Origin: an uncultured Acidobacteriaceae bacterium | GTDB taxonomy: Bacteria > Acidobacteriota > Terriglobia > Acidiferrales > UBA7541 | Assembly (NCBI GenBank): GCA_964407845.1 | Contig: CAYOXF010000104.1 | Span: 250 to 64,249, forward strand | Direction: 5' to 3' | Length of the DNA stretch: 64,000 nt | Shown: piece by piece, positions 1 to 64,000 of the stretch | Numbering within the stretch: position 1 is the first letter of the stretch | Layout of the letters: each line of letters starts with the position of its first letter | Notes under the pieces: generated by a model | Told to the model about the DNA's origin: nothing | The model's input: only the letters and a program-made list of their open reading frames with translations | Database searches by the model: none | Translations under genes and position numbers: made by a program

Positions 1-253
1 CGCCATCTTCATCCCTTTCGGCGCGGCCGCCGACGCACACCAGACACCGAACGCACAGGCCATGCAGGACGCGGGCGCCGCTCGACTCCTGCCACAAGAC
101 GAACTGACGCCGGAAAGATTGACAAACGAAATCTTCTCTCTTCTGGACCAGCCCCTGAAAATTCAAGAGATGGAGGACTCTGCCCGCGCGTTGGCCCGCC
201 CGCACGCGGTCGAAGATATCGTCGATCTTCTCGAAAAGGTGGCAAAGCCGTGA
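1..253 (+). CDS. murG: UDP-N-acetylglucosamine transferase MurG, C-terminal fragment (5' end outside the window)
   Basis: The reading frame is open from the window edge to TGA 251-253. The C-terminal peptide (...EMEDSARALARPHAVEDIVDLLEKV) resembles a MurG C-terminus. It lies directly upstream of murC with a GTGA start/stop overlap, in dcw-cluster context. Confidence 0.7.
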   Translation, partial: AIFIPFGAAADAHQTPNAQAMQDAGAARLLPQDELTPERLTNEIFSLLDQPLKIQEMEDSARALARPHAVEDIVDLLEKVAKP

Positions 254-1656
254 ACGTCACCTTTCGAAATTTCCAGCGCATCCACTTGGTCGGCATCGGC
301 GGCAGCGGCATGAGCGGCATTGCCGAGGTGCTGCTTTCCAGTGGCTACGCGGTCTCGGGCTCTGATTTGAAATCTTCTCCCGTCACCGAGCGGCTGCATA
401 AGCTCGGCGCGACAATCTATGAGTCGCATGCGGCCGAAAATGTGCACGGGGCGCACGTTGTGGTCGTGTCCTCTGCAGTTCCCGCCGATAACGTCGAACT
501 GATCGAGGCTCACCGCCAGAAAATTCCCGTGATTCCCCGGGCGGAGATGCTCGCCGAATTGATGCGTCTGAAGTCCGGCATCGCCGTGGCCGGTGCGCAT
601 GGAAAGACCACAACCACTTCCATGGTGGCCTCCGTGCTGGCGGCAGCGGGGCTCGATCCGACGTTCGTGGTGGGCGGACGCGTGAATCACGCGGGCTCGC
701 ACGCCTCAGTGGGCGAAGGCGAGTACATGGTGGTCGAGGCGGACGAAAGCGATGGGTCGTTTCTCTTGCTCGCGCCGGTGATCGCCGTGATCACCACCAT
801 TGATCGCGAGCATCTGGACCACTACCAGTCGCTTGAGGAAATCCAAGAGGCGTTTTTGGAATTCGCAAATCGCGTGCCGTTCTACGGCTCGGTGATCCTA
901 TGTCTTGACGAACCGAATGTGCAGGCGATTTTGCCGCGCGTGAAGCGTCCCGTCGTCACCTACGGCACTTCGAGCCAAGCAGACCTCGTGGTTTCCGACG
1001 TGAAGCTCCGTGGCCTTTCCAGCGAGTTCCGATTGAAATATCGCGGCGAAGACCTCGGTGTCTTTGGTTTACCTGCCCCGCCTGGAATCCACAACGTGCG
1101 CAATGCGGCCGCTGCCGCGGCGGCTGCGCTGACGCTCAATGTCCCAACGGATCTGATTCGGCAAGGGCTGGCAAAATTTTCAGGCGTTGGTCGCAGGTTC
1201 GAAGTCAAAGGGAAGTTTTCCGGCGTCACGCTGATCGACGATTACGGTCATCATCCCGCCGAAATTCGCGCCACACTCGAAGCCGCGCGCGGATGCGGCT
1301 ATCAGCGCCTCTTGGTGCTCTTTCAACCGCATCGCTACACACGCACGCAGCACCTTTGGGAGGATTTTCGGCGCTCGTTTAACCAGGCTGATGTGCTGGT
1401 GATCACCGATATCTACGCCGCCGGAGAATCGCCGATTGAGGGCATCCACGGCGAAACACTGGCCGATGCCATCAGTACGGCGGGACACAAGAGAGTCATT
1501 TATTCGAGCACGCTGCAAGGCGGCATCGAATTCATCCTGCGCGAAGCACGCCCGGGCGATGCGGTGCTGACCATTGGTGCCGGCAGTGTGGGTCGAGTTA
1601 CCGAAGAGCTGGCGATGTTGCTCGAATCGAGGGTTTCGATTTCCCGTGCGGATTAG
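250..1656 (+). CDS. murC: UDP-N-acetylmuramate--L-alanine ligase
   Basis: 468-aa ORF with Mur ligase signatures HLVGIGGSGMSGIAEVL, the P-loop GAHGKTTTTSM, and DDYGHHPAE. Confidence 0.95.
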   Translation: MNVTFRNFQRIHLVGIGGSGMSGIAEVLLSSGYAVSGSDLKSSPVTERLHKLGATIYESHAAENVHGAHVVVVSSAVPADNVELIEAHRQKIPVIPRAEMLAELMRLKSGIAVAGAHGKTTTTSMVASVLAAAGLDPTFVVGGRVNHAGSHASVGEGEYMVVEADESDGSFLLLAPVIAVITTIDREHLDHYQSLEEIQEAFLEFANRVPFYGSVILCLDEPNVQAILPRVKRPVVTYGTSSQADLVVSDVKLRGLSSEFRLKYRGEDLGVFGLPAPPGIHNVRNAAAAAAAALTLNVPTDLIRQGLAKFSGVGRRFEVKGKFSGVTLIDDYGHHPAEIRATLEAARGCGYQRLLVLFQPHRYTRTQHLWEDFRRSFNQADVLVITDIYAAGESPIEGIHGETLADAISTAGHKRVIYSSTLQGGIEFILREARPGDAVLTIGAGSVGRVTEELAMLLESRVSISRAD

Positions 1657-2551
1657 TGCCCAGCTCGAAGCGCGATTGAGGGAACTGGGCGCCGAGTTGC
1701 GTCCCGCCGCATCGCTTGCCGAGCACACCTCGCTCGGGATCGGTGGCACGACCGATGAAATCTTGCTGCGCCATTACGAGACGGTCCCCAAGATTATGCG
1801 GCTTTTGGCCGAGGAAGGAGTCCCGCACCGTTTTCTGGGAGGCGGCACGAACGTGCTGGTGGACGATGGTGAGCTGTCCTTCGTGGTACTGCACATGCTG
1901 ACCTCGGCACTCGGTATGCACGTGGAAGGAAATGCGGCGTATGTGGATGCGGCGGCGGATTTGGGCGCCACCGTGACGTTTTGCGCCAAACACGATCTGG
2001 GCGGCATGGAAGGGCTCATCGGAGTGCCCGGGAGCGTGGGCGGCGCGTTGCGGATGAATGCCGGCGCGTATGGCACACAGATCGGTCCGCACGTGCGCGA
2101 GGTGGAGTTGTATCGCGCTGCCTCGGGTGAGATCGAATCAGTACGCGACAGCGAGATCCGCTTCGACTACCGGCACACGTCGTTCGCGCCGGAGGATGTC
2201 ATGCTGCGGGTAAAGCTGGAGCTGCCGTCTCAGCCGTTTCAGGAAATCCTAGCGGGCATCAAAGTCTGCAACGAGAAACGCAGGTCGAGCCAACCGCTGA
2301 ATCAGAAAAGTGCAGGCTGCATTTTTAAAAATCCTCCGGGCGGTTCGGCCGGACGCATGATCGATGAATTGGGTTTGAAGGGCCATCGCGTGGGCGATGC
2401 CATGGTGAGCGACCGACATGCGAATTTCTTCGTCAATACGGGCCAGGCCCGCTGTGTGGACATGCTGAAGCTGATCGATCTGGTGCGGGAGCGAGTCCGG
2501 GGCGCTTACGGAATTGAACTGGAGAACGAGGTAATCGTCTGGCGAAACTAA
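1646..2551 (+). CDS. murB: UDP-N-acetylenolpyruvoylglucosamine reductase
   Basis: The ORF opens at 1574 inside murC. GTG 1646 is the first start with only a small overlap. It has an FAD-binding N-terminus (HTSLGIGGT), SAGCIFKNP and RHANFFVN motifs. Confidence 0.9.
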   Translation: MRISAQLEARLRELGAELRPAASLAEHTSLGIGGTTDEILLRHYETVPKIMRLLAEEGVPHRFLGGGTNVLVDDGELSFVVLHMLTSALGMHVEGNAAYVDAAADLGATVTFCAKHDLGGMEGLIGVPGSVGGALRMNAGAYGTQIGPHVREVELYRAASGEIESVRDSEIRFDYRHTSFAPEDVMLRVKLELPSQPFQEILAGIKVCNEKRRSSQPLNQKSAGCIFKNPPGGSAGRMIDELGLKGHRVGDAMVSDRHANFFVNTGQARCVDMLKLIDLVRERVRGAYGIELENEVIVWRN

Positions 2552-2583
2552 AGGCCATCGATGCCGAAGTCTATCCGCGGGAA

Positions 2584-3498
2584 GTGGTGGCGGATGAAGA
2601 GCCGAAGTATCTCCGGCGCCAAAAGCCGGTCGAGATCAAGCGACGAAAATTCAGCCGACAGGCCTGGAAGACATACCTTCGCGTGACGATGTGGACGGCC
2701 GTCGGTTTGGCTGGCGCGGGCGCTGCGTATCAATGCGGTCGCTTCCTGCTGACATCGCCCGAGATGGCACTGCTTCATCCCGACCAGATCAGTCTCGAAG
2801 GCAATCATTACGTCACGCCGGACAGCGTGCGCAAAGTTTTTCTTCGGGATCGCGGTACGAGCGTCCTCCGAATTCCCATTGCTGAGCGGCGGCGCCAACT
2901 GGAAACGATTGCCTGGGTTGAGCAAGCAGCCGTGCGTCGCGTATTGCCGAACCGTATCCAGGTCGAGATTACCGAGCGCACGCCGATTGCGTTTTTGCGT
3001 GACGCAGGCGACCTTGCGCTCGTCGACGTGCACGGCGTGATCTTGGAACGTCCTCTGGAAGGCGACTTTCATTTTCCTGTGGTGACCGGCATCAGTCGGG
3101 AGATGCCGCTTGAAGACCGGCAGCAGCGCATGCGGCAGTTGTCAAAATTCATCCAGGAGATTGGTTCGGTCAAGCGAGATGCAGCCGACGAGGTGAGTGA
3201 GGTCGACTTGTCAGACGCACGTGACTTGCGGGCGACGCTCACCGGCTTTGAGAACCAATCGGCGTCGGAAGCCAGTGCCCCGGACCGATCGGCGCCGGTC
3301 CTTGTTCATTTTGGAGACAGCGATTTCGTCGGAAAGTATCAGACCTTAGTCGATGAGTTCGGGGCGTGGCAGGCGAGGGCAGGGCGCATTGAGTCAGTCG
3401 ATTTGCGTTTTAGTCGCGAAGCCGTCGTGAATCAAGATGTCACACCTTCGGCCGGCCACGTGCTGGCCGCGAAAGGGACCGAGGGTCGGCCGCACTGA
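2584..3498 (+). CDS. ftsQ: Cell division protein FtsQ (POTRA domain)
   Basis: It has a single N-terminal TM (MWTAVGLAGAGAAY) and a POTRA-like segment (VRRVLPNRIQVEITERTPIAF). Its position between murB and ftsA fits FtsQ. Confidence 0.8.
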   Translation: MVADEEPKYLRRQKPVEIKRRKFSRQAWKTYLRVTMWTAVGLAGAGAAYQCGRFLLTSPEMALLHPDQISLEGNHYVTPDSVRKVFLRDRGTSVLRIPIAERRRQLETIAWVEQAAVRRVLPNRIQVEITERTPIAFLRDAGDLALVDVHGVILERPLEGDFHFPVVTGISREMPLEDRQQRMRQLSKFIQEIGSVKRDAADEVSEVDLSDARDLRATLTGFENQSASEASAPDRSAPVLVHFGDSDFVGKYQTLVDEFGAWQARAGRIESVDLRFSREAVVNQDVTPSAGHVLAAKGTEGRPH

Positions 3499-3557
3499 GT
3501 TTTTGCAACTGCAAGACCGAGTTCTACAAAAGCAGAGGAACCCAAGGAGCAGGGGAT

Positions 3558-4772
3558 TTGACCAAGAAAGAACGACACATTGTGGCGCTCGATATCGGAA
3601 GCACGAAAACGTGCGCGCTGGTCGGCGAAATGGAAGACGACGGCGGAGTGAAGTTCGCTGCCCTCGGAGCGGCTGAGTCCAAGGGCTGGCGGAAAGGCCA
3701 GATCGTGAATCTCGACCTCGCCGTTAGTTCGATTCGGCGGGCTGTCGAAGAGGCTGAGACCATTGTGGGCGTGCCCGTAGAATCGGCCGTCATCGGCGTG
3801 GCGGGCAAACACGTGCGCGGAGTAAATAGCCGCGGCGGAATTACCGTGGGCGCCAAGCCCCGCGACATTCAGCGCGATGACGTGCGTCGTGCGATTGAGG
3901 CTGCGCGCGCCGTGACGCTACCGGAGGACCGCGAAGTACTGCACGTTTTGCCGCAGGAGTTTTTTCTCGACGGTCAGGACAACATCCGCGATGCGATCGG
4001 TATGGTCGGCCAGCGGTTGGAGGCCAACGTCCACATCGTGACCGCATCGGGTACGGCGACACAGAACATCGTAACCGCTGTGAATCGCGCCGGTGTGCGT
4101 GTGGACGATACAGTGCTCGAGCCCTTCGCCTCGGCCGAAGCCTGCCTCACCCAGGATGAGCGCGAGCTGGGCGCGTGCGTGCTCGATGTGGGCGGCGGGA
4201 CGACGGAGCTCATTGCCTACGCGGGAGGAGTGGTGCGGCACACAGCGGCGATTCCCGTCGGTGGTGATCATTTTACGAACGATCTGGCCGTAGGGTTACG
4301 AACGCCCATCCCGGAAGCCGAGAAAATTAAGCGCGAGCACGCCCAGGCATTCCGCGAGTTGCTGGGCGAAGATGTTCCCATTGAGATCGCGAGCGTGGGT
4401 GACCGCCCGTCGCGAACGATTTTCACGCGCATGGTCGCCGATATCGTTGGACCGCGCGCGCAGGAGCTTTTGGCCCTCGTTCGTGATGAGCTGCGGCGTG
4501 CCGGATTGGAATCGCAAATTCCCGCCGGAATTGTGCTCACCGGAGGTGGGGCGCATCTGCGCGGTTTGCCGGAGCTAGCTGAGCGTGTTTTCAATCTGCC
4601 GGTGCGCGTGGCTCTGCCGCGGGGCCTTGCTGAGATGAGCGAACAAGTTTCTCAGCCTGAGTATTCCACTGCGATCGGACTCGTTCTGTACACGGCGCGT
4701 ACACGTCGTGTTTCAGGAGGGCGTCCGACCGGCTTTCTGGGGAAGTTGAAGAGCATGTTTGCGGGGGCGTGA
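3558..4772 (+). CDS. ftsA: Cell division protein FtsA
   Basis: Actin-like ATPase motifs ALDIGSTKTCALVGE, VLDVGGGTTEL and IVLTGGGAHLRGL. A TTG start is preceded by AGGAGCAGGGGA. Confidence 0.95.
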   Translation: MTKKERHIVALDIGSTKTCALVGEMEDDGGVKFAALGAAESKGWRKGQIVNLDLAVSSIRRAVEEAETIVGVPVESAVIGVAGKHVRGVNSRGGITVGAKPRDIQRDDVRRAIEAARAVTLPEDREVLHVLPQEFFLDGQDNIRDAIGMVGQRLEANVHIVTASGTATQNIVTAVNRAGVRVDDTVLEPFASAEACLTQDERELGACVLDVGGGTTELIAYAGGVVRHTAAIPVGGDHFTNDLAVGLRTPIPEAEKIKREHAQAFRELLGEDVPIEIASVGDRPSRTIFTRMVADIVGPRAQELLALVRDELRRAGLESQIPAGIVLTGGGAHLRGLPELAERVFNLPVRVALPRGLAEMSEQVSQPEYSTAIGLVLYTARTRRVSGGRPTGFLGKLKSMFAGA

Positions 4773-4805
4773 GCGGTTTCGGGAGATTTTCCTAGGGGAG
4801 GGAGC

Positions 4806-5981
4806 ATGGCACCAAAGGAATCGAACCTTCGGGTCTCATTTAGCGAAGAGCCAGCAGACGGCGCCAAGATCAAAGTCATCGGCGTCGGCGGCGGCGGCTC
4901 GAATGCGGTCAACCGGATGATTCGCGCCAAGGTCGAGGGCGTCGAATTCATCGCGGCCAATACCGATTTGCAAGCCTTAAAGCTTTCGCAAGCGCCGGTA
5001 AAGCTCCAGCTGGGTGCAAAGTTGACCAAGGGACTGGGGGCGGGCGCGAACCCCGAGGTTGGCCGGAAGGCGGCGTTGGAAGATACGGAGAAGATTCTCG
5101 AGGCTCTGGACGGTGCGGATATGGTGTTTGTCACCTCCGGTCTCGGCGGAGGTACCGGCAGTGGCGCAGCGCCCGTGGTAGCGAATCTGGCCAGCGAGTT
5201 GGGAGCGCTGACCGTCGCTGTCGTTACGAAACCGTTCGCGTTTGAAGGTAAACGCCGCATGCACCAGGCAGAGCAGGCACTGGCCGAACTCATCGGATCG
5301 GTCGACACGGTCATCGTGATTCCCAACGAACGGCTGATGGAATGCGTCGAGCAGGGTACCAGCTTCTTTGAGGCGTTCCGCATCGCCGACGACATTCTGC
5401 GGCAGGCGGTGCAGGGGATTTCCGACATCATCACAATTCCGGGCATCATCAACCGTGATTTTGCCGATGTGCGGACGATCATGTCCGGCCAAGGCTTTGC
5501 GGTGATGGGCACGGCCGTTGCGTCGGGATCGAACCGCGCGATCGACGCCGCCAACCGCGCCATCAACAGCCCGCTGCTCGAAGACAACAACATCAACGGC
5601 GCACAAGGAATTCTGATCAACGTCACCGGGTCATCGACGCTTTCGCTTCATGAAGTGCACGAAGCATCCTCGATCATCCAGAAGGCGGCGCACGAAAACG
5701 CGAACATCATCTTCGGTGCCGTGCAGGACGATCAAATGAAGGAGTCTGTGAAGATCACGGTGATCGCAGCGGGCTTCCGCGAGATTGCCAGCAAAAAGGC
5801 GCAGACGCGGCCCTCCTATTTGCCGAAAACGTGGAAGGCTGGCCGCGACATGAACATTGCTCCCGAGCAGACCAACATCTTGCAGCAAGTCGCGCACAAT
5901 GTTAGCGATCTTGCTCCGGAAATGGCTGCCGATGATCTTGACGTGCCAACCTTTCTCCGCCGCCAGGCGCAAAAGGCGTAG
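4806..5981 (+). CDS. ftsZ: Cell division GTPase FtsZ
   Basis: [17 protein letters not shown], the tubulin signature [13 protein letters not shown], and the conserved C-terminal peptide [12 protein letters not shown]. Confidence 0.97.
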
Positions 5982-6096
5982 CGCGCGATTCGAGCAGACC
6001 GATCGGGGGCGCAGCAGACCGCGCCCCTTGCGTTTTTGGTTCTTCGCCCCCCATGTCCCGAGCCCTGCTGCGCACGCTCGGTATCGACAGGCAGAG

Positions 6097-6507
6097 ATGA
6101 ACAGGATTCAGATCCGCCGCGACCTTTTAAAGCAGCTGCTCGAACACGCTGAGCGCGAGGCGCTCGGCGAATGCTGCGGGTTGCTGGCAGGCAAGCGAGG
6201 CGTAATCACGCTTGCGATTCCGGCGAAAAATGTGGCGAGCGATGCGACCAAGAACTATGAAATCGAGCCTAGCGAAATCGTCCGGATGATGCGTGAATTC
6301 CGCACACGGGGACTCGAGTTTCTCGGGATTTACCACTCGCACCCTACGGGTGAGAATCGGCCGTCGGCGCGTGATATCGAGCTTGCCTATTATTCAGAGG
6401 CGGTGTACGTCATCCTGTCGCCGCGTGCCGATACCCTCAAGCCCATCCGCGCGTTTTCGATCCGGGACGGCTCAGTAACGGAACTGGAATGGGAGATGGA
6501 GCCGTAG
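6097..6507 (+). CDS. JAMM/MPN (Mov34) family metalloprotease
   Basis: ATG 6097 is in the frame of the longer ORF 5857-6507. It has an upstream Glu (REALGECCG) and the HSHPTGENRPSARD JAMM motif. The 5857 start would overlap ftsZ by 125 nt. Confidence 0.8.
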   Translation: MNRIQIRRDLLKQLLEHAEREALGECCGLLAGKRGVITLAIPAKNVASDATKNYEIEPSEIVRMMREFRTRGLEFLGIYHSHPTGENRPSARDIELAYYSEAVYVILSPRADTLKPIRAFSIRDGSVTELEWEMEP

Positions 6508-6561
6508 CTGGTTCCCGTCATATCGGTAAATAGCTTGAGGTCTTGCGGATGAGCCGCATAC

Positions 6562-7851
6562 TCAGCGGGCAGAGCGGGCATCGGCAAGGGCAGCTTCGGC
6601 CGCTTCCAGCCGGCGCAGGTACAGAGGAAAGTCGCCGGCGAATGTGGCCACTTCCGCGCGAACACGCTGCTCGATTGCAGCGTCGCCGATGTGGTTTAGC
6701 ACTTGGGCGATCCATCCCGCGATTTTTTCCATTTCCGCTTCGCGCATGCCGCGGGTGGTGAGCGCCGGAGTGCCCATGCGAATCCCGCTGGCCTTGAGCG
6801 GCGGCAAAGGGTCAAAGGGAATCGAGTTTTTGTTGACGGTGATGCCGGCACGATCCAGCGCAGGCTGGACCACGGCCCCCGTCAAACCGCACGAATGGAC
6901 ATCCACGAGGAAGAGATGATTGTCGGTTCCTCCGCTGACGATGCGGAACCCATGCCGCGCCATTGCGGCGGCGAGCGCTTTCGCATTGGCGACGACCTGG
7001 CGTTGATAATCGGCGAATCCTGGTTCCGAAGCCTCCTTCAGGCAAACAGCCTTTGCCGCAATGACGTGCATCAGCGGCCCACCCTGCATGCCGGGAAACG
7101 TACTGCGGTCGAGATCCTTGGCGTATTTCTCTCGGCACAGAATAAGCCCTCCGCGAGGGCCGCGCAGCGTTTTGTGTGTGGTCGTGGAGACGAAATCAGC
7201 GTGCGGCACGGGATTCGGATGAACGCCCGCTGCAATCAGCCCAGCAATGTGTGCCATATCGACAAAGAAGAATGCGCCGACCGACTGCGCAATTTGCGCC
7301 ATGCGTGGGAAATCGAACTGGCGCGAATAGGCACTGGCGCCCGCGACGATCATCTTGGGTTTGTGCTCTTGAGCCAGCCGAGCGAGCTCGTGGTAGTCGA
7401 TCGTTTCGGTTCCCTTGGCGACGCCGTAGGGCACGAACTTGTAGGTGAGACCTGAAAAATTCAGCGGATGACCATGGGTCAGATGTCCACCGTGCGCGAG
7501 ATTCATGCCGAGGACGGTGTCGCCCGGCTTCAGCGCGGTCATGTAGACGGCGATGTTGGCCTGCGTGCCGGAGTGCGGCTGGACGTTGGCGTGATCGGCG
7601 CCGAATAGAGCCTTTGCACGGTCGATGGCGAGCTGTTCGGCTTGGTCCACGAATTCACAACCGCCGTAGTAGCGCTTCCCGGGATAGCCTTCAGCGTATT
7701 TGTTCGTCAGTACCGAGCCCATGGCCTCGAGCACGGCCTCGGAAACAAAATTCTCGGAAGGAATCAGCTCGAGGCCGGTCGCCTGGCGGCGCACTTCTTC
7801 GTGAACCACCGCTGCAATCGCAGGGTCGGTCTCTTCGAGCGTGCGGCTCAT
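6562..7851 (-). CDS. glyA: Serine hydroxymethyltransferase
   Basis: [11 protein letters not shown] and the PLP-lysine motif [14 protein letters not shown] are present. The ORF extends to 7947, but ATG 7851 ([12 protein letters not shown]...) gives the canonical N-terminal length. The start is uncertain (7851, 7881 or 7893). Confidence 0.93.
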
Positions 7852-8077
7852 TCTCGAAAGATCGGGCGAGTCCTTCCTCATGGGCGCGCTCATCTTAGCA
7901 AATCCGACTGGTTCGGCGAAGGCCCACTTTCGCGTCGACTCAAGCAAGACAGCCGAATCGCAGGCGACTTAAGAAGGTTCCTGCGGTCTGCAGGCACTCT
8001 GGTTGACTTCGCTTCGACTGTCCCCTAACCTAACTCGTTTACGCTGAGGGACAAGACAAAGACAGACACGGTGACAA

Positions 8078-9541
8078 ATGTCTGAACGGAAGCTGACCAC
8101 GCGGACCGAGGATTTCTCGGAGTGGTACAACCAGGTCGTTCTCCGCGCGGAGCTGGCGGACTACGCGCCGGTCCGCGGCTGCATGATCGTCCGGCCGTAC
8201 GGGTGGGCGCTGTGGGAAAACATCACTGCCGCGCTCGACAAGCGGTTCAAAGCAACGGGACACGTCAACGCGGCGTTTCCCTTGCTGATCCCTCGTAGCT
8301 TCATTGAAAAGGAAAAGTCCCATGTGGCGGGGTTTTCGCCGGAACTGGCGGTCGTGACGCACGGCGGCGGTGAAGAGCTGGAAGAACCGCTGGTCATCCG
8401 CCCTACTTCGGAGACAATTATCGGCCACTCATACGCGAAATGGATTCAGTCCTATCGCGATCTGCCGCTGTTAATCAACCAGTGGAATAGCGTGGTGCGC
8501 TGGGAATTGCGCACGCGGCTTTTTCTGCGCACGCTCGAGTTTTTCTGGCAGGAGGGCCACACGGCGCATGCCACCGCGGAAGAGGCGGAGGCCGAGACAC
8601 GCCAGATGGTCGACGTTTATTCGGATTTCGCCGTCAACGAAGCCGCAATTCCGGTGATTCCGGGACGCAAATCGGAAGCGGAAAAATTCGCAGGCGCCGA
8701 AATCACGTATTCGCTGGAAGCGATGATGGGGGACGGCAAGGCGTTGCAGTTTTGCACTTCGCACAACCTGGGCCAGAATTTCGCGAAGGCTTTTGAGATT
8801 CGCTACCTCGACAAGAATGGAGTCCTGCAGCACTGCTGGACGACGTCATGGGGACTTTCCACTCGCGTGGTCGGCGCGCTCATCATGGTTCACGGCGACG
8901 ATCAGGGCTTGATCTTCCCCCCGCGTCTGGCTCCTTATCAGATCGTGATCGTGCCGATCTTTAAGACGGACGAAGAAAAGGTAACAGTCTTTGAAACGGC
9001 AGAGCGTTTGCTGCGCGAGCTCACCGATGCGGGCATACGTGTCAAGATGGACGAGCGCGAAGGCATGAGCCCGGGCTTTAAGTTCAACGACTGGGAGATG
9101 CGCGGCGTTCCCTTGCGGCTGGAGCTAGGTCCAAAAGACGTGGCCAAAGGCTCAGCGGTGCTCGCCCGACGCGATCGTCCGGGCAAGGAAGGTAAGGTCT
9201 TTGTTCCGCAGCAGGGAATGGCCGCGGCTGTGGCGCACCTGCTGGAGGATATTCAAGAGGCTCTTCATCGCCGCGCGCTCGAATTCCGCAAAGCCCGCAC
9301 AATCCAGCCAGCCGATTATGGAGAGTTTAAGAAGGCCGTCGAGGAGGGCTTTGCATTCTCCTGGTGGTGCGGGGGCAGCGACTGCGAGGAGAAGATCAAA
9401 GAAGAGACGAAAGCCACGATGCGCTGTATTCCGCTTGACCAGTCCCTGGGAGCCAGCCCATCCGGGTCAAGCGGCTCCGGGAAATGCGTCTATTGTCGAC
9501 AGCCCGCCAAGGAAAAGGCCATCTTCGCCCGCGCGTATTGA
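8078..9541 (+). CDS. proS: Proline--tRNA ligase, archaeal/eukaryote-like type
   Basis: 487 aa with a class II aaRS core (FWQEGHTAH, HGDDQGLIFPP). The C-terminal Cys-rich domain (WWCGGSDCEEKI...CVYC) ends in ...ARAY. Confidence 0.95.
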   Translation: MSERKLTTRTEDFSEWYNQVVLRAELADYAPVRGCMIVRPYGWALWENITAALDKRFKATGHVNAAFPLLIPRSFIEKEKSHVAGFSPELAVVTHGGGEELEEPLVIRPTSETIIGHSYAKWIQSYRDLPLLINQWNSVVRWELRTRLFLRTLEFFWQEGHTAHATAEEAEAETRQMVDVYSDFAVNEAAIPVIPGRKSEAEKFAGAEITYSLEAMMGDGKALQFCTSHNLGQNFAKAFEIRYLDKNGVLQHCWTTSWGLSTRVVGALIMVHGDDQGLIFPPRLAPYQIVIVPIFKTDEEKVTVFETAERLLRELTDAGIRVKMDEREGMSPGFKFNDWEMRGVPLRLELGPKDVAKGSAVLARRDRPGKEGKVFVPQQGMAAAVAHLLEDIQEALHRRALEFRKARTIQPADYGEFKKAVEEGFAFSWWCGGSDCEEKIKEETKATMRCIPLDQSLGASPSGSSGSGKCVYCRQPAKEKAIFARAY

Positions 9542-9706
9542 GGCACCCCAGCCGGAAGCCAACGGGGCTGCTTGCTTGAGGATTGGATCGAGCAATCGGC
9601 GTTTACTCATCGCGAACACTGTTTTGCCGTCGTCCCGCCCGCTTGACTCACACCGTGCTAGGTTAAACGAGGGTATACGCGAAGACGGACAGGGGCCAGC
9701 GATTTT

Positions 9707-10093
9707 ATGGTTCTGCGAGGGCAAATCCGGGAGCGTGGCGGTTCGAAGCTCAACATCATTCTCCCGCTGTTGATCCTGGGAGCGATGATTTTCGTCATTG
9801 CCAAGATTGTGCCGGTCTATTTCGCGAACTATCAGTTCCAGGATGCCATCCAAACGGAAGCCAAGTTTGCACTCACCGGATATCCTAAAAAAAGCCTGGA
9901 CGACCTTCGCGAGGACGTGTACAAGAAGGCCCAGGAGCTCGACATCCCCGCCCAGCGAGAAAGCATCCGCGTTGCCGTGGACCCAAACAAGGGCTACGTG
10001 GATATCGGGCTTGACTACGCGGTGCCCATCGACTTGAAGGTGTATCAATTCACGTTGCAATTTCATCCCCACGCCGACAACCACACGATCTAA
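9707..10093 (+). CDS. Small membrane-anchored hypothetical protein (DUF4845-like)
   Basis: 128-aa ORF with one N-terminal TM (LNIILPLLILGAMIFVIAKIV). The family assignment is from memory only. Confidence 0.45.
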   Translation: MVLRGQIRERGGSKLNIILPLLILGAMIFVIAKIVPVYFANYQFQDAIQTEAKFALTGYPKKSLDDLREDVYKKAQELDIPAQRESIRVAVDPNKGYVDIGLDYAVPIDLKVYQFTLQFHPHADNHTI

Positions 10094-10177
10094 AATAGGA
10101 TTATCTCGGTGCTCCCCGCAAAGCCGTACGGTCCAGCCCCGGTCCGCGGCGCACCCCGGCCTTACCGGAGAAACTGA

Positions 10178-12748
10178 TTGCGGATTCGAATTGCCAATGG
10201 CTTCTTCACCTCCCGGATCGGCATAGCCGTCCTGACCCTATGCCTTGCTCTGCTGCTCGCCGGCGCGAGCGTCTTCGCCTACTACTACATCCAGTTCGGC
10301 CACTTGATCGACCAGCGGCTTACGGGGCAGGTTTTCCAAAATACGTCGCGCGTGTATTCATCTCCGGATCGGATCTATGTCGGCCAGACGATGCGCCCGA
10401 GCGAACTCGCAAGCTACCTACTGCGCGCCGGATACCAGGAAGGGGCCGTGGGTGGCTCGCCGGGAAAATTCCAAGCCACGGGATCTACGGTTGAGATTGT
10501 TCCGTCATCGACGTCCTATTTCCAAGGCCACAACGGTGTGCGCGTCAGCTTCTCAGGTACGGAGATTTCTAGCATTACCCGATCTGACGGCAGCCCTCTG
10601 GACTTCGCGGACATTGAGCCGGAGTTGCTGACGAATCTGTTCGATAGTTCGCGAGAGAAGCGTCGGGTCGTTCGCTTCACTGATTTGCCACCTGTGCTCG
10701 TCGAGGCCGTGCTGGCCGCCGAGGACAAGCGCTTCTTCGAGCACGGCGCTCTCGATGTATTCCGAGTATTTGGCGCGGCCATGCACGACATTAGCCGGGG
10801 GCAGAAGGCGCAGGGAGCGAGCACGATCGACATGCAGGTCGCGCGGACGTTCTTTTTTACGACGAAGCGCGAATGGCGGCGGAAGCTGAAGGAAATCGTA
10901 ATGGCCGCCGAGATCAATGAGCGTTTCTCCAAGCAACAGATTTTCGAGCTTTACGCCAACGACATCTATCTCGGCAATCGTGGCAGTTTTTCGATTCGGG
11001 GTTTTGGCGAAGCCGCAAACGCTTATTTCGGCAAAGATGTCCGCGAGTTGACCACCGGGGAAGCCGCGTTTCTGGCAGGAATCATTCGCGCACCGAACCG
11101 CTACTCTTCCGCCGAGCGCCATGTGGACCGCGCGGACGAAGCCCGGGATCGCGTGCTGGGCGAGATGGTTGCAGATGGTTTCCTGACTCCCGAGCAGGAG
11201 GCCGTTGCCAAGAAATCGAAGCTCAAATTCACAAATGGCGGGCTGGGGAGCAGTTCCGCGCCTTATTTCGTCGATATGGTGAAGGACCAACTCCTCGAGA
11301 AATTCTCTGAAAACGATCTGGAAACGCAGAGCTACCGCATCTATACGACGCTGGATCCGGGCCTCCAGCGTGCCGCTGCCGAAGCGGTACAGATCGGCGT
11401 CCAAAATCTCGACAAGCTGCTCGCACGCCGCTATGCCGCCTGGAAAAAGAAGGGCCAACCCGTTCCACCCGCGCAGGTAGCGCTGGTGGCACTTGACCCA
11501 CGCACGGGCGAGGTTCGTGCGCTGATCGGCGGCCGAGACTACGGCGAAAGCCAGCTCAACCACGCCTTAGCCCATCGGCAGCCGGGCTCAGCATTCAAGC
11601 CTTTCGTGTACGCCGCTGCGTTTGACAATGCCGTAGAAAATCTCCAGCCGGTGGTAACGCCGGCGACCACCGTCGACGATTCTCCGACCACATTTGAATT
11701 CGACGGCAAGGAATACACGCCCGACAACTACGGCCAAGAATTCTACGGTTCCGTCATGGTTCGTGATGCGCTGATGCGTTCTCTTAATGTGGCGACCGTA
11801 AAGGTGGCGGAGATGATCGGCTATCAGCGCGTCGTCGATGTGGTCCGGCAGATGGGGCTCGGTAACAACATTCAGGCCACGCCGGCCGTTGCGCTGGGGG
11901 CCTACGAAATGACCCCGCTCGAGGTGGCCGCGGGTTACACAGCCTTTGCCAACAACGGGGTTCGTGCAGAACCTCTGCTCATCCGCAATGTAGTGGCGGC
12001 CGCTGGGGCCTCGGAGCAAGTGACGCAGCCAACCACTCGGGCTGTGCTGGATCCGCGCGTGGCCTATCTGACAACGAGCCTTCTGGAGGACGTGATCAAC
12101 CACGGAACGGGCTATCCGGTGCGGGCCATGGGATTTGATGCGCCGGCTGCTGGCAAGACCGGGACTTCCCGCGATGGCTGGTTCGTGGGCTTCACGTCGA
12201 ACCTTCTGTGTGTGGTCTGGGTCGGCTTCGACGATAATCGCGACCTGGGACTAGCGGGTGGCCAGGCTGCCGCACCCATTTGGGGAGAGTTCATGAAGCG
12301 CGCGGTTGTTCTTCCCAAGTACCGCAACACCCAGGAGTTTGAGCCGCCGCCTGGAATTACAGAAGCGATGATCGATCCGCAGACCGGGCAGCTTGCAGAT
12401 TCCTCATGCCCGACCACTGTGAGCGAGCATTTCATAGCGGGCAGCGAGCCGACGCAGTACTGCGACGGGAATGGCGCGGCCCATGCGCAGACGACGCCAG
12501 GTTCGTGGTTGAAGAATCTGTTTAGCAAAGGAGCCGATCCATCTGCACCGGCCGAACCGACTTCCCCGCACTCGCCCAACCTCCCCAATACAACCAGTCC
12601 TTCCCCTTCCTCCTCGGCGAAACCCGGGCAGGGCAGCGCAGATGCCCCTAGCGAGGAGCCCGAGAAGAAAAAAGGGCTACTCGACCGGATATTTGGTATC
12701 TTTGAAAGCAACAAGCAACCGGCGAGCACCTCCAAACCGTCGCAGTAG
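10178..12748 (+). CDS. Class A penicillin-binding protein (PBP1A-type transglycosylase/transpeptidase)
   Basis: N-terminal TM and GT51 motifs (AAEDKRFFEHGALD, RKLKE). Transpeptidase motifs SAFKPF (SxxK), SLN and KTGTS are present. The C-terminal tail is Pro/Ser-rich and looks disordered. Confidence 0.9.
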   Translation: MRIRIANGFFTSRIGIAVLTLCLALLLAGASVFAYYYIQFGHLIDQRLTGQVFQNTSRVYSSPDRIYVGQTMRPSELASYLLRAGYQEGAVGGSPGKFQATGSTVEIVPSSTSYFQGHNGVRVSFSGTEISSITRSDGSPLDFADIEPELLTNLFDSSREKRRVVRFTDLPPVLVEAVLAAEDKRFFEHGALDVFRVFGAAMHDISRGQKAQGASTIDMQVARTFFFTTKREWRRKLKEIVMAAEINERFSKQQIFELYANDIYLGNRGSFSIRGFGEAANAYFGKDVRELTTGEAAFLAGIIRAPNRYSSAERHVDRADEARDRVLGEMVADGFLTPEQEAVAKKSKLKFTNGGLGSSSAPYFVDMVKDQLLEKFSENDLETQSYRIYTTLDPGLQRAAAEAVQIGVQNLDKLLARRYAAWKKKGQPVPPAQVALVALDPRTGEVRALIGGRDYGESQLNHALAHRQPGSAFKPFVYAAAFDNAVENLQPVVTPATTVDDSPTTFEFDGKEYTPDNYGQEFYGSVMVRDALMRSLNVATVKVAEMIGYQRVVDVVRQMGLGNNIQATPAVALGAYEMTPLEVAAGYTAFANNGVRAEPLLIRNVVAAAGASEQVTQPTTRAVLDPRVAYLTTSLLEDVINHGTGYPVRAMGFDAPAAGKTGTSRDGWFVGFTSNLLCVVWVGFDDNRDLGLAGGQAAAPIWGEFMKRAVVLPKYRNTQEFEPPPGITEAMIDPQTGQLADSSCPTTVSEHFIAGSEPTQYCDGNGAAHAQTTPGSWLKNLFSKGADPSAPAEPTSPHSPNLPNTTSPSPSSSAKPGQGSADAPSEEPEKKKGLLDRIFGIFESNKQPASTSKPSQ

Positions 12749-12788
12749 TCAAAGACAGCCGAACGCCGGTGCATATAGAGGCAGGGCA

Positions 12789-13622
12789 GTGAAACTCTGG
12801 GCCCTCGTCGCGCTTCCGCTCTTGCTCGCATTCCTAGACCCCTCGAGCCACCAGACTTCCCAAACGCCTGCTCCGGCGTCTTCCAAGACTTCTGCGAGCC
12901 AGGATTCCACCGCGGCGCCGATGACCGATCCCGAAGCCACCGCGCTGCTCCACGCCGACATCCTGATGGCCCGCAAGGACTATCGCGAGGCGGCTATCGC
13001 CTATCAGCGGGTCTTGGAACGGGATCCCGGAAACACCGAGATCCTCAACAAGGTCGGTATCTCCTATCAGCAGTTGGGAGAGGATAATCTTGCCGAGCAT
13101 TTCTATAAAAGGGCGCTGCGCGTCAACGCGAAATCCAGCTTTGCGATGAATAACCTCGGCACGATCGAGTATTCGCGGCAACGCTTTGGCAAAGCCATTA
13201 AGTACTACAAAAAAGCCATCGCCATGGGAGGCAATAACCTCGCTCCCATTTACACCAATCTGGGGTATGCCTATTGCAGCGTGAAGCTGTATGCGCAGGC
13301 GATGGATTCCTTCAACAAGGCGCTGGCGCTGGATCCCAATATCTTCGAGCCGAAGGGAACGGCCGGTTCTGTCGTACAACACCGCACCACCGCCGATCCC
13401 GGAACATTGTATTTTCTGGTGGCGAAATCGTATGCGAGGTTGGGGGATGCCGAGCATGCCGCGCGCTATCTCAAGCTTGCTCGCGACGACGGCTACAAGG
13501 ATTTTCTAGCCGCCGAGAAGGACCCTGATTTTGCGCGCGTCATCAAGGATCCGCAGGTGCAGGATGTGCTGCATCGGCGCCCTCCGTATGAGACCCAACA
13601 GAGCAAGCCCGTTACAAACTGA
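12789..13622 (+). CDS. Secreted TPR-repeat protein
   Basis: GTG 12789 gives a signal peptide (KLWALVALPLLLAFL). Several TPR-like repeats follow (AIAYQRVLERDPGN, HFYKRALRVNAKS, AMDSFNKALALDPN). The longer ORF from 12642 overlaps the PBP gene. Confidence 0.75.
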   Translation: MKLWALVALPLLLAFLDPSSHQTSQTPAPASSKTSASQDSTAAPMTDPEATALLHADILMARKDYREAAIAYQRVLERDPGNTEILNKVGISYQQLGEDNLAEHFYKRALRVNAKSSFAMNNLGTIEYSRQRFGKAIKYYKKAIAMGGNNLAPIYTNLGYAYCSVKLYAQAMDSFNKALALDPNIFEPKGTAGSVVQHRTTADPGTLYFLVAKSYARLGDAEHAARYLKLARDDGYKDFLAAEKDPDFARVIKDPQVQDVLHRRPPYETQQSKPVTN

Positions 13623-13664
13623 ATCATCTCAGCCTCTTCGGTATTGCTATAATACACGCTCGGA

Positions 13665-15044
13665 ATGGCTTTCCTCTCCTTCAAACGCCTGCTCGTATTG
13701 GCGGCGGTGTCGCTCGGGCTGTCGCTCGGCGCCCGAACCCGTGCCGACGCGCCGATCGCTTCTTCACCCTTCCTGAATTCTTCTGTCGACGACGTCGTGG
13801 TGCTTCGGATTGACGGCGAAATCGAACCAATACTTGCCCAATACATTGTGAACGGCATTCAAAAGGCGGGCCGCGATCACGCCAGCCTCGTCCTGATCAC
13901 GATGAATACGCCGGGCGGCCTCGACACATCCATGCGCCGGATCGTAGAGGCCATTCTCGGATCGTCTGTGCCGGTTGCGATTTACGTGTCGCCGTCGGGC
14001 GTGCGCGCCGCGTCCGCCGGGTTTTTCATCCTGGAATCCGCCGATGTTGCGGCGATGGCTCCGGGAACCAACACGGGCGCAGCCTCTCCCGTATTTGAGA
14101 TGTTTGGCCAGGCTGTGCAGATCGATGAGACGATGCGCAAGAAGGTTACCAACGACGCCGCGGCATTTCTGCGCAGCTACGCCATCAAGCGTGGGCGCAA
14201 TACCGATCTAGCCGTAAGTGCCGTGACGGATGCAAAGGCCTTCAGCGATACCGAAGCGCTCGAGGGCAAGCTCATCGACCTCGTGGCCTCCTCTGAAGGC
14301 GATCTGCTTGCCAAGCTCAACGGCCGCACCATCACGCGCTTTGATGGCTCGACCGAGCAACTGAGGCTGGCACGGCCCGTTCCGCGAGAAGTGGAAATGA
14401 CGGCACGTGAAAAGCTGTTGACGCACATCGTTGAACCGAATGTGGCGTTCGTTTTGTTGATTGTCGGAGTACTGGGGCTGTATGTTGAATTCAATCATCC
14501 TGGCATGTTTGCGCCGGGAGTCATCGGCGGCATCGCCATCCTGCTAGCGCTGCTCGCCTTTCAGCAGCTGCCCGTAACGTTCATCGGTATCGCCCTCATT
14601 GTTTTGGCGTTATCGCTATTCGTGCTCGAAGCCAAGTTCCCGACGCATGGCATCTTGGGGATCGGGGGGACCGTGGCCATGATTTTGGGCGCCATCATGC
14701 TGGTCCAGTCACCCTGGACTGGGATGGGAGTACGGCTCAGCACCGCGGTAGCCGTTGCCATTCCCTTTGCGGTGATTGCCACGGTCTTGATGCGCGCCGT
14801 CTTGCGCTCGCGTCGGTGGAAGCGCGCGACGGGTCGAGAGGAGCTCCTTGGTGAGGAGGGCGAGGTGACCGAAACAGTCGGAGCATCCCCTCTGACGGGG
14901 ATGGTGCGCGTGCACGGTGAGTTGTGGCGTGCCGCGGCGGTAAACGGCGGAAGCATCCCCAAAGGCGTGCGGGTACGCGTGAGGAGTATTCATGGTCTCA
15001 CACTGGACGTGGAACCGGCTCGAGAGCACCCCCTGTCTTCATAG
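13665..15044 (+). CDS. NfeD-family membrane-bound serine protease
   Basis: It has a signal peptide and a ClpP-like domain (MNTPGGLDTSMRRIV). A block of TM helices is followed by a C-terminal NfeD OB-fold (GMVRVHGELWRAAA). A stomatin gene follows immediately. Confidence 0.85.
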   Translation: MAFLSFKRLLVLAAVSLGLSLGARTRADAPIASSPFLNSSVDDVVVLRIDGEIEPILAQYIVNGIQKAGRDHASLVLITMNTPGGLDTSMRRIVEAILGSSVPVAIYVSPSGVRAASAGFFILESADVAAMAPGTNTGAASPVFEMFGQAVQIDETMRKKVTNDAAAFLRSYAIKRGRNTDLAVSAVTDAKAFSDTEALEGKLIDLVASSEGDLLAKLNGRTITRFDGSTEQLRLARPVPREVEMTAREKLLTHIVEPNVAFVLLIVGVLGLYVEFNHPGMFAPGVIGGIAILLALLAFQQLPVTFIGIALIVLALSLFVLEAKFPTHGILGIGGTVAMILGAIMLVQSPWTGMGVRLSTAVAVAIPFAVIATVLMRAVLRSRRWKRATGREELLGEEGEVTETVGASPLTGMVRVHGELWRAAAVNGGSIPKGVRVRVRSIHGLTLDVEPAREHPLSS

Positions 15045-15067
15045 CCAGCAGAACTGAGGAGGCGTCG

Positions 15068-15841
15068 ATGGATTTCAGCTTCGTGTCGCTCTTAGGAGTG
15101 GCCATTGTCATTATCGTGCTCTTCTGGTTGTTCAACTCCATTTACGTCATCAAGGAGTGGGAGCGCGGCGTGATACTGCGGCTCGGCCGAATGTTGCCCG
15201 AGCCGAAAGGTCCGGGTCTGCAACTGGTTCTCTATCCGATCGACAAGCTCACGCGCATTTCCCTGCGCATTGAGACCCTCGATGTTCCCGCACAGGACGT
15301 CATCACGCGAGACAACGTATCGGTGAAAGTAAACGCGGTGTGCTATTTCCGCGTCGTCGACGCGAATTTGGCGCTCTCGCAGGTACAGAACTACCTTTAC
15401 GCAACGTCGCAACTTGCGCAGACCAACCTGCGGAGCGTTGTCGGGCAATTCGAGCTCGACGAAATCCTTTCGGAGCGCGAAAAGGTAAACTCAAAGCTAC
15501 AACTAATCCTTGACCAGGATACCGAGCCTTGGGGTATCAAGGTAACGAAGGTTGAGGTCAAGCAGGTGGACATTCCAGAGTCAATGCAGCGCGCCATCGC
15601 CAAACAGGCCGAGGCGGAGCGCGAGCGCCGCGCGAAGATCATTCATGCGGCTGGCGAATTTGAGGCCTCCGCCAAGCTTGCGGACGCAGCCGCCGTGCTG
15701 GAAAAGCAGCCGGCTTCGATCCAATTGCGTTACTTGCAGACACTGACCGAGATCGGCGTGGAGAAAAATACGACTGTCGTTTTTCCGGTTCCAATCGACA
15801 TTCTTTCGCAGTGGCTGAAAGCGACTGGGGGCATGAAGTAG
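15068..15841 (+). CDS. SPFH/band-7 (stomatin-like) protein
   Basis: ATG 15068 (MDFSFVSLLGV, TM) starts an SPFH domain (IKEWERGVILRLGR) with AEAERERRAKIIHAAGE. It pairs with the upstream NfeD gene. Confidence 0.9.
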   Translation: MDFSFVSLLGVAIVIIVLFWLFNSIYVIKEWERGVILRLGRMLPEPKGPGLQLVLYPIDKLTRISLRIETLDVPAQDVITRDNVSVKVNAVCYFRVVDANLALSQVQNYLYATSQLAQTNLRSVVGQFELDEILSEREKVNSKLQLILDQDTEPWGIKVTKVEVKQVDIPESMQRAIAKQAEAERERRAKIIHAAGEFEASAKLADAAAVLEKQPASIQLRYLQTLTEIGVEKNTTVVFPVPIDILSQWLKATGGMK

Positions 15842-16477
15842 ATGGCGGGCGGAGGGCAACGCGGCGGCGAGCGGGTGCTTGAAAGCAGGCACCTAGTCGG
15901 CTTGTTCTTGGGAGTCGTGCTGCTCTGCGGTGTTTTTTTCACGCTCGGCTACGTGATGGGTCATAACGCATATGGCGGACCCGTTCATGCCGCGGATGCC
16001 ATTGAAAGGAGCCTATCTCCTTCCCATACTCCTGCGAAGACCCCCGAACGGGAGACTCAACCGGCTCCCGCCAGCGGCGAATGGGATTTTTATTCCAAGA
16101 ACAGTGACAATCGGCTCGAACCTTCGGCAGCGCCTTCTTCGCCGTCACCGGCGCCAGCTCCGCCTGTTTCCTCGCATCCGCCGGCGGCTTCGGCGGCTCC
16201 CGCCGACGCCCGCACGGTGCCTACGTCGGCGCGATTTCAGGCGCCTCGATTGGCCAAAGGGGCGATTGTGCTCCAGGTTGCGGCACTCCGCCACGAAAGT
16301 GACGCGTTGGCCATGGCAGACGCCCTGCAACAAAAGAACTTTCCCTCCTTTGTTGTAACGCCCACTACGGATAGCTTCTACCGGGTGCAGGTTGGTCCCT
16401 ATTCCGATGAGCACGCTGCCGAATCGGCTCGCGCGGCTCTTGACCATGCCGGTTTCAAAGCGATCCTCAAGCGCTGA
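15842..16477 (+). CDS. SPOR domain-containing membrane protein
   Basis: TM (LVGLFLGVVLLCGVFF), then a Pro/Ala-rich linker, then a C-terminal SPOR-like fold (IVLQVAALRHESDALAMADAL...YRVQVGPYSDEHAAESA). Confidence 0.75.
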   Translation: MAGGGQRGGERVLESRHLVGLFLGVVLLCGVFFTLGYVMGHNAYGGPVHAADAIERSLSPSHTPAKTPERETQPAPASGEWDFYSKNSDNRLEPSAAPSSPSPAPAPPVSSHPPAASAAPADARTVPTSARFQAPRLAKGAIVLQVAALRHESDALAMADALQQKNFPSFVVTPTTDSFYRVQVGPYSDEHAAESARAALDHAGFKAILKR

Positions 16478-16489
16478 ATCGCCGTCTGA

Positions 16490-18007
16490 ATGAGCTATTC
16501 ATGGCACACGCGGCTTCTCCTGGCGCTGGCGAGCGGAGCGGCCCTCGCACTTTCCTTTCCTAGCTACCATTTGTCGCTGTTAGCTTGGGTCTCTGTTGGA
16601 CTGCTGATACTCGCATCCTATGGTGCGCGGCCGGCCGTGGCGCCCCTCTACGGCTTTGTTCACGCTCTTGTGTTTTATCCGATGTGTCTCACCTGGATCG
16701 ACGTTGTCGTCCATCAGTATGGCAACGTGCCGCCCGTGACGGCCGCGGGGTTGGTGTTGCTGATTGCCATCATATTCGGAATGATCACCGCGGTCTTTTC
16801 CTGGGGCGTGGCGGTCGCTTCGACCCAAGGGCCCGCCTGGGCCTGCCTGTCGGCTCCGTTTCTATGGGTGGCGCTCGAATTCGCTCGCACGAATATTCCC
16901 ATCATCGGCTTCCCCTGGAATCTGGTGGGCTATGCGGCGACTGGCAACCTCGCCTTGGTGCAGTTTACGGCCGTCACGGGGATTTACGGCCTCAGCTTCG
17001 TGGTCGTGGGCTTTAGTGCATCGCTTGCCTACGCGATCCTGGTGAGGAGCAAGCGTGCCTGGCAAACAGTGCTTATTTCGCTGGCCTTGCTGGTTTTGAT
17101 CGCCGTGGGTGGCGGCTATTTCGTCCCGCCGGCACAGGCGCGCTACACAGCGCACCTGGTCCAGACCAATTTCCCTCAATCCTATGAATATCCGCCGGAC
17201 TGGTTACCGCGGCACGCAGCAGAACTCGACCTTCTGGAGCGAATCAGCATCGAGGCGGCGAGCAAAATACCGGGACTCATCATCTGGCCTGAAGTTCCCG
17301 CGCCGTTCAGCCTTCAGGATGCTGCCTTCGCCGGGCGCGCGCGGCAGATTGCACGTGATGCAGGACAGGACTTTCTCGTCGGCGTCGAGGATTGGAGGCA
17401 GAATTCGGCGGGAAAGTGGGACGCGACGAATAGTGCCGTTTTGTTGGCCGCGTCCGGAGCGCGGCTTTTCACCTACGATAAGATTCATCTGGTTCCTTTC
17501 GGTGAGTACGTCCCACTGCGGAAATGGCTAACATTTGCGGGCAAGCTGACCGCCGATATCGGAGATTTCGCGGCGGGCACGCGGTATGAGGTCGGCAGTC
17601 TGCCGGGGGGAACGTTTGGTGCGTTCATCTGCTACGAGGCGATTTTCCCAGACGAGGTGCGACGATTTACGGCGGGCGGCGCCGAGCTCCTGGTCAATAT
17701 GTCGAACGATGGCTGGTTCGGCCGTTCCGCGGCGCCGGCACAGCACGTGATGATGGCGCGGGTTCGCGCCGTTGAAAATCGGCGTTGGCTGCTGCGGGTT
17801 ACAAACAACGGCTTCACCGTTGACGTTGATCCTTATGGGCGCACCGTTGCGGAGCTCCCAACCGACATGCGGGGCCAGCTGGACGCTCCGTACGACTTTC
17901 GCAAAGACTTGACGCTCTACGCTCGCTTCGGCGATTGGTTTGCCTGGCTCTGTGTCGTTGCTTCCGCCATGCTGCTCGGAGTGGCCGTTGCCAAGAGGTC
18001 TCGGTGA
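16490..18007 (+). CDS. lnt: Apolipoprotein N-acyltransferase
   Basis: Multi-TM N-terminus plus a CN-hydrolase domain (IIWPEVPAP, KIHLVPFGEYVP, GAFICYEAIFPD). Confidence 0.9.
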   Translation: MSYSWHTRLLLALASGAALALSFPSYHLSLLAWVSVGLLILASYGARPAVAPLYGFVHALVFYPMCLTWIDVVVHQYGNVPPVTAAGLVLLIAIIFGMITAVFSWGVAVASTQGPAWACLSAPFLWVALEFARTNIPIIGFPWNLVGYAATGNLALVQFTAVTGIYGLSFVVVGFSASLAYAILVRSKRAWQTVLISLALLVLIAVGGGYFVPPAQARYTAHLVQTNFPQSYEYPPDWLPRHAAELDLLERISIEAASKIPGLIIWPEVPAPFSLQDAAFAGRARQIARDAGQDFLVGVEDWRQNSAGKWDATNSAVLLAASGARLFTYDKIHLVPFGEYVPLRKWLTFAGKLTADIGDFAAGTRYEVGSLPGGTFGAFICYEAIFPDEVRRFTAGGAELLVNMSNDGWFGRSAAPAQHVMMARVRAVENRRWLLRVTNNGFTVDVDPYGRTVAELPTDMRGQLDAPYDFRKDLTLYARFGDWFAWLCVVASAMLLGVAVAKRSR

Positions 18008-18060
18008 AAGGTTAGCAATTTCACATTTCCCGTTCCGTCTTTCCTGTGTAGGATTTGAAC

Positions 18061-19186
18061 ATGGCTGAACATATCGAAGACCTCGAACAACGCTACGCCG
18101 AGCTGACCAAACGCATGGGGCTTGTAAGGAGCTATCTTTGACGCGGCTTCCGCACAGCACCAGCTCGCTGCCATCGAAGCCAAGGTAAGCGATCCGAATT
18201 TTTGGCAGGATCAGGAAAAAGCCCAGTCCGTGCTGCAGGAGCGCAAGCAGCTCGAAGACCGCGTAAACGCGGAGAAGACGCTCGCCAGCAAAGCGAGCGA
18301 CCTGGACACCTATTTTCACCTGGCGCAGGAAGAAACCGACACAGTGCAGCGTGAGTCTCTGCTCACCGATATCGCCCAGGAACTCAGGGCTGCAGACGCC
18401 TACGTCTCCGAACTGGAGACGAAGACGCTGCTTGCGGGCGAAAGCGACCGCCTGAACGCCATTGTAACCATCAAGCCCGGAGCCGGTGGCATCGATTCGC
18501 AGGATTGGGCCGAAATGCTGCTTCGGATGTACCTCCGTTGGGCGGAGGGCAAAGGATTTCGCGCCAACGTGCTCGAATCGACGCCCGGCGAAGAAGCGGG
18601 TATCAAATCCGCCACTGTGCAGATCCAAGGCGAGAATGCCTATGGCATGCTGGCGGGCGAGAGCGGCGTGCATCGTCTGGTGCGCATTTCGCCCTTTGAC
18701 CAGCAGGCGCGGCGCCACACATCGTTCGCGTCGGTTTTCGTGATCCCAGAGATCGACGACCGCATCGAGGTAGTGATCAATCCAGACGATCTGCGCATCG
18801 ATACCTACCGGTCCGGAGGAAAAGGCGGACAGAATGTGAACAAGGTCGAGACCGCCATTCGCATCACGCACATTCCCACTGGTCTTGTCGTCCAATGTCA
18901 AAACGAGCGTAGCCAGCATAAGAACCGCGAGATGGCTATGACACTGCTTCGTTCGCAGCTCTACGAGCTGGAGCTAGAAAAGCGACGAGAGGAGGCTCGC
19001 AAACTCGACGCCTCCAAGCCCGAGATCAGTTTCGGCAGCCAGATTCGATCCTACGTGATGCAGCCCTATCAGATGATCAAGGATCATCGCACGAAATTCG
19101 AACGCGGGGACGTGCAGAAGGTCCTCGACGGTGACATCGATCCTTTCATCCGTGCCTATCTGCTCTATCGTCGCGAAGCCGCCTAA
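18061..19186 (+). CDS. prfB: Peptide chain release factor 2 (requires programmed +1 frameshift at 18136-18142)
   Basis: Frame 0 reads MAEHIEDLEQRYAELTKRMGLVRSYL, then TGA at 18139. Frame +1 continues DAASAQHQLAAIEAK... into the 18230-19186 ORF. SPF (SPFDQQ) and GGQ (GGKGGQNVN) motifs are present. Confidence 0.95.
18125..18142 (+). promoter_or_regulatory. prfB +1 recoding site (SD-like AAGGAG, then TAT CTT TGA C)
   Basis: The sequence gtAAGGAGcTATCTTTGAC has the same layout as the E. coli prfB site (AGGGGG UAU CUU UGA C). Confidence 0.9.
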
Positions 19187-19192
19187 GGTGGA

Positions 19193-20092
19193 CTAGATGG
19201 CGGCGGCCAGGGCCCGAGAGATTCGCGCGACGAGTGCCGCGCTCACCGATGCCAGAAGCCCGCGCACGTCTGTGACCAGAACGAACGAGCGCGCTCCGAG
19301 GATGATGGCGGCATCGTGCTGGTCCCCGGCTGTGGGGCCAGGCGAGGGCACGCTGGTGTTCGAGGCGTCCACGATGCTGCCGGGAAGGCGCGAATGAGCC
19401 AGCAGTCCGACCATGCGTGCGCTGGCATCGGCGCTGACCACGTTGTTCTGTGCCAACATCAGAAGCACGTTCATGAGAGCCCGGGGAGTGGTCGTGTTTT
19501 TCAGCCCTGCGATGGCGGCTTTGTCGTCACCGAAGCCCGAGGCGAGAACCATGCCGTCTACGCCGAGCATGTGAAGACGAGTCTGAACTGCCTCGAGGCT
19601 GAGGCGTTCCATCAGCAGATTGGCGGCGATGTCGCTGTTGGTGGTGATCATCGCCTCACAAAGCTCGTAGAGCGTCATAAATTTGCCTGTCTGGCTCGCG
19701 AGGCTGTCATCGGTGGAGCGGTCGATGGTGTAGGCACTTGAATCCACGACGCTGCGAAAGAGGTTGCGAACGAGCACGGCGTCACTCATCCTCACCTGCT
19801 GCGCCTCCGCTTGCGCGAACAGTTCGATCATGAGGGGTATTTTCATTACCAGCGAATCTTGAAAAGGGCGGTCGGCTTGGATCAAGAGTTCGGCGCCCCC
19901 GTCCAGAGAGCGGAAGGCTAGCGATACGTCCCCGCCACTTTGCTGAATCAGGGTTTCCACATCCGGGCGTGCGGAGCTCTCGTGCGTGGCAGTAGTCGGC
20001 GATGGCTGTTGCTGGGAATTCGCGGGCAGCGCCATTGCAAAGTAGAATGCCAACATCGCCAAAGCTGGAGCGATCGGTTTCATCCGCACCAT
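19193..20092 (-). CDS. Secreted class A beta-lactamase-like serine-hydrolase-fold protein (motifs degenerate)
   Basis: Signal peptide (MKPIAPALAMLAFYFAMALPANS). Recognisable class A blocks are present (TNSDIAANLL, LKNTTTPRALMNVL), but SxxK and KTG are not intact. Confidence 0.55.
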   Translation of the reverse strand: MVRMKPIAPALAMLAFYFAMALPANSQQQPSPTTATHESSARPDVETLIQQSGGDVSLAFRSLDGGAELLIQADRPFQDSLVMKIPLMIELFAQAEAQQVRMSDAVLVRNLFRSVVDSSAYTIDRSTDDSLASQTGKFMTLYELCEAMITTNSDIAANLLMERLSLEAVQTRLHMLGVDGMVLASGFGDDKAAIAGLKNTTTPRALMNVLLMLAQNNVVSADASARMVGLLAHSRLPGSIVDASNTSVPSPGPTAGDQHDAAIILGARSFVLVTDVRGLLASVSAALVARISRALAAAI

Positions 20093-20132
20093 TCTACGGC
20101 ATCACGTCGCAACTCGCCCGGACGCGGTTTGC

Positions 20133-21698
20133 TCAGAGCACCGCGGCGGGGCGTGCTCGGATCGCATAAAAATGAAACGCCGCCACAAACGCGGCGGCTG
20201 CAAGATAACTCCAGGCAAAGGATGGAGCCGCGAAAAAGCCGATCACCGTTTCGACGCCACGATCGGTGATGCGGAACGCGTGGATGAAACCGGTGAAGGA
20301 AAGGGCGGCTGCCCCCGCCAGCCAGGCAGCGGCTCGGAGGAGGCGGCGGTCGAGCAGATAGGCAATCACGGCAGCCCAGATCATCGAAATCAGCAATGCC
20401 CCCTGGCCGAGCGCAATCAGTCCGTACACATACAGCTGATCGCCAAAATGGGGCGAGGCTTCCAGGAAGCCCGAACCAGCGGTGCGCAGCGCGATGTCGA
20501 TCAAGCCCACCACCCATGCCGCGATCATCGGGATTAGTCCGAAGCCCACGGCGATCGCGTGGGACTTGGGAATCTCCGTGAATGCCTGAGCGACCATGAC
20601 CAGCCCGAACCAGACCACGACCATGGCGACTACTTCCAGGGGAACCACACGCAGGAGCGGAACCACAAGTCCCGTAAGGCAGACAAGCATCGTGGTTGCC
20701 CCGCTCAAAATCGAGTAGCCGGCCCGAGCGCCCAGTTCTTTGTGGACCATATGCCCGAAATAGAGCGCCGTGGGAAAGGGACTCCCGAACAAGGACGCGA
20801 CGAGCGTGGCCATTCCATTCGTGAGCAGAGATGGCGTTGTTGGGTAATCTTCGCCTGCAACCTGCACACTTTCGAGAACCTGCAGCGAGACCAGCGTGTC
20901 GAGTACGCTCATCGGAACGATGACGGAGAGAAATTTCCATCCTTCGGCGTGTATCAAGAAATCGTACAGGTTCACAGGGCGGGGAAAATGGATCCCGATG
21001 GCCATGGATGCTGCTGCAGCGGGGTGATACACACCTGCCCCGCGCAGCAGAGCAGCCAGCGCGGCTCCCACTGCGATGCAGGCCAAACTACCAGGAATTC
21101 GGAAAGGCAAGCGAACCCGCGAAGCAAAAACAGTCAGGATGACGACGGTTGGCAGCAGTCCGAGTGCCGGCGTCTGAAAGACGCGGAGGATAAAATCCAG
21201 ACATAGAAACGCCATGGCCGTACCTGCCAGTGGGCACAGCAAGGCGGCGCGAGGCGTGTGTCGGCGCAACCAGTCCGTACAAAATGCGCCGGCTGTTTGC
21301 ACAACGCCGCTCAAAAACGAGGCAAAAATGCCGGCTTTCCATGCGAGGTCGGGATCGTGGGTTCGCTCGTAAACCGGCTGCATGATCAGCGCCACATATA
21401 CGAAAATCGTAGGAGCGTTGACGCCGAACGGAATCGCGGTCACGTCGCTTCGGCCCGTTTTCTCTGCAAGGCGGCGTGCCTGCCAGGCATAGAAGATATT
21501 TCCGGCAAGGATGGAGAGCGCCACGCCGGGCAGAATGCGCGTTGTAACCAGCTCTGCGGAAAAGCCACACAAAGGGGCAAGCCCAGCGATAAGCAGCAGG
21601 TCAGGAAAGCCGCTGAAAAACAGCGCGGCGAACCCATCCCAATCGCCGGGAACAAACCAGGGAGGGGAGGTCTTCGTAGCGGAGATTGTCTGGGGCAT
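20133..21698 (-). CDS. Polytopic membrane transporter, NCS2/xanthine-uracil permease-like
   Basis: The ORF is about 520-537 aa and hydrophobic throughout, with at least 10 predicted TM segments. The family call is from memory. ATG 21698 avoids the 40-nt overlap with the upstream Rieske gene that the 21746 start would create. Confidence 0.5.
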   Translation of the reverse strand: MPQTISATKTSPPWFVPGDWDGFAALFFSGFPDLLLIAGLAPLCGFSAELVTTRILPGVALSILAGNIFYAWQARRLAEKTGRSDVTAIPFGVNAPTIFVYVALIMQPVYERTHDPDLAWKAGIFASFLSGVVQTAGAFCTDWLRRHTPRAALLCPLAGTAMAFLCLDFILRVFQTPALGLLPTVVILTVFASRVRLPFRIPGSLACIAVGAALAALLRGAGVYHPAAAASMAIGIHFPRPVNLYDFLIHAEGWKFLSVIVPMSVLDTLVSLQVLESVQVAGEDYPTTPSLLTNGMATLVASLFGSPFPTALYFGHMVHKELGARAGYSILSGATTMLVCLTGLVVPLLRVVPLEVVAMVVVWFGLVMVAQAFTEIPKSHAIAVGFGLIPMIAAWVVGLIDIALRTAGSGFLEASPHFGDQLYVYGLIALGQGALLISMIWAAVIAYLLDRRLLRAAAWLAGAAALSFTGFIHAFRITDRGVETVIGFFAAPSFAWSYLAAAAFVAAFHFYAIRARPAAVL

Positions 21699-21706
21699 CG
21701 GCCGGT

Positions 21707-22675
21707 TCAAGCCGTACCGTACCGTAGGCCAATTTTTTTGAGCCATTTTCGGTAGGCAAGGGCGGCGCGGTCCGAGCGCAGGTGTAATTCGGCCTGTAAG
21801 TCGAGAGGAAGTAATTCGGGCCGTTGCCCTTCGACCACGGGAATGTCCTGGTTACTGACCTCGTCCTGAAATCGGCGAAGCTCGTCGGCGGGCGTGTCGT
21901 GCGCATAGTTGAGCGCCAGGATCAGCCAGGCGAGACTTTCGGCATCGCCGGCCGGAGTGACACAGGCTAGCATCGAGAAGCGATGGGCCGCCTGCACTTT
22001 CGTGAATCGCAGCGAGAGCGGACGCAAAACATGATAGGTGTAAAAAACGCTGGCCGGCTTGCCCGTGCCATCCGGGTCGGGCTGCCAGACGGGAATGTCC
22101 TTCGCTATGATCTCGTCGCCTGAGACATCCACTTCGTAATCGCCGATGCGAGCCTTCGCCGGGTCCCCGAGATAACCTGCATGGACAAATGGAAAATGAG
22201 CCACGTCCAGAAGATTCTCCATGACCCGCGGGCCGTGAGCCCGATAGAGGTACGGGCCCGTAAAAACCTTTCGAAACGAAGTATCGTCCCATTCTGGAAA
22301 CAGGGGAAGACTCCGCTTCGGATTTCCGAGGCAAGCCCAAACCAAGCCGTAGGCTTCAGTTGCGCAATACATGGTCACCGAGGCGCGGGCCGGTGGCGGC
22401 TGATCGGGATGGGCAGGGATGAGGACGCAACGACCCGCGGAGTCGTATTCCCAACCGTGATATGGGCACGCGAGGCAGTTGTTCTGAACGCGCCCTGCTG
22501 ACAGCCGCGATCCCCGATGGACGCACAGGTCCTTCCAGACGTGGACGCCGTCTTGGTTGCGCCAAACGACCAGCCTTTCTTCCAACAGGCGCGTGGACAC
22601 CGGGCTTTTGTCGGTGATCTCCGATGACCATGCGACCGCATGCCAATCGTCTCGTAGCACGGGGTCATCAATCAT
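21707..22675 (-). CDS. Rieske [2Fe-2S] non-heme iron oxygenase (PaO/VanA-like alpha subunit)
   Basis: Rieske motif CVHRGSRL...CPYHGWEY and a mononuclear iron motif ENLLDVAHFPFVHAG. Confidence 0.85.
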   Translation of the reverse strand: MIDDPVLRDDWHAVAWSSEITDKSPVSTRLLEERLVVWRNQDGVHVWKDLCVHRGSRLSAGRVQNNCLACPYHGWEYDSAGRCVLIPAHPDQPPPARASVTMYCATEAYGLVWACLGNPKRSLPLFPEWDDTSFRKVFTGPYLYRAHGPRVMENLLDVAHFPFVHAGYLGDPAKARIGDYEVDVSGDEIIAKDIPVWQPDPDGTGKPASVFYTYHVLRPLSLRFTKVQAAHRFSMLACVTPAGDAESLAWLILALNYAHDTPADELRRFQDEVSNQDIPVVEGQRPELLPLDLQAELHLRSDRAALAYRKWLKKIGLRYGTA

Positions 22676-22767
22676 GGGGAGGTTGAGAATAACACGAGAA
22701 CGGATGAGGCTCGAGACTCCCGCGATCGAACTCGCTTGGCTCTGAAATCCATTTTTTGAATGGGTGG

Positions 22768-23457
22768 TCAGTGGCTGGACGGCGGCTTTGGCGCAAGGAC
22801 CTTTTGCAGTGTGATGCCGGGAGCAAAATCGAGTGCGACTTCGAATCGGACCCAGGCGATCGTGTCCGGCGAGCCTTCCTTGCCCGGTGTAATGCGAGAG
22901 CGAAGGATGCGAAGCTGGCCGCTACCGAGGTTAACGCCGGCCGACTCGGCCTCGATCCGATTTTTTTCGTCTTCCGAGACTGTGCTGGGATAAAGCGCGG
23001 CGTTCACGACTTCGCTCGCAATGTGTTGGTCAGCGAGCGACTCGACGAAATAAAACGTCCGCTTGGAGGCCCCCACGGCCTCGCGTGCCGAATAGCCCGC
23101 CGCAGCGGCAAGATAGCGTTCGTTATAGGAGTGGTAGGGAGGCGTGGCAATTTCGACGAATTCGGCCACTTCGTCCGCCGGTTCGGCTGTAGGCCACATG
23201 CCGATGACCCAGCCGCCACCTTCATCCGAGGTCGCGGGGGTTAATCGAAAGACGAGACCATGTCCCACGTCGTGCTCATAGATTTGCCCACGTAAGACCT
23301 CGCCAGTGAAATGAACTCCAGAAGGATCCGAGGGCGCTGGCGCGGAGGGTGCAGTTCGAGGCGAATTCTCCTGGGAGCTGCCGCGGCCTGACGCGCTCAG
23401 AAGCGGGCTGAGCGCAAGACTGCATGCCAAAGCCCCCCTTAGGAAGCGATGAACCAT
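22768..23457 (-). CDS. Secreted hypothetical protein
   Basis: 229-aa ORF with a signal peptide (LACSLALSPLLSASG) and coding-like GC3. I recognise no family. Confidence 0.5.
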   Translation of the reverse strand: MVHRFLRGALACSLALSPLLSASGRGSSQENSPRTAPSAPAPSDPSGVHFTGEVLRGQIYEHDVGHGLVFRLTPATSDEGGGWVIGMWPTAEPADEVAEFVEIATPPYHSYNERYLAAAAGYSAREAVGASKRTFYFVESLADQHIASEVVNAALYPSTVSEDEKNRIEAESAGVNLGSGQLRILRSRITPGKEGSPDTIAWVRFEVALDFAPGITLQKVLAPKPPSSH

Positions 23458-23519
23458 TGCGGCTGGGATTTTACCAGCAGATCGGGGCGTTTCGACTTCC
23501 GATCGGCAACCGTTGTTTT

Positions 23520-26017
<2,498 letters not shown>

Positions 26018-26497
26018 AACAGTGTCCTCCGAAGGCGTGAAAGCGCTATGCGATCTGTCTCGCGCCCTTCTTAGAATGAGACCGAAACTCAAAACGCTAG
26101 CATACGCCCGCTCGCAAGGTCAATCGTCTGCACGGAAAGGTCTTAAACCCGCATTGAATGGGAAAAATCACGTAGGGAGCGGGGAAGCGCCCTGGCTCGA
26201 GGCAGGCGGCATGGTTTGAGAACACCGGAGGCTGACCAGACGATAGACCGCCTGCGTGGCCATCTGAGAAAGTCTGCAATCGATTCTTGCCCTCGGACAG
26301 AAGATAGATGGCCTTCGACCTTTGTTCGTTTTGCCTCAGGGTCGTTTGGATCCGCGACTGGCACAAGTGCACTGAAATCAAGGAATTGAATTGGTACGAA
26401 GGTACCATTGTAGGGTGAGGTGCCAGGGCCTATACCTAGCTGTGGGGTCGTTCTAGGAGCAGCGCTCCGCTTTCAGAAATTAGTTCCACCCAAGGTC

Positions 26498-29400
26498 ATG
26501 TCGAGCCGAATAGGCACGCTTGGTCCCAAGCAAAACGGCGCCTCTGGTCCCGTTCCTCGGTCGCACCAACCCGAGGAGGTGGCCGGTCCGAAGACCGGGG
26601 CACGTGCCGTGGACGCTGGTTTTGAACTGTTATTTTCAAGCAATCCCCTCCCGATGTATGTCTGTGACATTCACACCCTCGCATTTCTTGAGGCCAACGC
26701 TGCGGCGATCCGCTCCTACGGCTACTCCCGCGAGGAATTCCTCAGTATGCGAATTACCGACATTCGCCCGGCCGAGGACATACCCCGCCTACTAAAGGCT
26801 CTCGAATCGCAAGATGGGTCGCTCGCCAGTCGAGGGCTGTGGAGGCACAGGCGCAAGAACGGGGAGATCTTCCCGGTAGAGGTGACGTCGCAGCGGATCC
26901 AGTTTGCCGGGCACGATGCCGTACTCGGCGTCGCGCTCGACATCAGCGATCGCCAGGCCGCGGAAGAAAAGGTTGCCCGGCACACCGCTTACATTCAGGG
27001 ATTGAGTGAGAACAACCCCCTCGCCATCGTGGCCCTCGACCTGAAGCGCCGCGTGCAGATGTGCAATCCGGCTTTCGAGCGTCTGTTTGGTTACTCCTCG
27101 GCCGAGCTCCACGGGCGGGAGCTCGATTCGCTTCTTGCACCGTCGGATCGTCAAGGAGAGATGGTCGATCTTCTGGGCCGCGCGCTGGGCGGTGAGATCG
27201 TTCGCGCATCCAGCCAACGCCGTCGGCGAGACGGCTCATTGGTCGACGTCCGGATCATTGGTGTGCCGCTGGTTGTCAGTGGCAAGCTGGCCGGCGCTTT
27301 TGGGATGTATGAAGACATCACCGAGCAATGCCGGGCCGAAGAAGCCCAGCGGCGCGCCGAGAGGAAGTACGAACGGATGTTCAATGGTGCCGTCGAGGGG
27401 TTCTTCGAATCCACTCCGGAGGGGCGCTTCGTGACGGTCAATCCGGCGATGGCTCGTATTGCGGGCTATGCATCCCCCGACGAGATGATTCGCAGCATCA
27501 ACGACATTGGTAAGCAACTGTATGTTGACGGGGATGGGCGCAGAGAGGTCCTGCGGCGGCTCGAGCAGGAGGGCATCCTCGAAGGCTACGAGTGCCGGAT
27601 GCTCAAAAAGGACGGCAGCAAGCTTTGGGTCTCGTTGAATGTTCGCGCCCTGCGGGATGCGAGTGGCAAGATTGTCAGCCACGACGGAACCGCTGAAGAC
27701 ATCACCAGCCGCAAGCGTGCCGAGCTCGAGCGCCAGGTTACTACCGATATCGTCCGTGCGGTCAGTATCACGGACAATCTAGATGACCTATTGCGGCGCA
27801 TTCACTCGGCGCTTACCGAGGTCCTTGATGCGGACAACTGCTTTGTCGCCCTTCATGATCCGGCCACCGGCATGTTTCATTTCCCCCTATTCGTAGACAA
27901 ATTCGATCCCCCGCCTCCGCCGCAGCGGCTAGACCGAAGTTGCACGGCTTACGTTTTTCGCAGTGGTCGTGCGGCGAGCATCCCCCAAGAGGAGTTTACA
28001 AATTTAGCCAACAGCGGCGAAGTCGAGCTGGTGGGTACTCCCTCGGCCTCCTGGCTCGGCGTTCCTTTGCAGACTCCTTCAAGCACCATCGGTGTTTTGG
28101 TGGTCCAGAACTATCATCGCGAAAATGCCTACGATGAACGCGACCTTCAGTTTCTTTCCTCTGTCGGCGGGCAGATTGCGCTGGCCATCGAGCGCAAACG
28201 TGCCGAGGAGAGAGTCCGCGAAAGCGAGGCTCGTCTTCGGGTTCTCGTCGAACAGCTCCCGGCCGTCTTGTGGACGGTTGACAAAAACTTCCGCTTCACC
28301 TCTGCGCTGGGCTTGGGACTCGCCCAACTCGGACTCAAGCCAAACGAGATTGTGGGCATGTCGCTCACCGAGTATTTTGGGACCGAAGATCCTTCCTTCC
28401 AGCCGATCTCAGCCCATCGCCGCGCGATCGCCGGCGAACGCGTCGCCTTTTCCCTGGAATGGAAAGACAACTCATACGCCTGCCATGTGGAGCCGCTCAG
28501 AGATTCCGCGGGCCACGTGCAAGGCGCCATCTGCATGTCCCTGGATGTGACCGATCGCAAGAAACTGGAGGAACAGTTTCGCCAGGCGCAGAAGATGGAG
28601 GCGGTCGGGCGCCTCGCCGGCGGCATCGCCCACGATTTCAACAATCTGCTCATGGTGATTCAGGGATACGCTGATTTGCTCGCCGAACGCCTGCCTGCGG
28701 GCGAATCCCTGCGACGCAATGCCGAACAGATCCAGGCCGCCGCGCAACGAGCGGCGGCACTGACCCGCCAGCTCCTCGCTTTCAGCCGCAAGCAGATCTT
28801 GGCTCCCAAGGTCCTGAACGTAAATTCGGTCGTTGCCGAGATGGAAAAAATGCTTCGGCGCGTAATTGGCGAGGACATCCAGTTGCAGACTGTCTCCACG
28901 GCGGATCTCTGGCTTGTGAAAGCAGACCGAAGCCAGATCGAACAAGTCATCATGAATCTTGCCGTGAACGCCCGCGATGCCATGCCGCGCGGCGGCCGCC
29001 TTACGATTGAAACAGCTAATGTGGAATTCGACTCGGCCATGTCGAAGGCGGCTACAGCCATCGCCCCGGGCAAATATGTCATGCTCGCGGTCACCGATAA
29101 CGGCATCGGCATGGACGAAAAGACGAAAGCGCACATTTTCGAGCCCTTCTTCACAACCAAAGAAAAAGGGAAGGGTACAGGCCTCGGCCTCGCCACCGTC
29201 TACGGTGTCGTCAAACAGAGCGGAGGCTACGTTTGGGTCTACAGCGAGCCGGGGCATGGAACCACGTTTAAGATCTATCTCCCACAAATCGCGGAGGAGG
29301 CTCCGATTGCAGGCCAGGAGTCAGCGTTGGACTTCCGCCATACGTCCAAGGGCTCGGAGGTCATTCTCCTTGTGGAGGATGAGGCAGGCGTTCGGGAACT

Positions 29401-29731
29401 CGCGCGCGAGTACCTCGAGATGAGTCACTATACCGTGCTGGTTGCCGAAGATGGCCACACAGCGCTCGAACTCGCCGCCATGCACGCCGGTCCCATTCAT
29501 CTTCTGATGACCGATGTGGTGATGCCCGGAATCGGCGGTCGTGAGCTGGCGGAACGCATGACCCGGCTGCGCCCCGAGATTAAGGTTCTTTATATGTCGG
29601 GCTACACAGAGCAGGCCGTCAACCAGCAAGGTATTTTGGGAGACGATGCCGTTCTTCTTCAGAAGCCTTTCACCCTGACAGCTCTCGCTTCCAAGTTGAG
29701 CGAAATTCTCGCCACGCCAGTCGAGCGGTAG
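26498..29731 (+). CDS. Hybrid sensor histidine kinase (multiple PAS, GAF, HisKA, HATPase, C-terminal receiver)
   Basis: H-box GGIAHDFNNLL, N-box NLAVNARDAM, G-boxes DNGIGMD and GTGLGLA, and a receiver (ILLVEDE...LLMTDVVMP). PAS and GAF segments lie upstream. The start is ATG 26498 or GTG 26420. Confidence 0.9.
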   Translation: MSSRIGTLGPKQNGASGPVPRSHQPEEVAGPKTGARAVDAGFELLFSSNPLPMYVCDIHTLAFLEANAAAIRSYGYSREEFLSMRITDIRPAEDIPRLLKALESQDGSLASRGLWRHRRKNGEIFPVEVTSQRIQFAGHDAVLGVALDISDRQAAEEKVARHTAYIQGLSENNPLAIVALDLKRRVQMCNPAFERLFGYSSAELHGRELDSLLAPSDRQGEMVDLLGRALGGEIVRASSQRRRRDGSLVDVRIIGVPLVVSGKLAGAFGMYEDITEQCRAEEAQRRAERKYERMFNGAVEGFFESTPEGRFVTVNPAMARIAGYASPDEMIRSINDIGKQLYVDGDGRREVLRRLEQEGILEGYECRMLKKDGSKLWVSLNVRALRDASGKIVSHDGTAEDITSRKRAELERQVTTDIVRAVSITDNLDDLLRRIHSALTEVLDADNCFVALHDPATGMFHFPLFVDKFDPPPPPQRLDRSCTAYVFRSGRAASIPQEEFTNLANSGEVELVGTPSASWLGVPLQTPSSTIGVLVVQNYHRENAYDERDLQFLSSVGGQIALAIERKRAEERVRESEARLRVLVEQLPAVLWTVDKNFRFTSALGLGLAQLGLKPNEIVGMSLTEYFGTEDPSFQPISAHRRAIAGERVAFSLEWKDNSYACHVEPLRDSAGHVQGAICMSLDVTDRKKLEEQFRQAQKMEAVGRLAGGIAHDFNNLLMVIQGYADLLAERLPAGESLRRNAEQIQAAAQRAAALTRQLLAFSRKQILAPKVLNVNSVVAEMEKMLRRVIGEDIQLQTVSTADLWLVKADRSQIEQVIMNLAVNARDAMPRGGRLTIETANVEFDSAMSKAATAIAPGKYVMLAVTDNGIGMDEKTKAHIFEPFFTTKEKGKGTGLGLATVYGVVKQSGGYVWVYSEPGHGTTFKIYLPQIAEEAPIAGQESALDFRHTSKGSEVILLVEDEAGVRELAREYLEMSHYTVLVAEDGHTALELAAMHAGPIHLLMTDVVMPGIGGRELAERMTRLRPEIKVLYMSGYTEQAVNQQGILGDDAVLLQKPFTLTALASKLSEILATPVER

Positions 29732-29873
29732 TTTTTCCGGTTCGACTTCCGCTGGTCGCGCCCGCCTCGGTTAAACCGCCATCGCCACGGTCCGAGCCGC
29801 CGAATCGCTCGACGGTTATTCCGATCCTGTCCGGGATGTCGTAGAATCGCTTCCTGGCGCTCGTCGCGCCAGC

Positions 29874-31079
29874 GTGATGGCCCTGGCATCGGATCCCTCA
29901 CCTGAAAAACGGCTGCTTGTCTGTTGCGCGCACACGACTACGCAGGCCGTTCGAGAAGAGATTCGGCAGCTTGCCCGCTCGCCCATTGACTGGGATTTCC
30001 TGTTTCTGGAAGCCTCAAACCAAGCGATAACGCCTCTGCTGTGCCGTCAACTTTCCCTGGTGGCTTCCGACCTGCTTGATCCTGCGCGGCTGGCTCACCT
30101 GAAGGAGGCGAGCCGTGGCTTCGCCCTGCGCAATCTGGTCCTGAGCGCCGAGTTGGTCACGATCATGAATCGATTTCAGTCCGAGGGCCTCCAGGCGATG
30201 CCCTACAAAGGGCCCGTGCTAGCCGTACAGTTGTACGGTGACATGGCGCTGCGCGAGTTTGAGGACCTCGATATCATCCTGCGCCAGCAGGACATGGCCA
30301 GAGCAAACGACCTCATGATCGGCCTCGGGTACCGGCCCAAGTTCCCTGGGATTCTTTCGGCCGAAGCCGCCGCGTCGCTCGCCCCCGGTGAATACCATTA
30401 TCGCGACGAGTCGCGGCACTTGATGGTCGAGCTCCACACCGAGCGCACGCTTCGCCATTTTCCGGTGCCTGCCGACATTGATGACCTCGCGACGCGCCTC
30501 GTGGCGGTTTCCGTCGGCGGACACGACCTCAAGACATTCTCGCCCGAGGACACGTTCCTGCTCCTGTGCATCCATGGCTCGAAGCACTTCTGGGCCCAGC
30601 TATCGTGGATCGCCGACCTGGCCGCGTTTGTCGAGGCCTATCCTCAACTCGATTGGGACCAGGTTTTCCGCCGCGCTCAATCCATGCGCGCAAATCGCAT
30701 GGTTTCTGTCAGCTTGGCTCTCGCCCGTCGGCTTTTCAATTCTCCGCGCGAGGTCTTTAGCCATTTGCGCTCGGACTCGGTGGCAAGCTCCATCGCTTCG
30801 AAAATTGAGCATCGCCTTCTGGCGCGTTCCCCAGGCGAGCTGGGAGCCATTGCTCGCTTTCACCTTCGTCGGCACATGTTGGAAGGTCCCTGGGAGGGAT
30901 GGCGTTATTCACTGCGCTTGGCCACCCAGCCCTCCGATGACGATTGGTCCACCATGCCGCTGCCACCCCGTCTGACGCCTCTCTACGTGGCCCTGCGCCC
31001 ATTGCGCTTATTGGGCAAATATGGTGTTGGTGGCGCGTCGTCACGGGGATCGACGGCCAGCAAGAACGCATCCAATTAG
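29874..31079 (+). CDS. Uncharacterised nucleotidyltransferase-family protein (NTP_transf_5-like)
   Basis: 401 aa with KGPVLAVQLYGDMALREFEDLDIIL, typical of that family (from memory). No RiPP or lasso partners are adjacent. Confidence 0.55.
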   Translation: MMALASDPSPEKRLLVCCAHTTTQAVREEIRQLARSPIDWDFLFLEASNQAITPLLCRQLSLVASDLLDPARLAHLKEASRGFALRNLVLSAELVTIMNRFQSEGLQAMPYKGPVLAVQLYGDMALREFEDLDIILRQQDMARANDLMIGLGYRPKFPGILSAEAAASLAPGEYHYRDESRHLMVELHTERTLRHFPVPADIDDLATRLVAVSVGGHDLKTFSPEDTFLLLCIHGSKHFWAQLSWIADLAAFVEAYPQLDWDQVFRRAQSMRANRMVSVSLALARRLFNSPREVFSHLRSDSVASSIASKIEHRLLARSPGELGAIARFHLRRHMLEGPWEGWRYSLRLATQPSDDDWSTMPLPPRLTPLYVALRPLRLLGKYGVGGASSRGSTASKNASN

Positions 31080-31125
31080 GCCCGGCTCATGTAGCTCGCG
31101 GTGAGGCAAACCACGGGGGCGCACC

Positions 31126-31926
31126 ATGGACCTTGGACTTCGAGGCAAAGCGGTACTCGTCACCGGATCGAGCAAGGGAATCGGCCGCGCGATCGCGCTG
31201 GCTTTCGCGCGCGAAGGCTGCCAGGTTGCGATCAACGGCCGGCACGCCCCCGAGCTAGAAGCCGCTGCCGACCAAGTGCGCGCTCAAGGAGGTACGGTGC
31301 ACTCGGTCGTCGCCGACGTCACCGAAGCGGAAGGTGCTCGGCTCACCGTCGTCGAGACGGTTCGACGCTTCGGCTCGATCGACGTTCTTGTCAACAACGC
31401 TGGCGGTGTTGGCCGTTTTGCCGGCTTTGACGAGCTCACTGACGAAGACTGGCTCGATGTGTTCCGGTTGAACGTTCTATCGGCGGTCCGCGTGACCCGT
31501 GCCGCCCTTCCTTACATGCAAAAGCAGAAGTGGGGCCGCATCATTAACATTTCTTCCGAGTCCGGCACTCAACCCGACCCCATCATGCCTCATTACAACG
31601 CGTCGAAATCCGCCCTCAACAGCCTTACAAAAAGCCTGTCAAAGGCCTACGGCAAAGACGGAATACTCGTAAACACCGTCTCACCGGCCTTCGTTCGCAC
31701 GCCCTTGGTCGAAGAAATGCTTCAGCAGCAGGCGCGAACGCGAGGCGTTTCGGTCGATGAAGCGGAACAGATTCTTTTGCGCGAGTTTCGTCCGAATATC
31801 GTTCTGGGCCGTGCCGGCCGGTCGGAGGAAACCGCCGGGGTCGTTGTTTTTTTGGCGTCCGAGCAGGCCTCCTTCATCACCGGATCGAACTATCGCGTCG
31901 ACGGGGGTTCGGTCGCAAGCCTGTAA
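31126..31926 (+). CDS. SDR-family oxidoreductase
   Basis: Classical SDR motifs TGSSKGIGRAIA, NNAG and S...YNASK. Confidence 0.9.
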   Translation: MDLGLRGKAVLVTGSSKGIGRAIALAFAREGCQVAINGRHAPELEAAADQVRAQGGTVHSVVADVTEAEGARLTVVETVRRFGSIDVLVNNAGGVGRFAGFDELTDEDWLDVFRLNVLSAVRVTRAALPYMQKQKWGRIINISSESGTQPDPIMPHYNASKSALNSLTKSLSKAYGKDGILVNTVSPAFVRTPLVEEMLQQQARTRGVSVDEAEQILLREFRPNIVLGRAGRSEETAGVVVFLASEQASFITGSNYRVDGGSVASL

Positions 31927-32152
31927 TCGCGCCGTAACATGGGAAGTGTCGCTCGACTGGCCCTGGTGGAGTAAAATCGCGTTTGAGAGGTGAGTCGTGG
32001 GCCTAATCGAGATGGCGAGGAGTTGTCGACGCGATCGCAGCCCATGTCTTCTGCCGCGGGCGCGAAGCTGGCCCGCAAAGTCGCGATCGTAGCTGTAGGC
32101 TAACGAGTCGATGGCCTCTCGGCGATTTGAGGTCACGGGAAGGGCCTCACCA

Positions 32153-33742
32153 ATGAATTCGTTCGCGTCTCTCCAGTATCCGCTCGATGGTCAGGGCGTT
32201 CCAGCGGGCCCCTGCGCGATGGTCATTTTTGGCGCGGCGGGCGACCTCGCCAAGCGCATGCTCCTACCTGCGATCTACAACCTGGCGCGGAGCAAACTGC
32301 TGCCGGAGCAGTTCGCCATTGTCGGAGTCTCGATTGAGCCGTATTCCTCGGAGGAATTCCGGCAACGCGCAACTCAAAATATGCGCGAGTTCTCAGGGGG
32401 CTCGGTGGACCAAGAGGTCTGGGGATGGATCGTCAACCGCATGCAGTACGTCTCAGGCGATTTTCGCGACGCCGGCCTCTACGCTAAGTTGAAAGCAGTC
32501 CTCGACCAAGTGCAAAAGGATGAAGGTACAACGGGGAATTGCCTTTTCTACCTGGCCATCAGCCCGGAGTTTTTCCCGATCGTTATCCAGCATCTGGGTG
32601 CGGCCGATCTTGCCCGAGAAGATGCCCATACTTGGAGGCGCGTGGTCATTGAAAAACCCTTCGGGCACGACCTCCCTTCCGCCGTCGCGCTGAACCGTTC
32701 CGTCGGCGAGGTTTTCAAAGAGACGCAGACCTTCCGCATGGACCACTACCTTGGCAAAGAAACGGTTCAGAACCTTCTGGCTTTCCGCTTTGCCAACGGC
32801 ATCTTCGAGCCAGTTTGGAATCGTCGCTACGTCGATCATGTGCAGGTCACGGTCGCTGAGGAGTTGGGCGTCGAGCTGCGCGGTGGCTACTACGAAACGG
32901 CTGGTGCACTGCGCGACATGGTGCCGAACCACATTTTTCAACTCATTACGCTCACCGCGATGGAGCCGCCGATTTCTTTCGAGGCGCACGCCGTGCACGA
33001 CGAGCAGATCAAAGTTCTGCGCGCGATTCAAACATTCAGCCCGGAGCGGGTGTTGGACCACGCCGTTCGTGGACAATATGGCGAGGGAGTGATTCAGAGC
33101 AAGCACGTCGCTGCCTATCGCGCAGAGCCCCACGTTGCACCCGACTCCCAAACCCCGACCTACGTCGCGATGGCGTTGCAGCTTGACAGTTGGCGCTGGG
33201 CCGGCGTCCCGTTTTATCTCCGCACGGGCAAGCGCATGGCGCGGCGCGTCACGCAGATCGTGATCCGCTTTCGCCGCCCGCCGCTCGTTCTGTTTCGCAA
33301 GACGCCGGTCGACAGCATCACGCCGAACGAGCTCGTTATCAATATTCAGCCGGACGAGGGGATATCGTTGAACTTCGAAGCCAAGGTGCCCGGGCCTGTT
33401 GTACGCCTGGGTGCCGTGAACATGGATTTTCAGTACTCGGACTACTTTGGCACGACTCCTTCGACCGGCTACGAGACCTTGATCTATGACTGCATGATGG
33501 GAGATCCCACTTTGTTTCAGCGCGCCGACATGGTCGAAGCGGGTTGGTCCGTCGTGCAGCCAGTTCTTGACGTCTGGAAGGCTCTTCCGCCGCGCGATTT
33601 TCCCAACTACGCAGCGGGCACTTGGGGCCCGGTGCAAGCCGACGAGCTCCTCCACCGCGATGGCCGCGAATGGCGCGACCCAACCCGCAACCCTCCCCAT
33701 CACGCGGCCGCGTCGTCTTCGGCCGCGATGAGCAGGTCCTAG
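32153..33742 (+). CDS. zwf: Glucose-6-phosphate 1-dehydrogenase
   Basis: [15 protein letters not shown] dinucleotide motif and active-site [12 protein letters not shown] 32153 gives a canonical N-terminus. Confidence 0.95.
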
Positions 33743-33873
33743 ATCTTCGTCTGGACCTCCTTGCCCAAACGCGGGTGGGGCTTGGAACGTAGTTTCGGTC
33801 CTGTTCTCGGCTGTCGTTTTGCTATAATTTGGCACATCTTGACAGAAATTCCGACTTAGCCAAAAGACAGCGC

Positions 33874-34803
33874 ATGGACTTCGATCACCTCGTTACTTTT
33901 GTCGAGATTGCCAAACAAGGGAGCTTTTCGCGCGCCGGGCAAAAGCTGTACCGCTCCCAGCCCGCGGTGAGCGCGCAAATCCGGCAGCTTGAGCAGGAGT
34001 ACGGTCAGAAGTTGTTCGACCGCGTCGGGAAATCTGTGCGCCTTACGGTGGCCGGGGAAACGCTGCTGGAATACGCCGGCAAGCTCCTGACGCTCCGCAA
34101 CGAATCGTTGCGGGCGGTAGCAGATCAATCCACCACGCCGCACGGCACGCTGGCGATTGGCGCCAACGAAGCCACTTGCCTCTATGTGCTGCCGGATATC
34201 TTTGCAGAATATAGCCGTCGCTTTCCTGGCGTCCAGATCAGTGTCTACCGGAACTTCAGCCACAAGGTTCTTGAGAAGGTCGAGGACGGCACCGTGGATG
34301 TGGGGATTGTCACGTTGCCGGTGAAGTCTCCGAGCTTGAAAGTCCACTCGATTTTCCGCGACCGTTTGGTTCTAATGGTCAGTCCTTCGAACCCGCTGGC
34401 GTCGTATAAGACCGTGCGCACCAGCGACGTGGCCGAACAGCCTTTGATCTTCCCGAAGATGGGATTCACGCGTCAGGTGCTCGACAAACAGTTCCGTCCG
34501 TTCCGCTCGCGCCTGCGGGTCACGATGGAGTTGGCGAGCGTCGGCATGATCAAGCGCTTTGTCGCCGCCGGTCTGGGCGTTTCCGTAATCAGCGAGAGTT
34601 TCGCGCAAGACGAGGTTCGCGCGGGTCAGGCCAAACTGATCCCGATCTCTGACATGGAAGTGTGGCGGGAGCTGGGCATTGTCTACCGGCGCGACCGCAC
34701 CCTTCCGCGCTCCGCTTCCGCGTTTGTGGCGCTGGCTCGCCATGGCGTGGGCTCCGCCGCGGGCGAGCATCCCGATGGCTCCCGCGCCGCCGTTCACCGC
34801 TAG
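33874..34803 (+). CDS. LysR-family transcriptional regulator
   Basis: N-terminal HTH (FSRAGQKLYRSQPAVSAQIRQLE) plus a LysR substrate-binding domain. The start is ATG 33874. Confidence 0.9.
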   Translation: MDFDHLVTFVEIAKQGSFSRAGQKLYRSQPAVSAQIRQLEQEYGQKLFDRVGKSVRLTVAGETLLEYAGKLLTLRNESLRAVADQSTTPHGTLAIGANEATCLYVLPDIFAEYSRRFPGVQISVYRNFSHKVLEKVEDGTVDVGIVTLPVKSPSLKVHSIFRDRLVLMVSPSNPLASYKTVRTSDVAEQPLIFPKMGFTRQVLDKQFRPFRSRLRVTMELASVGMIKRFVAAGLGVSVISESFAQDEVRAGQAKLIPISDMEVWRELGIVYRRDRTLPRSASAFVALARHGVGSAAGEHPDGSRAAVHR

Positions 34804-34883
34804 CGCTTGGGTGTATTATCAGCTTACATTTTCAAGGCGAGTCGCTCGCCCAGTCGAGTTTGTCCTGTTTTGGGAGGACTACG

Positions 34884-36650
34884 ATGGCATCCACTTCCTT
34901 AGAGAGCACCTCGCGGATTCCGCTACGTTCGGTCTTGAATCCGCAAGGGCAGCCCACGGGGGTTTTTGAGCAGTTGTCCATGGCGCCCCGCCTAGACACT
35001 TTGAGCGGCAAGACAGTCTATTTAATCGATGTGGGATTTGCGGGTGGTTACGAGTTTTTGCAGGAGCTCGCGGCCTGGTTCTCCGACAACATGCCCAACA
35101 CGAAGACAGTGCTCCGCCGCAAGCGCGGCAATATGTTTCTAGACGATCCGGAGCTCTGGGCCGAAGTAAAGCAGAAAGGCCACGCCGTGATTTTCGGAGT
35201 CGGTGGTTGAGACGGATGTTCGGCGAGTGTCGCCGAGCACTCCAGGACGCTCGAGCATTCCTTCGGAATCCCCACCGTTCCGATCACGACCGCGCGGTTT
35301 GCCGACTTCATTGAGCGCGACTCTCTGAATCACGGAATGAACTTGCGTTTCAGCTTTACTCCCTTCCCGGTCGTCGGGATGGGCCGTTCGGCGCTGCGCC
35401 GCTATATTGAGGGCGATGATCCCATATCTGGGAAGTCTTTCATGCGAGAGATCATAAGCGGGCTGACCGAGCCATTGACGAGCCGTGAAACAGCGCCCCT
35501 GAGACCAAAGCGCACCGCTCGTCCCAGGCTCGTGGAAGCGGCCGCACAGGAAGATCTCGAGCGCCTGTTTCTGGAAAACGGTTGGACCGATGGCTTGCCG
35601 ATCGTGCTTCCCACCGAAGAGCGCGTGGCCGAAATGCTTACGGGCACGCGTCATGCGGCGGACGAAGTGGTCGGACGGATGACGGTGACGACGACACAGG
35701 AACGCATCGAGTACACGGTCGAAAAAGTCGCGGTAAACGCCGTCATGGCCGGGGCTCGCTCGGAGCACCTCCCCGTGATTCTGGCCATAGCCGCGATGCA
35801 GGAGCCTGCTTTTCCAAGTTCGACCACCTCGTTCGCGCGCATGGCCGTGGTCAACGGGCCGATCCGGAATGAGATCGGCATGAACGCAGGAGTGGGAGCT
35901 CTGAGCCCGTTCAACTATGCGAATTCCGTTATCGGGAGGGCTTGGACACTGATGACTATCAACCTCGCCGATGCGCGGCTGGGCGAGACGTTTATGGCAT
36001 CGCAAGGCCACAACCTGAACTACAACAATATGTGCTGCGCGGAGAACGAGGAGAAAAGCGTCTGGGAGCCTTTTCACGTCGAGAAGGGCTTTCGCGCTGA
36101 CCAGAGCGTCGTCAGCCTGTTTCGAGGTTGGAGCGTCATCAACAGCATGGGCGCGGCCAACTCGATTCGACCCGCGAGTGAAGAGACGGCTATCATGCTC
36201 AAGGCGTTCTCGGCGCTGCGTTCGGCTGCGACGTTGGTGATGGATCCGTTGGTCGCGAAGGGCTTGAAGGAGCAGGGCTTTCAAAGCAAGCGGGACTTCA
36301 GCCAGTGGCTGTCAGACCACGTGGAGGTTCCCGCGGGCCAGTACTGGGGCGCCGACATCATTTACGCGTTTGTGGCGCCACTGGCCCGCGAGGGAGTGGA
36401 GCCTTTCGCATCGTGGGCCAAGCTGCCCAACGACGCCTTGATCAGGCCGTATCATGATCCGGGTCAGATCAACGTCGTGATCGTGGGCGGCGAGACAAAT
36501 CCGCTGTGGCAGACGACGGATTTCTACTACACGCAGAGTGCCTTGGTCGATCCCTGGCGGCCCGAGGGAAATCTGCATCGCGACGCCCGGCCGGTGAGAA
36601 TGCCCGTCGCAATCACTTGCAGCGACGGAACCTGCGGTTTGCCGTCCTAG
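34884..36650 (+). CDS. Candidate selenoprotein: N-terminal UxxC (UGSC-like) domain fused to an uncharacterised ~440-aa domain; in-frame TGA at 35208-35210
   Basis: ORFs 34884-35210 and 35337-36650 are in the same frame. There is no other stop and no ATG/GTG/TTG in the 126-nt gap, which has about 74% GC3. A strong SD (GGGAGGA) precedes only 34884. The context is GVGG-TGA-DGC, and a hairpin follows at 35217-35239. Confidence 0.55.
35217..35239 (+). promoter_or_regulatory. SECIS-like stem-loop downstream of the in-frame UGA
   Basis: TGTTCGGCGA-GTG-TCGCCGAGCA forms a 10-bp stem (one G-U pair) with a GUG apical loop. The loop starts 17 nt after the A of the UGA. Confidence 0.45.
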
Positions 36651-36687
36651 CGCCGTCTGGCTCGGATGACCAGACGAAGAGGCCTTG

Positions 36688-37065
36688 CTACTTCACGCGC
36701 TTGGCGACAAGCTCCTCCTTGCCAAAGCCGCCCACGTCGCGCGTGAAGTGGATTTCGTCTCCTGAAACCTTGCCGGTATAGGTAATCGTGAGCTGCTGGC
36801 CCTGGTAGTTCAGGTTTTCGACAAACGAGACTTCGTCGCCCTTCACTGTCCCGTTTTGGATCTCGGAGGTTCCATTGTCGGATTTGGCGGTCCCGGTGAG
36901 CTTTTCACCGTCCACCTTGAACGTGTAGACGTAATGCTGTACGCCCACCTGAGTGTCAAACGTCGCCGTCCACTGACCGCTGATATCCGCAGCCAGAGCA
37001 AAGACCGCAGCGGAAAAGAATAGCAATGCGAGGACCACCACCGATCGAAGTGTCACGCCCCTCAT
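36688..37065 (-). CDS. Small secreted beta-rich hypothetical protein
   Basis: ATG 37065 is preceded by GGAGG. It has a signal peptide (VVVLALLFFSAAVFALA) and a repeated G-x-V-x-GD-E-(V/I)-x-F pattern. It sits 46 nt downstream of the radical SAM gene. Confidence 0.55.
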   Translation of the reverse strand: MRGVTLRSVVVLALLFFSAAVFALAADISGQWTATFDTQVGVQHYVYTFKVDGEKLTGTAKSDNGTSEIQNGTVKGDEVSFVENLNYQGQQLTITYTGKVSGDEIHFTRDVGGFGKEELVAKRVK

Positions 37066-37111
37066 CGTAGGGACCTCCTGAAAGCTAAACCGCCACCCAC
37101 TCCCGCCCGAG

Positions 37112-38446
37112 CTAGTCGTCGAAACTTCCGGTGACCCCTTGGAATCCACGCCGCGCCTGTTTGAACAACCATTTCATCACCCGCGTTGTGCTGTAGCAGT
37201 AGGCAATGTTGTATCCAAGAGTTGAGAAACAGTGCGGTTCGCACCCCTGTTTCATTTCGTTGAGCTGCTTGGTATCAAACTGATGGTTGGCGACCGTGCC
37301 CCAGTCGTATTTTGCGTTGTACATAGGGAAGCACGGTGCCAGAGTTCCATTGGTGCGGACGATCAGCCAATTCTGCCCTGCACGGCAGCCCCAGTGTTCG
37401 CCGACCCCGCGCATAAAACCCTTCATGTTCTCCAGTCGCGCGATGGAATCGACCATTTTGTAGCCTCGACGCTGTTTTTCGATCAGCCAGTCGAGCAGGT
37501 CGTCTACCTCTGGAAAGTTCTCGGGGTAGATGTAGGTGCCATTTTGCTGGAAATGCTTAAAGTCCTTTTGCTCCATCATGGGCGCTTCGTTGATGTGGAA
37601 AGTGATGGCGATGCCGTTGTCGTGCGCGATTTCGGCGAGTTGCTTTACATCCTCGATGTTGTTCCGACAAATGTTCGTGTTGAAAAACATCGTGTATCCG
37701 TAGCGATACTGCCGCTTCACGAGATACTCAAAATAAGATTTGACGTGTTCAAACGCCTTCGGCAGCCCCGGCTTTTCATTGATGCAGTCCACGGCAAAGT
37801 TGATCGTCGCGATGCCCGCGTCAGCCAGCCGATCGGTCACTTCCGGGCGGAGGAGACGACCATTGGTGGCCAGGTATACCCAGAATCCCTTTTTGGCCGC
37901 ATAGGAAACAATCTTGTGCACGAAGTCGGGCCTCAGCAAAGGCTCGCCTCCGGTGGGTGCGAGCACGCGGCAGGGCGTCTCGTGCAGCCAATCAATTGCG
38001 CGGCGGGCGGTATCCTCGCTCATGCCCTTTACCCGGTTGTCATACGACCAGCAGTAGTGGCAATCGAGGTTGCACTTCCAGTCCGTAAAGAGATAGGCGA
38101 TGATGGGCTGAAAATCACCCGGCAGCAGACGCGACTTGAAATACGGGAACATCCAGCCCGTCATGTTGTCCCATATGCGCGACGGCGGCCATTTCCGCGT
38201 CCCAGTACGAAGGACAGTTTCGTGAGCCTCAATATCGGCGGCGTCCAATTCGTGCAGCAGTTCAGGTTGCTCAGGGAAAACCGGGGTCGGCAGCGAAAGC
38301 TCTTCGGCAGACGGCTTTGCGGGGCGCAGATGCACGGGTTCTTCCGGTGCCTTCTGCAAGAGTTGGTGCAGCGGAACATCGACCCGGAACGGCTGCAAAG
38401 GAATCGTCGGGAGATTTTGCTGGGGAGTTTGGGGACTCTGCGACAT
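37112..38446 (-). CDS. Radical SAM enzyme with a Cys-rich (SPASM/twitch-like) C-terminus and a Pro/Gln-rich N-terminal extension
   Basis: CNLDCHYC (CxxxCxxC) and GGEPLL are present, with C-terminal cysteines in WGCRAG...LAPC...QGCEPHC. ATG 38446 is preceded by GGAGG. Confidence 0.85.
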   Translation of the reverse strand: MSQSPQTPQQNLPTIPLQPFRVDVPLHQLLQKAPEEPVHLRPAKPSAEELSLPTPVFPEQPELLHELDAADIEAHETVLRTGTRKWPPSRIWDNMTGWMFPYFKSRLLPGDFQPIIAYLFTDWKCNLDCHYCWSYDNRVKGMSEDTARRAIDWLHETPCRVLAPTGGEPLLRPDFVHKIVSYAAKKGFWVYLATNGRLLRPEVTDRLADAGIATINFAVDCINEKPGLPKAFEHVKSYFEYLVKRQYRYGYTMFFNTNICRNNIEDVKQLAEIAHDNGIAITFHINEAPMMEQKDFKHFQQNGTYIYPENFPEVDDLLDWLIEKQRRGYKMVDSIARLENMKGFMRGVGEHWGCRAGQNWLIVRTNGTLAPCFPMYNAKYDWGTVANHQFDTKQLNEMKQGCEPHCFSTLGYNIAYCYSTTRVMKWLFKQARRGFQGVTGSFDD

Positions 38447-38580
38447 GGAACCTCCGCGTTGAATGTCCGAGCCAACGGCCCGGGCTGGGTTCGCGCGCCC
38501 CTGCCCGCACAAGGCTAGCAAACCTGACGGCCGAATTACTAGAGCGTCGTCAGCAAAGCGCTTGCGCGCTGGTACTGGAA

Positions 38581-39438
38581 CTAGGGCGGTCTACGCAGCT
38601 GCTGGTACAGCTGGTTTGCGCCCGCGAATTCCTGCTCTAGATCCTTGCTCGTCAGATTCATGCGAAGGTATTCGATGGCCTGGCTCAGCCGATCAAGCGC
38701 CCGGGATACATTGTCTGTGTTCGTCAGCAGGATGTCTCGCCAGACACTGTACGGACTGCCGGCCAAACGCAGCGTGTCCTGTAACCCTTGGCCCGCCAGT
38801 GAAAGTGGCAATCCGGTTTCGTCGGTCTCATTCTCGACGACGCGCGCGAGCGCTATGGCGACAAGCTGTGGGAGATGCGAGACGATGCCCACGGCCCAAT
38901 CATGCGTGTCCGGATCGCACCAAACGGGTCGCGCGCCGATGGCCCGAACAATTTCTTGGAATTGTGTCGCGCGTCGATCGGCCGTCTCTTCCATTCCCAT
39001 CAACACGTACGGTGCGCCGCGAAAAAGCTCTGCCTCGGCTTGATCGATGCCGGACCGCTCCTTTCCGGCCATCGGATGACCACCCAAAAACAGCGCGCCG
39101 GCGTGAAAACGTTCCCGGGCCGTCTGGCAGATCGCAGATTTCGTGCTCCCGGCGTCGGTGACGAGTGCGTGCGGCTCGGCGGTTTTCGCAACCGTGCTGA
39201 GCGCTTCGATGGTTGCGCCAATCGGCAATGCTATGTAGACGAGATCCGCGCCCTGAACGGCCGAGGCGAGATCGTTTGCCGCCTCGTGGATGGCTCCGCG
39301 CGCAAGGGCACGAGCCGCCGAGCCGGACCGGCTGAAACCGACCAGTGAGATGTGCGGAAATTGCTGACGGAGCGCCAGCGCAAACGATCCGCCGATCAGT
39401 CCAGTCCCGATGATGGCGACGCGGCGAAAGGGAACCAT
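38581..39438 (-). CDS. tyrA: Prephenate/arogenate dehydrogenase
   Basis: Rossmann motif VAIIGTGLIGGSFALAL and a HPMAGKE active-site block. Confidence 0.85.
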   Translation of the reverse strand: MVPFRRVAIIGTGLIGGSFALALRQQFPHISLVGFSRSGSAARALARGAIHEAANDLASAVQGADLVYIALPIGATIEALSTVAKTAEPHALVTDAGSTKSAICQTARERFHAGALFLGGHPMAGKERSGIDQAEAELFRGAPYVLMGMEETADRRATQFQEIVRAIGARPVWCDPDTHDWAVGIVSHLPQLVAIALARVVENETDETGLPLSLAGQGLQDTLRLAGSPYSVWRDILLTNTDNVSRALDRLSQAIEYLRMNLTSKDLEQEFAGANQLYQQLRRPP

Positions 39439-39498
39439 CTTCAGCTGAGGCTCGTCATCGCGAGCCAGGTTGGCTTAAAGGCGTGAACGCGCAGGCTA

Positions 39499-40521
39499 TC
39501 ACTTTCGACCTCGGCCTGCCGCTGTTGACTCCGGCTTGATCCAGGACATCTGCGCGCGCAGTTCCTTGCCGACGCTTTCAATCGGGTGGTTCTTGTCACG
39601 CTCCAAAAGCTTCGCGTATTGAGGACGGCCCGCCTGATTTTCGAGCACCCATTCCTTTGCAAAAGCGCCGGTTTGAATTTCTTCGAGAATCTTTTTCATC
39701 GTTTGTCGGACATGATCATCGATGACGCGATTTCCACGAGTGAGATCACCATACTTCGCCGTTTCGCTCACGAACTTATGCATTTCCGCGATGCCGCCTT
39801 CGTAGATGAGATCGACGATCAGCTTTAGCTCGTGCAAACATTCGAAATAGGCCGACTCGGGCTGGTAGCCGGCGGCCACAAGGGTTTCCCAGCCCGCCTG
39901 AATTAGCGCGCGTGCGCCTCCACACAGCACGGCCTGCTCACCAAAGAGATCCGTCTCCGTTTCTTCCGCGAAAGTGGTCTGAATCACGCCTGGCCGCGTC
40001 CCGCCGATTGCGTGCGCATACGCGAGCGTACGATCAAAGGCGTGGCCCGATGCATCCTGGTGGACGGCGAGCAGACAGGGCACTCCCCGGCCCGCTTCAT
40101 ATTGTCGGCGAACCAGATTCCCCGGCCCTTTCGGCGCGACCATCGTCACGTCAACTTCTTTGGGCGGGGTGATCTGGCCATAGTGGATGTTGAACCCATG
40201 CGAGAACAGCAGCATCGCGCCAGACTTCAGATTCGGCGCGACCTCATTCCCATAAATCGCGGGCTGGGCCATATCGGGTGCGAGCATCACGATCACGTCC
40301 GCCCCTTCAGAGGCCTCCGACGGACTGACCAGCTTCCAGCCGTCCTGCTCAGCCTGTGCCCACGAAGCGCCGCCGCGACGCAGCCCGACCACGACGTCGA
40401 GACTGCCGTCGCGTAGATTCAGAGCATGTGCGCGTCCCTGGCTGCCGTAGCCGATGACAGCAATGCGCTTGCCCTGGAGCGCGCGCGGATTTGCATCCTT
40501 TTCCCAGAACATCTTGGCCAT
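39499..40521 (-). CDS. ilvC: Ketol-acid reductoisomerase
   Basis: [20 protein letters not shown] 40521 is preceded by AAGGAG. The ORF track extends to 40545. Confidence 0.95.
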
Positions 40522-40548
40522 GGTTGTCTCCTTAGATTCGATCAAGCT

Positions 40549-42198
40549 CTATGCAGCGCTGGTCACGGCTCCTTCCGACGCCGACGACACCAGCTTCGCG
40601 TACTTGGCCATAACCCCGGTCGTGTAGCGCGAGACCGGTGGCCTCCACTGCGCGCGGCGCTCATCGAGATTCGCATCGACGTCAAGTCGCCGAGCACGGA
40701 CATCGAGTGTGATCGTGTCGCCGTCACGAATGAACGCAATGGGCCCGCCGATGGCTGCCTCCGGCGCGACGTGGCCGACCATCAAGCCGTGCGTGGCGCC
40801 GCTGAAGCGGCCGTCCGTAACGAGCGCAATCGATTCGCCCAGGCCCTGCCCGACAAGCGCGCCGGTCACCGAAAGCATCTCTCGCATTCCCGGCCCGCCC
40901 TTCGGTCCCTCATAACGGATGACCACCACGTCGCCCGGCCGGATCTCACGCCGTTGCACGGCTTCAAAGCAGGATTCTTCTGAATCGAAGGCACGTGCCG
41001 GCCCGCTGTGAAATACGCGTTCATGACCGGAAAGCTTCACAACGCAGCCCTCCGGTGCGAGCGAGCCGCGCAAAATTGCCAAGCCGCCGTCTTTTTTGAT
41101 CGGGTTCGAAAGCGGGCGGATCACCTCCTGCTTGAGGGTCTCGCGGGCCTCGCGAATCTCCTCAAAGAGGTTTCGACCCGACGACGTGATGCTGTCCTCG
41201 AGTAGGCCGGCCTCCTCAAGACGCCTCCCGAGCAGGCGCATTCCGCCCGCCGCGAACATGTCCGGTGCCGCAAAGCGACCTCCCGGCTTCAGATCGGCAA
41301 GGATGGGCGCTTTGGCCGCGATTCTGTCGAACTCATCAATGGTTAGCGGGACGCCCGCGTCGCGCGCAATCGCGAGCAGATGCAGGACGGCGTTTGTGGA
41401 GCCACCGGTTGCGGCGACCGATGCAATCGCATTTCGAAGCGACGCCAGAGTAATAATTTGTTTCGGACGAATATCTTTGGCGAGCAGATGCATTACGCTC
41501 TTGCCGCAATCGATTGCGGCCTGCGCCTTCCTGCGATCGAGAGCTGGGATTTCGTTTGCGCCCATTGGGGAGATGCCGAGAAATGTGATCGCCGTAGCCA
41601 TGGTGTTGGCGGTGAACTGGCCACCGCAAGCGCCCGCTCCGGGGCAGGCTACATTCTCAAGTTCCCTGACGTCCTGTTCGCTCATCTTGCCTGTGGCATA
41701 CGCGCCGGGCGCCTCGAAGACGTCTTGAATCGTCACATCGTGCCCGCGGTAGCGGCCGGGAAGGATGGAACCGCCGTAGAGCGAGAGCCCGGGAAGATTC
41801 AGTCGCGCCAGAGCCATCACCGTGGCAGGAATGGTCTTGTCGCACCCGCAGATCGCCACCACGGCATCGAACGCGTGAGAGCGAACGAACAGTTCGATCG
41901 AATCCGCAATCACTTCGCGTGAAACGAGCGAGCCCTTCATTCCCTCGGTGCCCATCGTGATGCCGTCGGAAATCACGATCGTGTTGCACTCGATCGGAGT
42001 GCCACCCGCCGCGCGCACGCCTTCCTTCACTTCCTCGGCGATGTAGCGGAGGTGCATATTGCAGGGTGTGACATCGGACCAGGTGTTGGCGATGGCAACG
42101 AGAGGTTTCGCCAGATCGGCGTCGGTGAGTCCGGTGGCCTTTAGCATAGCGCGCGCCGGCGCTCGTGCAACTCCCTTTTTGATCACGTCGCTGTGCAT
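40549..42198 (-). CDS. ilvD: Dihydroxy-acid dehydratase
   Basis: 549 aa with IlvD/Edd blocks ([31 protein letters not shown]). Confidence 0.95.
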
Positions 42199-42218
42199 GG
42201 TTCCGTCGATCTCGATCT

Positions 42219-42256
42219 AAAAATAGAAAGCCCCGCGACCTGTTCCGGTGCGGGGC
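42219..42256 (-). terminator. Intrinsic terminator in the ilvD 5' leader (attenuator)
   Basis: On the minus strand, GCCCCGCACC-GGAACA-GGTcGCGGGGC is followed by TTTCTATTTTT. It ends 20 nt before the ilvD ATG. No gene converges on it. Confidence 0.6.
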
Positions 42257-42275
42257 GCGTATGGCTGACCTTAGC

Positions 42276-42335
42276 TTAGGAAGGTGGCCCCCACCCGATC
42301 GCTACGTATACGGCTACAGGAATCGATCGCGCCAT
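42276..42335 (-). CDS. Candidate Ile/Val-rich leader peptide (MARSIPVAVYVAIGWGPPS)
   Basis: 19-codon ORF upstream of the ilvD terminator, with 5 Ile/Val among codons 5-13. The segment GGTGGGGGC in its 3' end is complementary (one bulge) to the terminator 5' arm. Confidence 0.4.
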   Translation of the reverse strand: MARSIPVAVYVAIGWGPPS

Positions 42336-42506
42336 AGAGTAACGTCTCGCTTGCCAATCGACAATCGCTTTCCGCCGCGCTACGGCTCCCGGATAGATCG
42401 GAAGCAGCAGGCCGCGGTGAGCGCCCCTATTTCGCCCGAATTCGCGATATGAGTCAAATTTGTAATTCTTGCGGGCGGCATAACTTGCGTTTATGCGAAC
42501 GACCCC

Positions 42507-42535
42507 TTGACGCCTTCTGGTGCGTTCTGTATATT
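42507..42535 (+). promoter_or_regulatory. Sigma-70-like promoter for the phe leader (TTGACG-17 nt-TATATT)
   Basis: The hexamers match by eye and have 17-nt spacing. They lie about 50 nt upstream of the leader ORF. Confidence 0.5.
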
Positions 42536-42583
42536 GCGAGCTGGCACCAAGATTGGGACCGGAAGGATAGCCCAGAGCGCGCG

Positions 42584-42679
42584 ATGAAACGGTTCTCTCG
42601 CTACTTCGCCTTTACGTACCGCTTCTCCTTTACGGGGGAGCGGGCCGACGAAACGCGCGCGGACAAGACCAGTCGCTAA
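42584..42679 (+). CDS. Phe/Tyr-rich leader peptide (MKRFSRYFAFTYRFSFTGERADETRADKTSR)
   Basis: Seven aromatic codons (F4 Y7 F8 F10 Y12 F14 F16) fall within 13 codons. A terminator and then the chorismate mutase-pheA-DAHP synthase operon follow. Confidence 0.65.
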   Translation: MKRFSRYFAFTYRFSFTGERADETRADKTSR

Positions 42680-42704
42680 AAAGCCGCACTAAGTTTCGAC
42701 CACG

Positions 42705-42745
42705 GCCGCGATCCTCCCAGCGAGGGCGCGGCTTTTTTGTTGTTT
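42705..42745 (+). terminator. Intrinsic terminator of the phe attenuator
   Basis: GCCGCGatCCTC-CCAGC-GAGGgCGCGGC is followed by TTTTTTGTTGTTT. It lies 52 nt upstream of the chorismate mutase ATG. Confidence 0.7.
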
Positions 42746-42797
42746 GCAGCCCACATCGTCGCGTTGGCGGGCGGCCGCGTATTTTTGAAGGGGGCTT

Positions 42798-43127
42798 ATG
42801 AAAATTGACGATTGGCGACGCAAGATCGACGCGATCGATACGGCCCTGCTGCATCTGCTGAACCTTCGTGCGGAGCTGTCGCTCGAAGTCGGCCGCATGA
42901 AGCGCGAAGCAGGCGTTCCGTTACGAGCTCCCGAACGCGAGCAGGAAATCTTGACGCGTATGAAGCAGGCCAACCCCGGCCCGCTCGACGGCAAAACGAT
43001 CGGGAAAATCTATCAGCTGATTCTCGATGAATCGATTCGTACACAAACGCGCTTTGGCTACAGCCTTCCGACACTTCCCAAAGCTCGAAGCGGTCGCGGC
43101 AAAAGCGCAAAGTCGGCGGGGCGATGA
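42798..43127 (+). CDS. Chorismate mutase (AroQ class)
   Basis: RRKIDAIDTALLHLLNLRAELSLEVGRMK is typical of an AroQ helix 1. The protein is 109 aa. Confidence 0.9.
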   Translation: MKIDDWRRKIDAIDTALLHLLNLRAELSLEVGRMKREAGVPLRAPEREQEILTRMKQANPGPLDGKTIGKIYQLILDESIRTQTRFGYSLPTLPKARSGRGKSAKSAGR

Positions 43128-43978
43128 ATCTGGAGAAGAATGCTCGTGTGGCGTTTCAGGGCGAGCGCGGCGCCTTTAGTGAGGAGGCGGCCGTGAAGCT
43201 TCTCGGCGAGGAAATCTCGCTCGTTCCGCGCCCCACGTTCGAGGCGGCTTTCCGAGCCATCACCGACGGTGTCGCGGACTACATTCTGGCGCCGATTGAG
43301 AACAGTCTGGCGGGCTCGGTCCACCGCTCATTCGATCTTCTCTTGGATAGCCGGCTGCATATTCTGGCGGAGGTTATCATTCCGATCGTGCACAACCTGA
43401 TTGCCGCACCGGGAGTGAAATTCGACGAAATTGCTGTGGTTGAATCCCATCCCGTCGCTCTGGCTCAATGCGAACAATTCTTTCTGGCTCACCCCCACCT
43501 GAAACGAATTGCCACCGAGGACACGGCCGGCAGTGTGCGCGAGGTGGTCAAGTCCCAGGATCATTCGCGAGCGGCCATCGCCGGTAGGCGCGCCGCGGAA
43601 ATGTACGGCGGTCACATTCTTCGTGAGCACCTGGAGGACCATCGTGAGAATTACACGCGGTTCCTGCTGCTTTCGGAGTCACAGGCCGCTTCGGAGAACG
43701 CCGACAAACTTTCACTCGTCTTTCAACTCCATCACCGGCCCGGCGCGCTCTATCACTCCCTCGAGCCATTTGCACGGCGCCACGTCAATCTGATGAAGAT
43801 CGAAAGTCGGCCGGTGCCCGGCAGCCCGTGGCAGTACCGCTTCTATTTGGATTTGCAGGCGTCCCGGCACGACCCGGAAGTGGCCGCGGCGCTCAGCGAA
43901 TTGGAAAAGCTGGTGGTAGATTTGCGGATCCTCGGATCGTACGTTTCCGCTCCGCGATCCGACAGCAGGAAATCTTAG
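43124..43978 (+). CDS. pheA: Prephenate dehydratase
   Basis: PDT domain (AFQGERGAFSEEA) and a C-terminal ACT domain with the ESRP motif (NLMKIESRPV). Confidence 0.9.
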   Translation: MNLEKNARVAFQGERGAFSEEAAVKLLGEEISLVPRPTFEAAFRAITDGVADYILAPIENSLAGSVHRSFDLLLDSRLHILAEVIIPIVHNLIAAPGVKFDEIAVVESHPVALAQCEQFFLAHPHLKRIATEDTAGSVREVVKSQDHSRAAIAGRRAAEMYGGHILREHLEDHRENYTRFLLLSESQAASENADKLSLVFQLHHRPGALYHSLEPFARRHVNLMKIESRPVPGSPWQYRFYLDLQASRHDPEVAAALSELEKLVVDLRILGSYVSAPRSDSRKS

Positions 43979-43995
43979 GACTCTGCGAGGGGAAT

Positions 43996-45066
43996 ATGAT
44001 TTTCAACATGTTGGGCGAGGCGACCGAAGAGCAGATCAATCACATCGTGGACCGCATCAAGGAATGCGGTTTCGAAGCCCATCTCATCCGGGGAAAGGAA
44101 CGGACCGTGATTGGAGTCGTGGGCAATAGCGACAAGCGCCGCGAAGAGCTTCTCGCACTCAGCTCCGCACCTGGCGTGGAAGAAATCGTACGCATTTCGC
44201 ATCCCTTCAAGCTGGCGGCACGGAGCGTACGTCCGGAAGGCAGCGTGATCGATCTGGGCAAGGGTGTCGCGGCCGGCGGTTCGGAGGTGATCGTTGCCGC
44301 AGGGCCGTGCGCTGTCGAATCGTCTGAGCAGATTCACACCATCGCCGCGCGCGTCGCCAGGGCCGGCGCCAAGCTGCTGCGCGGCGGGGCCTTCAAGCCT
44401 CGCTCCTCGCCCTATAGCTTTCAGGGTCTCGGAGAGGCGGGGCTGAAAATGATGCGCGAGGCAGCGGACCAAAATGGTCTGCTTGTCGTCAGCGAAGTGA
44501 TGGACCCTTCGCAGATCGAAATCATGCTCCCCTACGTGGATGTGCTGCAGGTAGGGGCGCGCAACATGCAGAATTACCACCTGCTCCGTGGGCTCGGCGA
44601 AGTCGACAAGCCCGTATTACTGAAACGCGGCATGTCCGCGACACTCGAAGAACTGTTGCTGAGCGCCGAATACATCATGTCCGGGGGGAACTACAAAGTG
44701 ATTCTGTGTGAGCGCGGAATCCGCACCTTCGAGACATATCTGCGCAACACGCTCGATATCGCCGCGATCCCCGTTATCAAAAGTCTTTCGCACCTTCCCA
44801 TCTTTGCCGATCCGTCGCACGGTACGGGCCGGCGGGACAAAGTGGCGGCGATGGCGCGCGCGGCCGTTGCGGCCGGGGCCGATGGTCTCATCATTGAGGT
44901 GCATCCCGATCCCGAACGAGCCCTTTCCGATGGCGTGCAGTCACTCTACCCGGATCAGTTCGCACAGTTGATGAAGGAGATTCACCTCATCGCTCCGGCC
45001 GTCGGACGCTACGTCGCCGAGCCAGAGGCTGCGGCCTACGGGGGCGTTGCCTCAGGGGCCCGCTAG
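43996..45066 (+). CDS. 3-deoxy-7-phosphoheptulonate (DAHP) synthase, type I-beta with an N-terminal regulatory domain
   Basis: ATG 43996 (MIFNMLGEATEEQINHIVDRIKECGFEAH, an ACT/ferredoxin-like domain) is followed by a DAHPS/KDO8PS fold (GPCAVES, FADPSHG). Confidence 0.9.
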   Translation: MIFNMLGEATEEQINHIVDRIKECGFEAHLIRGKERTVIGVVGNSDKRREELLALSSAPGVEEIVRISHPFKLAARSVRPEGSVIDLGKGVAAGGSEVIVAAGPCAVESSEQIHTIAARVARAGAKLLRGGAFKPRSSPYSFQGLGEAGLKMMREAADQNGLLVVSEVMDPSQIEIMLPYVDVLQVGARNMQNYHLLRGLGEVDKPVLLKRGMSATLEELLLSAEYIMSGGNYKVILCERGIRTFETYLRNTLDIAAIPVIKSLSHLPIFADPSHGTGRRDKVAAMARAAVAAGADGLIIEVHPDPERALSDGVQSLYPDQFAQLMKEIHLIAPAVGRYVAEPEAAAYGGVASGAR

Positions 45067-45351
45067 ATGAAACCCGTACTTTTGAAAGATTGCGCCTGCT
45101 TCTGAGCTGAGCAGGAATGCGGCGAACTGCTTTGCGGCCGCGGGATTCTTCGAGCCCTTGATGAGCGCGACCGGATAGATGACCGGCGCGTAGGATGTTT
45201 CCGGGGCCCGAGCCACAATCTTTACCTGCGAGGACATCGAGAGTACCTTTCAGGCTGACTCGATAGGAGACGGCTCTGCCGGAGGAGGGGCCAAAGCGAA
45301 GCTCCCGAGGCACACAGCGAGCGACAAAGCCGCAATGCTTTCGAGGACGCG
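45052..45351 (-). pseudogene. modA: modA (molybdate-binding protein) remnant with an internal deletion
   Basis: GTG 45351 follows GGGAGGAGG and encodes a signal peptide (FWRVLESIAALSLAVCLGSFALA). An in-frame TGA occurs at 45250-45252. The frame then reads VKIVARAPETSYAPVIYPVALIKGSKNPAAAKQFAAFLLSSEAGAIFQKYGF, which matches only the last ~57 residues of ModA. The total is about 100 codons against about 250 expected. Confidence 0.6.
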
Positions 45352-45429
45352 CCAGAACACAGACCTCCTCCCAGAAGACGCTCTTCTGCGTCAGATCCAA
45401 TCGATATAACCCGCTTGAGGAGGCTGCGT

Positions 45430-45852
45430 TCAGACGCGAACGATCATTACCTCGGTGGATTTGATGAGCGCGGCTGCCTTATCCCCCACTTTGAGGCGCA
45501 GCTCGCGCACCGCATCGGCCGTAATGATGGAAGTGATTTTTTGTCCCCCGATCGAGAGTGTCACTTGTGCCATCAAACCATCGATCTTCACTTCCGTAAC
45601 ACGGCCGACCAGTTGGTTGCGCCCGCTAATCTGCCGAAAGTGTGCTCTGCGTTCCTCGACCGGCAAGCGCTCGGAATGAAGGTGCAAGAACTTGTCCAAT
45701 TCTGTTTCGGGGATCCGATGATGGCCGCCGGCCGTCTTTACCGTGGCGAGCTTCTTCTTGTATATCCACTGCTTCAGCGTGGGATAACTGATCCCCAGCA
45801 CCTTGGCGGCATCGCGAGGGGTTAGCAGCTTGGAAGTGCGGATCACGTTCAC
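45430..45852 (-). CDS. MerR/excisionase-type HTH + TOBE (molybdate-binding) domain regulator, ModE-like
   Basis: N-terminal HTH (LLTPRDAAKVLGISYPTLKQWI). The C-terminal TOBE domain reads SGRNQLVGRVTEVKIDGLMAQVTL...LIKSTEVMI. Confidence 0.8.
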   Translation of the reverse strand: MNVIRTSKLLTPRDAAKVLGISYPTLKQWIYKKKLATVKTAGGHHRIPETELDKFLHLHSERLPVEERRAHFRQISGRNQLVGRVTEVKIDGLMAQVTLSIGGQKITSIITADAVRELRLKVGDKAAALIKSTEVMIVRV

Positions 45853-45972
45853 TGGACCATGTTTCTAGCCTACCTTGACCCGCCGCGTCAACCGCCCGAG
45901 CGTGCTTGGGCACCCGACGAGGGTCCGTATACCCCCCGTTTAGGGAGTCGCTTCCGATTGCCGGCGGCCGCA

Positions 45973-46001
45973 TTGACAGGGTCCGCCGCCCGGGCTATCC
46001 T
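45973..46001 (+). promoter_or_regulatory. Sigma-70-like promoter for the cys leader (TTGACA-17 nt-TATCCT)
   Basis: A consensus -35, 17-nt spacing and a -10 ending 7 nt before the leader ATG. This implies a leaderless or near-leaderless leader peptide. Confidence 0.5.
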
Positions 46002-46008
46002 GCTTAGG

Positions 46009-46098
46009 ATGAGCCCAGTCCAAGCCACGGCTCGCTGTGGTTGTTGTAGCCCGCGGAAGATGTGTGCGTTGCCGAGGGCGCTGGGATCAACAAGCTAA
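46009..46098 (+). CDS. Cys-rich leader peptide (MSPVQATARCGCCSPRKMCALPRALGSTS)
   Basis: 29 codons, with Cys at 10, 12, 13 and 19 (all TGT). It lies upstream of a terminator and cysD. CCGAGGGCG (46072-46080), inside the ORF, is the exact complement of the terminator 5' arm (46130-46138). Confidence 0.6.
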   Translation: MSPVQATARCGCCSPRKMCALPRALGSTS

Positions 46099-46127
46099 GT
46101 TAAAACAAAAACTGGGCTTGAACGCGG

Positions 46128-46163
46128 CCCGCCCTCGGAGGAGATCCGGGAGGCGGGTTTTTT
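46128..46163 (+). terminator. Intrinsic terminator of the cys attenuator
   Basis: CCCGCCCTCGG-AGGAGAT-CCGGGaGGCGGG is followed by TTTTTTGTT, directly before cysD. Confidence 0.7.
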
Positions 46164-46187
46164 GTTATGGCTAGGGAAGAATTCATA

Positions 46188-47123
46188 ATGGATCTGGACC
46201 CTCAGGACCGAGTGGAGAGCAGGTCGGGCCGTCGCGACCATCTGAAGATGCTTGAGGCCGAGAGCATTTTCATTTTGCGCGAGGCGGCGGCCGAGTTTGC
46301 CCATCCTGTCATGCTGTATTCGATTGGCAAGGATTCTTCCGTGATGTTGCGCCTGGCACAAAAAGCGTTCTATCCAGGCAAGATTCCATTTCCCCTCCTG
46401 CATGTCGATACCAGCTATAAGTTTCCTGAAATGATCGAGTTTCGCGATTGGTATGCCAAACACGTCGGTGCCGAGCTGATCGTGCACAAGAATCAGAAAG
46501 CGCTGGACGAAGGTGCGAATCCCTACACGCTCGGTACGCAGAAGTGCTGCGGGTTGCTGAAGACCCGGTCACTGCTGGACGCGCTCGCCGAAGGTGGATT
46601 CGACGCGGCATTCGGGGGTGCGCGTCGCGACGAGGAGAAGTCACGTGCCAAGGAACGCGTCTATTCATTTCGTGACGCCTTAGGCCAGTGGGATCCCAAA
46701 AACCAGCGGCCTGAGCTGTGGAGCCTCTACAACGGGCGCCATCACAAGGGCGAGAGCATTCGCGTGTTTCCGCTCTCGAATTGGACCGAACTCGACGTCT
46801 GGCTCTACATTCACGAGGAAAAGATTCCCATCGTGCCGCTCTATTTCGCCAAGGAGCGGGAAGCCGTGGTGAGGGGCCATTCGATCCTCCTCACGCAAAC
46901 CGGCGTCCGCTTGTTGCCTGGCGAGAAAAAGGAAATGGTGAAGTGCCGGATGAGATCGCTCGGGTGCGTGCCGTGCACGGGTGGAATCCGATCCGATGCC
47001 GATACAGTCCCCAAGATCATCGAGGAGATGATCTCGTTTCGTCGCTCGGAGCGTGAAAACCGCGTTATCGATCATGACGAAGAGGGCTCGATGGAACTCA
47101 AGAAGCGGGAGGGATATTTCTGA
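46188..47123 (+). CDS. cysD: Sulfate adenylyltransferase subunit 2
   Basis: PP-loop [10 protein letters not shown] and the [11 protein letters not shown] block. ATG 46188 follows AGGGAAG. The ATG at 46167 abuts the terminator T-tract. Confidence 0.95.
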
Positions 47124-48880
47124 TGTCCACAACGAGGCCCGAGTCAGCTCGCTCGGCTCCGACGTCAGTGTCGCCCGCCGCTGCCACGGGAATTGCCGGT
47201 TCGCTCACCCGAAACTCCGAACTGCTGCGATTTTCGACCGCGGGAAGTGTGGACGATGGCAAATCGACGCTCATTGGCCGCCTACTCTACGATAGCCAAT
47301 CGGTTTTCGAGGATCAGCTGGCCTCGGTGAGAAAGAGCAAGATCAATCGGTCGAGTGGTCCGATCGATTTTTCGCTTTTAACCGACGGCCTGCGGGCCGA
47401 GCGCGAGCAGGGAATCACCATCGACGTTGCCTACCGCTATTTCGCGACGCCCCGACGCAAGTTCATCATTGCAGACACGCCCGGCCACGAGCAGTACACA
47501 CGCAACATGGCCACCGGCGCCTCGACCGCTGAGGCGGCCGTTGTTCTGATGGATGCCACAAAGGGTGTTCTGCGGCAGTCACGCCGTCATGCCTTTATCG
47601 CCCATTTGCTCGGCGTCGAGCACATCATCGCTGCTGTGAACAAGATGGATCTGGTGGCGTTTTCCGAGGAAGTCTTCGAGCGCATCGCGGCGGACTTTCG
47701 CGCCTTCGCCGATCAGTTGGGAATCGGCGACGTGTACACCGTTCCGGTGAGCGCGCTAGAGGGCGACAACGTGGTGCGGCCAAGCAAACGCATGCCCTGG
47801 TTTGAAGGCCCTGCCTTGCTGGAATACCTGGAGACGATTCCGGTCGATCGTAAATCCACCCAAGTGCCGTTGCGCTTGCCGGTGCAGTATGTGATTCGGC
47901 CAGATGCGAGCTTTCGCGGGTTCGCTGGCCAGCTCGTGTCGGGCGAACTCGGCCCGGGAATGCCCGTTATGGCCCTGCCGTCTCGCGTGAAGACGCACAT
48001 CCAATCGCTGGTCGCGTTTGAGACGGAAATGGAGTCCGCCACTTCGGGCGATTCCATCACCATCACCCTAGCGGATGAAATCGATCTGAGCCGCGGCGAC
48101 ATGCTCGTCGACCCTCAACACGTGCCCTTGGTGGGCACGGAATTACAAGCGATGGTTGTCTGGATGCATTCCGAACCGCTCGATCCCCACAAAATCTATC
48201 TTTTGAAGCACACCACGCGCACGGTACGTGCTCGCGTTCATCAGATTCGTCATCGCGTCGACATCAACACGCTCGAGCACGTGCCGGCCACGAAACTGGA
48301 CATGAACGATATCGCTGCCGTCGACGTAAAAACGACACTTCCCCTGTTTTTCGATCCGTACCGTCTGAACCGCTCGACCGGCAGCTTCATCCTGATCGAT
48401 CCCTTGACGAATGCCACGGTCGGTGCCGGCATCATTGAGCGCGCGATTGACCACGGCCAAGGAGTGCGCCCCGGCGCGACAGGCCACCGCAAGCGCACCA
48501 CTAGAGACGAGCGCCTGCTGCGCTACGGACATCCCTCAGCGGCCATCTGGCTCAAAGGCCGGCCGCACGTGGCCGAATTGATCGAGCGCATGCTGTTTGA
48601 CGAAGGCTGGCACGTCCAGCTCGCCGGCCCGAATGACTTTTTGGCGCACGAGCTGGCGACTGTCGCGAAAGCGTACCGCTCCTCCGGCCACATTACCATC
48701 TTCTCGCCACTGGACGATGGCACGGATCAAAAGCAGATCGTCCGCGCGATATTCGGTCCAGACTCCTTTTTCCATGTGCGGATCGATGATAAGACTGACG
48801 AAGAAGCTGCCCAGAAAATTGTGGGCATTCTGCGCAAATGGCGCGACACCCACTCCGACAAGGGAAAAAACAAGCCGTGA
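47123..48880 (+). CDS. cysN: Sulfate adenylyltransferase subunit 1 (GTPase) with a degenerate C-terminal APS-kinase-like domain
   Basis: G1 GSVDDGKSTLIGRLL, G3 DTPGHEQY and G4 NKMD. In the C-terminal ~145 aa, which aligns by eye to APS kinase, the P-loop position reads WLKGRPHVAEL. Confidence 0.9.
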   Translation: MSTTRPESARSAPTSVSPAAATGIAGSLTRNSELLRFSTAGSVDDGKSTLIGRLLYDSQSVFEDQLASVRKSKINRSSGPIDFSLLTDGLRAEREQGITIDVAYRYFATPRRKFIIADTPGHEQYTRNMATGASTAEAAVVLMDATKGVLRQSRRHAFIAHLLGVEHIIAAVNKMDLVAFSEEVFERIAADFRAFADQLGIGDVYTVPVSALEGDNVVRPSKRMPWFEGPALLEYLETIPVDRKSTQVPLRLPVQYVIRPDASFRGFAGQLVSGELGPGMPVMALPSRVKTHIQSLVAFETEMESATSGDSITITLADEIDLSRGDMLVDPQHVPLVGTELQAMVVWMHSEPLDPHKIYLLKHTTRTVRARVHQIRHRVDINTLEHVPATKLDMNDIAAVDVKTTLPLFFDPYRLNRSTGSFILIDPLTNATVGAGIIERAIDHGQGVRPGATGHRKRTTRDERLLRYGHPSAAIWLKGRPHVAELIERMLFDEGWHVQLAGPNDFLAHELATVAKAYRSSGHITIFSPLDDGTDQKQIVRAIFGPDSFFHVRIDDKTDEEAAQKIVGILRKWRDTHSDKGKNKP

Positions 48881-49590
48881 CGACGCCCCTGCTCACCGAA
48901 GAATTTGAGAGCCTCTCGGTGGATCGAATCATCGACCGACTGCTCGCCGAGCACGCTTCGGCCGCGGCACGGGGCTCCTTCTGCATCACTTGCAGCTTTC
49001 AGGCTGAAGACATGATCGTGCTCGATTTCCTGCGGCGGCGACTCCCGCGCATTCCCGTGCTGTTTCTCGACACGGGCTATCACTTCGCCGAAACCTACGC
49101 CTATCGCGACCGCATGGCCAGCGCTTGGAATTTGAACCTTCAGAATCTCTCTGCGAAGCAGTCGGTTGCCGAGCAGGAGGCCCAGTTTGGAATTTTGAAC
49201 CGCACCGATCCCGCTCGCTGCTGCCATCTTCGAAAAGTCGAGCCACTATTCGGAGCGCTCGAGGCTTTCGACGTTTGGTTCACGGGGCTGCGCCGCGAGC
49301 AATCCCCTACGCGCAAGAATCTGAAAGTCATCGAGCATCACGAACTTCCCAGCGGCAAGAAACTTCTGAAGGTGAATCCTCTGGCGGCGTGGACCTGGGG
49401 CCAAGTCTGGAAATACACGGCCGAACACGCGATCGATTCTCTGCCGCTTTACGACTTCGGCTATCGCAGCATCGGGTGCGAACCCTGCACTGCGATTCCG
49501 GCCGAAGGAGCGGATGCACGCTCGGGGAGATGGGGAGGCCGGAAACTCGAGTGCGGAATTCACACGGAGTCGAGGCGGGAGGATGAATGA
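48877..49590 (+). CDS. cysH: Assimilatory adenylylsulfate (APS)/PAPS reductase, Fe-S cluster type
   Basis: RCCHLRKVEPL (CC pair), CEPCT (CxxC) and catalytic ECGIH. A GTGA overlap with the cysN stop favours GTG 48877. Confidence 0.9.
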   Translation: MTTPLLTEEFESLSVDRIIDRLLAEHASAAARGSFCITCSFQAEDMIVLDFLRRRLPRIPVLFLDTGYHFAETYAYRDRMASAWNLNLQNLSAKQSVAEQEAQFGILNRTDPARCCHLRKVEPLFGALEAFDVWFTGLRREQSPTRKNLKVIEHHELPSGKKLLKVNPLAAWTWGQVWKYTAEHAIDSLPLYDFGYRSIGCEPCTAIPAEGADARSGRWGGRKLECGIHTESRREDE

Positions 49591-50402
49591 ACCTCCTCAT
49601 CGGGCTTGCCATCGCGCTCGCTGTGGGGCTAACGGGCATTGGCGGCGGCAGTTTCACCGTTCCGGCCCTCGTTCTCCTGGTTGGCATGCCTGCTGAAACG
49701 TCGGTCGGCACGGCCTTCGTTTTTGCAGGTGTCCTCAGGCTGGTGGCAGCACCCTTTTATCTAGCGGGACGTCACGTGCACTGGCGATATCTGTGGCTTC
49801 TCACGCAGGGTGCGGTACCAGGGCTTTTGGTAGGGACGTACGCGCTTCGATGGCTCAGCCATGGCTCCAATAGCCCGATCATCGTCATTCTGCTAGGAAT
49901 GCTGCTGACCGCATCCTCCAGCATCACGTTCATTCCGGCGGCGCAAAACCGCACTTTCACGAAGAAGAATTCGCGCTGGCTGCCGTGGCTCGCACTGCCC
50001 ATCGGCGTGGAGGCGGGATTTTCTTCCGCCGGTGCCGGTGCTCTTGGGACGGTGCTTCTGCTCAACTATTCCGAGATGACGCCACCGGAGGTAGTCGGCA
50101 CCGACATTTTATTTGGCCTCGTGTTGGCTGTGCTCGGAAGTGCTTTCCACTGGAAGTTCGGGTCGATCAGCAGCCGCGTCCTCATTCAGCTACTCGAGGG
50201 CGGATTGCCCGGGGTCATCATCGGCTGCCTGTTCGCGCGTCGCGTGCCGGCTCGAAAACTGAAGCTTGCGATCGCCACGATCGCCATCTTTGCGGGGCTT
50301 CAACTCATCTACAGCGGCTCACGCAGCTTGTGGGGAAGATCTTCTCTCAGAGCGGCCATGGCGGCCGACCGTTCTCGTCCCTATTTGACGAGGCACTGCT
50401 GA
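49587..50402 (+). CDS. TauE/SafE-family (sulfite exporter-like) membrane protein
   Basis: 271 aa and polytopic, starting LIGLAIALAVGLTGIGGGSFTVPALVLL, typical of DUF81/TauE. It has an ATGA overlap with cysH. Confidence 0.85.
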   Translation: MNLLIGLAIALAVGLTGIGGGSFTVPALVLLVGMPAETSVGTAFVFAGVLRLVAAPFYLAGRHVHWRYLWLLTQGAVPGLLVGTYALRWLSHGSNSPIIVILLGMLLTASSSITFIPAAQNRTFTKKNSRWLPWLALPIGVEAGFSSAGAGALGTVLLLNYSEMTPPEVVGTDILFGLVLAVLGSAFHWKFGSISSRVLIQLLEGGLPGVIIGCLFARRVPARKLKLAIATIAIFAGLQLIYSGSRSLWGRSSLRAAMAADRSRPYLTRHC

Positions 50403-50418
50403 GGACTCTAGAAAATGA

Positions 50419-51066
50419 TTACTGTCCTCCTGATTTGCCCGTTGCTTTTCCCAACTCCTGCTCGATCTCGCGGGCCATTTTTAGGTGATCCTCGAGCGTT
50501 GGCAGGGTCTGCAGGGCGAAATTCTTGATCGCTTGATTCTGACCTCTCGTTGCTTCCTGCTTAAAGGCAGTGACGTCATTCTGATGATCGCGGACCATAT
50601 CCCGAGCGTAAGCACGGTCAAAGGCCTCTCCGGAAAGCTCGGAGAGCCGGTCATAGGCTTTCTGATTCTTCTTGCTGAGTTCGGTCGGCAGCTTGACCTT
50701 CTCGCGCAAGGCGACATCCTTCAGCTGTTCGTTGGCCTTCGAGTGATCCTCGACCATTCGCTTCCCAAAGCTTTTCACAGCATCGCTTGACCCTTTTTCT
50801 TCTGCCAGCTGGCCGAGCTTGACCTCGACCAAACCGCCCTGAGCTGCATCCTTCACGAAGTCTTCGTCGCTGAAGACGCTTTCAGGGGTGGGCACGGGCT
50901 GATTCTGCATGCTGGGGTTGGGGTTCAGACCTGGCGAGGGCTGCCCCTGCGGATACTGTCCTTGCGGCGAATTCATGCCCTGACCGTAAAGCAGTGCCGC
51001 CACGAACAAAGCCAGGCCGACTGCTGCTGACCGCTGAGCGATTCTTCCGAGCAGATCGTCTTTCAT
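50419..51066 (-). CDS. DUF4142 domain-containing secreted protein
   Basis: Signal/TM segment, a Gln/Pro-rich linker, and repeated four-helix blocks (FVKDAAQGGLVEVKLGQLA, MVEDHSKAN, MVRDHQNDV). Confidence 0.8.
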   Translation of the reverse strand: MKDDLLGRIAQRSAAVGLALFVAALLYGQGMNSPQGQYPQGQPSPGLNPNPSMQNQPVPTPESVFSDEDFVKDAAQGGLVEVKLGQLAEEKGSSDAVKSFGKRMVEDHSKANEQLKDVALREKVKLPTELSKKNQKAYDRLSELSGEAFDRAYARDMVRDHQNDVTAFKQEATRGQNQAIKNFALQTLPTLEDHLKMAREIEQELGKATGKSGGQ

Positions 51067-51207
51067 AGCACTGGTCCTCCCGAGCCTAGCCTAGGGTAGC
51101 AGCTGCGTACGGACAATCCAGTAGTTTTGGTAGGGCTCTTGGGGCGAGCGGGTACCCCTTAGGGAGTGTTTCTCGGTCGGGATCGATGGGTGCAGAAACT
51201 GGCGTCG

Positions 51208-51756
51208 TTAGATGTCGAAACCAAGCTGCAGCTTGGCGGCTTCCGACATGCGGGCCGGTCCCCAGGGCGGATCGAATACGATTTCGACGTGAACTTCTTT
51301 CACGCCGGGAAGCTGGGCAAGTTTATTTTCCACGTCGGCTTTGAGAACGTTGCCCATTCCGCAGCCTGGCGCGGTCATCGACATTTTGATGTCGATGCGG
51401 CGGCCACCGCCTGCGAGCGGCTCGGTGACGCAGGAATAGATCAAGCCGAGATCCGCGATATTGACCGGAATTTCGGGATCGTACACCGTCTTCAGTTCAT
51501 CCCAGACCATCTGCTCGCTGAACTCGCGTTGTTCAGAAGCGGCAGACTGCACAGGAGCAGGCGGTTTGAGGCCCAGCGCGTCCGCGTTCCTCACATCGAT
51601 ACGGAATAGGCCATAGTCGCTGGCGACTGTGTAGCTGCTGCCGAGGAATTGCATCACACGCACCCCTGCGCCGGCCGGAAGCTTGGCTGGCGCGCCACTC
51701 GGGATCTCAATCGCGTCGCATTCCCGGCTGAGCGTGATATGTCCGCCTGTCGTCAT
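51208..51756 (-). CDS. sufT: SUF-associated Fe-S assembly protein SufT (DUF59/MIP18 family)
   Basis: DUF59 block VYDPEIPVNIADLGLIY...MTAPGCGMG. ATG 51756 is the likely start. Confidence 0.8.
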   Translation of the reverse strand: MTTGGHITLSRECDAIEIPSGAPAKLPAGAGVRVMQFLGSSYTVASDYGLFRIDVRNADALGLKPPAPVQSAASEQREFSEQMVWDELKTVYDPEIPVNIADLGLIYSCVTEPLAGGGRRIDIKMSMTAPGCGMGNVLKADVENKLAQLPGVKEVHVEIVFDPPWGPARMSEAAKLQLGFDI

Positions 51757-51772
51757 CGCCTTGATTTGCAAA

Positions 51773-52222
51773 CTACTCCGTGGTTGTTTCTTGCTTGCCT
51801 TCGAGCGCAGCCTGCAGCGTATGCCAGGCCAGCGTCGCACATTTCACCCGGGCCGGAAATTCCGAGACACCAGAAAAGACGGTTAGTTTTCCCAATTCCG
51901 CATCGCCGTTGGAGTGTCCCAGACCCGTGACAAGCTTGTGAAAGCTCTCAAAGAGTTTTTCCGCTTCGGCCACAGATTTGCCTTTCACGCTTTGGGTCAT
52001 CATCGATGCGGATGCTTTGGAAATGGCGCAGCCAGAGCCCTGAAAGCTGACGTCACGAATGGAGTCACCGTCCAGGGTCAGGTAGACGGTGAAGCGATCG
52101 CCGCACAGCGGATTGAAACCCTCGGCCTTGCGGTTCGAAGCAGGTGATTCGCGATAGTTCCGCGGGGCCTTGCTGTGTTCAAGGATCACGTCCTGATACA
52201 GATCGCGGAGGTCGGACATCAC
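51773..52222 (-). CDS. sufU: SUF system NifU/IscU-like scaffold/sulfur acceptor SufU
   Basis: [20 protein letters not shown] and ARVKCATL Cys motifs. Confidence 0.9.
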
Positions 52223-53469
52223 GCGAACACCTCTCGCACCTTCTCGATTCCCCGCACCAGTCGATCCACTTCCTCTTTCGTGTTGTAGAGCGCGAAGGAA
52301 GCCCGCGCCGTGGCCTCGACTCCAAAGTGTTGCATCACGGGCTGCGAGCAGTGGTGGCCGGTGCGAATGGCGATCCCCTCCTGATCAAGGATTGTGCCAA
52401 TATCGTGCGGGTGAATGTTTTCGAGCGTGAACGAAAGCACGCTGGCCTTCTCTTTCGCCGTACCGATCACACGCAGGCCTGGAATCGCCGCAACGGCGCT
52501 CGTGGCGTAACCGAGGACGGCGCCTTCGTGCGCGCCGACGTTATCTATTCCGAGACTGCTTACGTAGCGGAGAGCTGCACCGAGGCCGATGACGCCCGCG
52601 ATATCCGGCGTGCCTGCTTCAAATTTGTAGGGCAGGCGGTTGTAAACGGTTTTTCCCAATGTCACGGACATGATCATGTCGCCACCGCCCTGATATGGCG
52701 GCATTTTATCGAGCAGCGCGCTCTTGCCGTACAGGACGCCGATTCCTGTGGGACCGTAGAGTTTATGTCCGGAGAAGGTGTAGAAATCGCAGCCGAGCGC
52801 CTGCACGTCGACTTGCAGATGTGGCACTGCCTGTGCCCCATCGACCAGCACGGGCACGTTCCAGCCGTGCGCCATTTCCACGATGCGGCGGATCGGATTG
52901 ATGGTGCCGAGTGCGTTGGAAACGTGCGTAATCGCGACCAGCCTCGTCTTGGAGTTGAGCATGCGCGAGAATCGGTCGAGGTCTAATTCGCCCGCATCAT
53001 TGATGGGCGCCGCACGCAGTGTGGCACCGCGCTCATCACAAAGAATCTGCCACGGAACGATGTTCGAGTGATGCTCCATTTCGGAGATCAGAATCTCGTC
53101 GCCGGCTTCGAGGTGAGGGCGCCCGTAGCTGTGGGCCACAAGATTAATCCCTTCTGTCGTCCCGCGAACGAAGATGATTTCCTTGGAATCTGCGGCATTC
53201 AGAAACTGTTGTGCAGTCTTGCGGACCGCCTCGTAGTCACTCGTTGCCCGCTCGGAAAGGTAGTGCACGCCGCGGTGAACATTCGAGTTGATTTCCTCAT
53301 AGTAGCGGGAAATCGTTTCAATCACCGTGCGGGGCTTCTGACTGGTAGCGGCGTTGTCTAGATAAACGAGCGGCTTGCCATGCACCTTTCGTTCGAGAAT
53401 GGGAAAATCGGCGCGAACCCGCGCGAGGTCGAATCCCGAGCTGGAAACGGTCTTGGCCCCCATACTCAT
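52219..53469 (-). CDS. sufS: Cysteine desulfurase SufS
   Basis: [10 protein letters not shown], the PLP-Lys block [13 protein letters not shown], and RTGHHCSQP (catalytic Cys). An ATGA overlap with the sufD stop supports ATG 53469. Confidence 0.95.
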
Positions 53470-54866
53470 GATGCTGGCTCCTGATGCCTCCAGGCACCAC
53501 TCTGGTAACCCAATTCGTGCTGTATGAGATTCTCTACGAAGCTGTGCGCCAGACCCGTCCTCATTCGATCGAGGCATTCACTGGCGAACGCAAAGAGCAA
53601 AAGGCGGCGTGCCGACGCTTCGTCAATGCCGCGCGAGCGCAAATAGAAAAGGGCGTTTTCTTCAATCTGGCCGATGGTGGCGCCGTGCGTGCACTTGACG
53701 TCGTCGGCGTAGATTTCAAGTTGCGGCTTCGTATCGATCTGAGCGGTATCGGAAAGCAGCAGGTTGCGGTTGGTCTGCTTGGCATCGGTCTTCTGAGCGT
53801 TTTTGTGAACGATGATCCTGCCGTGAAAGACGCCGTGAGCATGTCCGTCGAGGATTCCGTTGTAGAACTGGCGGCTACTCGAATGGGGGCTGGCATGCTC
53901 GACGAGCATGTAATTGTCCAAATGCTGGTGATGACGGCCCAGGAAGAGGCCGTTGATCAGGCACTCGCCACCCTCCCCTGCTAGCACCGGATGCACGTTG
54001 TTCCGAACCAGCGCGCCGCCGGCCAGCACAGAATGTGAGGCGACGTCGGCCGTTCGGCCCTGCTGAATGCGAAGCGTCGAAACATTGAAGGCTTGCTCAT
54101 CCTCGCGCTCGATCATGTAATGAGAGATCACACTGTGATCGCCGGCAATGAGCTCCGTGGCCGTATTGCACAGCACCCTTTCGCCGCGGCCGAGCGAAAT
54201 GTAGTCCTCGATGATGGTGATCTGGCTATCTTCGCCGGCGACGATCAAGTTGCGAGGGTGGCTCACGACCGGGGCCTCGTGAGCGGTCGAGATAAACAGC
54301 AGATGAATCGGCGCTTCGACGACCGCTCCCTTCGGCACGTCTACGTAGGCACCGTCTTCTAAAAACGCTGTGTTCAAAGCCGAAAAGGGGTCCCGTTGGA
54401 TATCGAGATAGCGACCCAAGTAGGGCTCGACGGCCCCGGGATCTTTCGCTATTGCGGCGGCGAGGCTTCCGACTCGTACGCCCTTTGGCAAATTAGACGA
54501 GGAAGAAAGCGACGCGGCCCAACGGCCGTCGACGAAAACAAGCTCCGAAGCGGCTCCAGCGAGATGATAGGCGGACACCTCGGCTGGCGATGGCCAGTGG
54601 TGGCCATTGCGCAGGAGACGAAAGGGCGTTTGTGCGATTGTCGAAAGATTCGTAAACCGCCAATCCTCATCGCGCAGGGTAGGGAAACCGGTCTCACCGA
54701 AGCGCGCAAAGCCCTGCTGGCGGAGCTGGCGCAGCCAGGAAGGCTCACGGGCAGCGGATTTCTCAAGCCCGCTGAAGTGTTGGGCGTAATTTTGAAGAGC
54801 CTGTGCGGTCGTTGCCAACGTGATGTCCCTCACTGCCCGATTCAGGCTGGGCTCGCCCCGCGCCAA
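53466..54866 (-). CDS. sufD: Fe-S cluster assembly protein SufD
   Basis: SufB/D-family beta-helix C-terminus ([25 protein letters not shown]). The start is ATG 54866 (25-nt overlap with sufC) or GTG 54833. Confidence 0.9.
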
Positions 54867-55612
54867 GCGGACTCGACGGCGGCGTAACCTTGCTCCTCCA
54901 ACTGCAATGCCAGCTCCGGCCCGCCCGAGCGGACGATCCGGCCATCCACCAATACATGCACAAAGTCCGGAACGATATGGTTCAGCAGGCGCTGATAGTG
55001 CGTGACGACAAGAATCGCACGCTCGGGACTGCGCATCTGATTGACGCCGTGCGCCACGATCTTAAGTGCGTCGATGTCCAGGCCCGAGTCCGTTTCGTCG
55101 AGAATGGCAAGCCGTGGTTCGAGCACAGCCATCTGTAGAATCTCGTTGCGCTTTTTCTCGCCGCCTGAAAAGGCCTCGTTCACGGAGCGATTCACAAACT
55201 TTTCGTCCATGTCCAGCAGCTTCATCTTCTCGCGGAGCTTGGGAAGAAAATCCATCGCGTCCATTTCATCTTCTCCGCGGTATTTGCGGATGGCGTTGAC
55301 CGCAGAGCGCAAAAAGTAGGCGTTGCTAATCCCGGGAATCTCAACCGGATACTGAAACGCCAGAAATAGGCCCTCGCAGGCAGCCTCCTCGGCTTTCATT
55401 GCCAGCAGGTCTTTGCCGTTGAACAGGACTGTGCCGGCCGTGATTTCGTAAGTCTCACGGCGGGCCAGCACCTGTGCGAGAGTGCTCTTGCCGGAACCGT
55501 TGGGGCCCATGATGGAGTGGACCTCGCCGGCATTCAGTGCGAGAGTAACGCCCTTGAGAATCTCGTTGCCATCCACCCGGGCATGTAGATTTTTGATCTC
55601 GAGCAAGCTCAT
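54842..55612 (-). CDS. sufC: Fe-S cluster assembly ATPase SufC
   Basis: Walker A GPNGSGKST, signature FSGGEKKR and Walker B AILDETDSGLD. Confidence 0.97.
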   Translation of the reverse strand: MSLLEIKNLHARVDGNEILKGVTLALNAGEVHSIMGPNGSGKSTLAQVLARRETYEITAGTVLFNGKDLLAMKAEEAACEGLFLAFQYPVEIPGISNAYFLRSAVNAIRKYRGEDEMDAMDFLPKLREKMKLLDMDEKFVNRSVNEAFSGGEKKRNEILQMAVLEPRLAILDETDSGLDIDALKIVAHGVNQMRSPERAILVVTHYQRLLNHIVPDFVHVLVDGRIVRSGGPELALQLEEQGYAAVESAWRGASPA

Positions 55613-55687
55613 CCGTCTTTGCTGTCATCCTTTCTTTTGAGCATCTAGCGCATTTCTTGGATCGCCCCGAGGCGATTCGAGATGGGC

Positions 55688-57145
55688 TTATCCGACACTT
55701 CCTTCGAGGCTGACGCTCAGCAGCTTTTGCGCCTCGACAGCGAACTCCATCGGTAGCTCCCGGAAGACTCGTTTGCAGAAGCCGTTTACGATCATCGAAA
55801 CGGCATCTTCGGCCTTCAGCCCCCGCTGCCGCAGATAGAAAAGCTGATCCTCGCCGATTTTGGACGTGGAAGCCTCATGCTCCATGCGCGCCGTCGCATT
55901 CTTCACTTCGATATAGGGGAAGGTATGCGCGCCGCACTGGTCACCGATCAGAAGCGAATCGCATTGTGTGTAGTTTCGTGCGCCGGTGGCTCCTTTCATG
56001 ATCGCCACCTGCCCGCGATAGGTGTTCTGACCGTGGCCAGCAGAGATACCTTTCGACACGATCGTGCTGCGGGTGTTCTTGCCGATGTGAAGCATTTTGG
56101 TGCCCGTGTCGGCCTGCTGATAGTTATTGGTGAGCGCCACCGAGTAGAATTCACCCACGGCATTTTCACCTTGCAGAATGCAGCTTGGATACTTCCAGGT
56201 GATCGCGGAACCAGTCTCCACCTGCGTCCAGGAGATCTTCGAGTTCCTGCCGCGGCACGCGCCCCGCTTCGTGACGAAATTGTAGATTCCACCCTTACCG
56301 TTCTTGTCGCCAGGATACCAGTTTTGCACGGTCGAGTACTTGATCTGGGCATCGTCGAGTGCGATTAGCTCGACGACGGCCGCGTGGAGCTGATTTTCGT
56401 CGCGAATCGGAGCCGTGCAACCTTCCAGATAGCTGACGTACGCCCCTTGGTCCGCAATGATCAACGTGCGTTCGAATTGTCCGGTCTCCGCCGCGTTGAT
56501 GCGGAAGTAGGTTGAAAGTTCCATCGGGCAGCGTACGCCCTGGGGCACGTAGACGAATGATCCATCGCTAAAAACGGCTGAGTTGAGCGTCGCAAAGAAG
56601 TTATCGGTGTAGGGAACGACGCTGCCAAGATACTTTTTCACGAGATCGGGATGATTCTGAATCGCTTCGGAGAACGAACAGAAGATGACTCCTGCCTCGG
56701 CCAGCTTTTCCTTGAACGTTGTGGCAACCGAAACACTGTCGAAGACCGCGTCCACGGCGACACCTGCCAGCATTTTCTGCTCTGCGAGTGGGATGCCCAG
56801 CTTTTCGTAGGTCCTCAAAATCTCGGGATCCAGCTCGTCCAAGCTCTTTAGAACGGGCTTCTTTTTCGGTGCCGAGTAGTAGGAAATCCCCTGATAATCG
56901 ATCGGCGGGTAGTGAACATTGGCCCACTTCGGCTCGGCTTCGGATTTGTGAAGCGTTTCCCAGTGTCGGTACGCCCGGAGCCGCCATTCCAGCATGAACT
57001 CCGGCTCCTGCTTTTTACTGGAGATGAGACGAATGATGTCTTCGTTCAGACCTTTCGGAGCACGGTCTTCGTCGATGCTTGTGACGAAACCCCACTTGTA
57101 CTCCCGTTGGGCCAATTCTCGGATGGCGTCAGTATTTGAACTCAT
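55688..57145 (-). CDS. sufB: Fe-S cluster assembly protein SufB
   Basis: 485 aa with conserved SufB blocks ([42 protein letters not shown]). Confidence 0.97.
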
Positions 57146-57618
57146 TGAATCCTCTCGGAGGCGATGGTCGGCACAACTCGCCCTCGTGTGTCCCGGATGG
57201 GAGTGAGTTGCAAGGGATGCGCCAGATCAAAAAGCGTCACTTTTTCAAGCACGCCTCGGATGGCTTGATTGATGATCTGCTGATTGCTCTTGATCGGGCA
57301 GCCGGACTCCAAGTTGCACAACCCGCTCACCTCCGTACTGCATTCAGTGAGCGCCATGGGCCCCTCCATCGCGGCGATGATCTCCAAAACCGAGATTTCT
57401 TCCGGATGCCGCGCCAGAACATATCCGCCCCGGATCCCACGATGGGAGACCAATAGGCCTCTTTGCAACAGCTTCTTGAGAAGCTTGCTGACGGTGGAAA
57501 GAGGTAGACGAGATTCCTGGGCGAGGTCGCGCGCCGTCCGGAGCGGAGCACCCTGGTTTCGGGCGATACAGGTCATGAGGACCAGCCCGTAGTCCGTTAA
57601 TTTTCCTAGCCTTACCAT
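57142..57618 (-). CDS. Rrf2-family transcriptional regulator (IscR/SufR-like) heading the suf operon
   Basis: [15 protein letters not shown] wHTH N-terminus and three clustered Cys ([16 protein letters not shown]). It has an ATGA overlap with sufB. Confidence 0.85.
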
Positions 57619-57801
57619 CCTGAAGCCCCAGCTCCTCAATACAGGACCAATCCAGTACGGTTTTCATTCTATCAGCCTCGTAACGCTGATAGCAAGTCCC
57701 TTTCTGCTTCCGGCGTCGGAGCGACTTCAGAAGCGTCTGGTGTATAGTCTGGCTCCGAACAGAAGCGGTCGCTCAGTCGGCGAGCAAGGGGGTGGTCGAC
57801 G

Positions 57802-59868
57802 ATGAGGCTTCGGATCGGCGTGGGGCGGAGTTCGGGGGTGCTCGTTCTGATGCTCGTTGTGGCCATGCTCGTCCCGGCGCGTCTGCGCGCCGATGACAAG
57901 ACAACTTCTGGCGAATTTCTCATCGATCCACCGACACTTCTGTCACTCGGTTTCGAATGGCATATCTTGGGTGATGACAATCGCAATGCAAGGGTGGATG
58001 TGACGTACCGAAAAAAAGGAGAGCCGCAGTGGCGCCAAGCCCTGCCGCTATTGCGCCTGCAACACGAGTCGGTGCCCGGGGGCACACCGCGCGATGGCGC
58101 AGGCCATTATTTCAGCTACGTGGCGCCCAACATGTTCGCCGGCAGCATTTTGAATCTCGAGCCAGGAACGGCCTACGAATGTCATTTTGTTCTCTCCGAT
58201 CCGGATGGGGTAAAAGGCAAAGCGGAGAGAACGGTTGTGGTAACCACGCGAAAAGAGCCGCAGCCCGCCGAGGGTGGCCACATCTATCACGTCTACCCAT
58301 TCGGCTATAAGGGAACAAGGCAGGAGCCCGCGTTCACGGGTCTTTTAGCGGCCTATTACATGGGCGCGGATGAATCCGATCACTCGAATGCGTTTCCGCC
58401 GCGCGTTCAGCCCGGCGATACGATTCTGGTGCACGCGGGAATTTATCAAGACCACAGGTTCGTTTACGGTGGCTTCGATCGCACGGTGGCAGCCTACGGC
58501 ACTCCCTTCGATGGCACCTACTATCTGACGCAGAGTGGCCGACCCGATAAACCCATCGTCATCAAAGCCGCGGGCGACGGCGAGGTGATCTTCGATGGCG
58601 ACGGCTGCCAGAATCTCTTCAACCTTATGGCCGGAAACTACAACTACTTCGAGGGCATCACGGTCCGCAATACGAACGTGGCGTTTCTGCTAGGAATCAA
58701 GAACATCGCAGGATCGAGCGGCTTCACGTTGAAGAACTCGCGGATTGAGAATGTCGGCCGCGCCATCGAGGACGATTGGTCGGGCTCGAAGGATTTCTAC
58801 ATTGCCGACAACGTCTTCATCGGCCGTCATGATCCGAACAAATTGCAAAGTTGGTGGACGCCCGCCGTTTGGGCAAAGTTTCCGGGTTATCCGGCGCTGA
58901 TCACATCCGAGTATGCGATCAAAATCTATGGCCAAGGCCATGTCGTGGCTTACAACTACGTCGCCAATTGGCACGACGGCATCGACATTGCCACGTACGG
59001 CGATCCCGACGGCACGCCCGACGAACTCCGGGATCGTGTGCCGATCTCGATCGACTTCTACAACAATGATATTTACAACGTGGCCGACAACTGCATTGAG
59101 GCTGATGGCGGTGCGCACAACATCCGTGTGTTCCAGAATCGCTGCTTCAATTCGGCGGGTGGCGCTTTGAGCGCGCAGCCGACTTTTGGCGGGCCGCTCT
59201 ACTTCTATCGAAATCTCGTTTACGACACGACCACGGGCGGCCCCTTGAAATTGATTGATACGCCGGCGGGAGTACTTATTTATCAGAACACGCTTTTCGG
59301 CCAGGGACGCCTAATGGGGCCTGCCTCGAACGTCCACTTCTTGAACAATCTGATTTTGGGCGATGGCTGGGCGGACCCAGTTCTCAATCTGCGGACGTTC
59401 ACGAACTACTCGACCTCCGATTACAATGGGTTTCGCCCGAACCCAAACGTCGAGGACAGTTTTGAATGGAATTCACCCAAATTCGATGTCTCGTCGGATT
59501 ACGAGGGCCAGCTGGTGACACGCCATTTCAGCTCGCTCAAGGAATATAGCGAGGTCACGAAGCAGGAGCAGCATAGCGTTGTGGTCGACTACGATGTGTT
59601 CGTCAATGTGAAGATGCCGGATAAATCCGATCCGCAGCGCCTCTACAACCCTGAGGATTTCGATTTTCGGCTCAGGCCGGGCTCAGCCGCCGTGGATGCG
59701 GGGGTGCTCCTTCCGACCATCAATGACGATTTCACCGGTCGTGCACCGGATCTCGGCGCATACGAGGTTGACCAGCCTTTACCGCATTACGGCCCGCGAC
59801 GCGCACCCCCTGGCCCATCCGAAGCCTCCTCGCCGCGCTCGGTGACTGGACCACCTCCAATCCGGTAA
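57802..59868 (+). CDS. Secreted right-handed parallel beta-helix repeat protein
   Basis: Signal peptide, repeated N-x-(I/V/F)-x-x-N beta-helix turns (FYNNDIYNVADNCIEADGGAHNIRVFQNRCFN), and C-terminal DFRLRPGSAAVDAG. Confidence 0.65.
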   Translation: MRLRIGVGRSSGVLVLMLVVAMLVPARLRADDKTTSGEFLIDPPTLLSLGFEWHILGDDNRNARVDVTYRKKGEPQWRQALPLLRLQHESVPGGTPRDGAGHYFSYVAPNMFAGSILNLEPGTAYECHFVLSDPDGVKGKAERTVVVTTRKEPQPAEGGHIYHVYPFGYKGTRQEPAFTGLLAAYYMGADESDHSNAFPPRVQPGDTILVHAGIYQDHRFVYGGFDRTVAAYGTPFDGTYYLTQSGRPDKPIVIKAAGDGEVIFDGDGCQNLFNLMAGNYNYFEGITVRNTNVAFLLGIKNIAGSSGFTLKNSRIENVGRAIEDDWSGSKDFYIADNVFIGRHDPNKLQSWWTPAVWAKFPGYPALITSEYAIKIYGQGHVVAYNYVANWHDGIDIATYGDPDGTPDELRDRVPISIDFYNNDIYNVADNCIEADGGAHNIRVFQNRCFNSAGGALSAQPTFGGPLYFYRNLVYDTTTGGPLKLIDTPAGVLIYQNTLFGQGRLMGPASNVHFLNNLILGDGWADPVLNLRTFTNYSTSDYNGFRPNPNVEDSFEWNSPKFDVSSDYEGQLVTRHFSSLKEYSEVTKQEQHSVVVDYDVFVNVKMPDKSDPQRLYNPEDFDFRLRPGSAAVDAGVLLPTINDDFTGRAPDLGAYEVDQPLPHYGPRRAPPGPSEASSPRSVTGPPPIR

Positions 59869-59881
59869 GGGAAGTCGGCGC

Positions 59882-60088
59882 TTACTTTGCCAACAACACG
59901 TTCACGGCTTTGACGATCACCTCGACTTGATCGCCCTTCTTGATTCCGAGCTCTTCAAGCGATTCGAGCGTCATCACAGAGGACATGCGCGACGGCTGCG
60001 AAATGTTGACCTTCACCAGGCACATCAAACTGCCCTTTTTGATCTCCACTACTTCGCCCAAGATGCGATTCCGCGCTCCTATTTTCAT
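59882..60088 (-). CDS. mop: Molbindin (single TOBE/Mop domain molybdate-binding protein)
   Basis: 68 aa: IGARNRILGEVVEIKKGSLMCLVKV...GDQVEVIVKAVNVLLAK. Confidence 0.85.
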   Translation of the reverse strand: MKIGARNRILGEVVEIKKGSLMCLVKVNISQPSRMSSVMTLESLEELGIKKGDQVEVIVKAVNVLLAK

Positions 60089-60244
60089 CTTTGCTCTCCA
60101 TGATTTGCCGGACTGTCGCCCGGTCCTAAGAAATTACTCCTTTTTCATCCGGTGACAACGCGGCCAGGGATTGCGACGTCAGACTACGAAAAACCGTCTT
60201 GGCCATCGGGAGACCCCCAAATGCGCAACGAACGGGAATGCGCA

Positions 60245-60844
60245 TTAGAGATCGCGGCGACCTTCCATGGCCTTCAGCATAGTGACTTCGTCGGCATACT
60301 CCAGATCGGAGCCGACCGGGATGCCCATGGCAATGCGCGTGACCCGAACGCCGAGAGGCTTGATGAGTTTCGAGAGATAGACCGAGGTGGCCTCGCCTTC
60401 TGCTGTGGGATTGGTAGCGACGATAATTTCTTCGACAGTGCCACTCTTCAGGCGCTCGATCAGACTCTTGATTTTCAGCTGATCGGGCCCGATGCCTTGT
60501 AGCGGAGAGAGGGCGCCGCCAAGCACGTGATAGACGCCGCTGAACTGTCGCGTTTTCTCGATGGCCTGGATATTCGTCGCGTCTTCGACGACACAGATGA
60601 TGTTTCTGTTGCGCGTTGCGCTCGAGCAGAAAATGCACGGATCGCTGTCGGTGATGTTGTTGCAGATGGAGCATTCCCGAACCCGATCCTTGGCCTCGCG
60701 GATCGCGTCGGACAGCGCCAGCGCTTGCGCGCGGTCCACTCGCAGCAAGTAGAACGCAAGGCGCTGGGCCGTTTTCTGTCCGATACCGGGCAGGTGCTTC
60801 AATTCGTCGATCAATCGTGTGACCGAGGGTGAAAAATCAGGCAT
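60245..60844 (-). CDS. recR: Recombination protein RecR
   Basis: [14 protein letters not shown] HhH, Zn finger [16 protein letters not shown], and Toprim ([10 protein letters not shown]). The start is ATG 60844. Confidence 0.95.
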
Positions 60845-61039
60845 GAATTTCTCAGAGGAGATTATTGCAGAGTCCTGTCCGTTTTGGCCACCGATGAAAC
60901 GCAACTCCTCTTAGCGCCGTCTAGAGTGGGAGACTTCGATTGCCTGCCCGGTGCGCGAGCGTTACAATCGGCGCTTCGTGGGATCAACAAGGGAACCGAC
61001 TCTGGAGCTCTTCCACAGCGGAAAGGGAGGAAAGACGGA

Positions 61040-61687
61040 ATGCAAATGAGAAGGGTGCGACCACTCTCAGTGTTATCGATTCTGCTAGCCGCAGTTATGA
61101 GTCCTGCTTTCGCGCAGCAAGGCCCCCCGCCGGGAGGGGGACGCCCGGGAGGAGGTGGGCCAATGATGGGACCGCCCCTGCAGCTGTCTAGCTCAGCATT
61201 CGGCGATGGGACGATGATTCCCGACAAATACACCTGCGCGCCAGGCGGAGCCATGACCCAACCAGCGAACATGACTTCGCCACCTCTGGCGTGGGTCAAC
61301 GCGCCGGCGGGTACGCAGAGTTTCGTTCTGCTCTTGCATGATCCTGATGCGCACGCAAGAAAAGCCTTTAACGACATCACCCACTGGATGATCTTCAATA
61401 TTCCCGGAGACGCTACGTCGCTGCCCGAAGGTGTCAAGGCGGACTCGACCGTGGGCGTGCAAGCGGCCAACATCACGGGCCAGCCCATGTTCTTCGGTCC
61501 CTGCGCACCCCCGGGCCCTTCGCACCATTACACATTCGAGCTCTTCGCGCTGGACACGAAGCTGGATCTACCGAAGGGCGCAAGCCGCGATGACGTGCAG
61601 AAGGCTATGGACGGCCATGTGCTGACGGGCACGGTGTTGATCGGACTGTTTCACCGCACCAGCATGGGACCGCCGCCACAACACTAA
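61040..61687 (+). CDS. YbhB/YbcL-family PEBP (Raf kinase inhibitor-like) protein, secreted
   Basis: ATG 61040 follows GGGAGGAAAG. It has a signal peptide, a Gly/Pro-rich linker, and PEBP blocks (LLLHDPDA, ITHWMIFNIP, GPSHHYTFELFALD). Confidence 0.85.
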   Translation: MQMRRVRPLSVLSILLAAVMSPAFAQQGPPPGGGRPGGGGPMMGPPLQLSSSAFGDGTMIPDKYTCAPGGAMTQPANMTSPPLAWVNAPAGTQSFVLLLHDPDAHARKAFNDITHWMIFNIPGDATSLPEGVKADSTVGVQAANITGQPMFFGPCAPPGPSHHYTFELFALDTKLDLPKGASRDDVQKAMDGHVLTGTVLIGLFHRTSMGPPPQH

Positions 61688-61703
61688 GGCCCCTGTTTTC
61701 AGG

Positions 61704-61735
61704 AAAAGGCGGAGCTGTGGCTCCGCCTTTTCTTT
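61704..61735. terminator. Bidirectional intrinsic terminator between the PEBP gene and ybaB
   Basis: AAAA-GGCGGAGC-TGTG-GCTCCGCC-TTTTCTTTCT: a perfect 8-bp stem flanked by A- and T-tracts. Confidence 0.65.
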
Positions 61736-61810
61736 CTGGGAATCGGAACTCAACGGAACGCCTCAGTTATAAGGGGTTGGGGAAATCGGCGGGTGCATTT
61801 AAAGCTGTTT

Positions 61811-62137
61811 CTAGAATAGACCGGGGATTTTCATACCCATGATGCCGGACATGCCGCCGGTGAGGTCCTTCATCTGTCGCGACAGCTCTTCATCCACGCG
61901 ACGGTTGGCCTCGTTCACGGCCGCGAGCATCAACTCCTGCAGCATCTCTTGATCTTTGCTCTTGAAGATTTCCGGTTCGATGCGCAACTCGGTCAGCTGC
62001 TTCTGTCCGTTCATCTTCACTGTGATCATCCCGCCGCCGGCCGACGCCTCGACACTGATTTCGCCGATGCGCTTTTCAAGAGTCTCCTGCACTTGCCGGA
62101 ACTGCGCGAGCATTTGCTGCAGGGCTTTTACTTCCAT
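61811..62137 (-). CDS. ybaB: Nucleoid-associated protein YbaB/EbfC
   Basis: 108 aa. The block GGGMITVKMNGQKQLTELRIEPE is typical of the family. It lies between dnaX and recR. Confidence 0.95.
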   Translation of the reverse strand: MEVKALQQMLAQFRQVQETLEKRIGEISVEASAGGGMITVKMNGQKQLTELRIEPEIFKSKDQEMLQELMLAAVNEANRRVDEELSRQMKDLTGGMSGIMGMKIPGLF

Positions 62138-62140
62138 GCG

Positions 62141-63844
62141 CTATTCCTCGCCGGGGCGTTTGACCCTGGAAATCTGACCGCCGAATTTCTCGAGCATTGC
62201 CCGAACGATCGGATCCTCTTCAAAACGGGCCCGCAACTCACCGCTGCGAGCTCCTCGTGGCTCCAGTTTAACACAGACGCGCAAAGGCTGACCGAAGACT
62301 TGATTGACGACTGTGCGCAAACGCTCCATTGCCTCGCGCGGAAGCATTTCCGTAAGCGTGCGATTCTCGGTCGCGAAAAAAATGCGAAACTCTCCGGCTT
62401 CCGCCTCGCAACGCGTGGCCTGTTCGAGAAACGACGACAGCAGTCGCGAATTCTGCAAAGCGCTTTTGACGGCATCGAATTGCGCTCGAGCCAAACCGCT
62501 TGCGGGATCCTCCGCAGCGCGGGCGACAATGCGAGGAGGCGAGGCGGGAACCGGGACCGCCGCTGCGGCGCGTGTGACCGGAGCCGAGTTCGGGTCCGAC
62601 GTCGGCGCCATGCGAACGGCAGCGCCCGCAGAAGAGGACGCGGCCGACGGTGTTGAGCGCGTGCCGGACGCGGGAGTGGCAGAGGCAGAGTGCGCAGACT
62701 TTGCCGAGCGATGCTCGCCGCGGAGCTCGCGGATGGCCTCTTCTAGAGGCACAAGCCTCTGGGCGTTGATCATTTTCAACAAGCCGAGCTCAAGGTGCAG
62801 GCGTTGATTGGGCTTGCGTCGTAGGTCGTCGTCAGTAGCAAGAAGAATGTTAAAAAAACGAGTGAGGTCCTCTTCGCTAAACCACGCGGCCTGCTCGGCA
62901 AGGCGCGGACGTTCGTCCTCCGGCGCGGCAATTAACTCGGAGCTGGCACTCGACACGCGCGCGACCAGCAAATTGCGCACGTGGCGAATCGCTTCGCGAC
63001 AGAAGTGCTGCAGGTTCTGGCCCTCGGTGATGAGGCGATGAACCAGCGAGAAGGCGCGTTCCGAGGATTGAGCTGCGATCGCGTTCACGAGTTCGTCGAG
63101 ACAGCTCTCGGCGACAATCCCAAGCAGTTCCCGCACCTGCCCGTCGCTGATCGTTTCGCCGGCGTACGCGATCGCCTGTTCGAGCAGGGAGAGTCCGTCG
63201 CGGAGACTGCCTTCCGCTGCACGCGCAAGCACAGCGACGGCACCGGAATCGATCTGGAGATTTTCTGCCTTTGCGATTCTCTCGATCTGCGCAGATATCT
63301 CACGGAACGTCAGCAAGCGAAACTGAAAAAGCTGGGCGCGGGACTTAATGGTCTCGACGAGATCTTCGGCGCGAGTGGTGGCAAGGATGAACACCACGCG
63401 CTCGGGAGGTTCCTCAAGGGTTTTGAGCAGCGCATTCGAGGCTTCGTCAGTCAGCTGATGAGCTTCGTCGAGGATGATGACTTTGTAGCGCGCAGCTGCC
63501 GGCGCGTAGCGGACCATTTCCCGCAACTCGCGGATCTGTTCGATGCCGCGGTTCGATGCCGCATCGATTTCGAGAACATCGAGCGAGGTCCCTGCAGAGA
63601 TCTCGCGGCAGGAATCGCAGGTGTTGTCGGGCTGCGGCGTCGGTCCCTTCGCGCAGTTGAGGCCTTTTGCGAGAATGCGCGCGGCCGTTGTCTTTCCGAC
63701 TCCGCGCACCCCCGAGAAAACGTAGGCATGAGCGACGCGATTTGATTCGATCGCGTTGGCGAGCGTCCGCGTAACGTGTTGCTGGCCGACAATCTCGGCG
63801 AATGTTTGGGGTCGGTATTTGCGCGCGATGACTTTGTAACTCAT
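62141..63844 (-). CDS. dnaX: DNA polymerase III subunit gamma/tau
   Basis: MSYKVIARKYRPQTF, P-loop GVRGVGKTT, Zn module C..CDSC, DEAHQL and SRAQ. ATG 63844 is preferred because the longer ORF (to 63919) would run into the SRP RNA gene. Confidence 0.95.
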   Translation of the reverse strand: MSYKVIARKYRPQTFAEIVGQQHVTRTLANAIESNRVAHAYVFSGVRGVGKTTAARILAKGLNCAKGPTPQPDNTCDSCREISAGTSLDVLEIDAASNRGIEQIRELREMVRYAPAAARYKVIILDEAHQLTDEASNALLKTLEEPPERVVFILATTRAEDLVETIKSRAQLFQFRLLTFREISAQIERIAKAENLQIDSGAVAVLARAAEGSLRDGLSLLEQAIAYAGETISDGQVRELLGIVAESCLDELVNAIAAQSSERAFSLVHRLITEGQNLQHFCREAIRHVRNLLVARVSSASSELIAAPEDERPRLAEQAAWFSEEDLTRFFNILLATDDDLRRKPNQRLHLELGLLKMINAQRLVPLEEAIRELRGEHRSAKSAHSASATPASGTRSTPSAASSSAGAAVRMAPTSDPNSAPVTRAAAAVPVPASPPRIVARAAEDPASGLARAQFDAVKSALQNSRLLSSFLEQATRCEAEAGEFRIFFATENRTLTEMLPREAMERLRTVVNQVFGQPLRVCVKLEPRGARSGELRARFEEDPIVRAMLEKFGGQISRVKRPGEE

Positions 63845-63893
63845 TCGAAACCGCTCTGTCTCGCCCGATACCGCAGAGCTACGGCCTTGGATA

Positions 63894-63997
<104 letters not shown>

Positions 63998-64000
63998 GCC

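Follow-up and report, generated by a model that had tools for sequence, protein, structure and literature searches.

An in-frame TGA in an acidobacterial locus: a probable selenoprotein gene of the long UGSC form

The window, a 64,000-nucleotide stretch of a contig assembled from an uncultured Acidobacteriaceae bacterium, contains two neighbouring open reading frames that share one frame, and the question is whether they are separate genes or a single gene in which TGA stands for an amino acid. The upstream frame (34884-35207) ends in ...HAVIFGVGG and is followed by TGA; past this codon the frame is open as far as a TAG at 36648-36650, with the one TGA as its sole interruption. The region 34884-36650 is very probably one gene for a selenoprotein of 588 residues, and the TGA at 35208-35210, judged by comparison of sequences, is almost certainly its selenocysteine codon. 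An initial annotation had already joined the two frames as one UxxC gene, and its observations on the frame, the linker, the third-position GC content, the Shine-Dalgarno site and the hairpin were each reproduced. The join itself is borne out by relatives that are continuous, with TGA in 81 of 81 sequences, and by Cys aligned at this position in distant full-length proteins.

The features of the locus are collected in Table 1. The 126 nucleotides formerly taken as intergenic (35211-35336) contain no stop and no ATG, GTG or TTG, and inspection of the sequence before 35337 showed no Shine-Dalgarno-like site there. Third positions in this linker are G or C at a frequency of 0.738, compared with 0.694 and 0.751 in the flanking frames. 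Public gene calls offer only fragments of such proteins, either downstream pieces of 437-480 aa or upstream pieces of 110-130 aa, and the N-terminal fragments in databases all terminate at G-[VI]-[GAS]-G. The splitting of such relatives into two 'hypothetical proteins' arises because gene callers take the selenocysteine codon as a stop.

Table 1. Coordinates of the features in and next to the candidate selenoprotein gene (positions in the window)
Feature	Position	Strand	Remarks
LysR-family regulator	33829..34803	+	Pfam HTH_1 and LysR_substrate; directly upstream, same strand
Shine-Dalgarno GGGAGGA	34872..34878	+	5 nt upstream of ATG 34884; read from the sequence
Single CDS (very probable)	34884..36650	+	588 codons and TAG stop; Sec at codon 109
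UGSC domain (residues 28-171)	34965..35396	+	Pfam PF24696; TGA in its middle
TGA as selenocysteine U109 (almost certain)	35208..35210	+	TGA in 81/81; Cys in distant relatives
U-D-G-C redox motif (U109, C112)	35208..35219	+	full context G-V-G-G-U-D-G-C
Linker, formerly 'intergenic'	35211..35336	+	codons 110-151 of the UGSC domain
SECIS-like hairpin	35217..35239	+	core 35220-35226/35230-35236, loop GUG 35227-35229
C-terminal domain of unknown function (residues 209-588)	35508..36647	+	about 380 aa; AF2 model
G-W-T-D-G-L-P-I-V-L-P-T (residues 233-244)	35580..35615	+	at least 97% identical, 81 sequences
P-S-S-T-T-S (residues 311-316)	35814..35831	+	invariant, 81-sequence alignment
N-Y-N-N ... E-N-E (residues 379-389)	36018..36050	+	invariant, 81-sequence alignment

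Relatives of the protein are found in several phyla. The comparison set consisted of 80 species-representative relatives from Acidobacteriota, Actinomycetota, Dehalococcoidia and Bacillota, with identity down to 52%, which together with the window protein gives 81 sequences. The match of all 80 genomic relatives runs through the junction and covers residues 1-588. Codon 109 is TGA in every one of the 81, with the frame open and conserved beyond it, and the motif U-D-G-C is present in the window protein and 80/80 relatives. In all 81 the 42 codons following the TGA are free of stops, and position 109 is never a Cys codon (TGT/TGC). Entropy per codon position downstream of the TGA (0.59/0.49/1.28) follows the pattern seen upstream (0.52/0.32/1.30). 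Thirteen linker residues are invariant (D110, G111, C112, A117, R121, E124, P130, P133, R138, F139, D146, H150 and G151), and U109 and C112 are the sole invariant Sec/Cys positions of the whole protein.

Cysteine forms occur farther away. Distant continuous relatives of 545-570 aa carry the motifs C-PGC, C-STC and C-GSC, and when selenocysteine was masked as X in the alignment, Cys was placed in that column in P0190, P0193, P0201, P0206 and P0245. The resolving Cys is retained in seven continuous distant relatives. Paralogues with U-PGC and U-EGC and canonical U-GSC members show the same pattern, each with its own hairpin. The initial annotation had named two possible outcomes of a homologue search, continuous proteins with Cys or Sec aligned or else two separate genes; the former was found, with TGA in the whole set and Cys in five distant relatives, and the homologues run continuously across the position. 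Elsewhere in the window TGA is the normal stop of ilvC, cysD, cysN and 19 of the 44 long ORFs, and the genetic code is therefore not reassigned. Other pairs of ORFs in the window joined by TGA were rejected, being adjacent genes (ftsA and ftsZ) or non-coding frames.

Bacterial SECIS elements follow a spacing rule from the UGA to the apical loop, and a G-U in that loop has a role. The hairpin in the window has 10 base pairs, one of them G-U, and its GUG loop begins 17 nt past the A of the TGA. A 63-nt stretch containing it folds with -27.4 kcal/mol (z = -2.2; 5 of 200 shuffles fold equally well). The fold of the single sequence thus beats chance only modestly, and it is the comparative data that carry weight. 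In the hairpin alignment 87% of cells are paired, as against 21-51% in slid controls; double-sided changes are seen in 5/10 pairs, and the covariation score was reached by 0/500 shuffles. RNAalifold recovered the hairpin from the 64 sequences of the main register, and from the other 12 it recovered a hairpin in a shifted register with the loop position unchanged. On the unsplit alignment of 76 sequences it returned a weak unrelated structure instead, because two registers share one alignment, which splitting resolves; the minimum free energy fold of the individual sequence has a loop at that place in 72 of the 76. No Rfam family matched the hairpin, either at the gathering threshold or at E <= 10. 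Since the hairpin lies within conserved coding sequence, part of its conservation is protein constraint. Like the bacterial SECIS of the E. coli fdhF type, it is located just 3' of the UGA and inside the coding sequence, with the loop at that same 17-nt distance, and the hairpins of this family keep the loop G-U in both registers. Unlike bacterial SECIS elements, it has a 3-nt loop, no obvious bulged U and no match to a curated covariance model.

Genes for tRNA-Sec, selA, selB and selD were found neither in the 64-kb window nor in the flanking regions of the 80 relatives; a tblastn match to SelB at 47231-48190 is CysN, adjoining CysD. In a Burkholderiales MAG (L090), selB and selA are interleaved with two Sec-form genes of the family. 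The literature records the selenocysteine trait for both Acidobacteriota and Dehalococcoidia (PMC12013277, PMC13326102).

Several other explanations of the TGA can be weighed against these data. As annotated in databases, it would be a genuine stop, with a separate 108-aa protein upstream and a 437-aa protein translated from ATG 35337. Gene callers yield exactly these fragments, and some in-frame ATG occurs no more than 42 codons past the TGA in 31 of 81 relatives. Such a pair of genes is nevertheless extremely unlikely, for the window has no start codon or Shine-Dalgarno site between the TGA and 35337, the 42 codons are conserved as protein, with their invariant residues and coding entropy pattern, the UGSC domain of Pfam extends across the TGA, and distant relatives are continuous with Cys there, the frame being kept throughout the set. 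It is also very unlikely that the UGA is read through without selenocysteine, whether near-cognate or reassigned decoding puts in Trp, Gly, Cys or Arg or a partial, regulatory read-through yields mostly truncated product. The lack of selenocysteine machinery within the 64-kb window would suit this, but TGA terminates ordinary genes here, continuous homologues have Cys in CxxC (the classical Sec/Cys pair) rather than Trp or Gly, a conserved and covarying hairpin stands at SECIS distance, and L090 has selB and selA in the midst of family members. That the source is a metagenome-assembled contig, and that a related contig (P0121, L089) has an in-frame deletion of the motif, could point to a pseudogene or to a Cys codon misread in sequencing or assembly. 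Eighty independent assemblies, drawn from four phyla, have the identical TGA and none has TGT or TGC; this and purifying selection on both sides of the TGA effectively refute such an origin, and its probability is negligible.

A further alternative accepts the selenoprotein and concerns the hairpin, which might be a by-product of the peptide C-S-A-S-V-A-E, the true SECIS being elsewhere or atypical. The peptide encoded by the hairpin is conserved, and the missing Rfam match, the modest z-score and the RNAalifold failure on the mixed alignment agree with this view. However, third-position double changes in A1 are synonymous and compensatory (GCG/GUC to GCC/GUG, in Ala and Val codons; UCG/GCC to UCA/GCU, in Ser and Ala codons), one pair is maintained via paired non-synonymous changes, the peptide S-S-A-V-A-E goes with a new hairpin in the shifted register with its loop at the same place, and paralogues with other peptides also have a hairpin there. 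A by-product is accordingly unlikely. The hairpin proposed in the initial annotation as SECIS-like does covary, synonymous double changes included, and selenocysteine insertion at codon 109 is the preferred reading.

The N-terminal domain had been likened to the UGSC family, and this resemblance is upheld by Pfam PF24696, for which the window protein scores 63.3 bits (cut-off 25) and which also matches all 15 full-length relatives scanned. With NCBIfam NF041046, a model only 147 positions long, the score is 53.6 bits, under the 125-bit equivalog cut-off. On these sequence scores the window protein is a UGSC family member in the wider sense and not an equivalog of the proteins modelled by NF041046. 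As in other UGSC (seleno)proteins, a UxxC is present whose Sec lies where a beta strand ends, and forms with Sec rather than Cys predominate; the 2008 GOS survey counted 255 Sec and 21 Cys forms of UGSC (Zhang & Gladyshev, PMC2398784). Unlike these, the window motif is U-D-G-C and not U-G-S-C, so that the literal U/C-G-S-C is lacking while UxxC spacing and position are retained. The family was described from marine samples, whereas the window clade was found in soil or peat MAGs of Acidobacteriota, Actinomycetota and Dehalococcoidia. The family comprises more than 4,000 clusters at 50% identity, from soil Acidobacteriota, Actinomycetota, Dehalococcoidia and Burkholderiales. A thioredoxin fold has been proposed for UGSC (PMC2398784); no Trx-like Pfam match was obtained with the window protein or 15 relatives, and a PDB sequence search with a UGSC domain gave only E >= 0.7.

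The fusion of this domain with a long C-terminal part had been thought possibly undescribed, which is not supported: proteins of about 550 aa with these two domains already bear the name 'UGSC family (seleno)protein' or 'UGSC-like domain-containing protein' in Ottowia thiooxydans and Variovorax. A 'UGSC/Unknown_1' fusion was reported in 2008 (PMC2398784), and Unknown_1 may or may not be the C-terminal domain seen here. The long form with both domains, a TGA and a hairpin is also seen in the canonical U-G-S-C members of L090 and L091. Because the long architecture is named in cultured bacteria and the fusion was noted in 2008, the window gene is not a new kind; it is a new, mis-annotated member of the described UGSC selenoprotein family in its long form. 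The proteins of O. thiooxydans and Variovorax sp. LjRoot290 (P0335 and P0331) resemble that of the window in length, domains and C-terminal motifs, but they have CxxC in place of UxxC. They fall in the P0245 subfamily, about 34% identical to the window protein, and their genes, unlike the window gene, share a conserved cluster with those for a TrxR-like flavoprotein, TctC, a class-V aminotransferase and RidA.

The C-terminal domain has no Pfam, NCBIfam or PDB relative in sequence and profile searches. It was modelled with AF2 at pLDDT 91.8 and pTM 0.91; an earlier model of the part after the TGA, made from a shallow alignment, reached pLDDT 73.5. Foldseek against BFVD returned nothing, and against PDB nothing significant (best E = 0.13, TM <= 0.22). 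The top matches for both models were cyanuric acid hydrolase and barbiturase, cyclic amide hydrolases of the Toblerone fold, which were rejected since E >= 0.13, TM 0.17-0.22 and rmsd 12-15 Å are at chance level; across the 81 sequences the C-terminal domain has no invariant Lys to pair with Ser in a catalytic dyad. The domain does contain many invariant polar residues. The G-W-T-D-G-L-P-I-V-L-P-T motif persists in distant relatives and in tandem-domain proteins that lack UGSC, and the E-N-E-E part of the N-Y-N-N ... E-N-E motif is retained in distant relatives.

Neighbouring genes vary with the clade. The LysR gene adjoins the selenoprotein gene in 18 of 80 loci, and any part it plays in regulation is conjectural. 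LysR, G6PD, SDR, radical SAM, prephenate dehydrogenase and ilvCD were considered as operon partners and rejected, their conservation being confined to 16-18 close relatives. An SDR directly downstream recurs in about 29 loci, mainly in Dehalococcoidia, which is weak evidence because SDRs are common. In motif-bearing subfamilies a TrxR-like gene with its own CxxC is 0-2 genes away in 6/6 sampled loci, and it is absent near motif-less subfamily genes in 2/2 sampled loci. Within 10 kb of the gene, neither the window nor any of the 80 U-D-G-C loci has a TrxR-like gene, and the reductase link is therefore an extrapolation from subfamilies that share about 34-45% identity. A search for TctC, aminotransferase and RidA partners near Sec-form loci found none.

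For selenocysteine decoding, ribosomes would initiate at ATG 34884 behind the strong Shine-Dalgarno site. The UGA would then be decoded as selenocysteine with the aid of the hairpin, as the comparative data suggest; as a bacterial-type SECIS the hairpin would be expected to recruit SelB and Sec-tRNA, and termination would occur at TAG 36648. The product has two domains, the N-terminal UGSC domain, in which U109-D-G-C112 sits where a beta strand ends, and a C-terminal one some 380 aa long. With less certainty than the decoding, the U-x-x-C pair may cycle between selenol/thiol and selenenylsulfide, and it could provide a reductive or thiol-oxidoreductase step in concert with a pocket of the C-terminal domain that binds the substrate or is itself catalytic. 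The dedicated TrxR-like flavoprotein encoded next door probably returns the motif to its reduced state in other subfamilies; in the window clade the reductant would be unlinked and act in trans. The neighbours in relatives (solute-binding proteins, SDRs, aminotransferase/RidA) suggest that the substrate is perhaps a small imported organic or amino acid.

The grd operons encode a thioredoxin reductase system that supplies reductant, and the TrxR-like neighbour of long UGSC genes parallels it. GrdB and PrdB are likewise UxxC selenoprotein subunits, PrdB being listed with UxxC in the 2008 survey (PMC2398784); the resemblance is one of possible working, not of membership. A relationship was not supported, the one GrdB match being sub-threshold (P0245, E = 0.064; 12 bits against a 602-bit cut-off), and neither the window protein nor 15 relatives scanned matched the GrdB/PrdB models. 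A pyruvoyl partner as in the GrdB/PrdB systems was not found. Tentatively, and with doubt outweighing confidence, the long UGSC proteins may be seen as a widespread class of two-domain (seleno)enzymes in which a U/CxxC domain, recharged by a dedicated TrxR-like flavoprotein, feeds reducing power to a catalytic domain whose fold has no solved relative; the enzyme would reductively transform a small organic or amino acid brought into the cell, with Sec obligatory in the window clade (no Cys form in 81 species). If true, the parallel with the glycine and proline reductases would be one of function and not of descent.

In public databases the window gene and thousands of its relatives stand as two unrelated 'hypothetical proteins'. 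The invariant TGA, the Cys counterparts and the covarying hairpin justify their re-annotation as single selenoproteins, and soil and peat Acidobacteriota as well as Dehalococcoidia thereby gain an abundant selenoprotein. Since 2005-2008 UGSC has ranked with the commonest of the selenoproteins predicted in bacteria. The large conserved domain of its usual form, which has no solved structural relative, leads to a hypothesis of function that can be tested in culturable organisms, to which the TrxR-like pairing in motif-bearing subfamilies sampled outside the window clade, the sel genes embedded among members and the Cys forms in cultured Ottowia and Variovorax also contribute.

Read in one frame, 34884-36650 (+) comprises 588 codons, interrupted only by the TGA at 35208-35210 (...HAVIFGVGG-TGA-DGCSASVAEH...). 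The 126 nt from this TGA to 35337 contain no start or stop codon; in the ORF list, the ATG at 35337 is the first ATG, GTG or TTG beyond it. Third-position GC is 0.738 in this linker, compared with 0.694 and 0.751 for the ORFs on either side. GGGAGGA lies 5 nt 5' of the ATG at 34884, and no comparable site precedes 35337. On re-reading the sequence, what the initial annotation stated about frame, linker, GGGAGGA and hairpin geometry is all correct.

Relatives treat the whole segment as a unit. A tblastn scan, one genome per species, gave 80 loci matching residues 1-588 through the junction (52-82% identity), all from MAGs of Acidobacteriota, Actinomycetota, Dehalococcoidia and Bacillota. The window and 80/80 loci have TGA at this codon, never TGT or TGC, in the context G-V-G-G-U-D-G-C (FRVGG upstream in one locus, L021), and no stop occurs within 42 codons past it. 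Per-codon-position entropy downstream of the TGA (0.59/0.49/1.28) matches that upstream (0.52/0.32/1.30), and is zero for the TGA codon itself. Within the linker, 13 residues show at least 97% invariance, and the TGA falls inside the Pfam UGSC domain. Downstream fragments of 437-480 aa number more than 7,300 in public gene calls, which also contain upstream fragments of 110-130 aa, every one terminating at G-[VI]-[GAS]-G; NCBI entries are halves only, a few carrying the name 'UGSC family (seleno)protein'. These gene calls bear out that the split annotation is an artefact. The proposal that an in-frame UGA joins two ORFs is thus borne out, and 34884-36650 is very probably one selenoprotein gene. 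A read-through look-alike is found at ~3400-5980 (+), where ftsA and ftsZ share a frame with a single TGA at 4770, but these are ordinary adjacent genes.

The codon could in principle be a terminator, an error or a reassigned triplet. Within the window TGA terminates ilvC, cysD and cysN as well as 19 of 44 long ORFs, so the genetic code is standard. An exhaustive HMMER search with the post-TGA part against 1.84 billion cluster representatives recovered 4,026 relatives. Some of these are uninterrupted proteins, 545-620 aa long, that match from about residue 105-125 onward. The initial annotation had looked to such homologues for Cys or Sec at the aligned position. With Sec masked as X before alignment, the column is Cys in P0190 (C-PGC), in P0193, P0201 and P0206 (C-STC) and in P0245 (C-GSC); the second Cys of the motif is retained in seven relatives, and the motif is lost in other members. 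As aligned, this correspondence is a classical Sec/Cys pair. The TGA at 35208-35210 very probably encodes Sec, rather than being a stop, an error or a reassignment. Long, TGA-interrupted paralogues with a hairpin after the TGA occur in tandem at several loci (U-PGC, U-EGC or a second U-DGC; see table). One relative, P0121 (L089 597-1481), is an uninterrupted ORF that has lost ~26 codons in frame, exactly the Sec-motif segment (WAEIK|LENDSAVPTAPI); with one 1.5-kb metagenome contig as its source, the loss may reflect either true variation or faulty assembly.

The SECIS-like hairpin at bacterial geometry is likewise upheld. It spans 35217-35239 with 10 bp and a GUG loop beginning 17 nt past the A of the TGA. 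The single-sequence fold shows a modest gain over shuffles (z = -2.2). Across 76 distinct aligned sequences 87% of helix cells are paired, versus 21-51% with the 3' arm slid, five pairs show double-sided changes and 0/500 shuffles reach the covariation score, a control biased by taking the structure from one of the aligned sequences. More telling are the compensatory double changes, some synonymous (Ala GCG->GCC with Val GUC->GUG; Ser UCG->UCA with Ala GCC->GCU) and one non-synonymous, that keep pairs. Twelve sequences with S-S-A-V-A-E in place of S-A-S-V-A-E form another hairpin, displaced three columns, whose loop occupies the same position. From the mixed alignment RNAalifold misses the hairpin (-3.4 kcal/mol); once the registers are separated, it finds one both for the 64 main-register sequences (-10.9) and for the remaining 12 (-17.9). 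In 72/76 sequences the minimum-energy fold has a loop at the hairpin-loop position. No Rfam model matches the hairpin, which would presumably be bound by SelB.

Coordinates of features in the window and at relatives' loci (L-numbers)
Feature	Location	Strand	Remarks
Long-UGSC paralogues, tandem or nearby (U-P-G-C, U-E-G-C or second U-D-G-C)	L012 11783-13576; L018 11782-13575; L070 9517-11163; L072 402-1877; L031 17535-19379; L080 8126-9883		own in-frame TGA and downstream hairpin each
L090 cluster, Burkholderiales MAG JADLEZ010000369.1	1316-10957	same strand	TctC, TctC, UGSC-long (TGA-split, U-GSC), TrxR-like flavoprotein, SelB, second UGSC-long (TGA-split), SelA
Radical-SAM protein, 469 aa	window 37112-38521	-	convergent with selenoprotein gene; 88% conserved, three closest loci only
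SDR	window 31126-31926		3 kb upstream of gene
Small SRP RNA, bacterial	window 63895-63993	-	Rfam RF00169, 70 bits

Genes for tRNA-Sec, selA and selD are absent from the 64-kb window and all 80 flanks. The sole selB-like match is CysN of a CysD/CysN sulfate adenylyltransferase pair (46167-48880, +). Published work (PMC12013277, PMC13326102) documents the Sec trait in Acidobacteriota and describes it as extensive in Dehalococcoidia. In the Burkholderiales cluster, both long-form genes have the canonical U-G-S-C, the selB product carries SelB-specific winged-helix domains, and the Sec-insertion genes are embedded amid likely client genes.

The N-terminal domain, likened to UGSC in the initial annotation, does belong there, scoring 63 bits against the Pfam cut-off of 25. 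The NCBIfam equivalog NF041046 gives 53.6 bits, below its 125 cut-off; the protein therefore lies in the wider family and is not an equivalog of that 147-position model. U109 and C112 are the sole invariant Sec/Cys positions. A resemblance of P0245 residues 90-131, its CGSC region, to glycine reductase selenoprotein B (model positions 333-373 of 431) is sub-threshold (E = 0.064) and lacking in other members.

The C-terminal domain (residues ~209-588) matches nothing in Pfam, NCBIfam or PDB by sequence or profile. AlphaFold with a diverse alignment models it at pLDDT 91.8 and pTM 0.91. Foldseek searches with this model gave no significant hit in PDB (best E = 0.13, TM <= 0.22) or BFVD, and Toblerone-fold hydrolases score at chance level. 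Invariant residues are polar and clustered (ExGWTDGxPxxLPT, PSSTTS, NGPxR, NYNN...ENE, H295, H398), a pattern that points to a site for binding or catalysis. That the domain forms a module in its own right is shown by four proteins of 709-741 aa (P0252, P0262, P0265, P0276), which carry it twice in tandem with the UGSC domain absent.

The neighbours of the window gene (LysR, G6PD, SDR, radical-SAM protein, prephenate dehydrogenase, ilvCD) are conserved in 16-18 close relatives only. An SDR of ~320 aa lies directly 3' of the gene in about 29 loci, mainly Dehalococcoidia; it has a C-terminal extension and is often present as two tandem copies (L056, L059, L061, L062, L067, L069, L071, L078-L080; Dehalococcoidia and Bacillota). 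In other subfamilies, a TrxR-like Pyr_redox_2 protein (305-327 aa, CxxC at residues 133-139) is encoded 0-2 genes away in 6/6 sampled loci, which include Sec forms; at L091 the pair of long UGSC gene and flavoprotein gene occurs twice in tandem. The TrxR-like gene is absent from the visible context of 2/2 motif-less relatives. Solute-binding and transport genes (TctC, SBP_bac_5/Opp-type, amino-acid permease) recur near relatives, as do class-V aminotransferase and RidA in Burkholderiales. At L092 (1571-11102), two motif-less long paralogues sit amid two PFL-like glycyl-radical enzymes, a radical-SAM activase and an amino-acid permease.

Because TrxR-like, transport and aminotransferase/RidA neighbours recur in relatives, U/CxxC may act as a redox centre that a flavoprotein disulfide reductase regenerates. 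It would then serve a reaction in which the C-terminal domain handles a small metabolite brought in from outside. This mechanism is tentative, and for the window gene an extrapolation, since no TrxR-like flavoprotein lies within 10 kb in its U-D-G-C clade.

Since the Sargasso/GOS surveys the UGSC-containing protein has ranked among the most abundant predicted bacterial selenoproteins, with 255 Sec versus 21 Cys forms; PMC2398784, which proposes that it is Trx-like and gives its function as unknown, also records a 'UGSC/Unknown_1' fusion. A 2026 review (PMC13188914) continues to class it as uncharacterised. The idea that the fusion might be undescribed finds no support, as ~550-aa proteins of Ottowia thiooxydans and Variovorax with the same architecture are already named UGSC family. 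The window gene is thus a new, mis-annotated Sec-containing member, of the U-D-G-C subfamily, of a known family. To that family the analysis adds a confidently modelled domain without a solved relative in the long form, strict Sec conservation in the U-D-G-C clade, a covarying candidate SECIS, and linkage to TrxR-like, selB and selA genes in relatives.

Follow-up and report, generated by a model that had tools for sequence, protein, structure and literature searches.

Leader peptides rich in cysteine codons have been described or predicted in several groups of bacteria. The polycysteine leaderless sORFs of mycobacteria, including Ms5788A and, in Mtb, Rv2334A, Rv0815A, Rv0485A, and Rv2391A, have been studied experimentally (Canestrari et al. 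2020, 10.1101/834739; PMC13096801). Their leader forms one very stable duplex, and control is exerted on translation, through pairing of the Cys tract with the downstream Shine-Dalgarno region and with no intrinsic terminator (10.1101/834739). In Rhodobacterales, the uORFC-8-2 motif has been predicted upstream of cysS (Brewer et al. 2021, PMC8632094), and candidate Cys leader peptides have been reported upstream of the cys/cbs operons of Actinobacteria (Seliverstov et al. 2005, PMC1262725). As for Acidobacteria, almost none of their predicted attenuators had an assigned function in an earlier survey (PMC2965389).

The window analysed here, a stretch of DNA of 64,000 nucleotides, belongs to an acidobacterium of the Terriglobia. 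Acidobacteriota rank with the most abundant bacteria of soils; to our knowledge, almost nothing is known about their gene regulation, and we know of no attenuator that has been characterised in this phylum. The window carries, upstream of cysD, an element that we read as a ribosome-mediated transcription attenuator of the trp/his type, which would sense charged tRNA-Cys and control cysD-cysN-cysH-tauE. We give this reading a probability of about 0.8. It rests on sequence elements that can be read directly, on their conservation and covariation in relatives, and on alternative structures that exclude each other in silico. The original prediction had proposed, from this DNA alone, a complete and coherent attenuator for sulfate assimilation, and the comparison with relatives now speaks for it. 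The element is real, and it probably represents a previously undescribed case of the classical ribosome-mediated attenuators; a literature search found no paper describing it in Acidobacteria. The accompanying statement that Cys leader peptides are rare stands in the sense that they are uncommon, but they are not new, as the mycobacterial (10.1101/834739) and Rhodobacterales (PMC8632094) examples attest.

The genes downstream of the element were annotated with Pfam and NCBIfam, which confirmed the order cysD, cysN, cysH, and a TauE-family gene. All are on the + strand: cysD, for the small subunit of sulfate adenylyltransferase (46167..47123); cysN, for the GTPase subunit (47123..48880), whose C-terminal extension resembles a degenerate APS kinase domain; cysH, of the APS/PAPS reductase family (48838..49590); and the gene of a TauE/SafE-family membrane protein (49587..50402), the last of the putative operon. 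The products of cysD, cysN, and cysH make the sulfite that feeds cysteine synthesis. Positions 46167 and 46188 are candidate starts of cysD; the first, an ATG directly behind the T-run, is common to the window and to the related loci L082 and L001. A divergent gene encoding HTH_17 and TOBE/Mop domains (45430-45852, - strand) was rejected as a partner regulator, being shared with L081 only among 160 loci. A second promoter-like site (46162-46189), which runs across the U-tract into the start of cysD, was taken for a chance match in AT-rich sequence.

The promoter of the leader consists of a -35 hexamer, TTGACA (45973..45978, +), and a -10 hexamer, TATCCT (45996..46001, +), separated by 17 nt. 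A promoter scan of the window also recovered this pair, with a score of 10/12 matches, and the ATTGAC of the -35 region is kept in L082, L001, and L051. The -10 box ends 7 nt before ATG 46009, which opens the leader mini-ORF (46009..46098, +), read from the sequence as 29 codons plus TAA and encoding MSPVQATARCGCCSPRKMCALPRALGSTS. Cys stands at codons 10, 12, 13, and 19, all four being UGU. Promoter and mini-ORF are thus found just as the original prediction had described them. The mini-ORF has no usable Shine-Dalgarno sequence, and its frame is open upstream as far as ATG 45859, so that the 29-codon version depends on a start defined by the promoter. The relatives bear on this point. In 22 of the 40 whose promoter could be recognised, 6–7 nt separate the end of the -10 box from the mini-ORF start (55% against a background of 24%, p=2e-5), and promoter-like sites accompany 49% of mini-ORF starts as against 2% of random start codons. 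This peak of spacing suggests that the mini-ORF is translated in a leaderless or near-leaderless manner, as had been proposed for the window, where a leaderless or 1-nt-leader transcript is predicted. Leaderless genes have been predicted to make up about 13% of genes in Acidobacteria (PMC3160421).

Conservation of the mini-ORF at the cysD of relatives had been put forward as a check. It was surveyed in 151 cysD loci from genomes and metagenomes, counting sense-strand ORFs of at most 50 codons with at least four Cys, including a Cys-Cys pair. Such an ORF precedes cysD at 48% of the loci, against 1–3% in the controls (1% for the reverse complement and 3.3% for dinucleotide shuffles). The Cys-run mini-ORF is retained upstream of cysD across Terriglobia despite diverged nucleotide and peptide sequences: the Cys run, the start, and the stop are kept, while the remaining peptide varies and is barely conserved, making the Cys run the sole conserved feature of the peptide. 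The leaders of the closest relatives read MQNAPLMTLCGCCCCRPNCALPRAAGNTV (L081), MSLMLPNSCCACCNTARMCASPGALGFMS (L082), MNLMPLGACPVCSCCCPDVFTPAGAPGFAS (L001), and MNSRPRCACSACCNGTNVCYAGAPDFTI (L051). Up to five consecutive Cys are reached in relatives, whereas the leader of the window is modest, with four Cys codons and Cys12-Cys13 as its single tandem pair, which counts against the attenuator reading. Within the Cys runs, TGT and TGC interchange, and the stop, while keeping its position, is TAA in some loci and TAG in others; these are two signatures at the level of codons. Within subfamilies, the C-terminal part of the leader is somewhat conserved, for example as SSGxGRLV. Nine further candidate Cys-Cys mini-ORFs occur in the window. 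Those compared with the ORF map lie inside or antisense to long ORFs, as does the one at 3069-3152 (-), antisense within ftsQ, and all nine were taken as chance occurrences, consistent with the shuffle rate.

Codon usage sets the leaders apart from the gene that they precede: UGU makes up 73% of their Cys codons but 11% of those in the neighbouring cysD (Fisher p about 3e-77). The preference for this rare, wobble-read codon probably sharpens the stall. It also runs opposite to what would be expected of an efficiently expressed protein, which bears on a very unlikely alternative, namely that the mini-ORF encodes a functional Cys-rich micro-protein, either metal- or redox-active or a peptide precursor, with a terminator of its own and leaky, unregulated read-through into cysD. 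Small Cys-rich proteins do exist, some Cys-containing sORF products of mycobacteria are stable (PMC13096801), and the C-terminal similarity within subfamilies could be read in the same way. Yet that C-terminal part is encoded by the very stretch of RNA that can pair with the terminator arm, and the two change together; the length of the peptide, the number of its Cys residues (3 to 11), and their spacing vary freely around no fixed motif; and the ORF keeps its place immediately upstream of sulfate-assimilation genes.

A regulator could also be the RNA itself. A leader that binds a metabolite or a protein, in the manner of a riboswitch for a sulfur compound, could flip the same terminator and antiterminator, the Cys-rich ORF being incidental. 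The free RNA is indeed multi-stemmed, with a P1-like stem (46010-46019 / 46080-46089) enclosing two hairpins, some of the nucleotides (GUGUGC, GGGCGC) show conservation as RNA, and an antiterminator/terminator platform would suit a riboswitch as well. However, a search of positions 45000-47000 of the window against Rfam 15 gave no match at E<=10, and a search of 10 related loci gave no leader match at gathering score; on these results, a known riboswitch or leader family was rejected. The upstream stems vary even among close relatives, and what is conserved instead is an in-frame TGY run with synonymous T/C exchange, an ATG kept 6–7 nt past the -10 box, and an in-frame stop fixed relative to the antiterminator. 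Moreover, relatives also carry unrelated Cys mini-ORFs ahead of other genes, which encode TonB receptors and porins. A ligand-binding RNA is for these reasons the least probable of the readings considered.

The output of the leader appears to be an intrinsic terminator. In the window, a hairpin of -22.4 kcal/mol (46128..46157, +) is made of a 5' arm, region 3 (46128-46141, +), and a 3' arm, region 4 (46147-46157, +), and is followed by a U-tract, T6 (46158..46163, +). A simple terminator scanner returned 0 sites in the window, the cause being a bulge in the stem, and terminators were called instead by folding and by a custom hairpin-plus-T-run finder. By this approach, an intrinsic terminator was found about 30 nt past the stop codon in 51/82 Cys-mini-ORF loci. 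The T-run is conserved in alignments of relatives, and the stem covaries, with changes on both sides in five of its 10 pairs in an alignment of 28 leaders. The strong terminator with T6 that had been noted as abutting cysD is therefore confirmed, and it is conserved and covarying in relatives.

A further alternative, which we regard as improbable, accepts the Cys-sensing mini-ORF and places its effect mainly in translation or in Rho-dependent polarity, with the hairpin occluding the ribosome-binding region of cysD 4–10 nt downstream. The candidate cysD start at 46167 does lie 3 nt past the U-tract, a GGAGG (46149-46153) sits within the terminator 3' arm, and the mycobacterial precedent is translational. 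In an Acidobacteriaceae subfamily, furthermore, the Cys mini-ORFs lack a U-tract terminator, and the Cys tract is predicted to pair near the cysD ribosome-binding region, although this is a hint only. Among cultured relatives, Terriglobus sp. ADX1 (L030) and Terriglobus albidus DSM 26559 (L008) have leaders of the terminator-less kind, while Granulicella sp. dw_53 (L043) has the element itself. Against these points stand the canonical GC-rich hairpin with its U6, present in the window as in the other terminator-bearing loci, and the absence of the GGAGG from the arm in L001, which marks it as unconserved. In most of the 51 loci with a terminator, cysD begins 100–170 nt beyond it, so that occlusion is not the general mechanism. 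Transcription attenuation is accordingly kept as the preferred reading for the window.

Attenuation of this type calls for a competing structure, and region 2 (46072..46089, +) is the candidate 5' strand of the antiterminator, with a core CCGAGGGCG at 46072-46080 and weaker pairs to 46089. The perfect 9-nt complement of the core, CGCCCTCGG at 46130-46138, had already been noticed in the original prediction; the comparison adds that complementarity is kept in relatives by compensatory changes, several positions differing between CCGAGG/CCUCGG in the window type and CUGGCG/CGCCAG in the large subfamily. The antiterminator duplex of the window reaches -22.7 kcal/mol against -15.9 for shuffles (p=0.035). 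Paired with its own terminator arm, region 2 gives -21.9 kcal/mol, while foreign arms average -13.8 and 0/42 of them equal it. Across loci, the own arm pairs better than foreign arms by a mean of -1.4 kcal/mol (Wilcoxon p=0.004), and only 34% of individual loci have an antiterminator energy at p<=0.05 versus shuffles; since the loci are phylogenetically related, these p-values are optimistic.

Because the two subfamilies are offset by one codon, no single MAFFT column structure can be written for them. Antiterminator pairs were counted instead in a register anchored on the codons, and slid registers and permutations served as controls. In 28 leaders, 85% of cells are paired in this register as against 33–52% in slid registers, and 0/2000 permutations match it. 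In the large subfamily, the antiterminator usually begins some 12 nt past the last Cys-Cys codon, and its end falls some 9 nt short of where the stop codon ends.

The alternative structures, whose folding had been suggested as a check, are mutually exclusive in silico. With a ribosome placed at Cys13 and RNA emerged to 46141, the constrained fold forms the antiterminator; with a ribosome at the stop codon, the antiterminator is absent. The idea that a stalled ribosome leaves the antiterminator free therefore holds for Cys13, but not for Cys19 (UGU, 46063..46065, +), where a ribosome would mask it and where the constrained fold loses it. This residue also varies, being Phe in L001 and Ser in many type B leaders, often so in the large subfamily. 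As Cys19 is unconserved and a stall there masks the antiterminator, the sensing codons are taken to be 10, 12, and 13, within UGU GGU UGU UGU (Cys10, Gly11, Cys12, Cys13; 46036..46047, +), and Cys19 is probably not one of them. The companion idea, that a ribosome at the stop covers the antiterminator, is borne out for the 3' extension (46081-46089), the fold being abolished; the footprint barely extends to the 9-nt core, of which it would cover the margin at most.

The full-length minimum-energy fold is the terminator. Since the antiterminator is invariably the less stable of the two at equilibrium, the switch must be kinetic. In nascent RNA without a ribosome, the minimum-energy fold also shows the antiterminator, and the model therefore needs a hairpin between regions 1 and 2 to form first. 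Region 1, the putative anti-antiterminator GCCCGCGG (46049..46057, +), which a ribosome stalled at Cys12/13 would cover, pairs with region 2 in minimum-energy folds of the free RNA (46049-46056 with 46072-46079 in those of the window). Close relatives each fold some region-1 hairpin, with no alignable, covarying helix among them, and the 1:2 hairpin is a weakly supported candidate part of the attenuator, drawn from modelled folds. In every fold of the window, a local hairpin (46023-46042) contains or adjoins the Cys codons, which do not pair with the ribosome-binding region of cysD. Another hairpin (46091..46120, +; z=-3.6 versus shuffles) holds the stop codon of the sORF in its 5' arm and sits within the loop of the antiterminator helix; found in 23/46 relatives, it was rejected as a universal part and is regarded as an optional feature. 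Taken as a whole, the 176-nt region has only a moderate folding advantage over shuffles (z=-2.65).

From these elements, we propose the following course; the point at which transcription begins, the translation of the leader, the stalling of the ribosome, and read-through in response to Cys are all inferred. Transcription would start at the A of ATG 46009, or 1 nt before it, and a ribosome would load onto the leaderless mini-ORF while RNA polymerase is still on the leader. When Cys-tRNA is scarce, the ribosome would stall at the UGU codons 10, 12, and 13 and cover region 1; region 2 would then pair with the emerging terminator 5' arm (46126-46139), the terminator would be blocked, and the polymerase would proceed into cysD. 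When Cys-tRNA is plentiful, the ribosome would reach the stop at 46096 and occupy the 3' part of region 2, or, alternatively, would leave so that regions 1 and 2 pair. In either case, the terminator with its U6 would form, and the transcript would end near 46163.

The element offers Acidobacteriota a concrete and testable candidate regulator of sulfate assimilation. On a wider view, for which we would offer slightly less than even odds, a cysteine regulon spanning the genome may have arisen in Terriglobia separately from that of mycobacteria, run by ribosomes on leaderless, UGU-biased poly-Cys mini-ORFs. Were this so, the regulon would use at least two output platforms, the terminator/antiterminator of the window and the terminator-less form of Acidobacteriaceae; it would place under control sulfate activation by cysDNH together with TonB-dependent receptors and Alginate_exp-type porins; and the bias towards a rare codon would be a tuned feature setting the sensitivity of the switch. 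The strength of this bias (73% vs 11%) raises the general question of whether attenuators use wobble-decoded codons to tune their sensitivity. The signature of the Cys mini-ORF could also flag sulfur-starvation genes in uncultured Terriglobia, such as the TonB-dependent receptors and porins of the relatives.

Set beside the attenuators of E. coli (trpL, hisL, thrL, leuL, and pheL), the leader of the window shares a mini-ORF that lies close to the promoter and has an excess of codons for the end product, an intrinsic terminator ahead of the first structural gene, an antiterminator strand that follows closely on the sensing codons and is the complement of the 5' arm of the terminator, and a stop codon placed so that a terminating ribosome would interfere with the antiterminator. 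It differs in that it would sense cysteine, that its mini-ORF appears to be leaderless, with no Shine-Dalgarno sequence and an ATG 6–7 nt past the -10 box, that the sensing codons of its type are strongly biased to the rare synonymous codon, and that a 1:2 pause hairpin is not demonstrably conserved in its family.

With the mycobacterial sORFs, the element shares consecutive Cys codons, a position upstream of genes of cysteine or sulfur metabolism, and several independent loci per genome, seen here in relatives; as proposed for the window, it would also have a leaderless start and a stalled ribosome that reads charged tRNA-Cys. By contrast, its Cys tract leaves the ribosome-binding site unpaired, and a canonical terminator/antiterminator pair provides the output. 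The two show no apparent sequence homology and belong to different phyla; convergent origin is most likely. Leaderless poly-Cys mini-ORFs seem to have two independent origins, each in a phylum of soil-dwelling, high-GC bacteria. The uORFC-8-2 motif is similar in being a predicted uORF that contains tandem Cys codons, has a stem and a U-run behind it, and is read as ribosome-mediated attenuation. Unlike the element of the window, it belongs to Alphaproteobacteria, controls a tRNA synthetase gene rather than sulfate assimilation, and has only two Cys codons, mostly UGC, inside the first stem. Finally, the candidates from Actinobacteria are likewise short ORFs that precede operons for cysteine biosynthesis and have their runs of Cys codons close to the stop; they were described with no terminators or attenuator elements and with their mode of action left open (PMC1262725), whereas the terminator/antiterminator set found in the window is complete and covaries. 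Leader-peptide sensing of cysteine would in this way extend from the translational form of Actinobacteria to one based on a terminator.

Upstream of the cysD-cysN-cysH-tauE operon, the original prediction had proposed a ribosome-mediated attenuator that works through Cys codons. The leader is real, and this mechanism is its best-supported explanation, with a probability that we put at roughly four in five from comparative sequence analysis and folding. Each of the predicted elements is found in its place. The promoter-like site, TTGACA (45973-45978, plus strand) and TATCCT (45996-46001, plus strand) with a 17-nt spacer, ranks first in a promoter scan of the region, and its -10 box is followed after 7 nt by the ATG (46009) of a 29-codon plus-strand mini-ORF, MSPVQATARCGCCSPRKMCALPRALGSTS, ending with a TAA at 46096-46098. 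Its codons 10, 12, 13, and 19 specify Cys, all four as UGU. Within this frame, CCGAGGGCG (46072-46080) is exactly complementary to CGCCCTCGG (46130-46138), which serves as 5' arm in the intrinsic terminator, a GC-rich hairpin (46128-46157, -22.4 kcal/mol) with T6 behind it. A possible cysD start lies at 46167, 3 nt past the T-run. A second promoter-like match, TTGTTA-16-CATAAT (46162-46189, plus strand), falls across the U-tract of the terminator and the region where cysD starts. In such AT-rich sequence it has probably arisen by chance; if real, it would bypass the attenuator.

Pfam and NCBIfam bear out the identities of cysD, cysN, cysH, and the TauE-family gene. CysH is a member of the APS/PAPS reductase family. 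CysN (47123-48880, 585 aa), the GTPase subunit, carries an extension at its C-terminus that resembles a degenerate APS-kinase domain: its alignment to the bifunctional CysN/CysC model reaches position 582 of 632 with a score under the cut-off, and Pfam detects no APS_kinase domain in it. Degeneration of this kinase-like C-terminus is probable and would fit an APS-reductase route.

The top CysD matches (at most 88% identity) come from Terriglobia metagenome-assembled genomes labelled 'Candidatus Acidiferrales/Acidoferrales', and the window is thus acidobacterial. The comparison set comprised 160 cysD loci, 80 from genomes (one per species) and 80 from metagenomes. With nhmmer, clear leader homologues were confined to the four closest loci, L081, L082, L001, and L051, all of which carry a Cys-rich mini-ORF at the same register (MQNAPLMTLCGCCCCRPNCALPRAAGNTV, MSLMLPNSCCACCNTARMCASPGALGFMS, MNLMPLGACPVCSCCCPDVFTPAGAPGFAS, and MNSRPRCACSACCNGTNVCYAGAPDFTI, respectively); they retain the ATG, Cys run, and stop position (TAA or TAG), and most other residues have changed. 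The mini-ORF and its terminator, whose conservation in relatives had been named as a check, both recur more widely. Among the 151 loci with sufficient upstream sequence, 48% have a sense-strand mini-ORF that is no longer than 50 codons and contains 4 or more Cys, a Cys-Cys pair among them; reverse complements yield 1% and dinucleotide shuffles 3.3%. Mini-ORFs with at least 6 Cys occur in 21% of loci versus 0.3% of shuffles. They are found in Acidoferrales-like, Acidobacteriaceae, Terriglobus, Granulicella, and Terracidiphilus loci, and are mostly missing in this sample from Bryobacterales/Solibacter and non-acidobacterial ones. Three Zetaproteobacterial (Mariprofundus) loci, L064, L067, and L068, carry a conserved frame, C(N/S)GW.CCDSALC, upstream of cysD; it has no Rfam match and may be a further Cys leader or else a conserved RNA.

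The leader Cys runs, the longest being CCCCC, mix TGT and TGC and are always in frame with a close start codon, and the peptides outside the run show no relation between subfamilies. On these grounds the Cys-run features are codon-level signatures, not an RNA or operator motif. A riboswitch acting in place of the Cys attenuator is unlikely, since there is no Rfam match and the upstream stems are unconserved, what is conserved being at codon level. As for a protein partner, the window has a small divergent regulator (45430-45852, minus strand) with an excisionase-type HTH_17 and a TOBE/Mop oxyanion-binding domain; this candidate was rejected, as among the 160 loci such a gene adjoins the leader only in L081. 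At this position, L001 has an ORF judged ModA-like from its sequence.

Codon choice in the window (46036-46065) and the leaders of 82 loci is strongly skewed: 73% of leader Cys codons are UGU (305/419), versus 11% for the neighbouring cysD genes and 24% for the window's long ORFs, the reverse of the preference of this 59% GC genome. Selection at the presumed sensing site for a codon that is read by wobble and decoded slowly could account for this bias, which points to deliberate rare-codon use. Promoter-like sites adjoin 49% of mini-ORF starts, compared with 2% of random start codons, and in 55% of the promoter-bearing mini-ORFs the -10 box ends 6-7 nt from the start codon (24% in the background, p=2e-5). 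The distance is exactly 7 nt in the window, L001, and L081, and a usable Shine-Dalgarno sequence is absent. Taken together, the spacing and the missing Shine-Dalgarno sequence imply a transcript that would be leaderless or have a 1-nt leader, which is plausible because about 13% of genes in this phylum are predicted to be leaderless (PMC3160421).

A hairpin and T-run follow the stop codon by about 30 nt in 51 of the 82 loci with a Cys mini-ORF, and an alignment of 28 leaders gives the terminator stem as consensus structure, 5 of its 10 pairs having changed on both sides. In the large type B subfamily, the best leader partner of the terminator 5' arm typically runs from about 12 nt past the final Cys-Cys codon to about 9 nt short of the end of the stop codon; the corresponding distances are 23 and 9 nt in the window, which belongs to a separate subfamily. 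By this geometry, the partner segment is predicted to be free with a ribosome on the Cys run and partly covered with one on the stop codon. Against mononucleotide shuffles, the antiterminator energy of a single locus is often of no more than marginal significance, with 34% of loci at p<=0.05 (window, p=0.035). Two tests that keep base composition add support. Own terminator arms pair better than those of other loci (mean difference -1.4 kcal/mol, Wilcoxon p=0.004), the window's region 2, the antiterminator 5' strand, scoring -21.9 with its own arm and -13.8 with foreign ones, none of 42 equalling its own. In the reading-frame-anchored register, 85% of cells of a 6-bp core are paired, versus 33-52% in slid registers and a level reached by 0 of 2000 permutations. 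The core pairs are CCGAGG/CCUCGG in the window type and CUGGCG/CGCCAG in type B, so that several positions differ between the two by compensatory changes. That the mini-ORF encodes a functional micro-protein rich in Cys is unlikely: residues conserved at the C-terminus fall on the very RNA strand covarying with the terminator, Cys number and spacing are free to vary, and codon bias runs away from efficient expression.

Constrained folds, with ribosome positions imitated by masking, yield the alternative structures of the attenuation model. In the unmasked full-length leader, region 1 (46049-46056) pairs with region 2 (46072-46079) and the terminator hairpin is also present. When 46009-46057 is masked, to place Cys13 in the A site, and the RNA has emerged no farther than 46141, region 2 is instead paired to the terminator arm. 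Masking 46078-46108, as for a ribosome on the stop codon, prevents this helix. A stall on the Cys run would thus free region 2 for the terminator 5' arm, and a ribosome at the stop codon would partly cover region 2 and preclude the antiterminator. Two details of the original prediction need amendment. The ribosome at the stop would cover the antiterminator's extension (46081-46089) and touch its 9-nt core only at the edge. The sensing codons would be 10, 12, and 13, since Cys19 lacks conservation and a ribosome stalled on it would hide the antiterminator. The terminator is favoured at equilibrium in every case, so that the choice, like that of the trp attenuator, has to be made kinetically. 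Because the minimum-energy fold of ribosome-free nascent RNA also contains the antiterminator, the model works only if the region 1:2 hairpin forms first; conservation of this hairpin among relatives could not be demonstrated. A further hairpin (46091-46120), with the stop codon in its 5' arm, lies inside the antiterminator-closed loop (z=-3.6 versus shuffles), and 23 of 46 relatives have a similar one, often CUAG...CUAG.

A translational or Rho-dependent output may add a layer to attenuation. The window's cysD start abuts the terminator, and an Acidobacteriaceae subfamily with leaders M..R.SCCRLSNIFDGC..* upstream of cysD (L033, L035, L038, L039, L041, L046, L150, and L157) is entirely without terminators. 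In RNAalifold, its UGUUG Cys tract pairs with a CAGCA located about 35 nt ahead of the ribosome-binding site of cysD, and an invariant hairpin lies within the mini-ORF; this subfamily may represent a different output platform, translational or Rho-dependent.

Additional promoter-adjacent Cys-run mini-ORFs occur near the cysD leader of relatives, often divergently, some with terminators and some in tandem: L148 (1009-1104 and 829-876), L154/L155 (1059-1160), L079 (2541-2594), and L118 (758-808), all on the minus strand, and L041 (688-735, plus strand, with a second one farther downstream). Behind them lie genes for TonB-dependent receptors (CarboxypepD_reg and Plug) and for an Alginate_exp-family porin, as well as a porin-like ORF. 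This arrangement suggests a multi-operon cysteine-sensing regulon in relatives that includes outer-membrane uptake genes. In the window, a cysteine-consuming Fe-S assembly cluster (51208-53577, minus strand) lies just downstream of the cys operon, with a FeS_assembly_P protein (51208-51840, minus strand) and a class-V aminotransferase/cysteine desulfurase (52219-53577, minus strand); the adjoining minus-strand ORFs to 57145 are presumed suf genes.

Cys-sensing leaders have precedents. In mycobacteria, leaderless polycysteine sORFs sense Cys and unmask a Shine-Dalgarno sequence, giving translational control (10.1101/834739; PMC13096801), and the authors stated that Cys uORF attenuation was previously undescribed (10.1101/834739). 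Similar Cys ORFs without terminators were predicted in other Actinobacteria (PMC1262725); in Rhodobacterales, the prediction upstream of cysS was a uORF that contains two Cys codons and comes with a terminator (PMC8632094). Full-text literature searches returned neither Cys leader peptides in Acidobacteria nor a terminator-based Cys attenuator upstream of cysDN. The window element lacks the pairing of Cys tract and Shine-Dalgarno sequence that defines the mycobacterial class, and has no homology to curated RNA families. In silico, it matches the classical attenuators in its leader ORF, terminator, and antiterminator, with a candidate region 1:2 hairpin. It is thus best filed among the classical attenuators as a new member, not categorically new and probably of convergent origin, and would be the first well-supported predicted attenuator for an abundant, poorly studied phylum.
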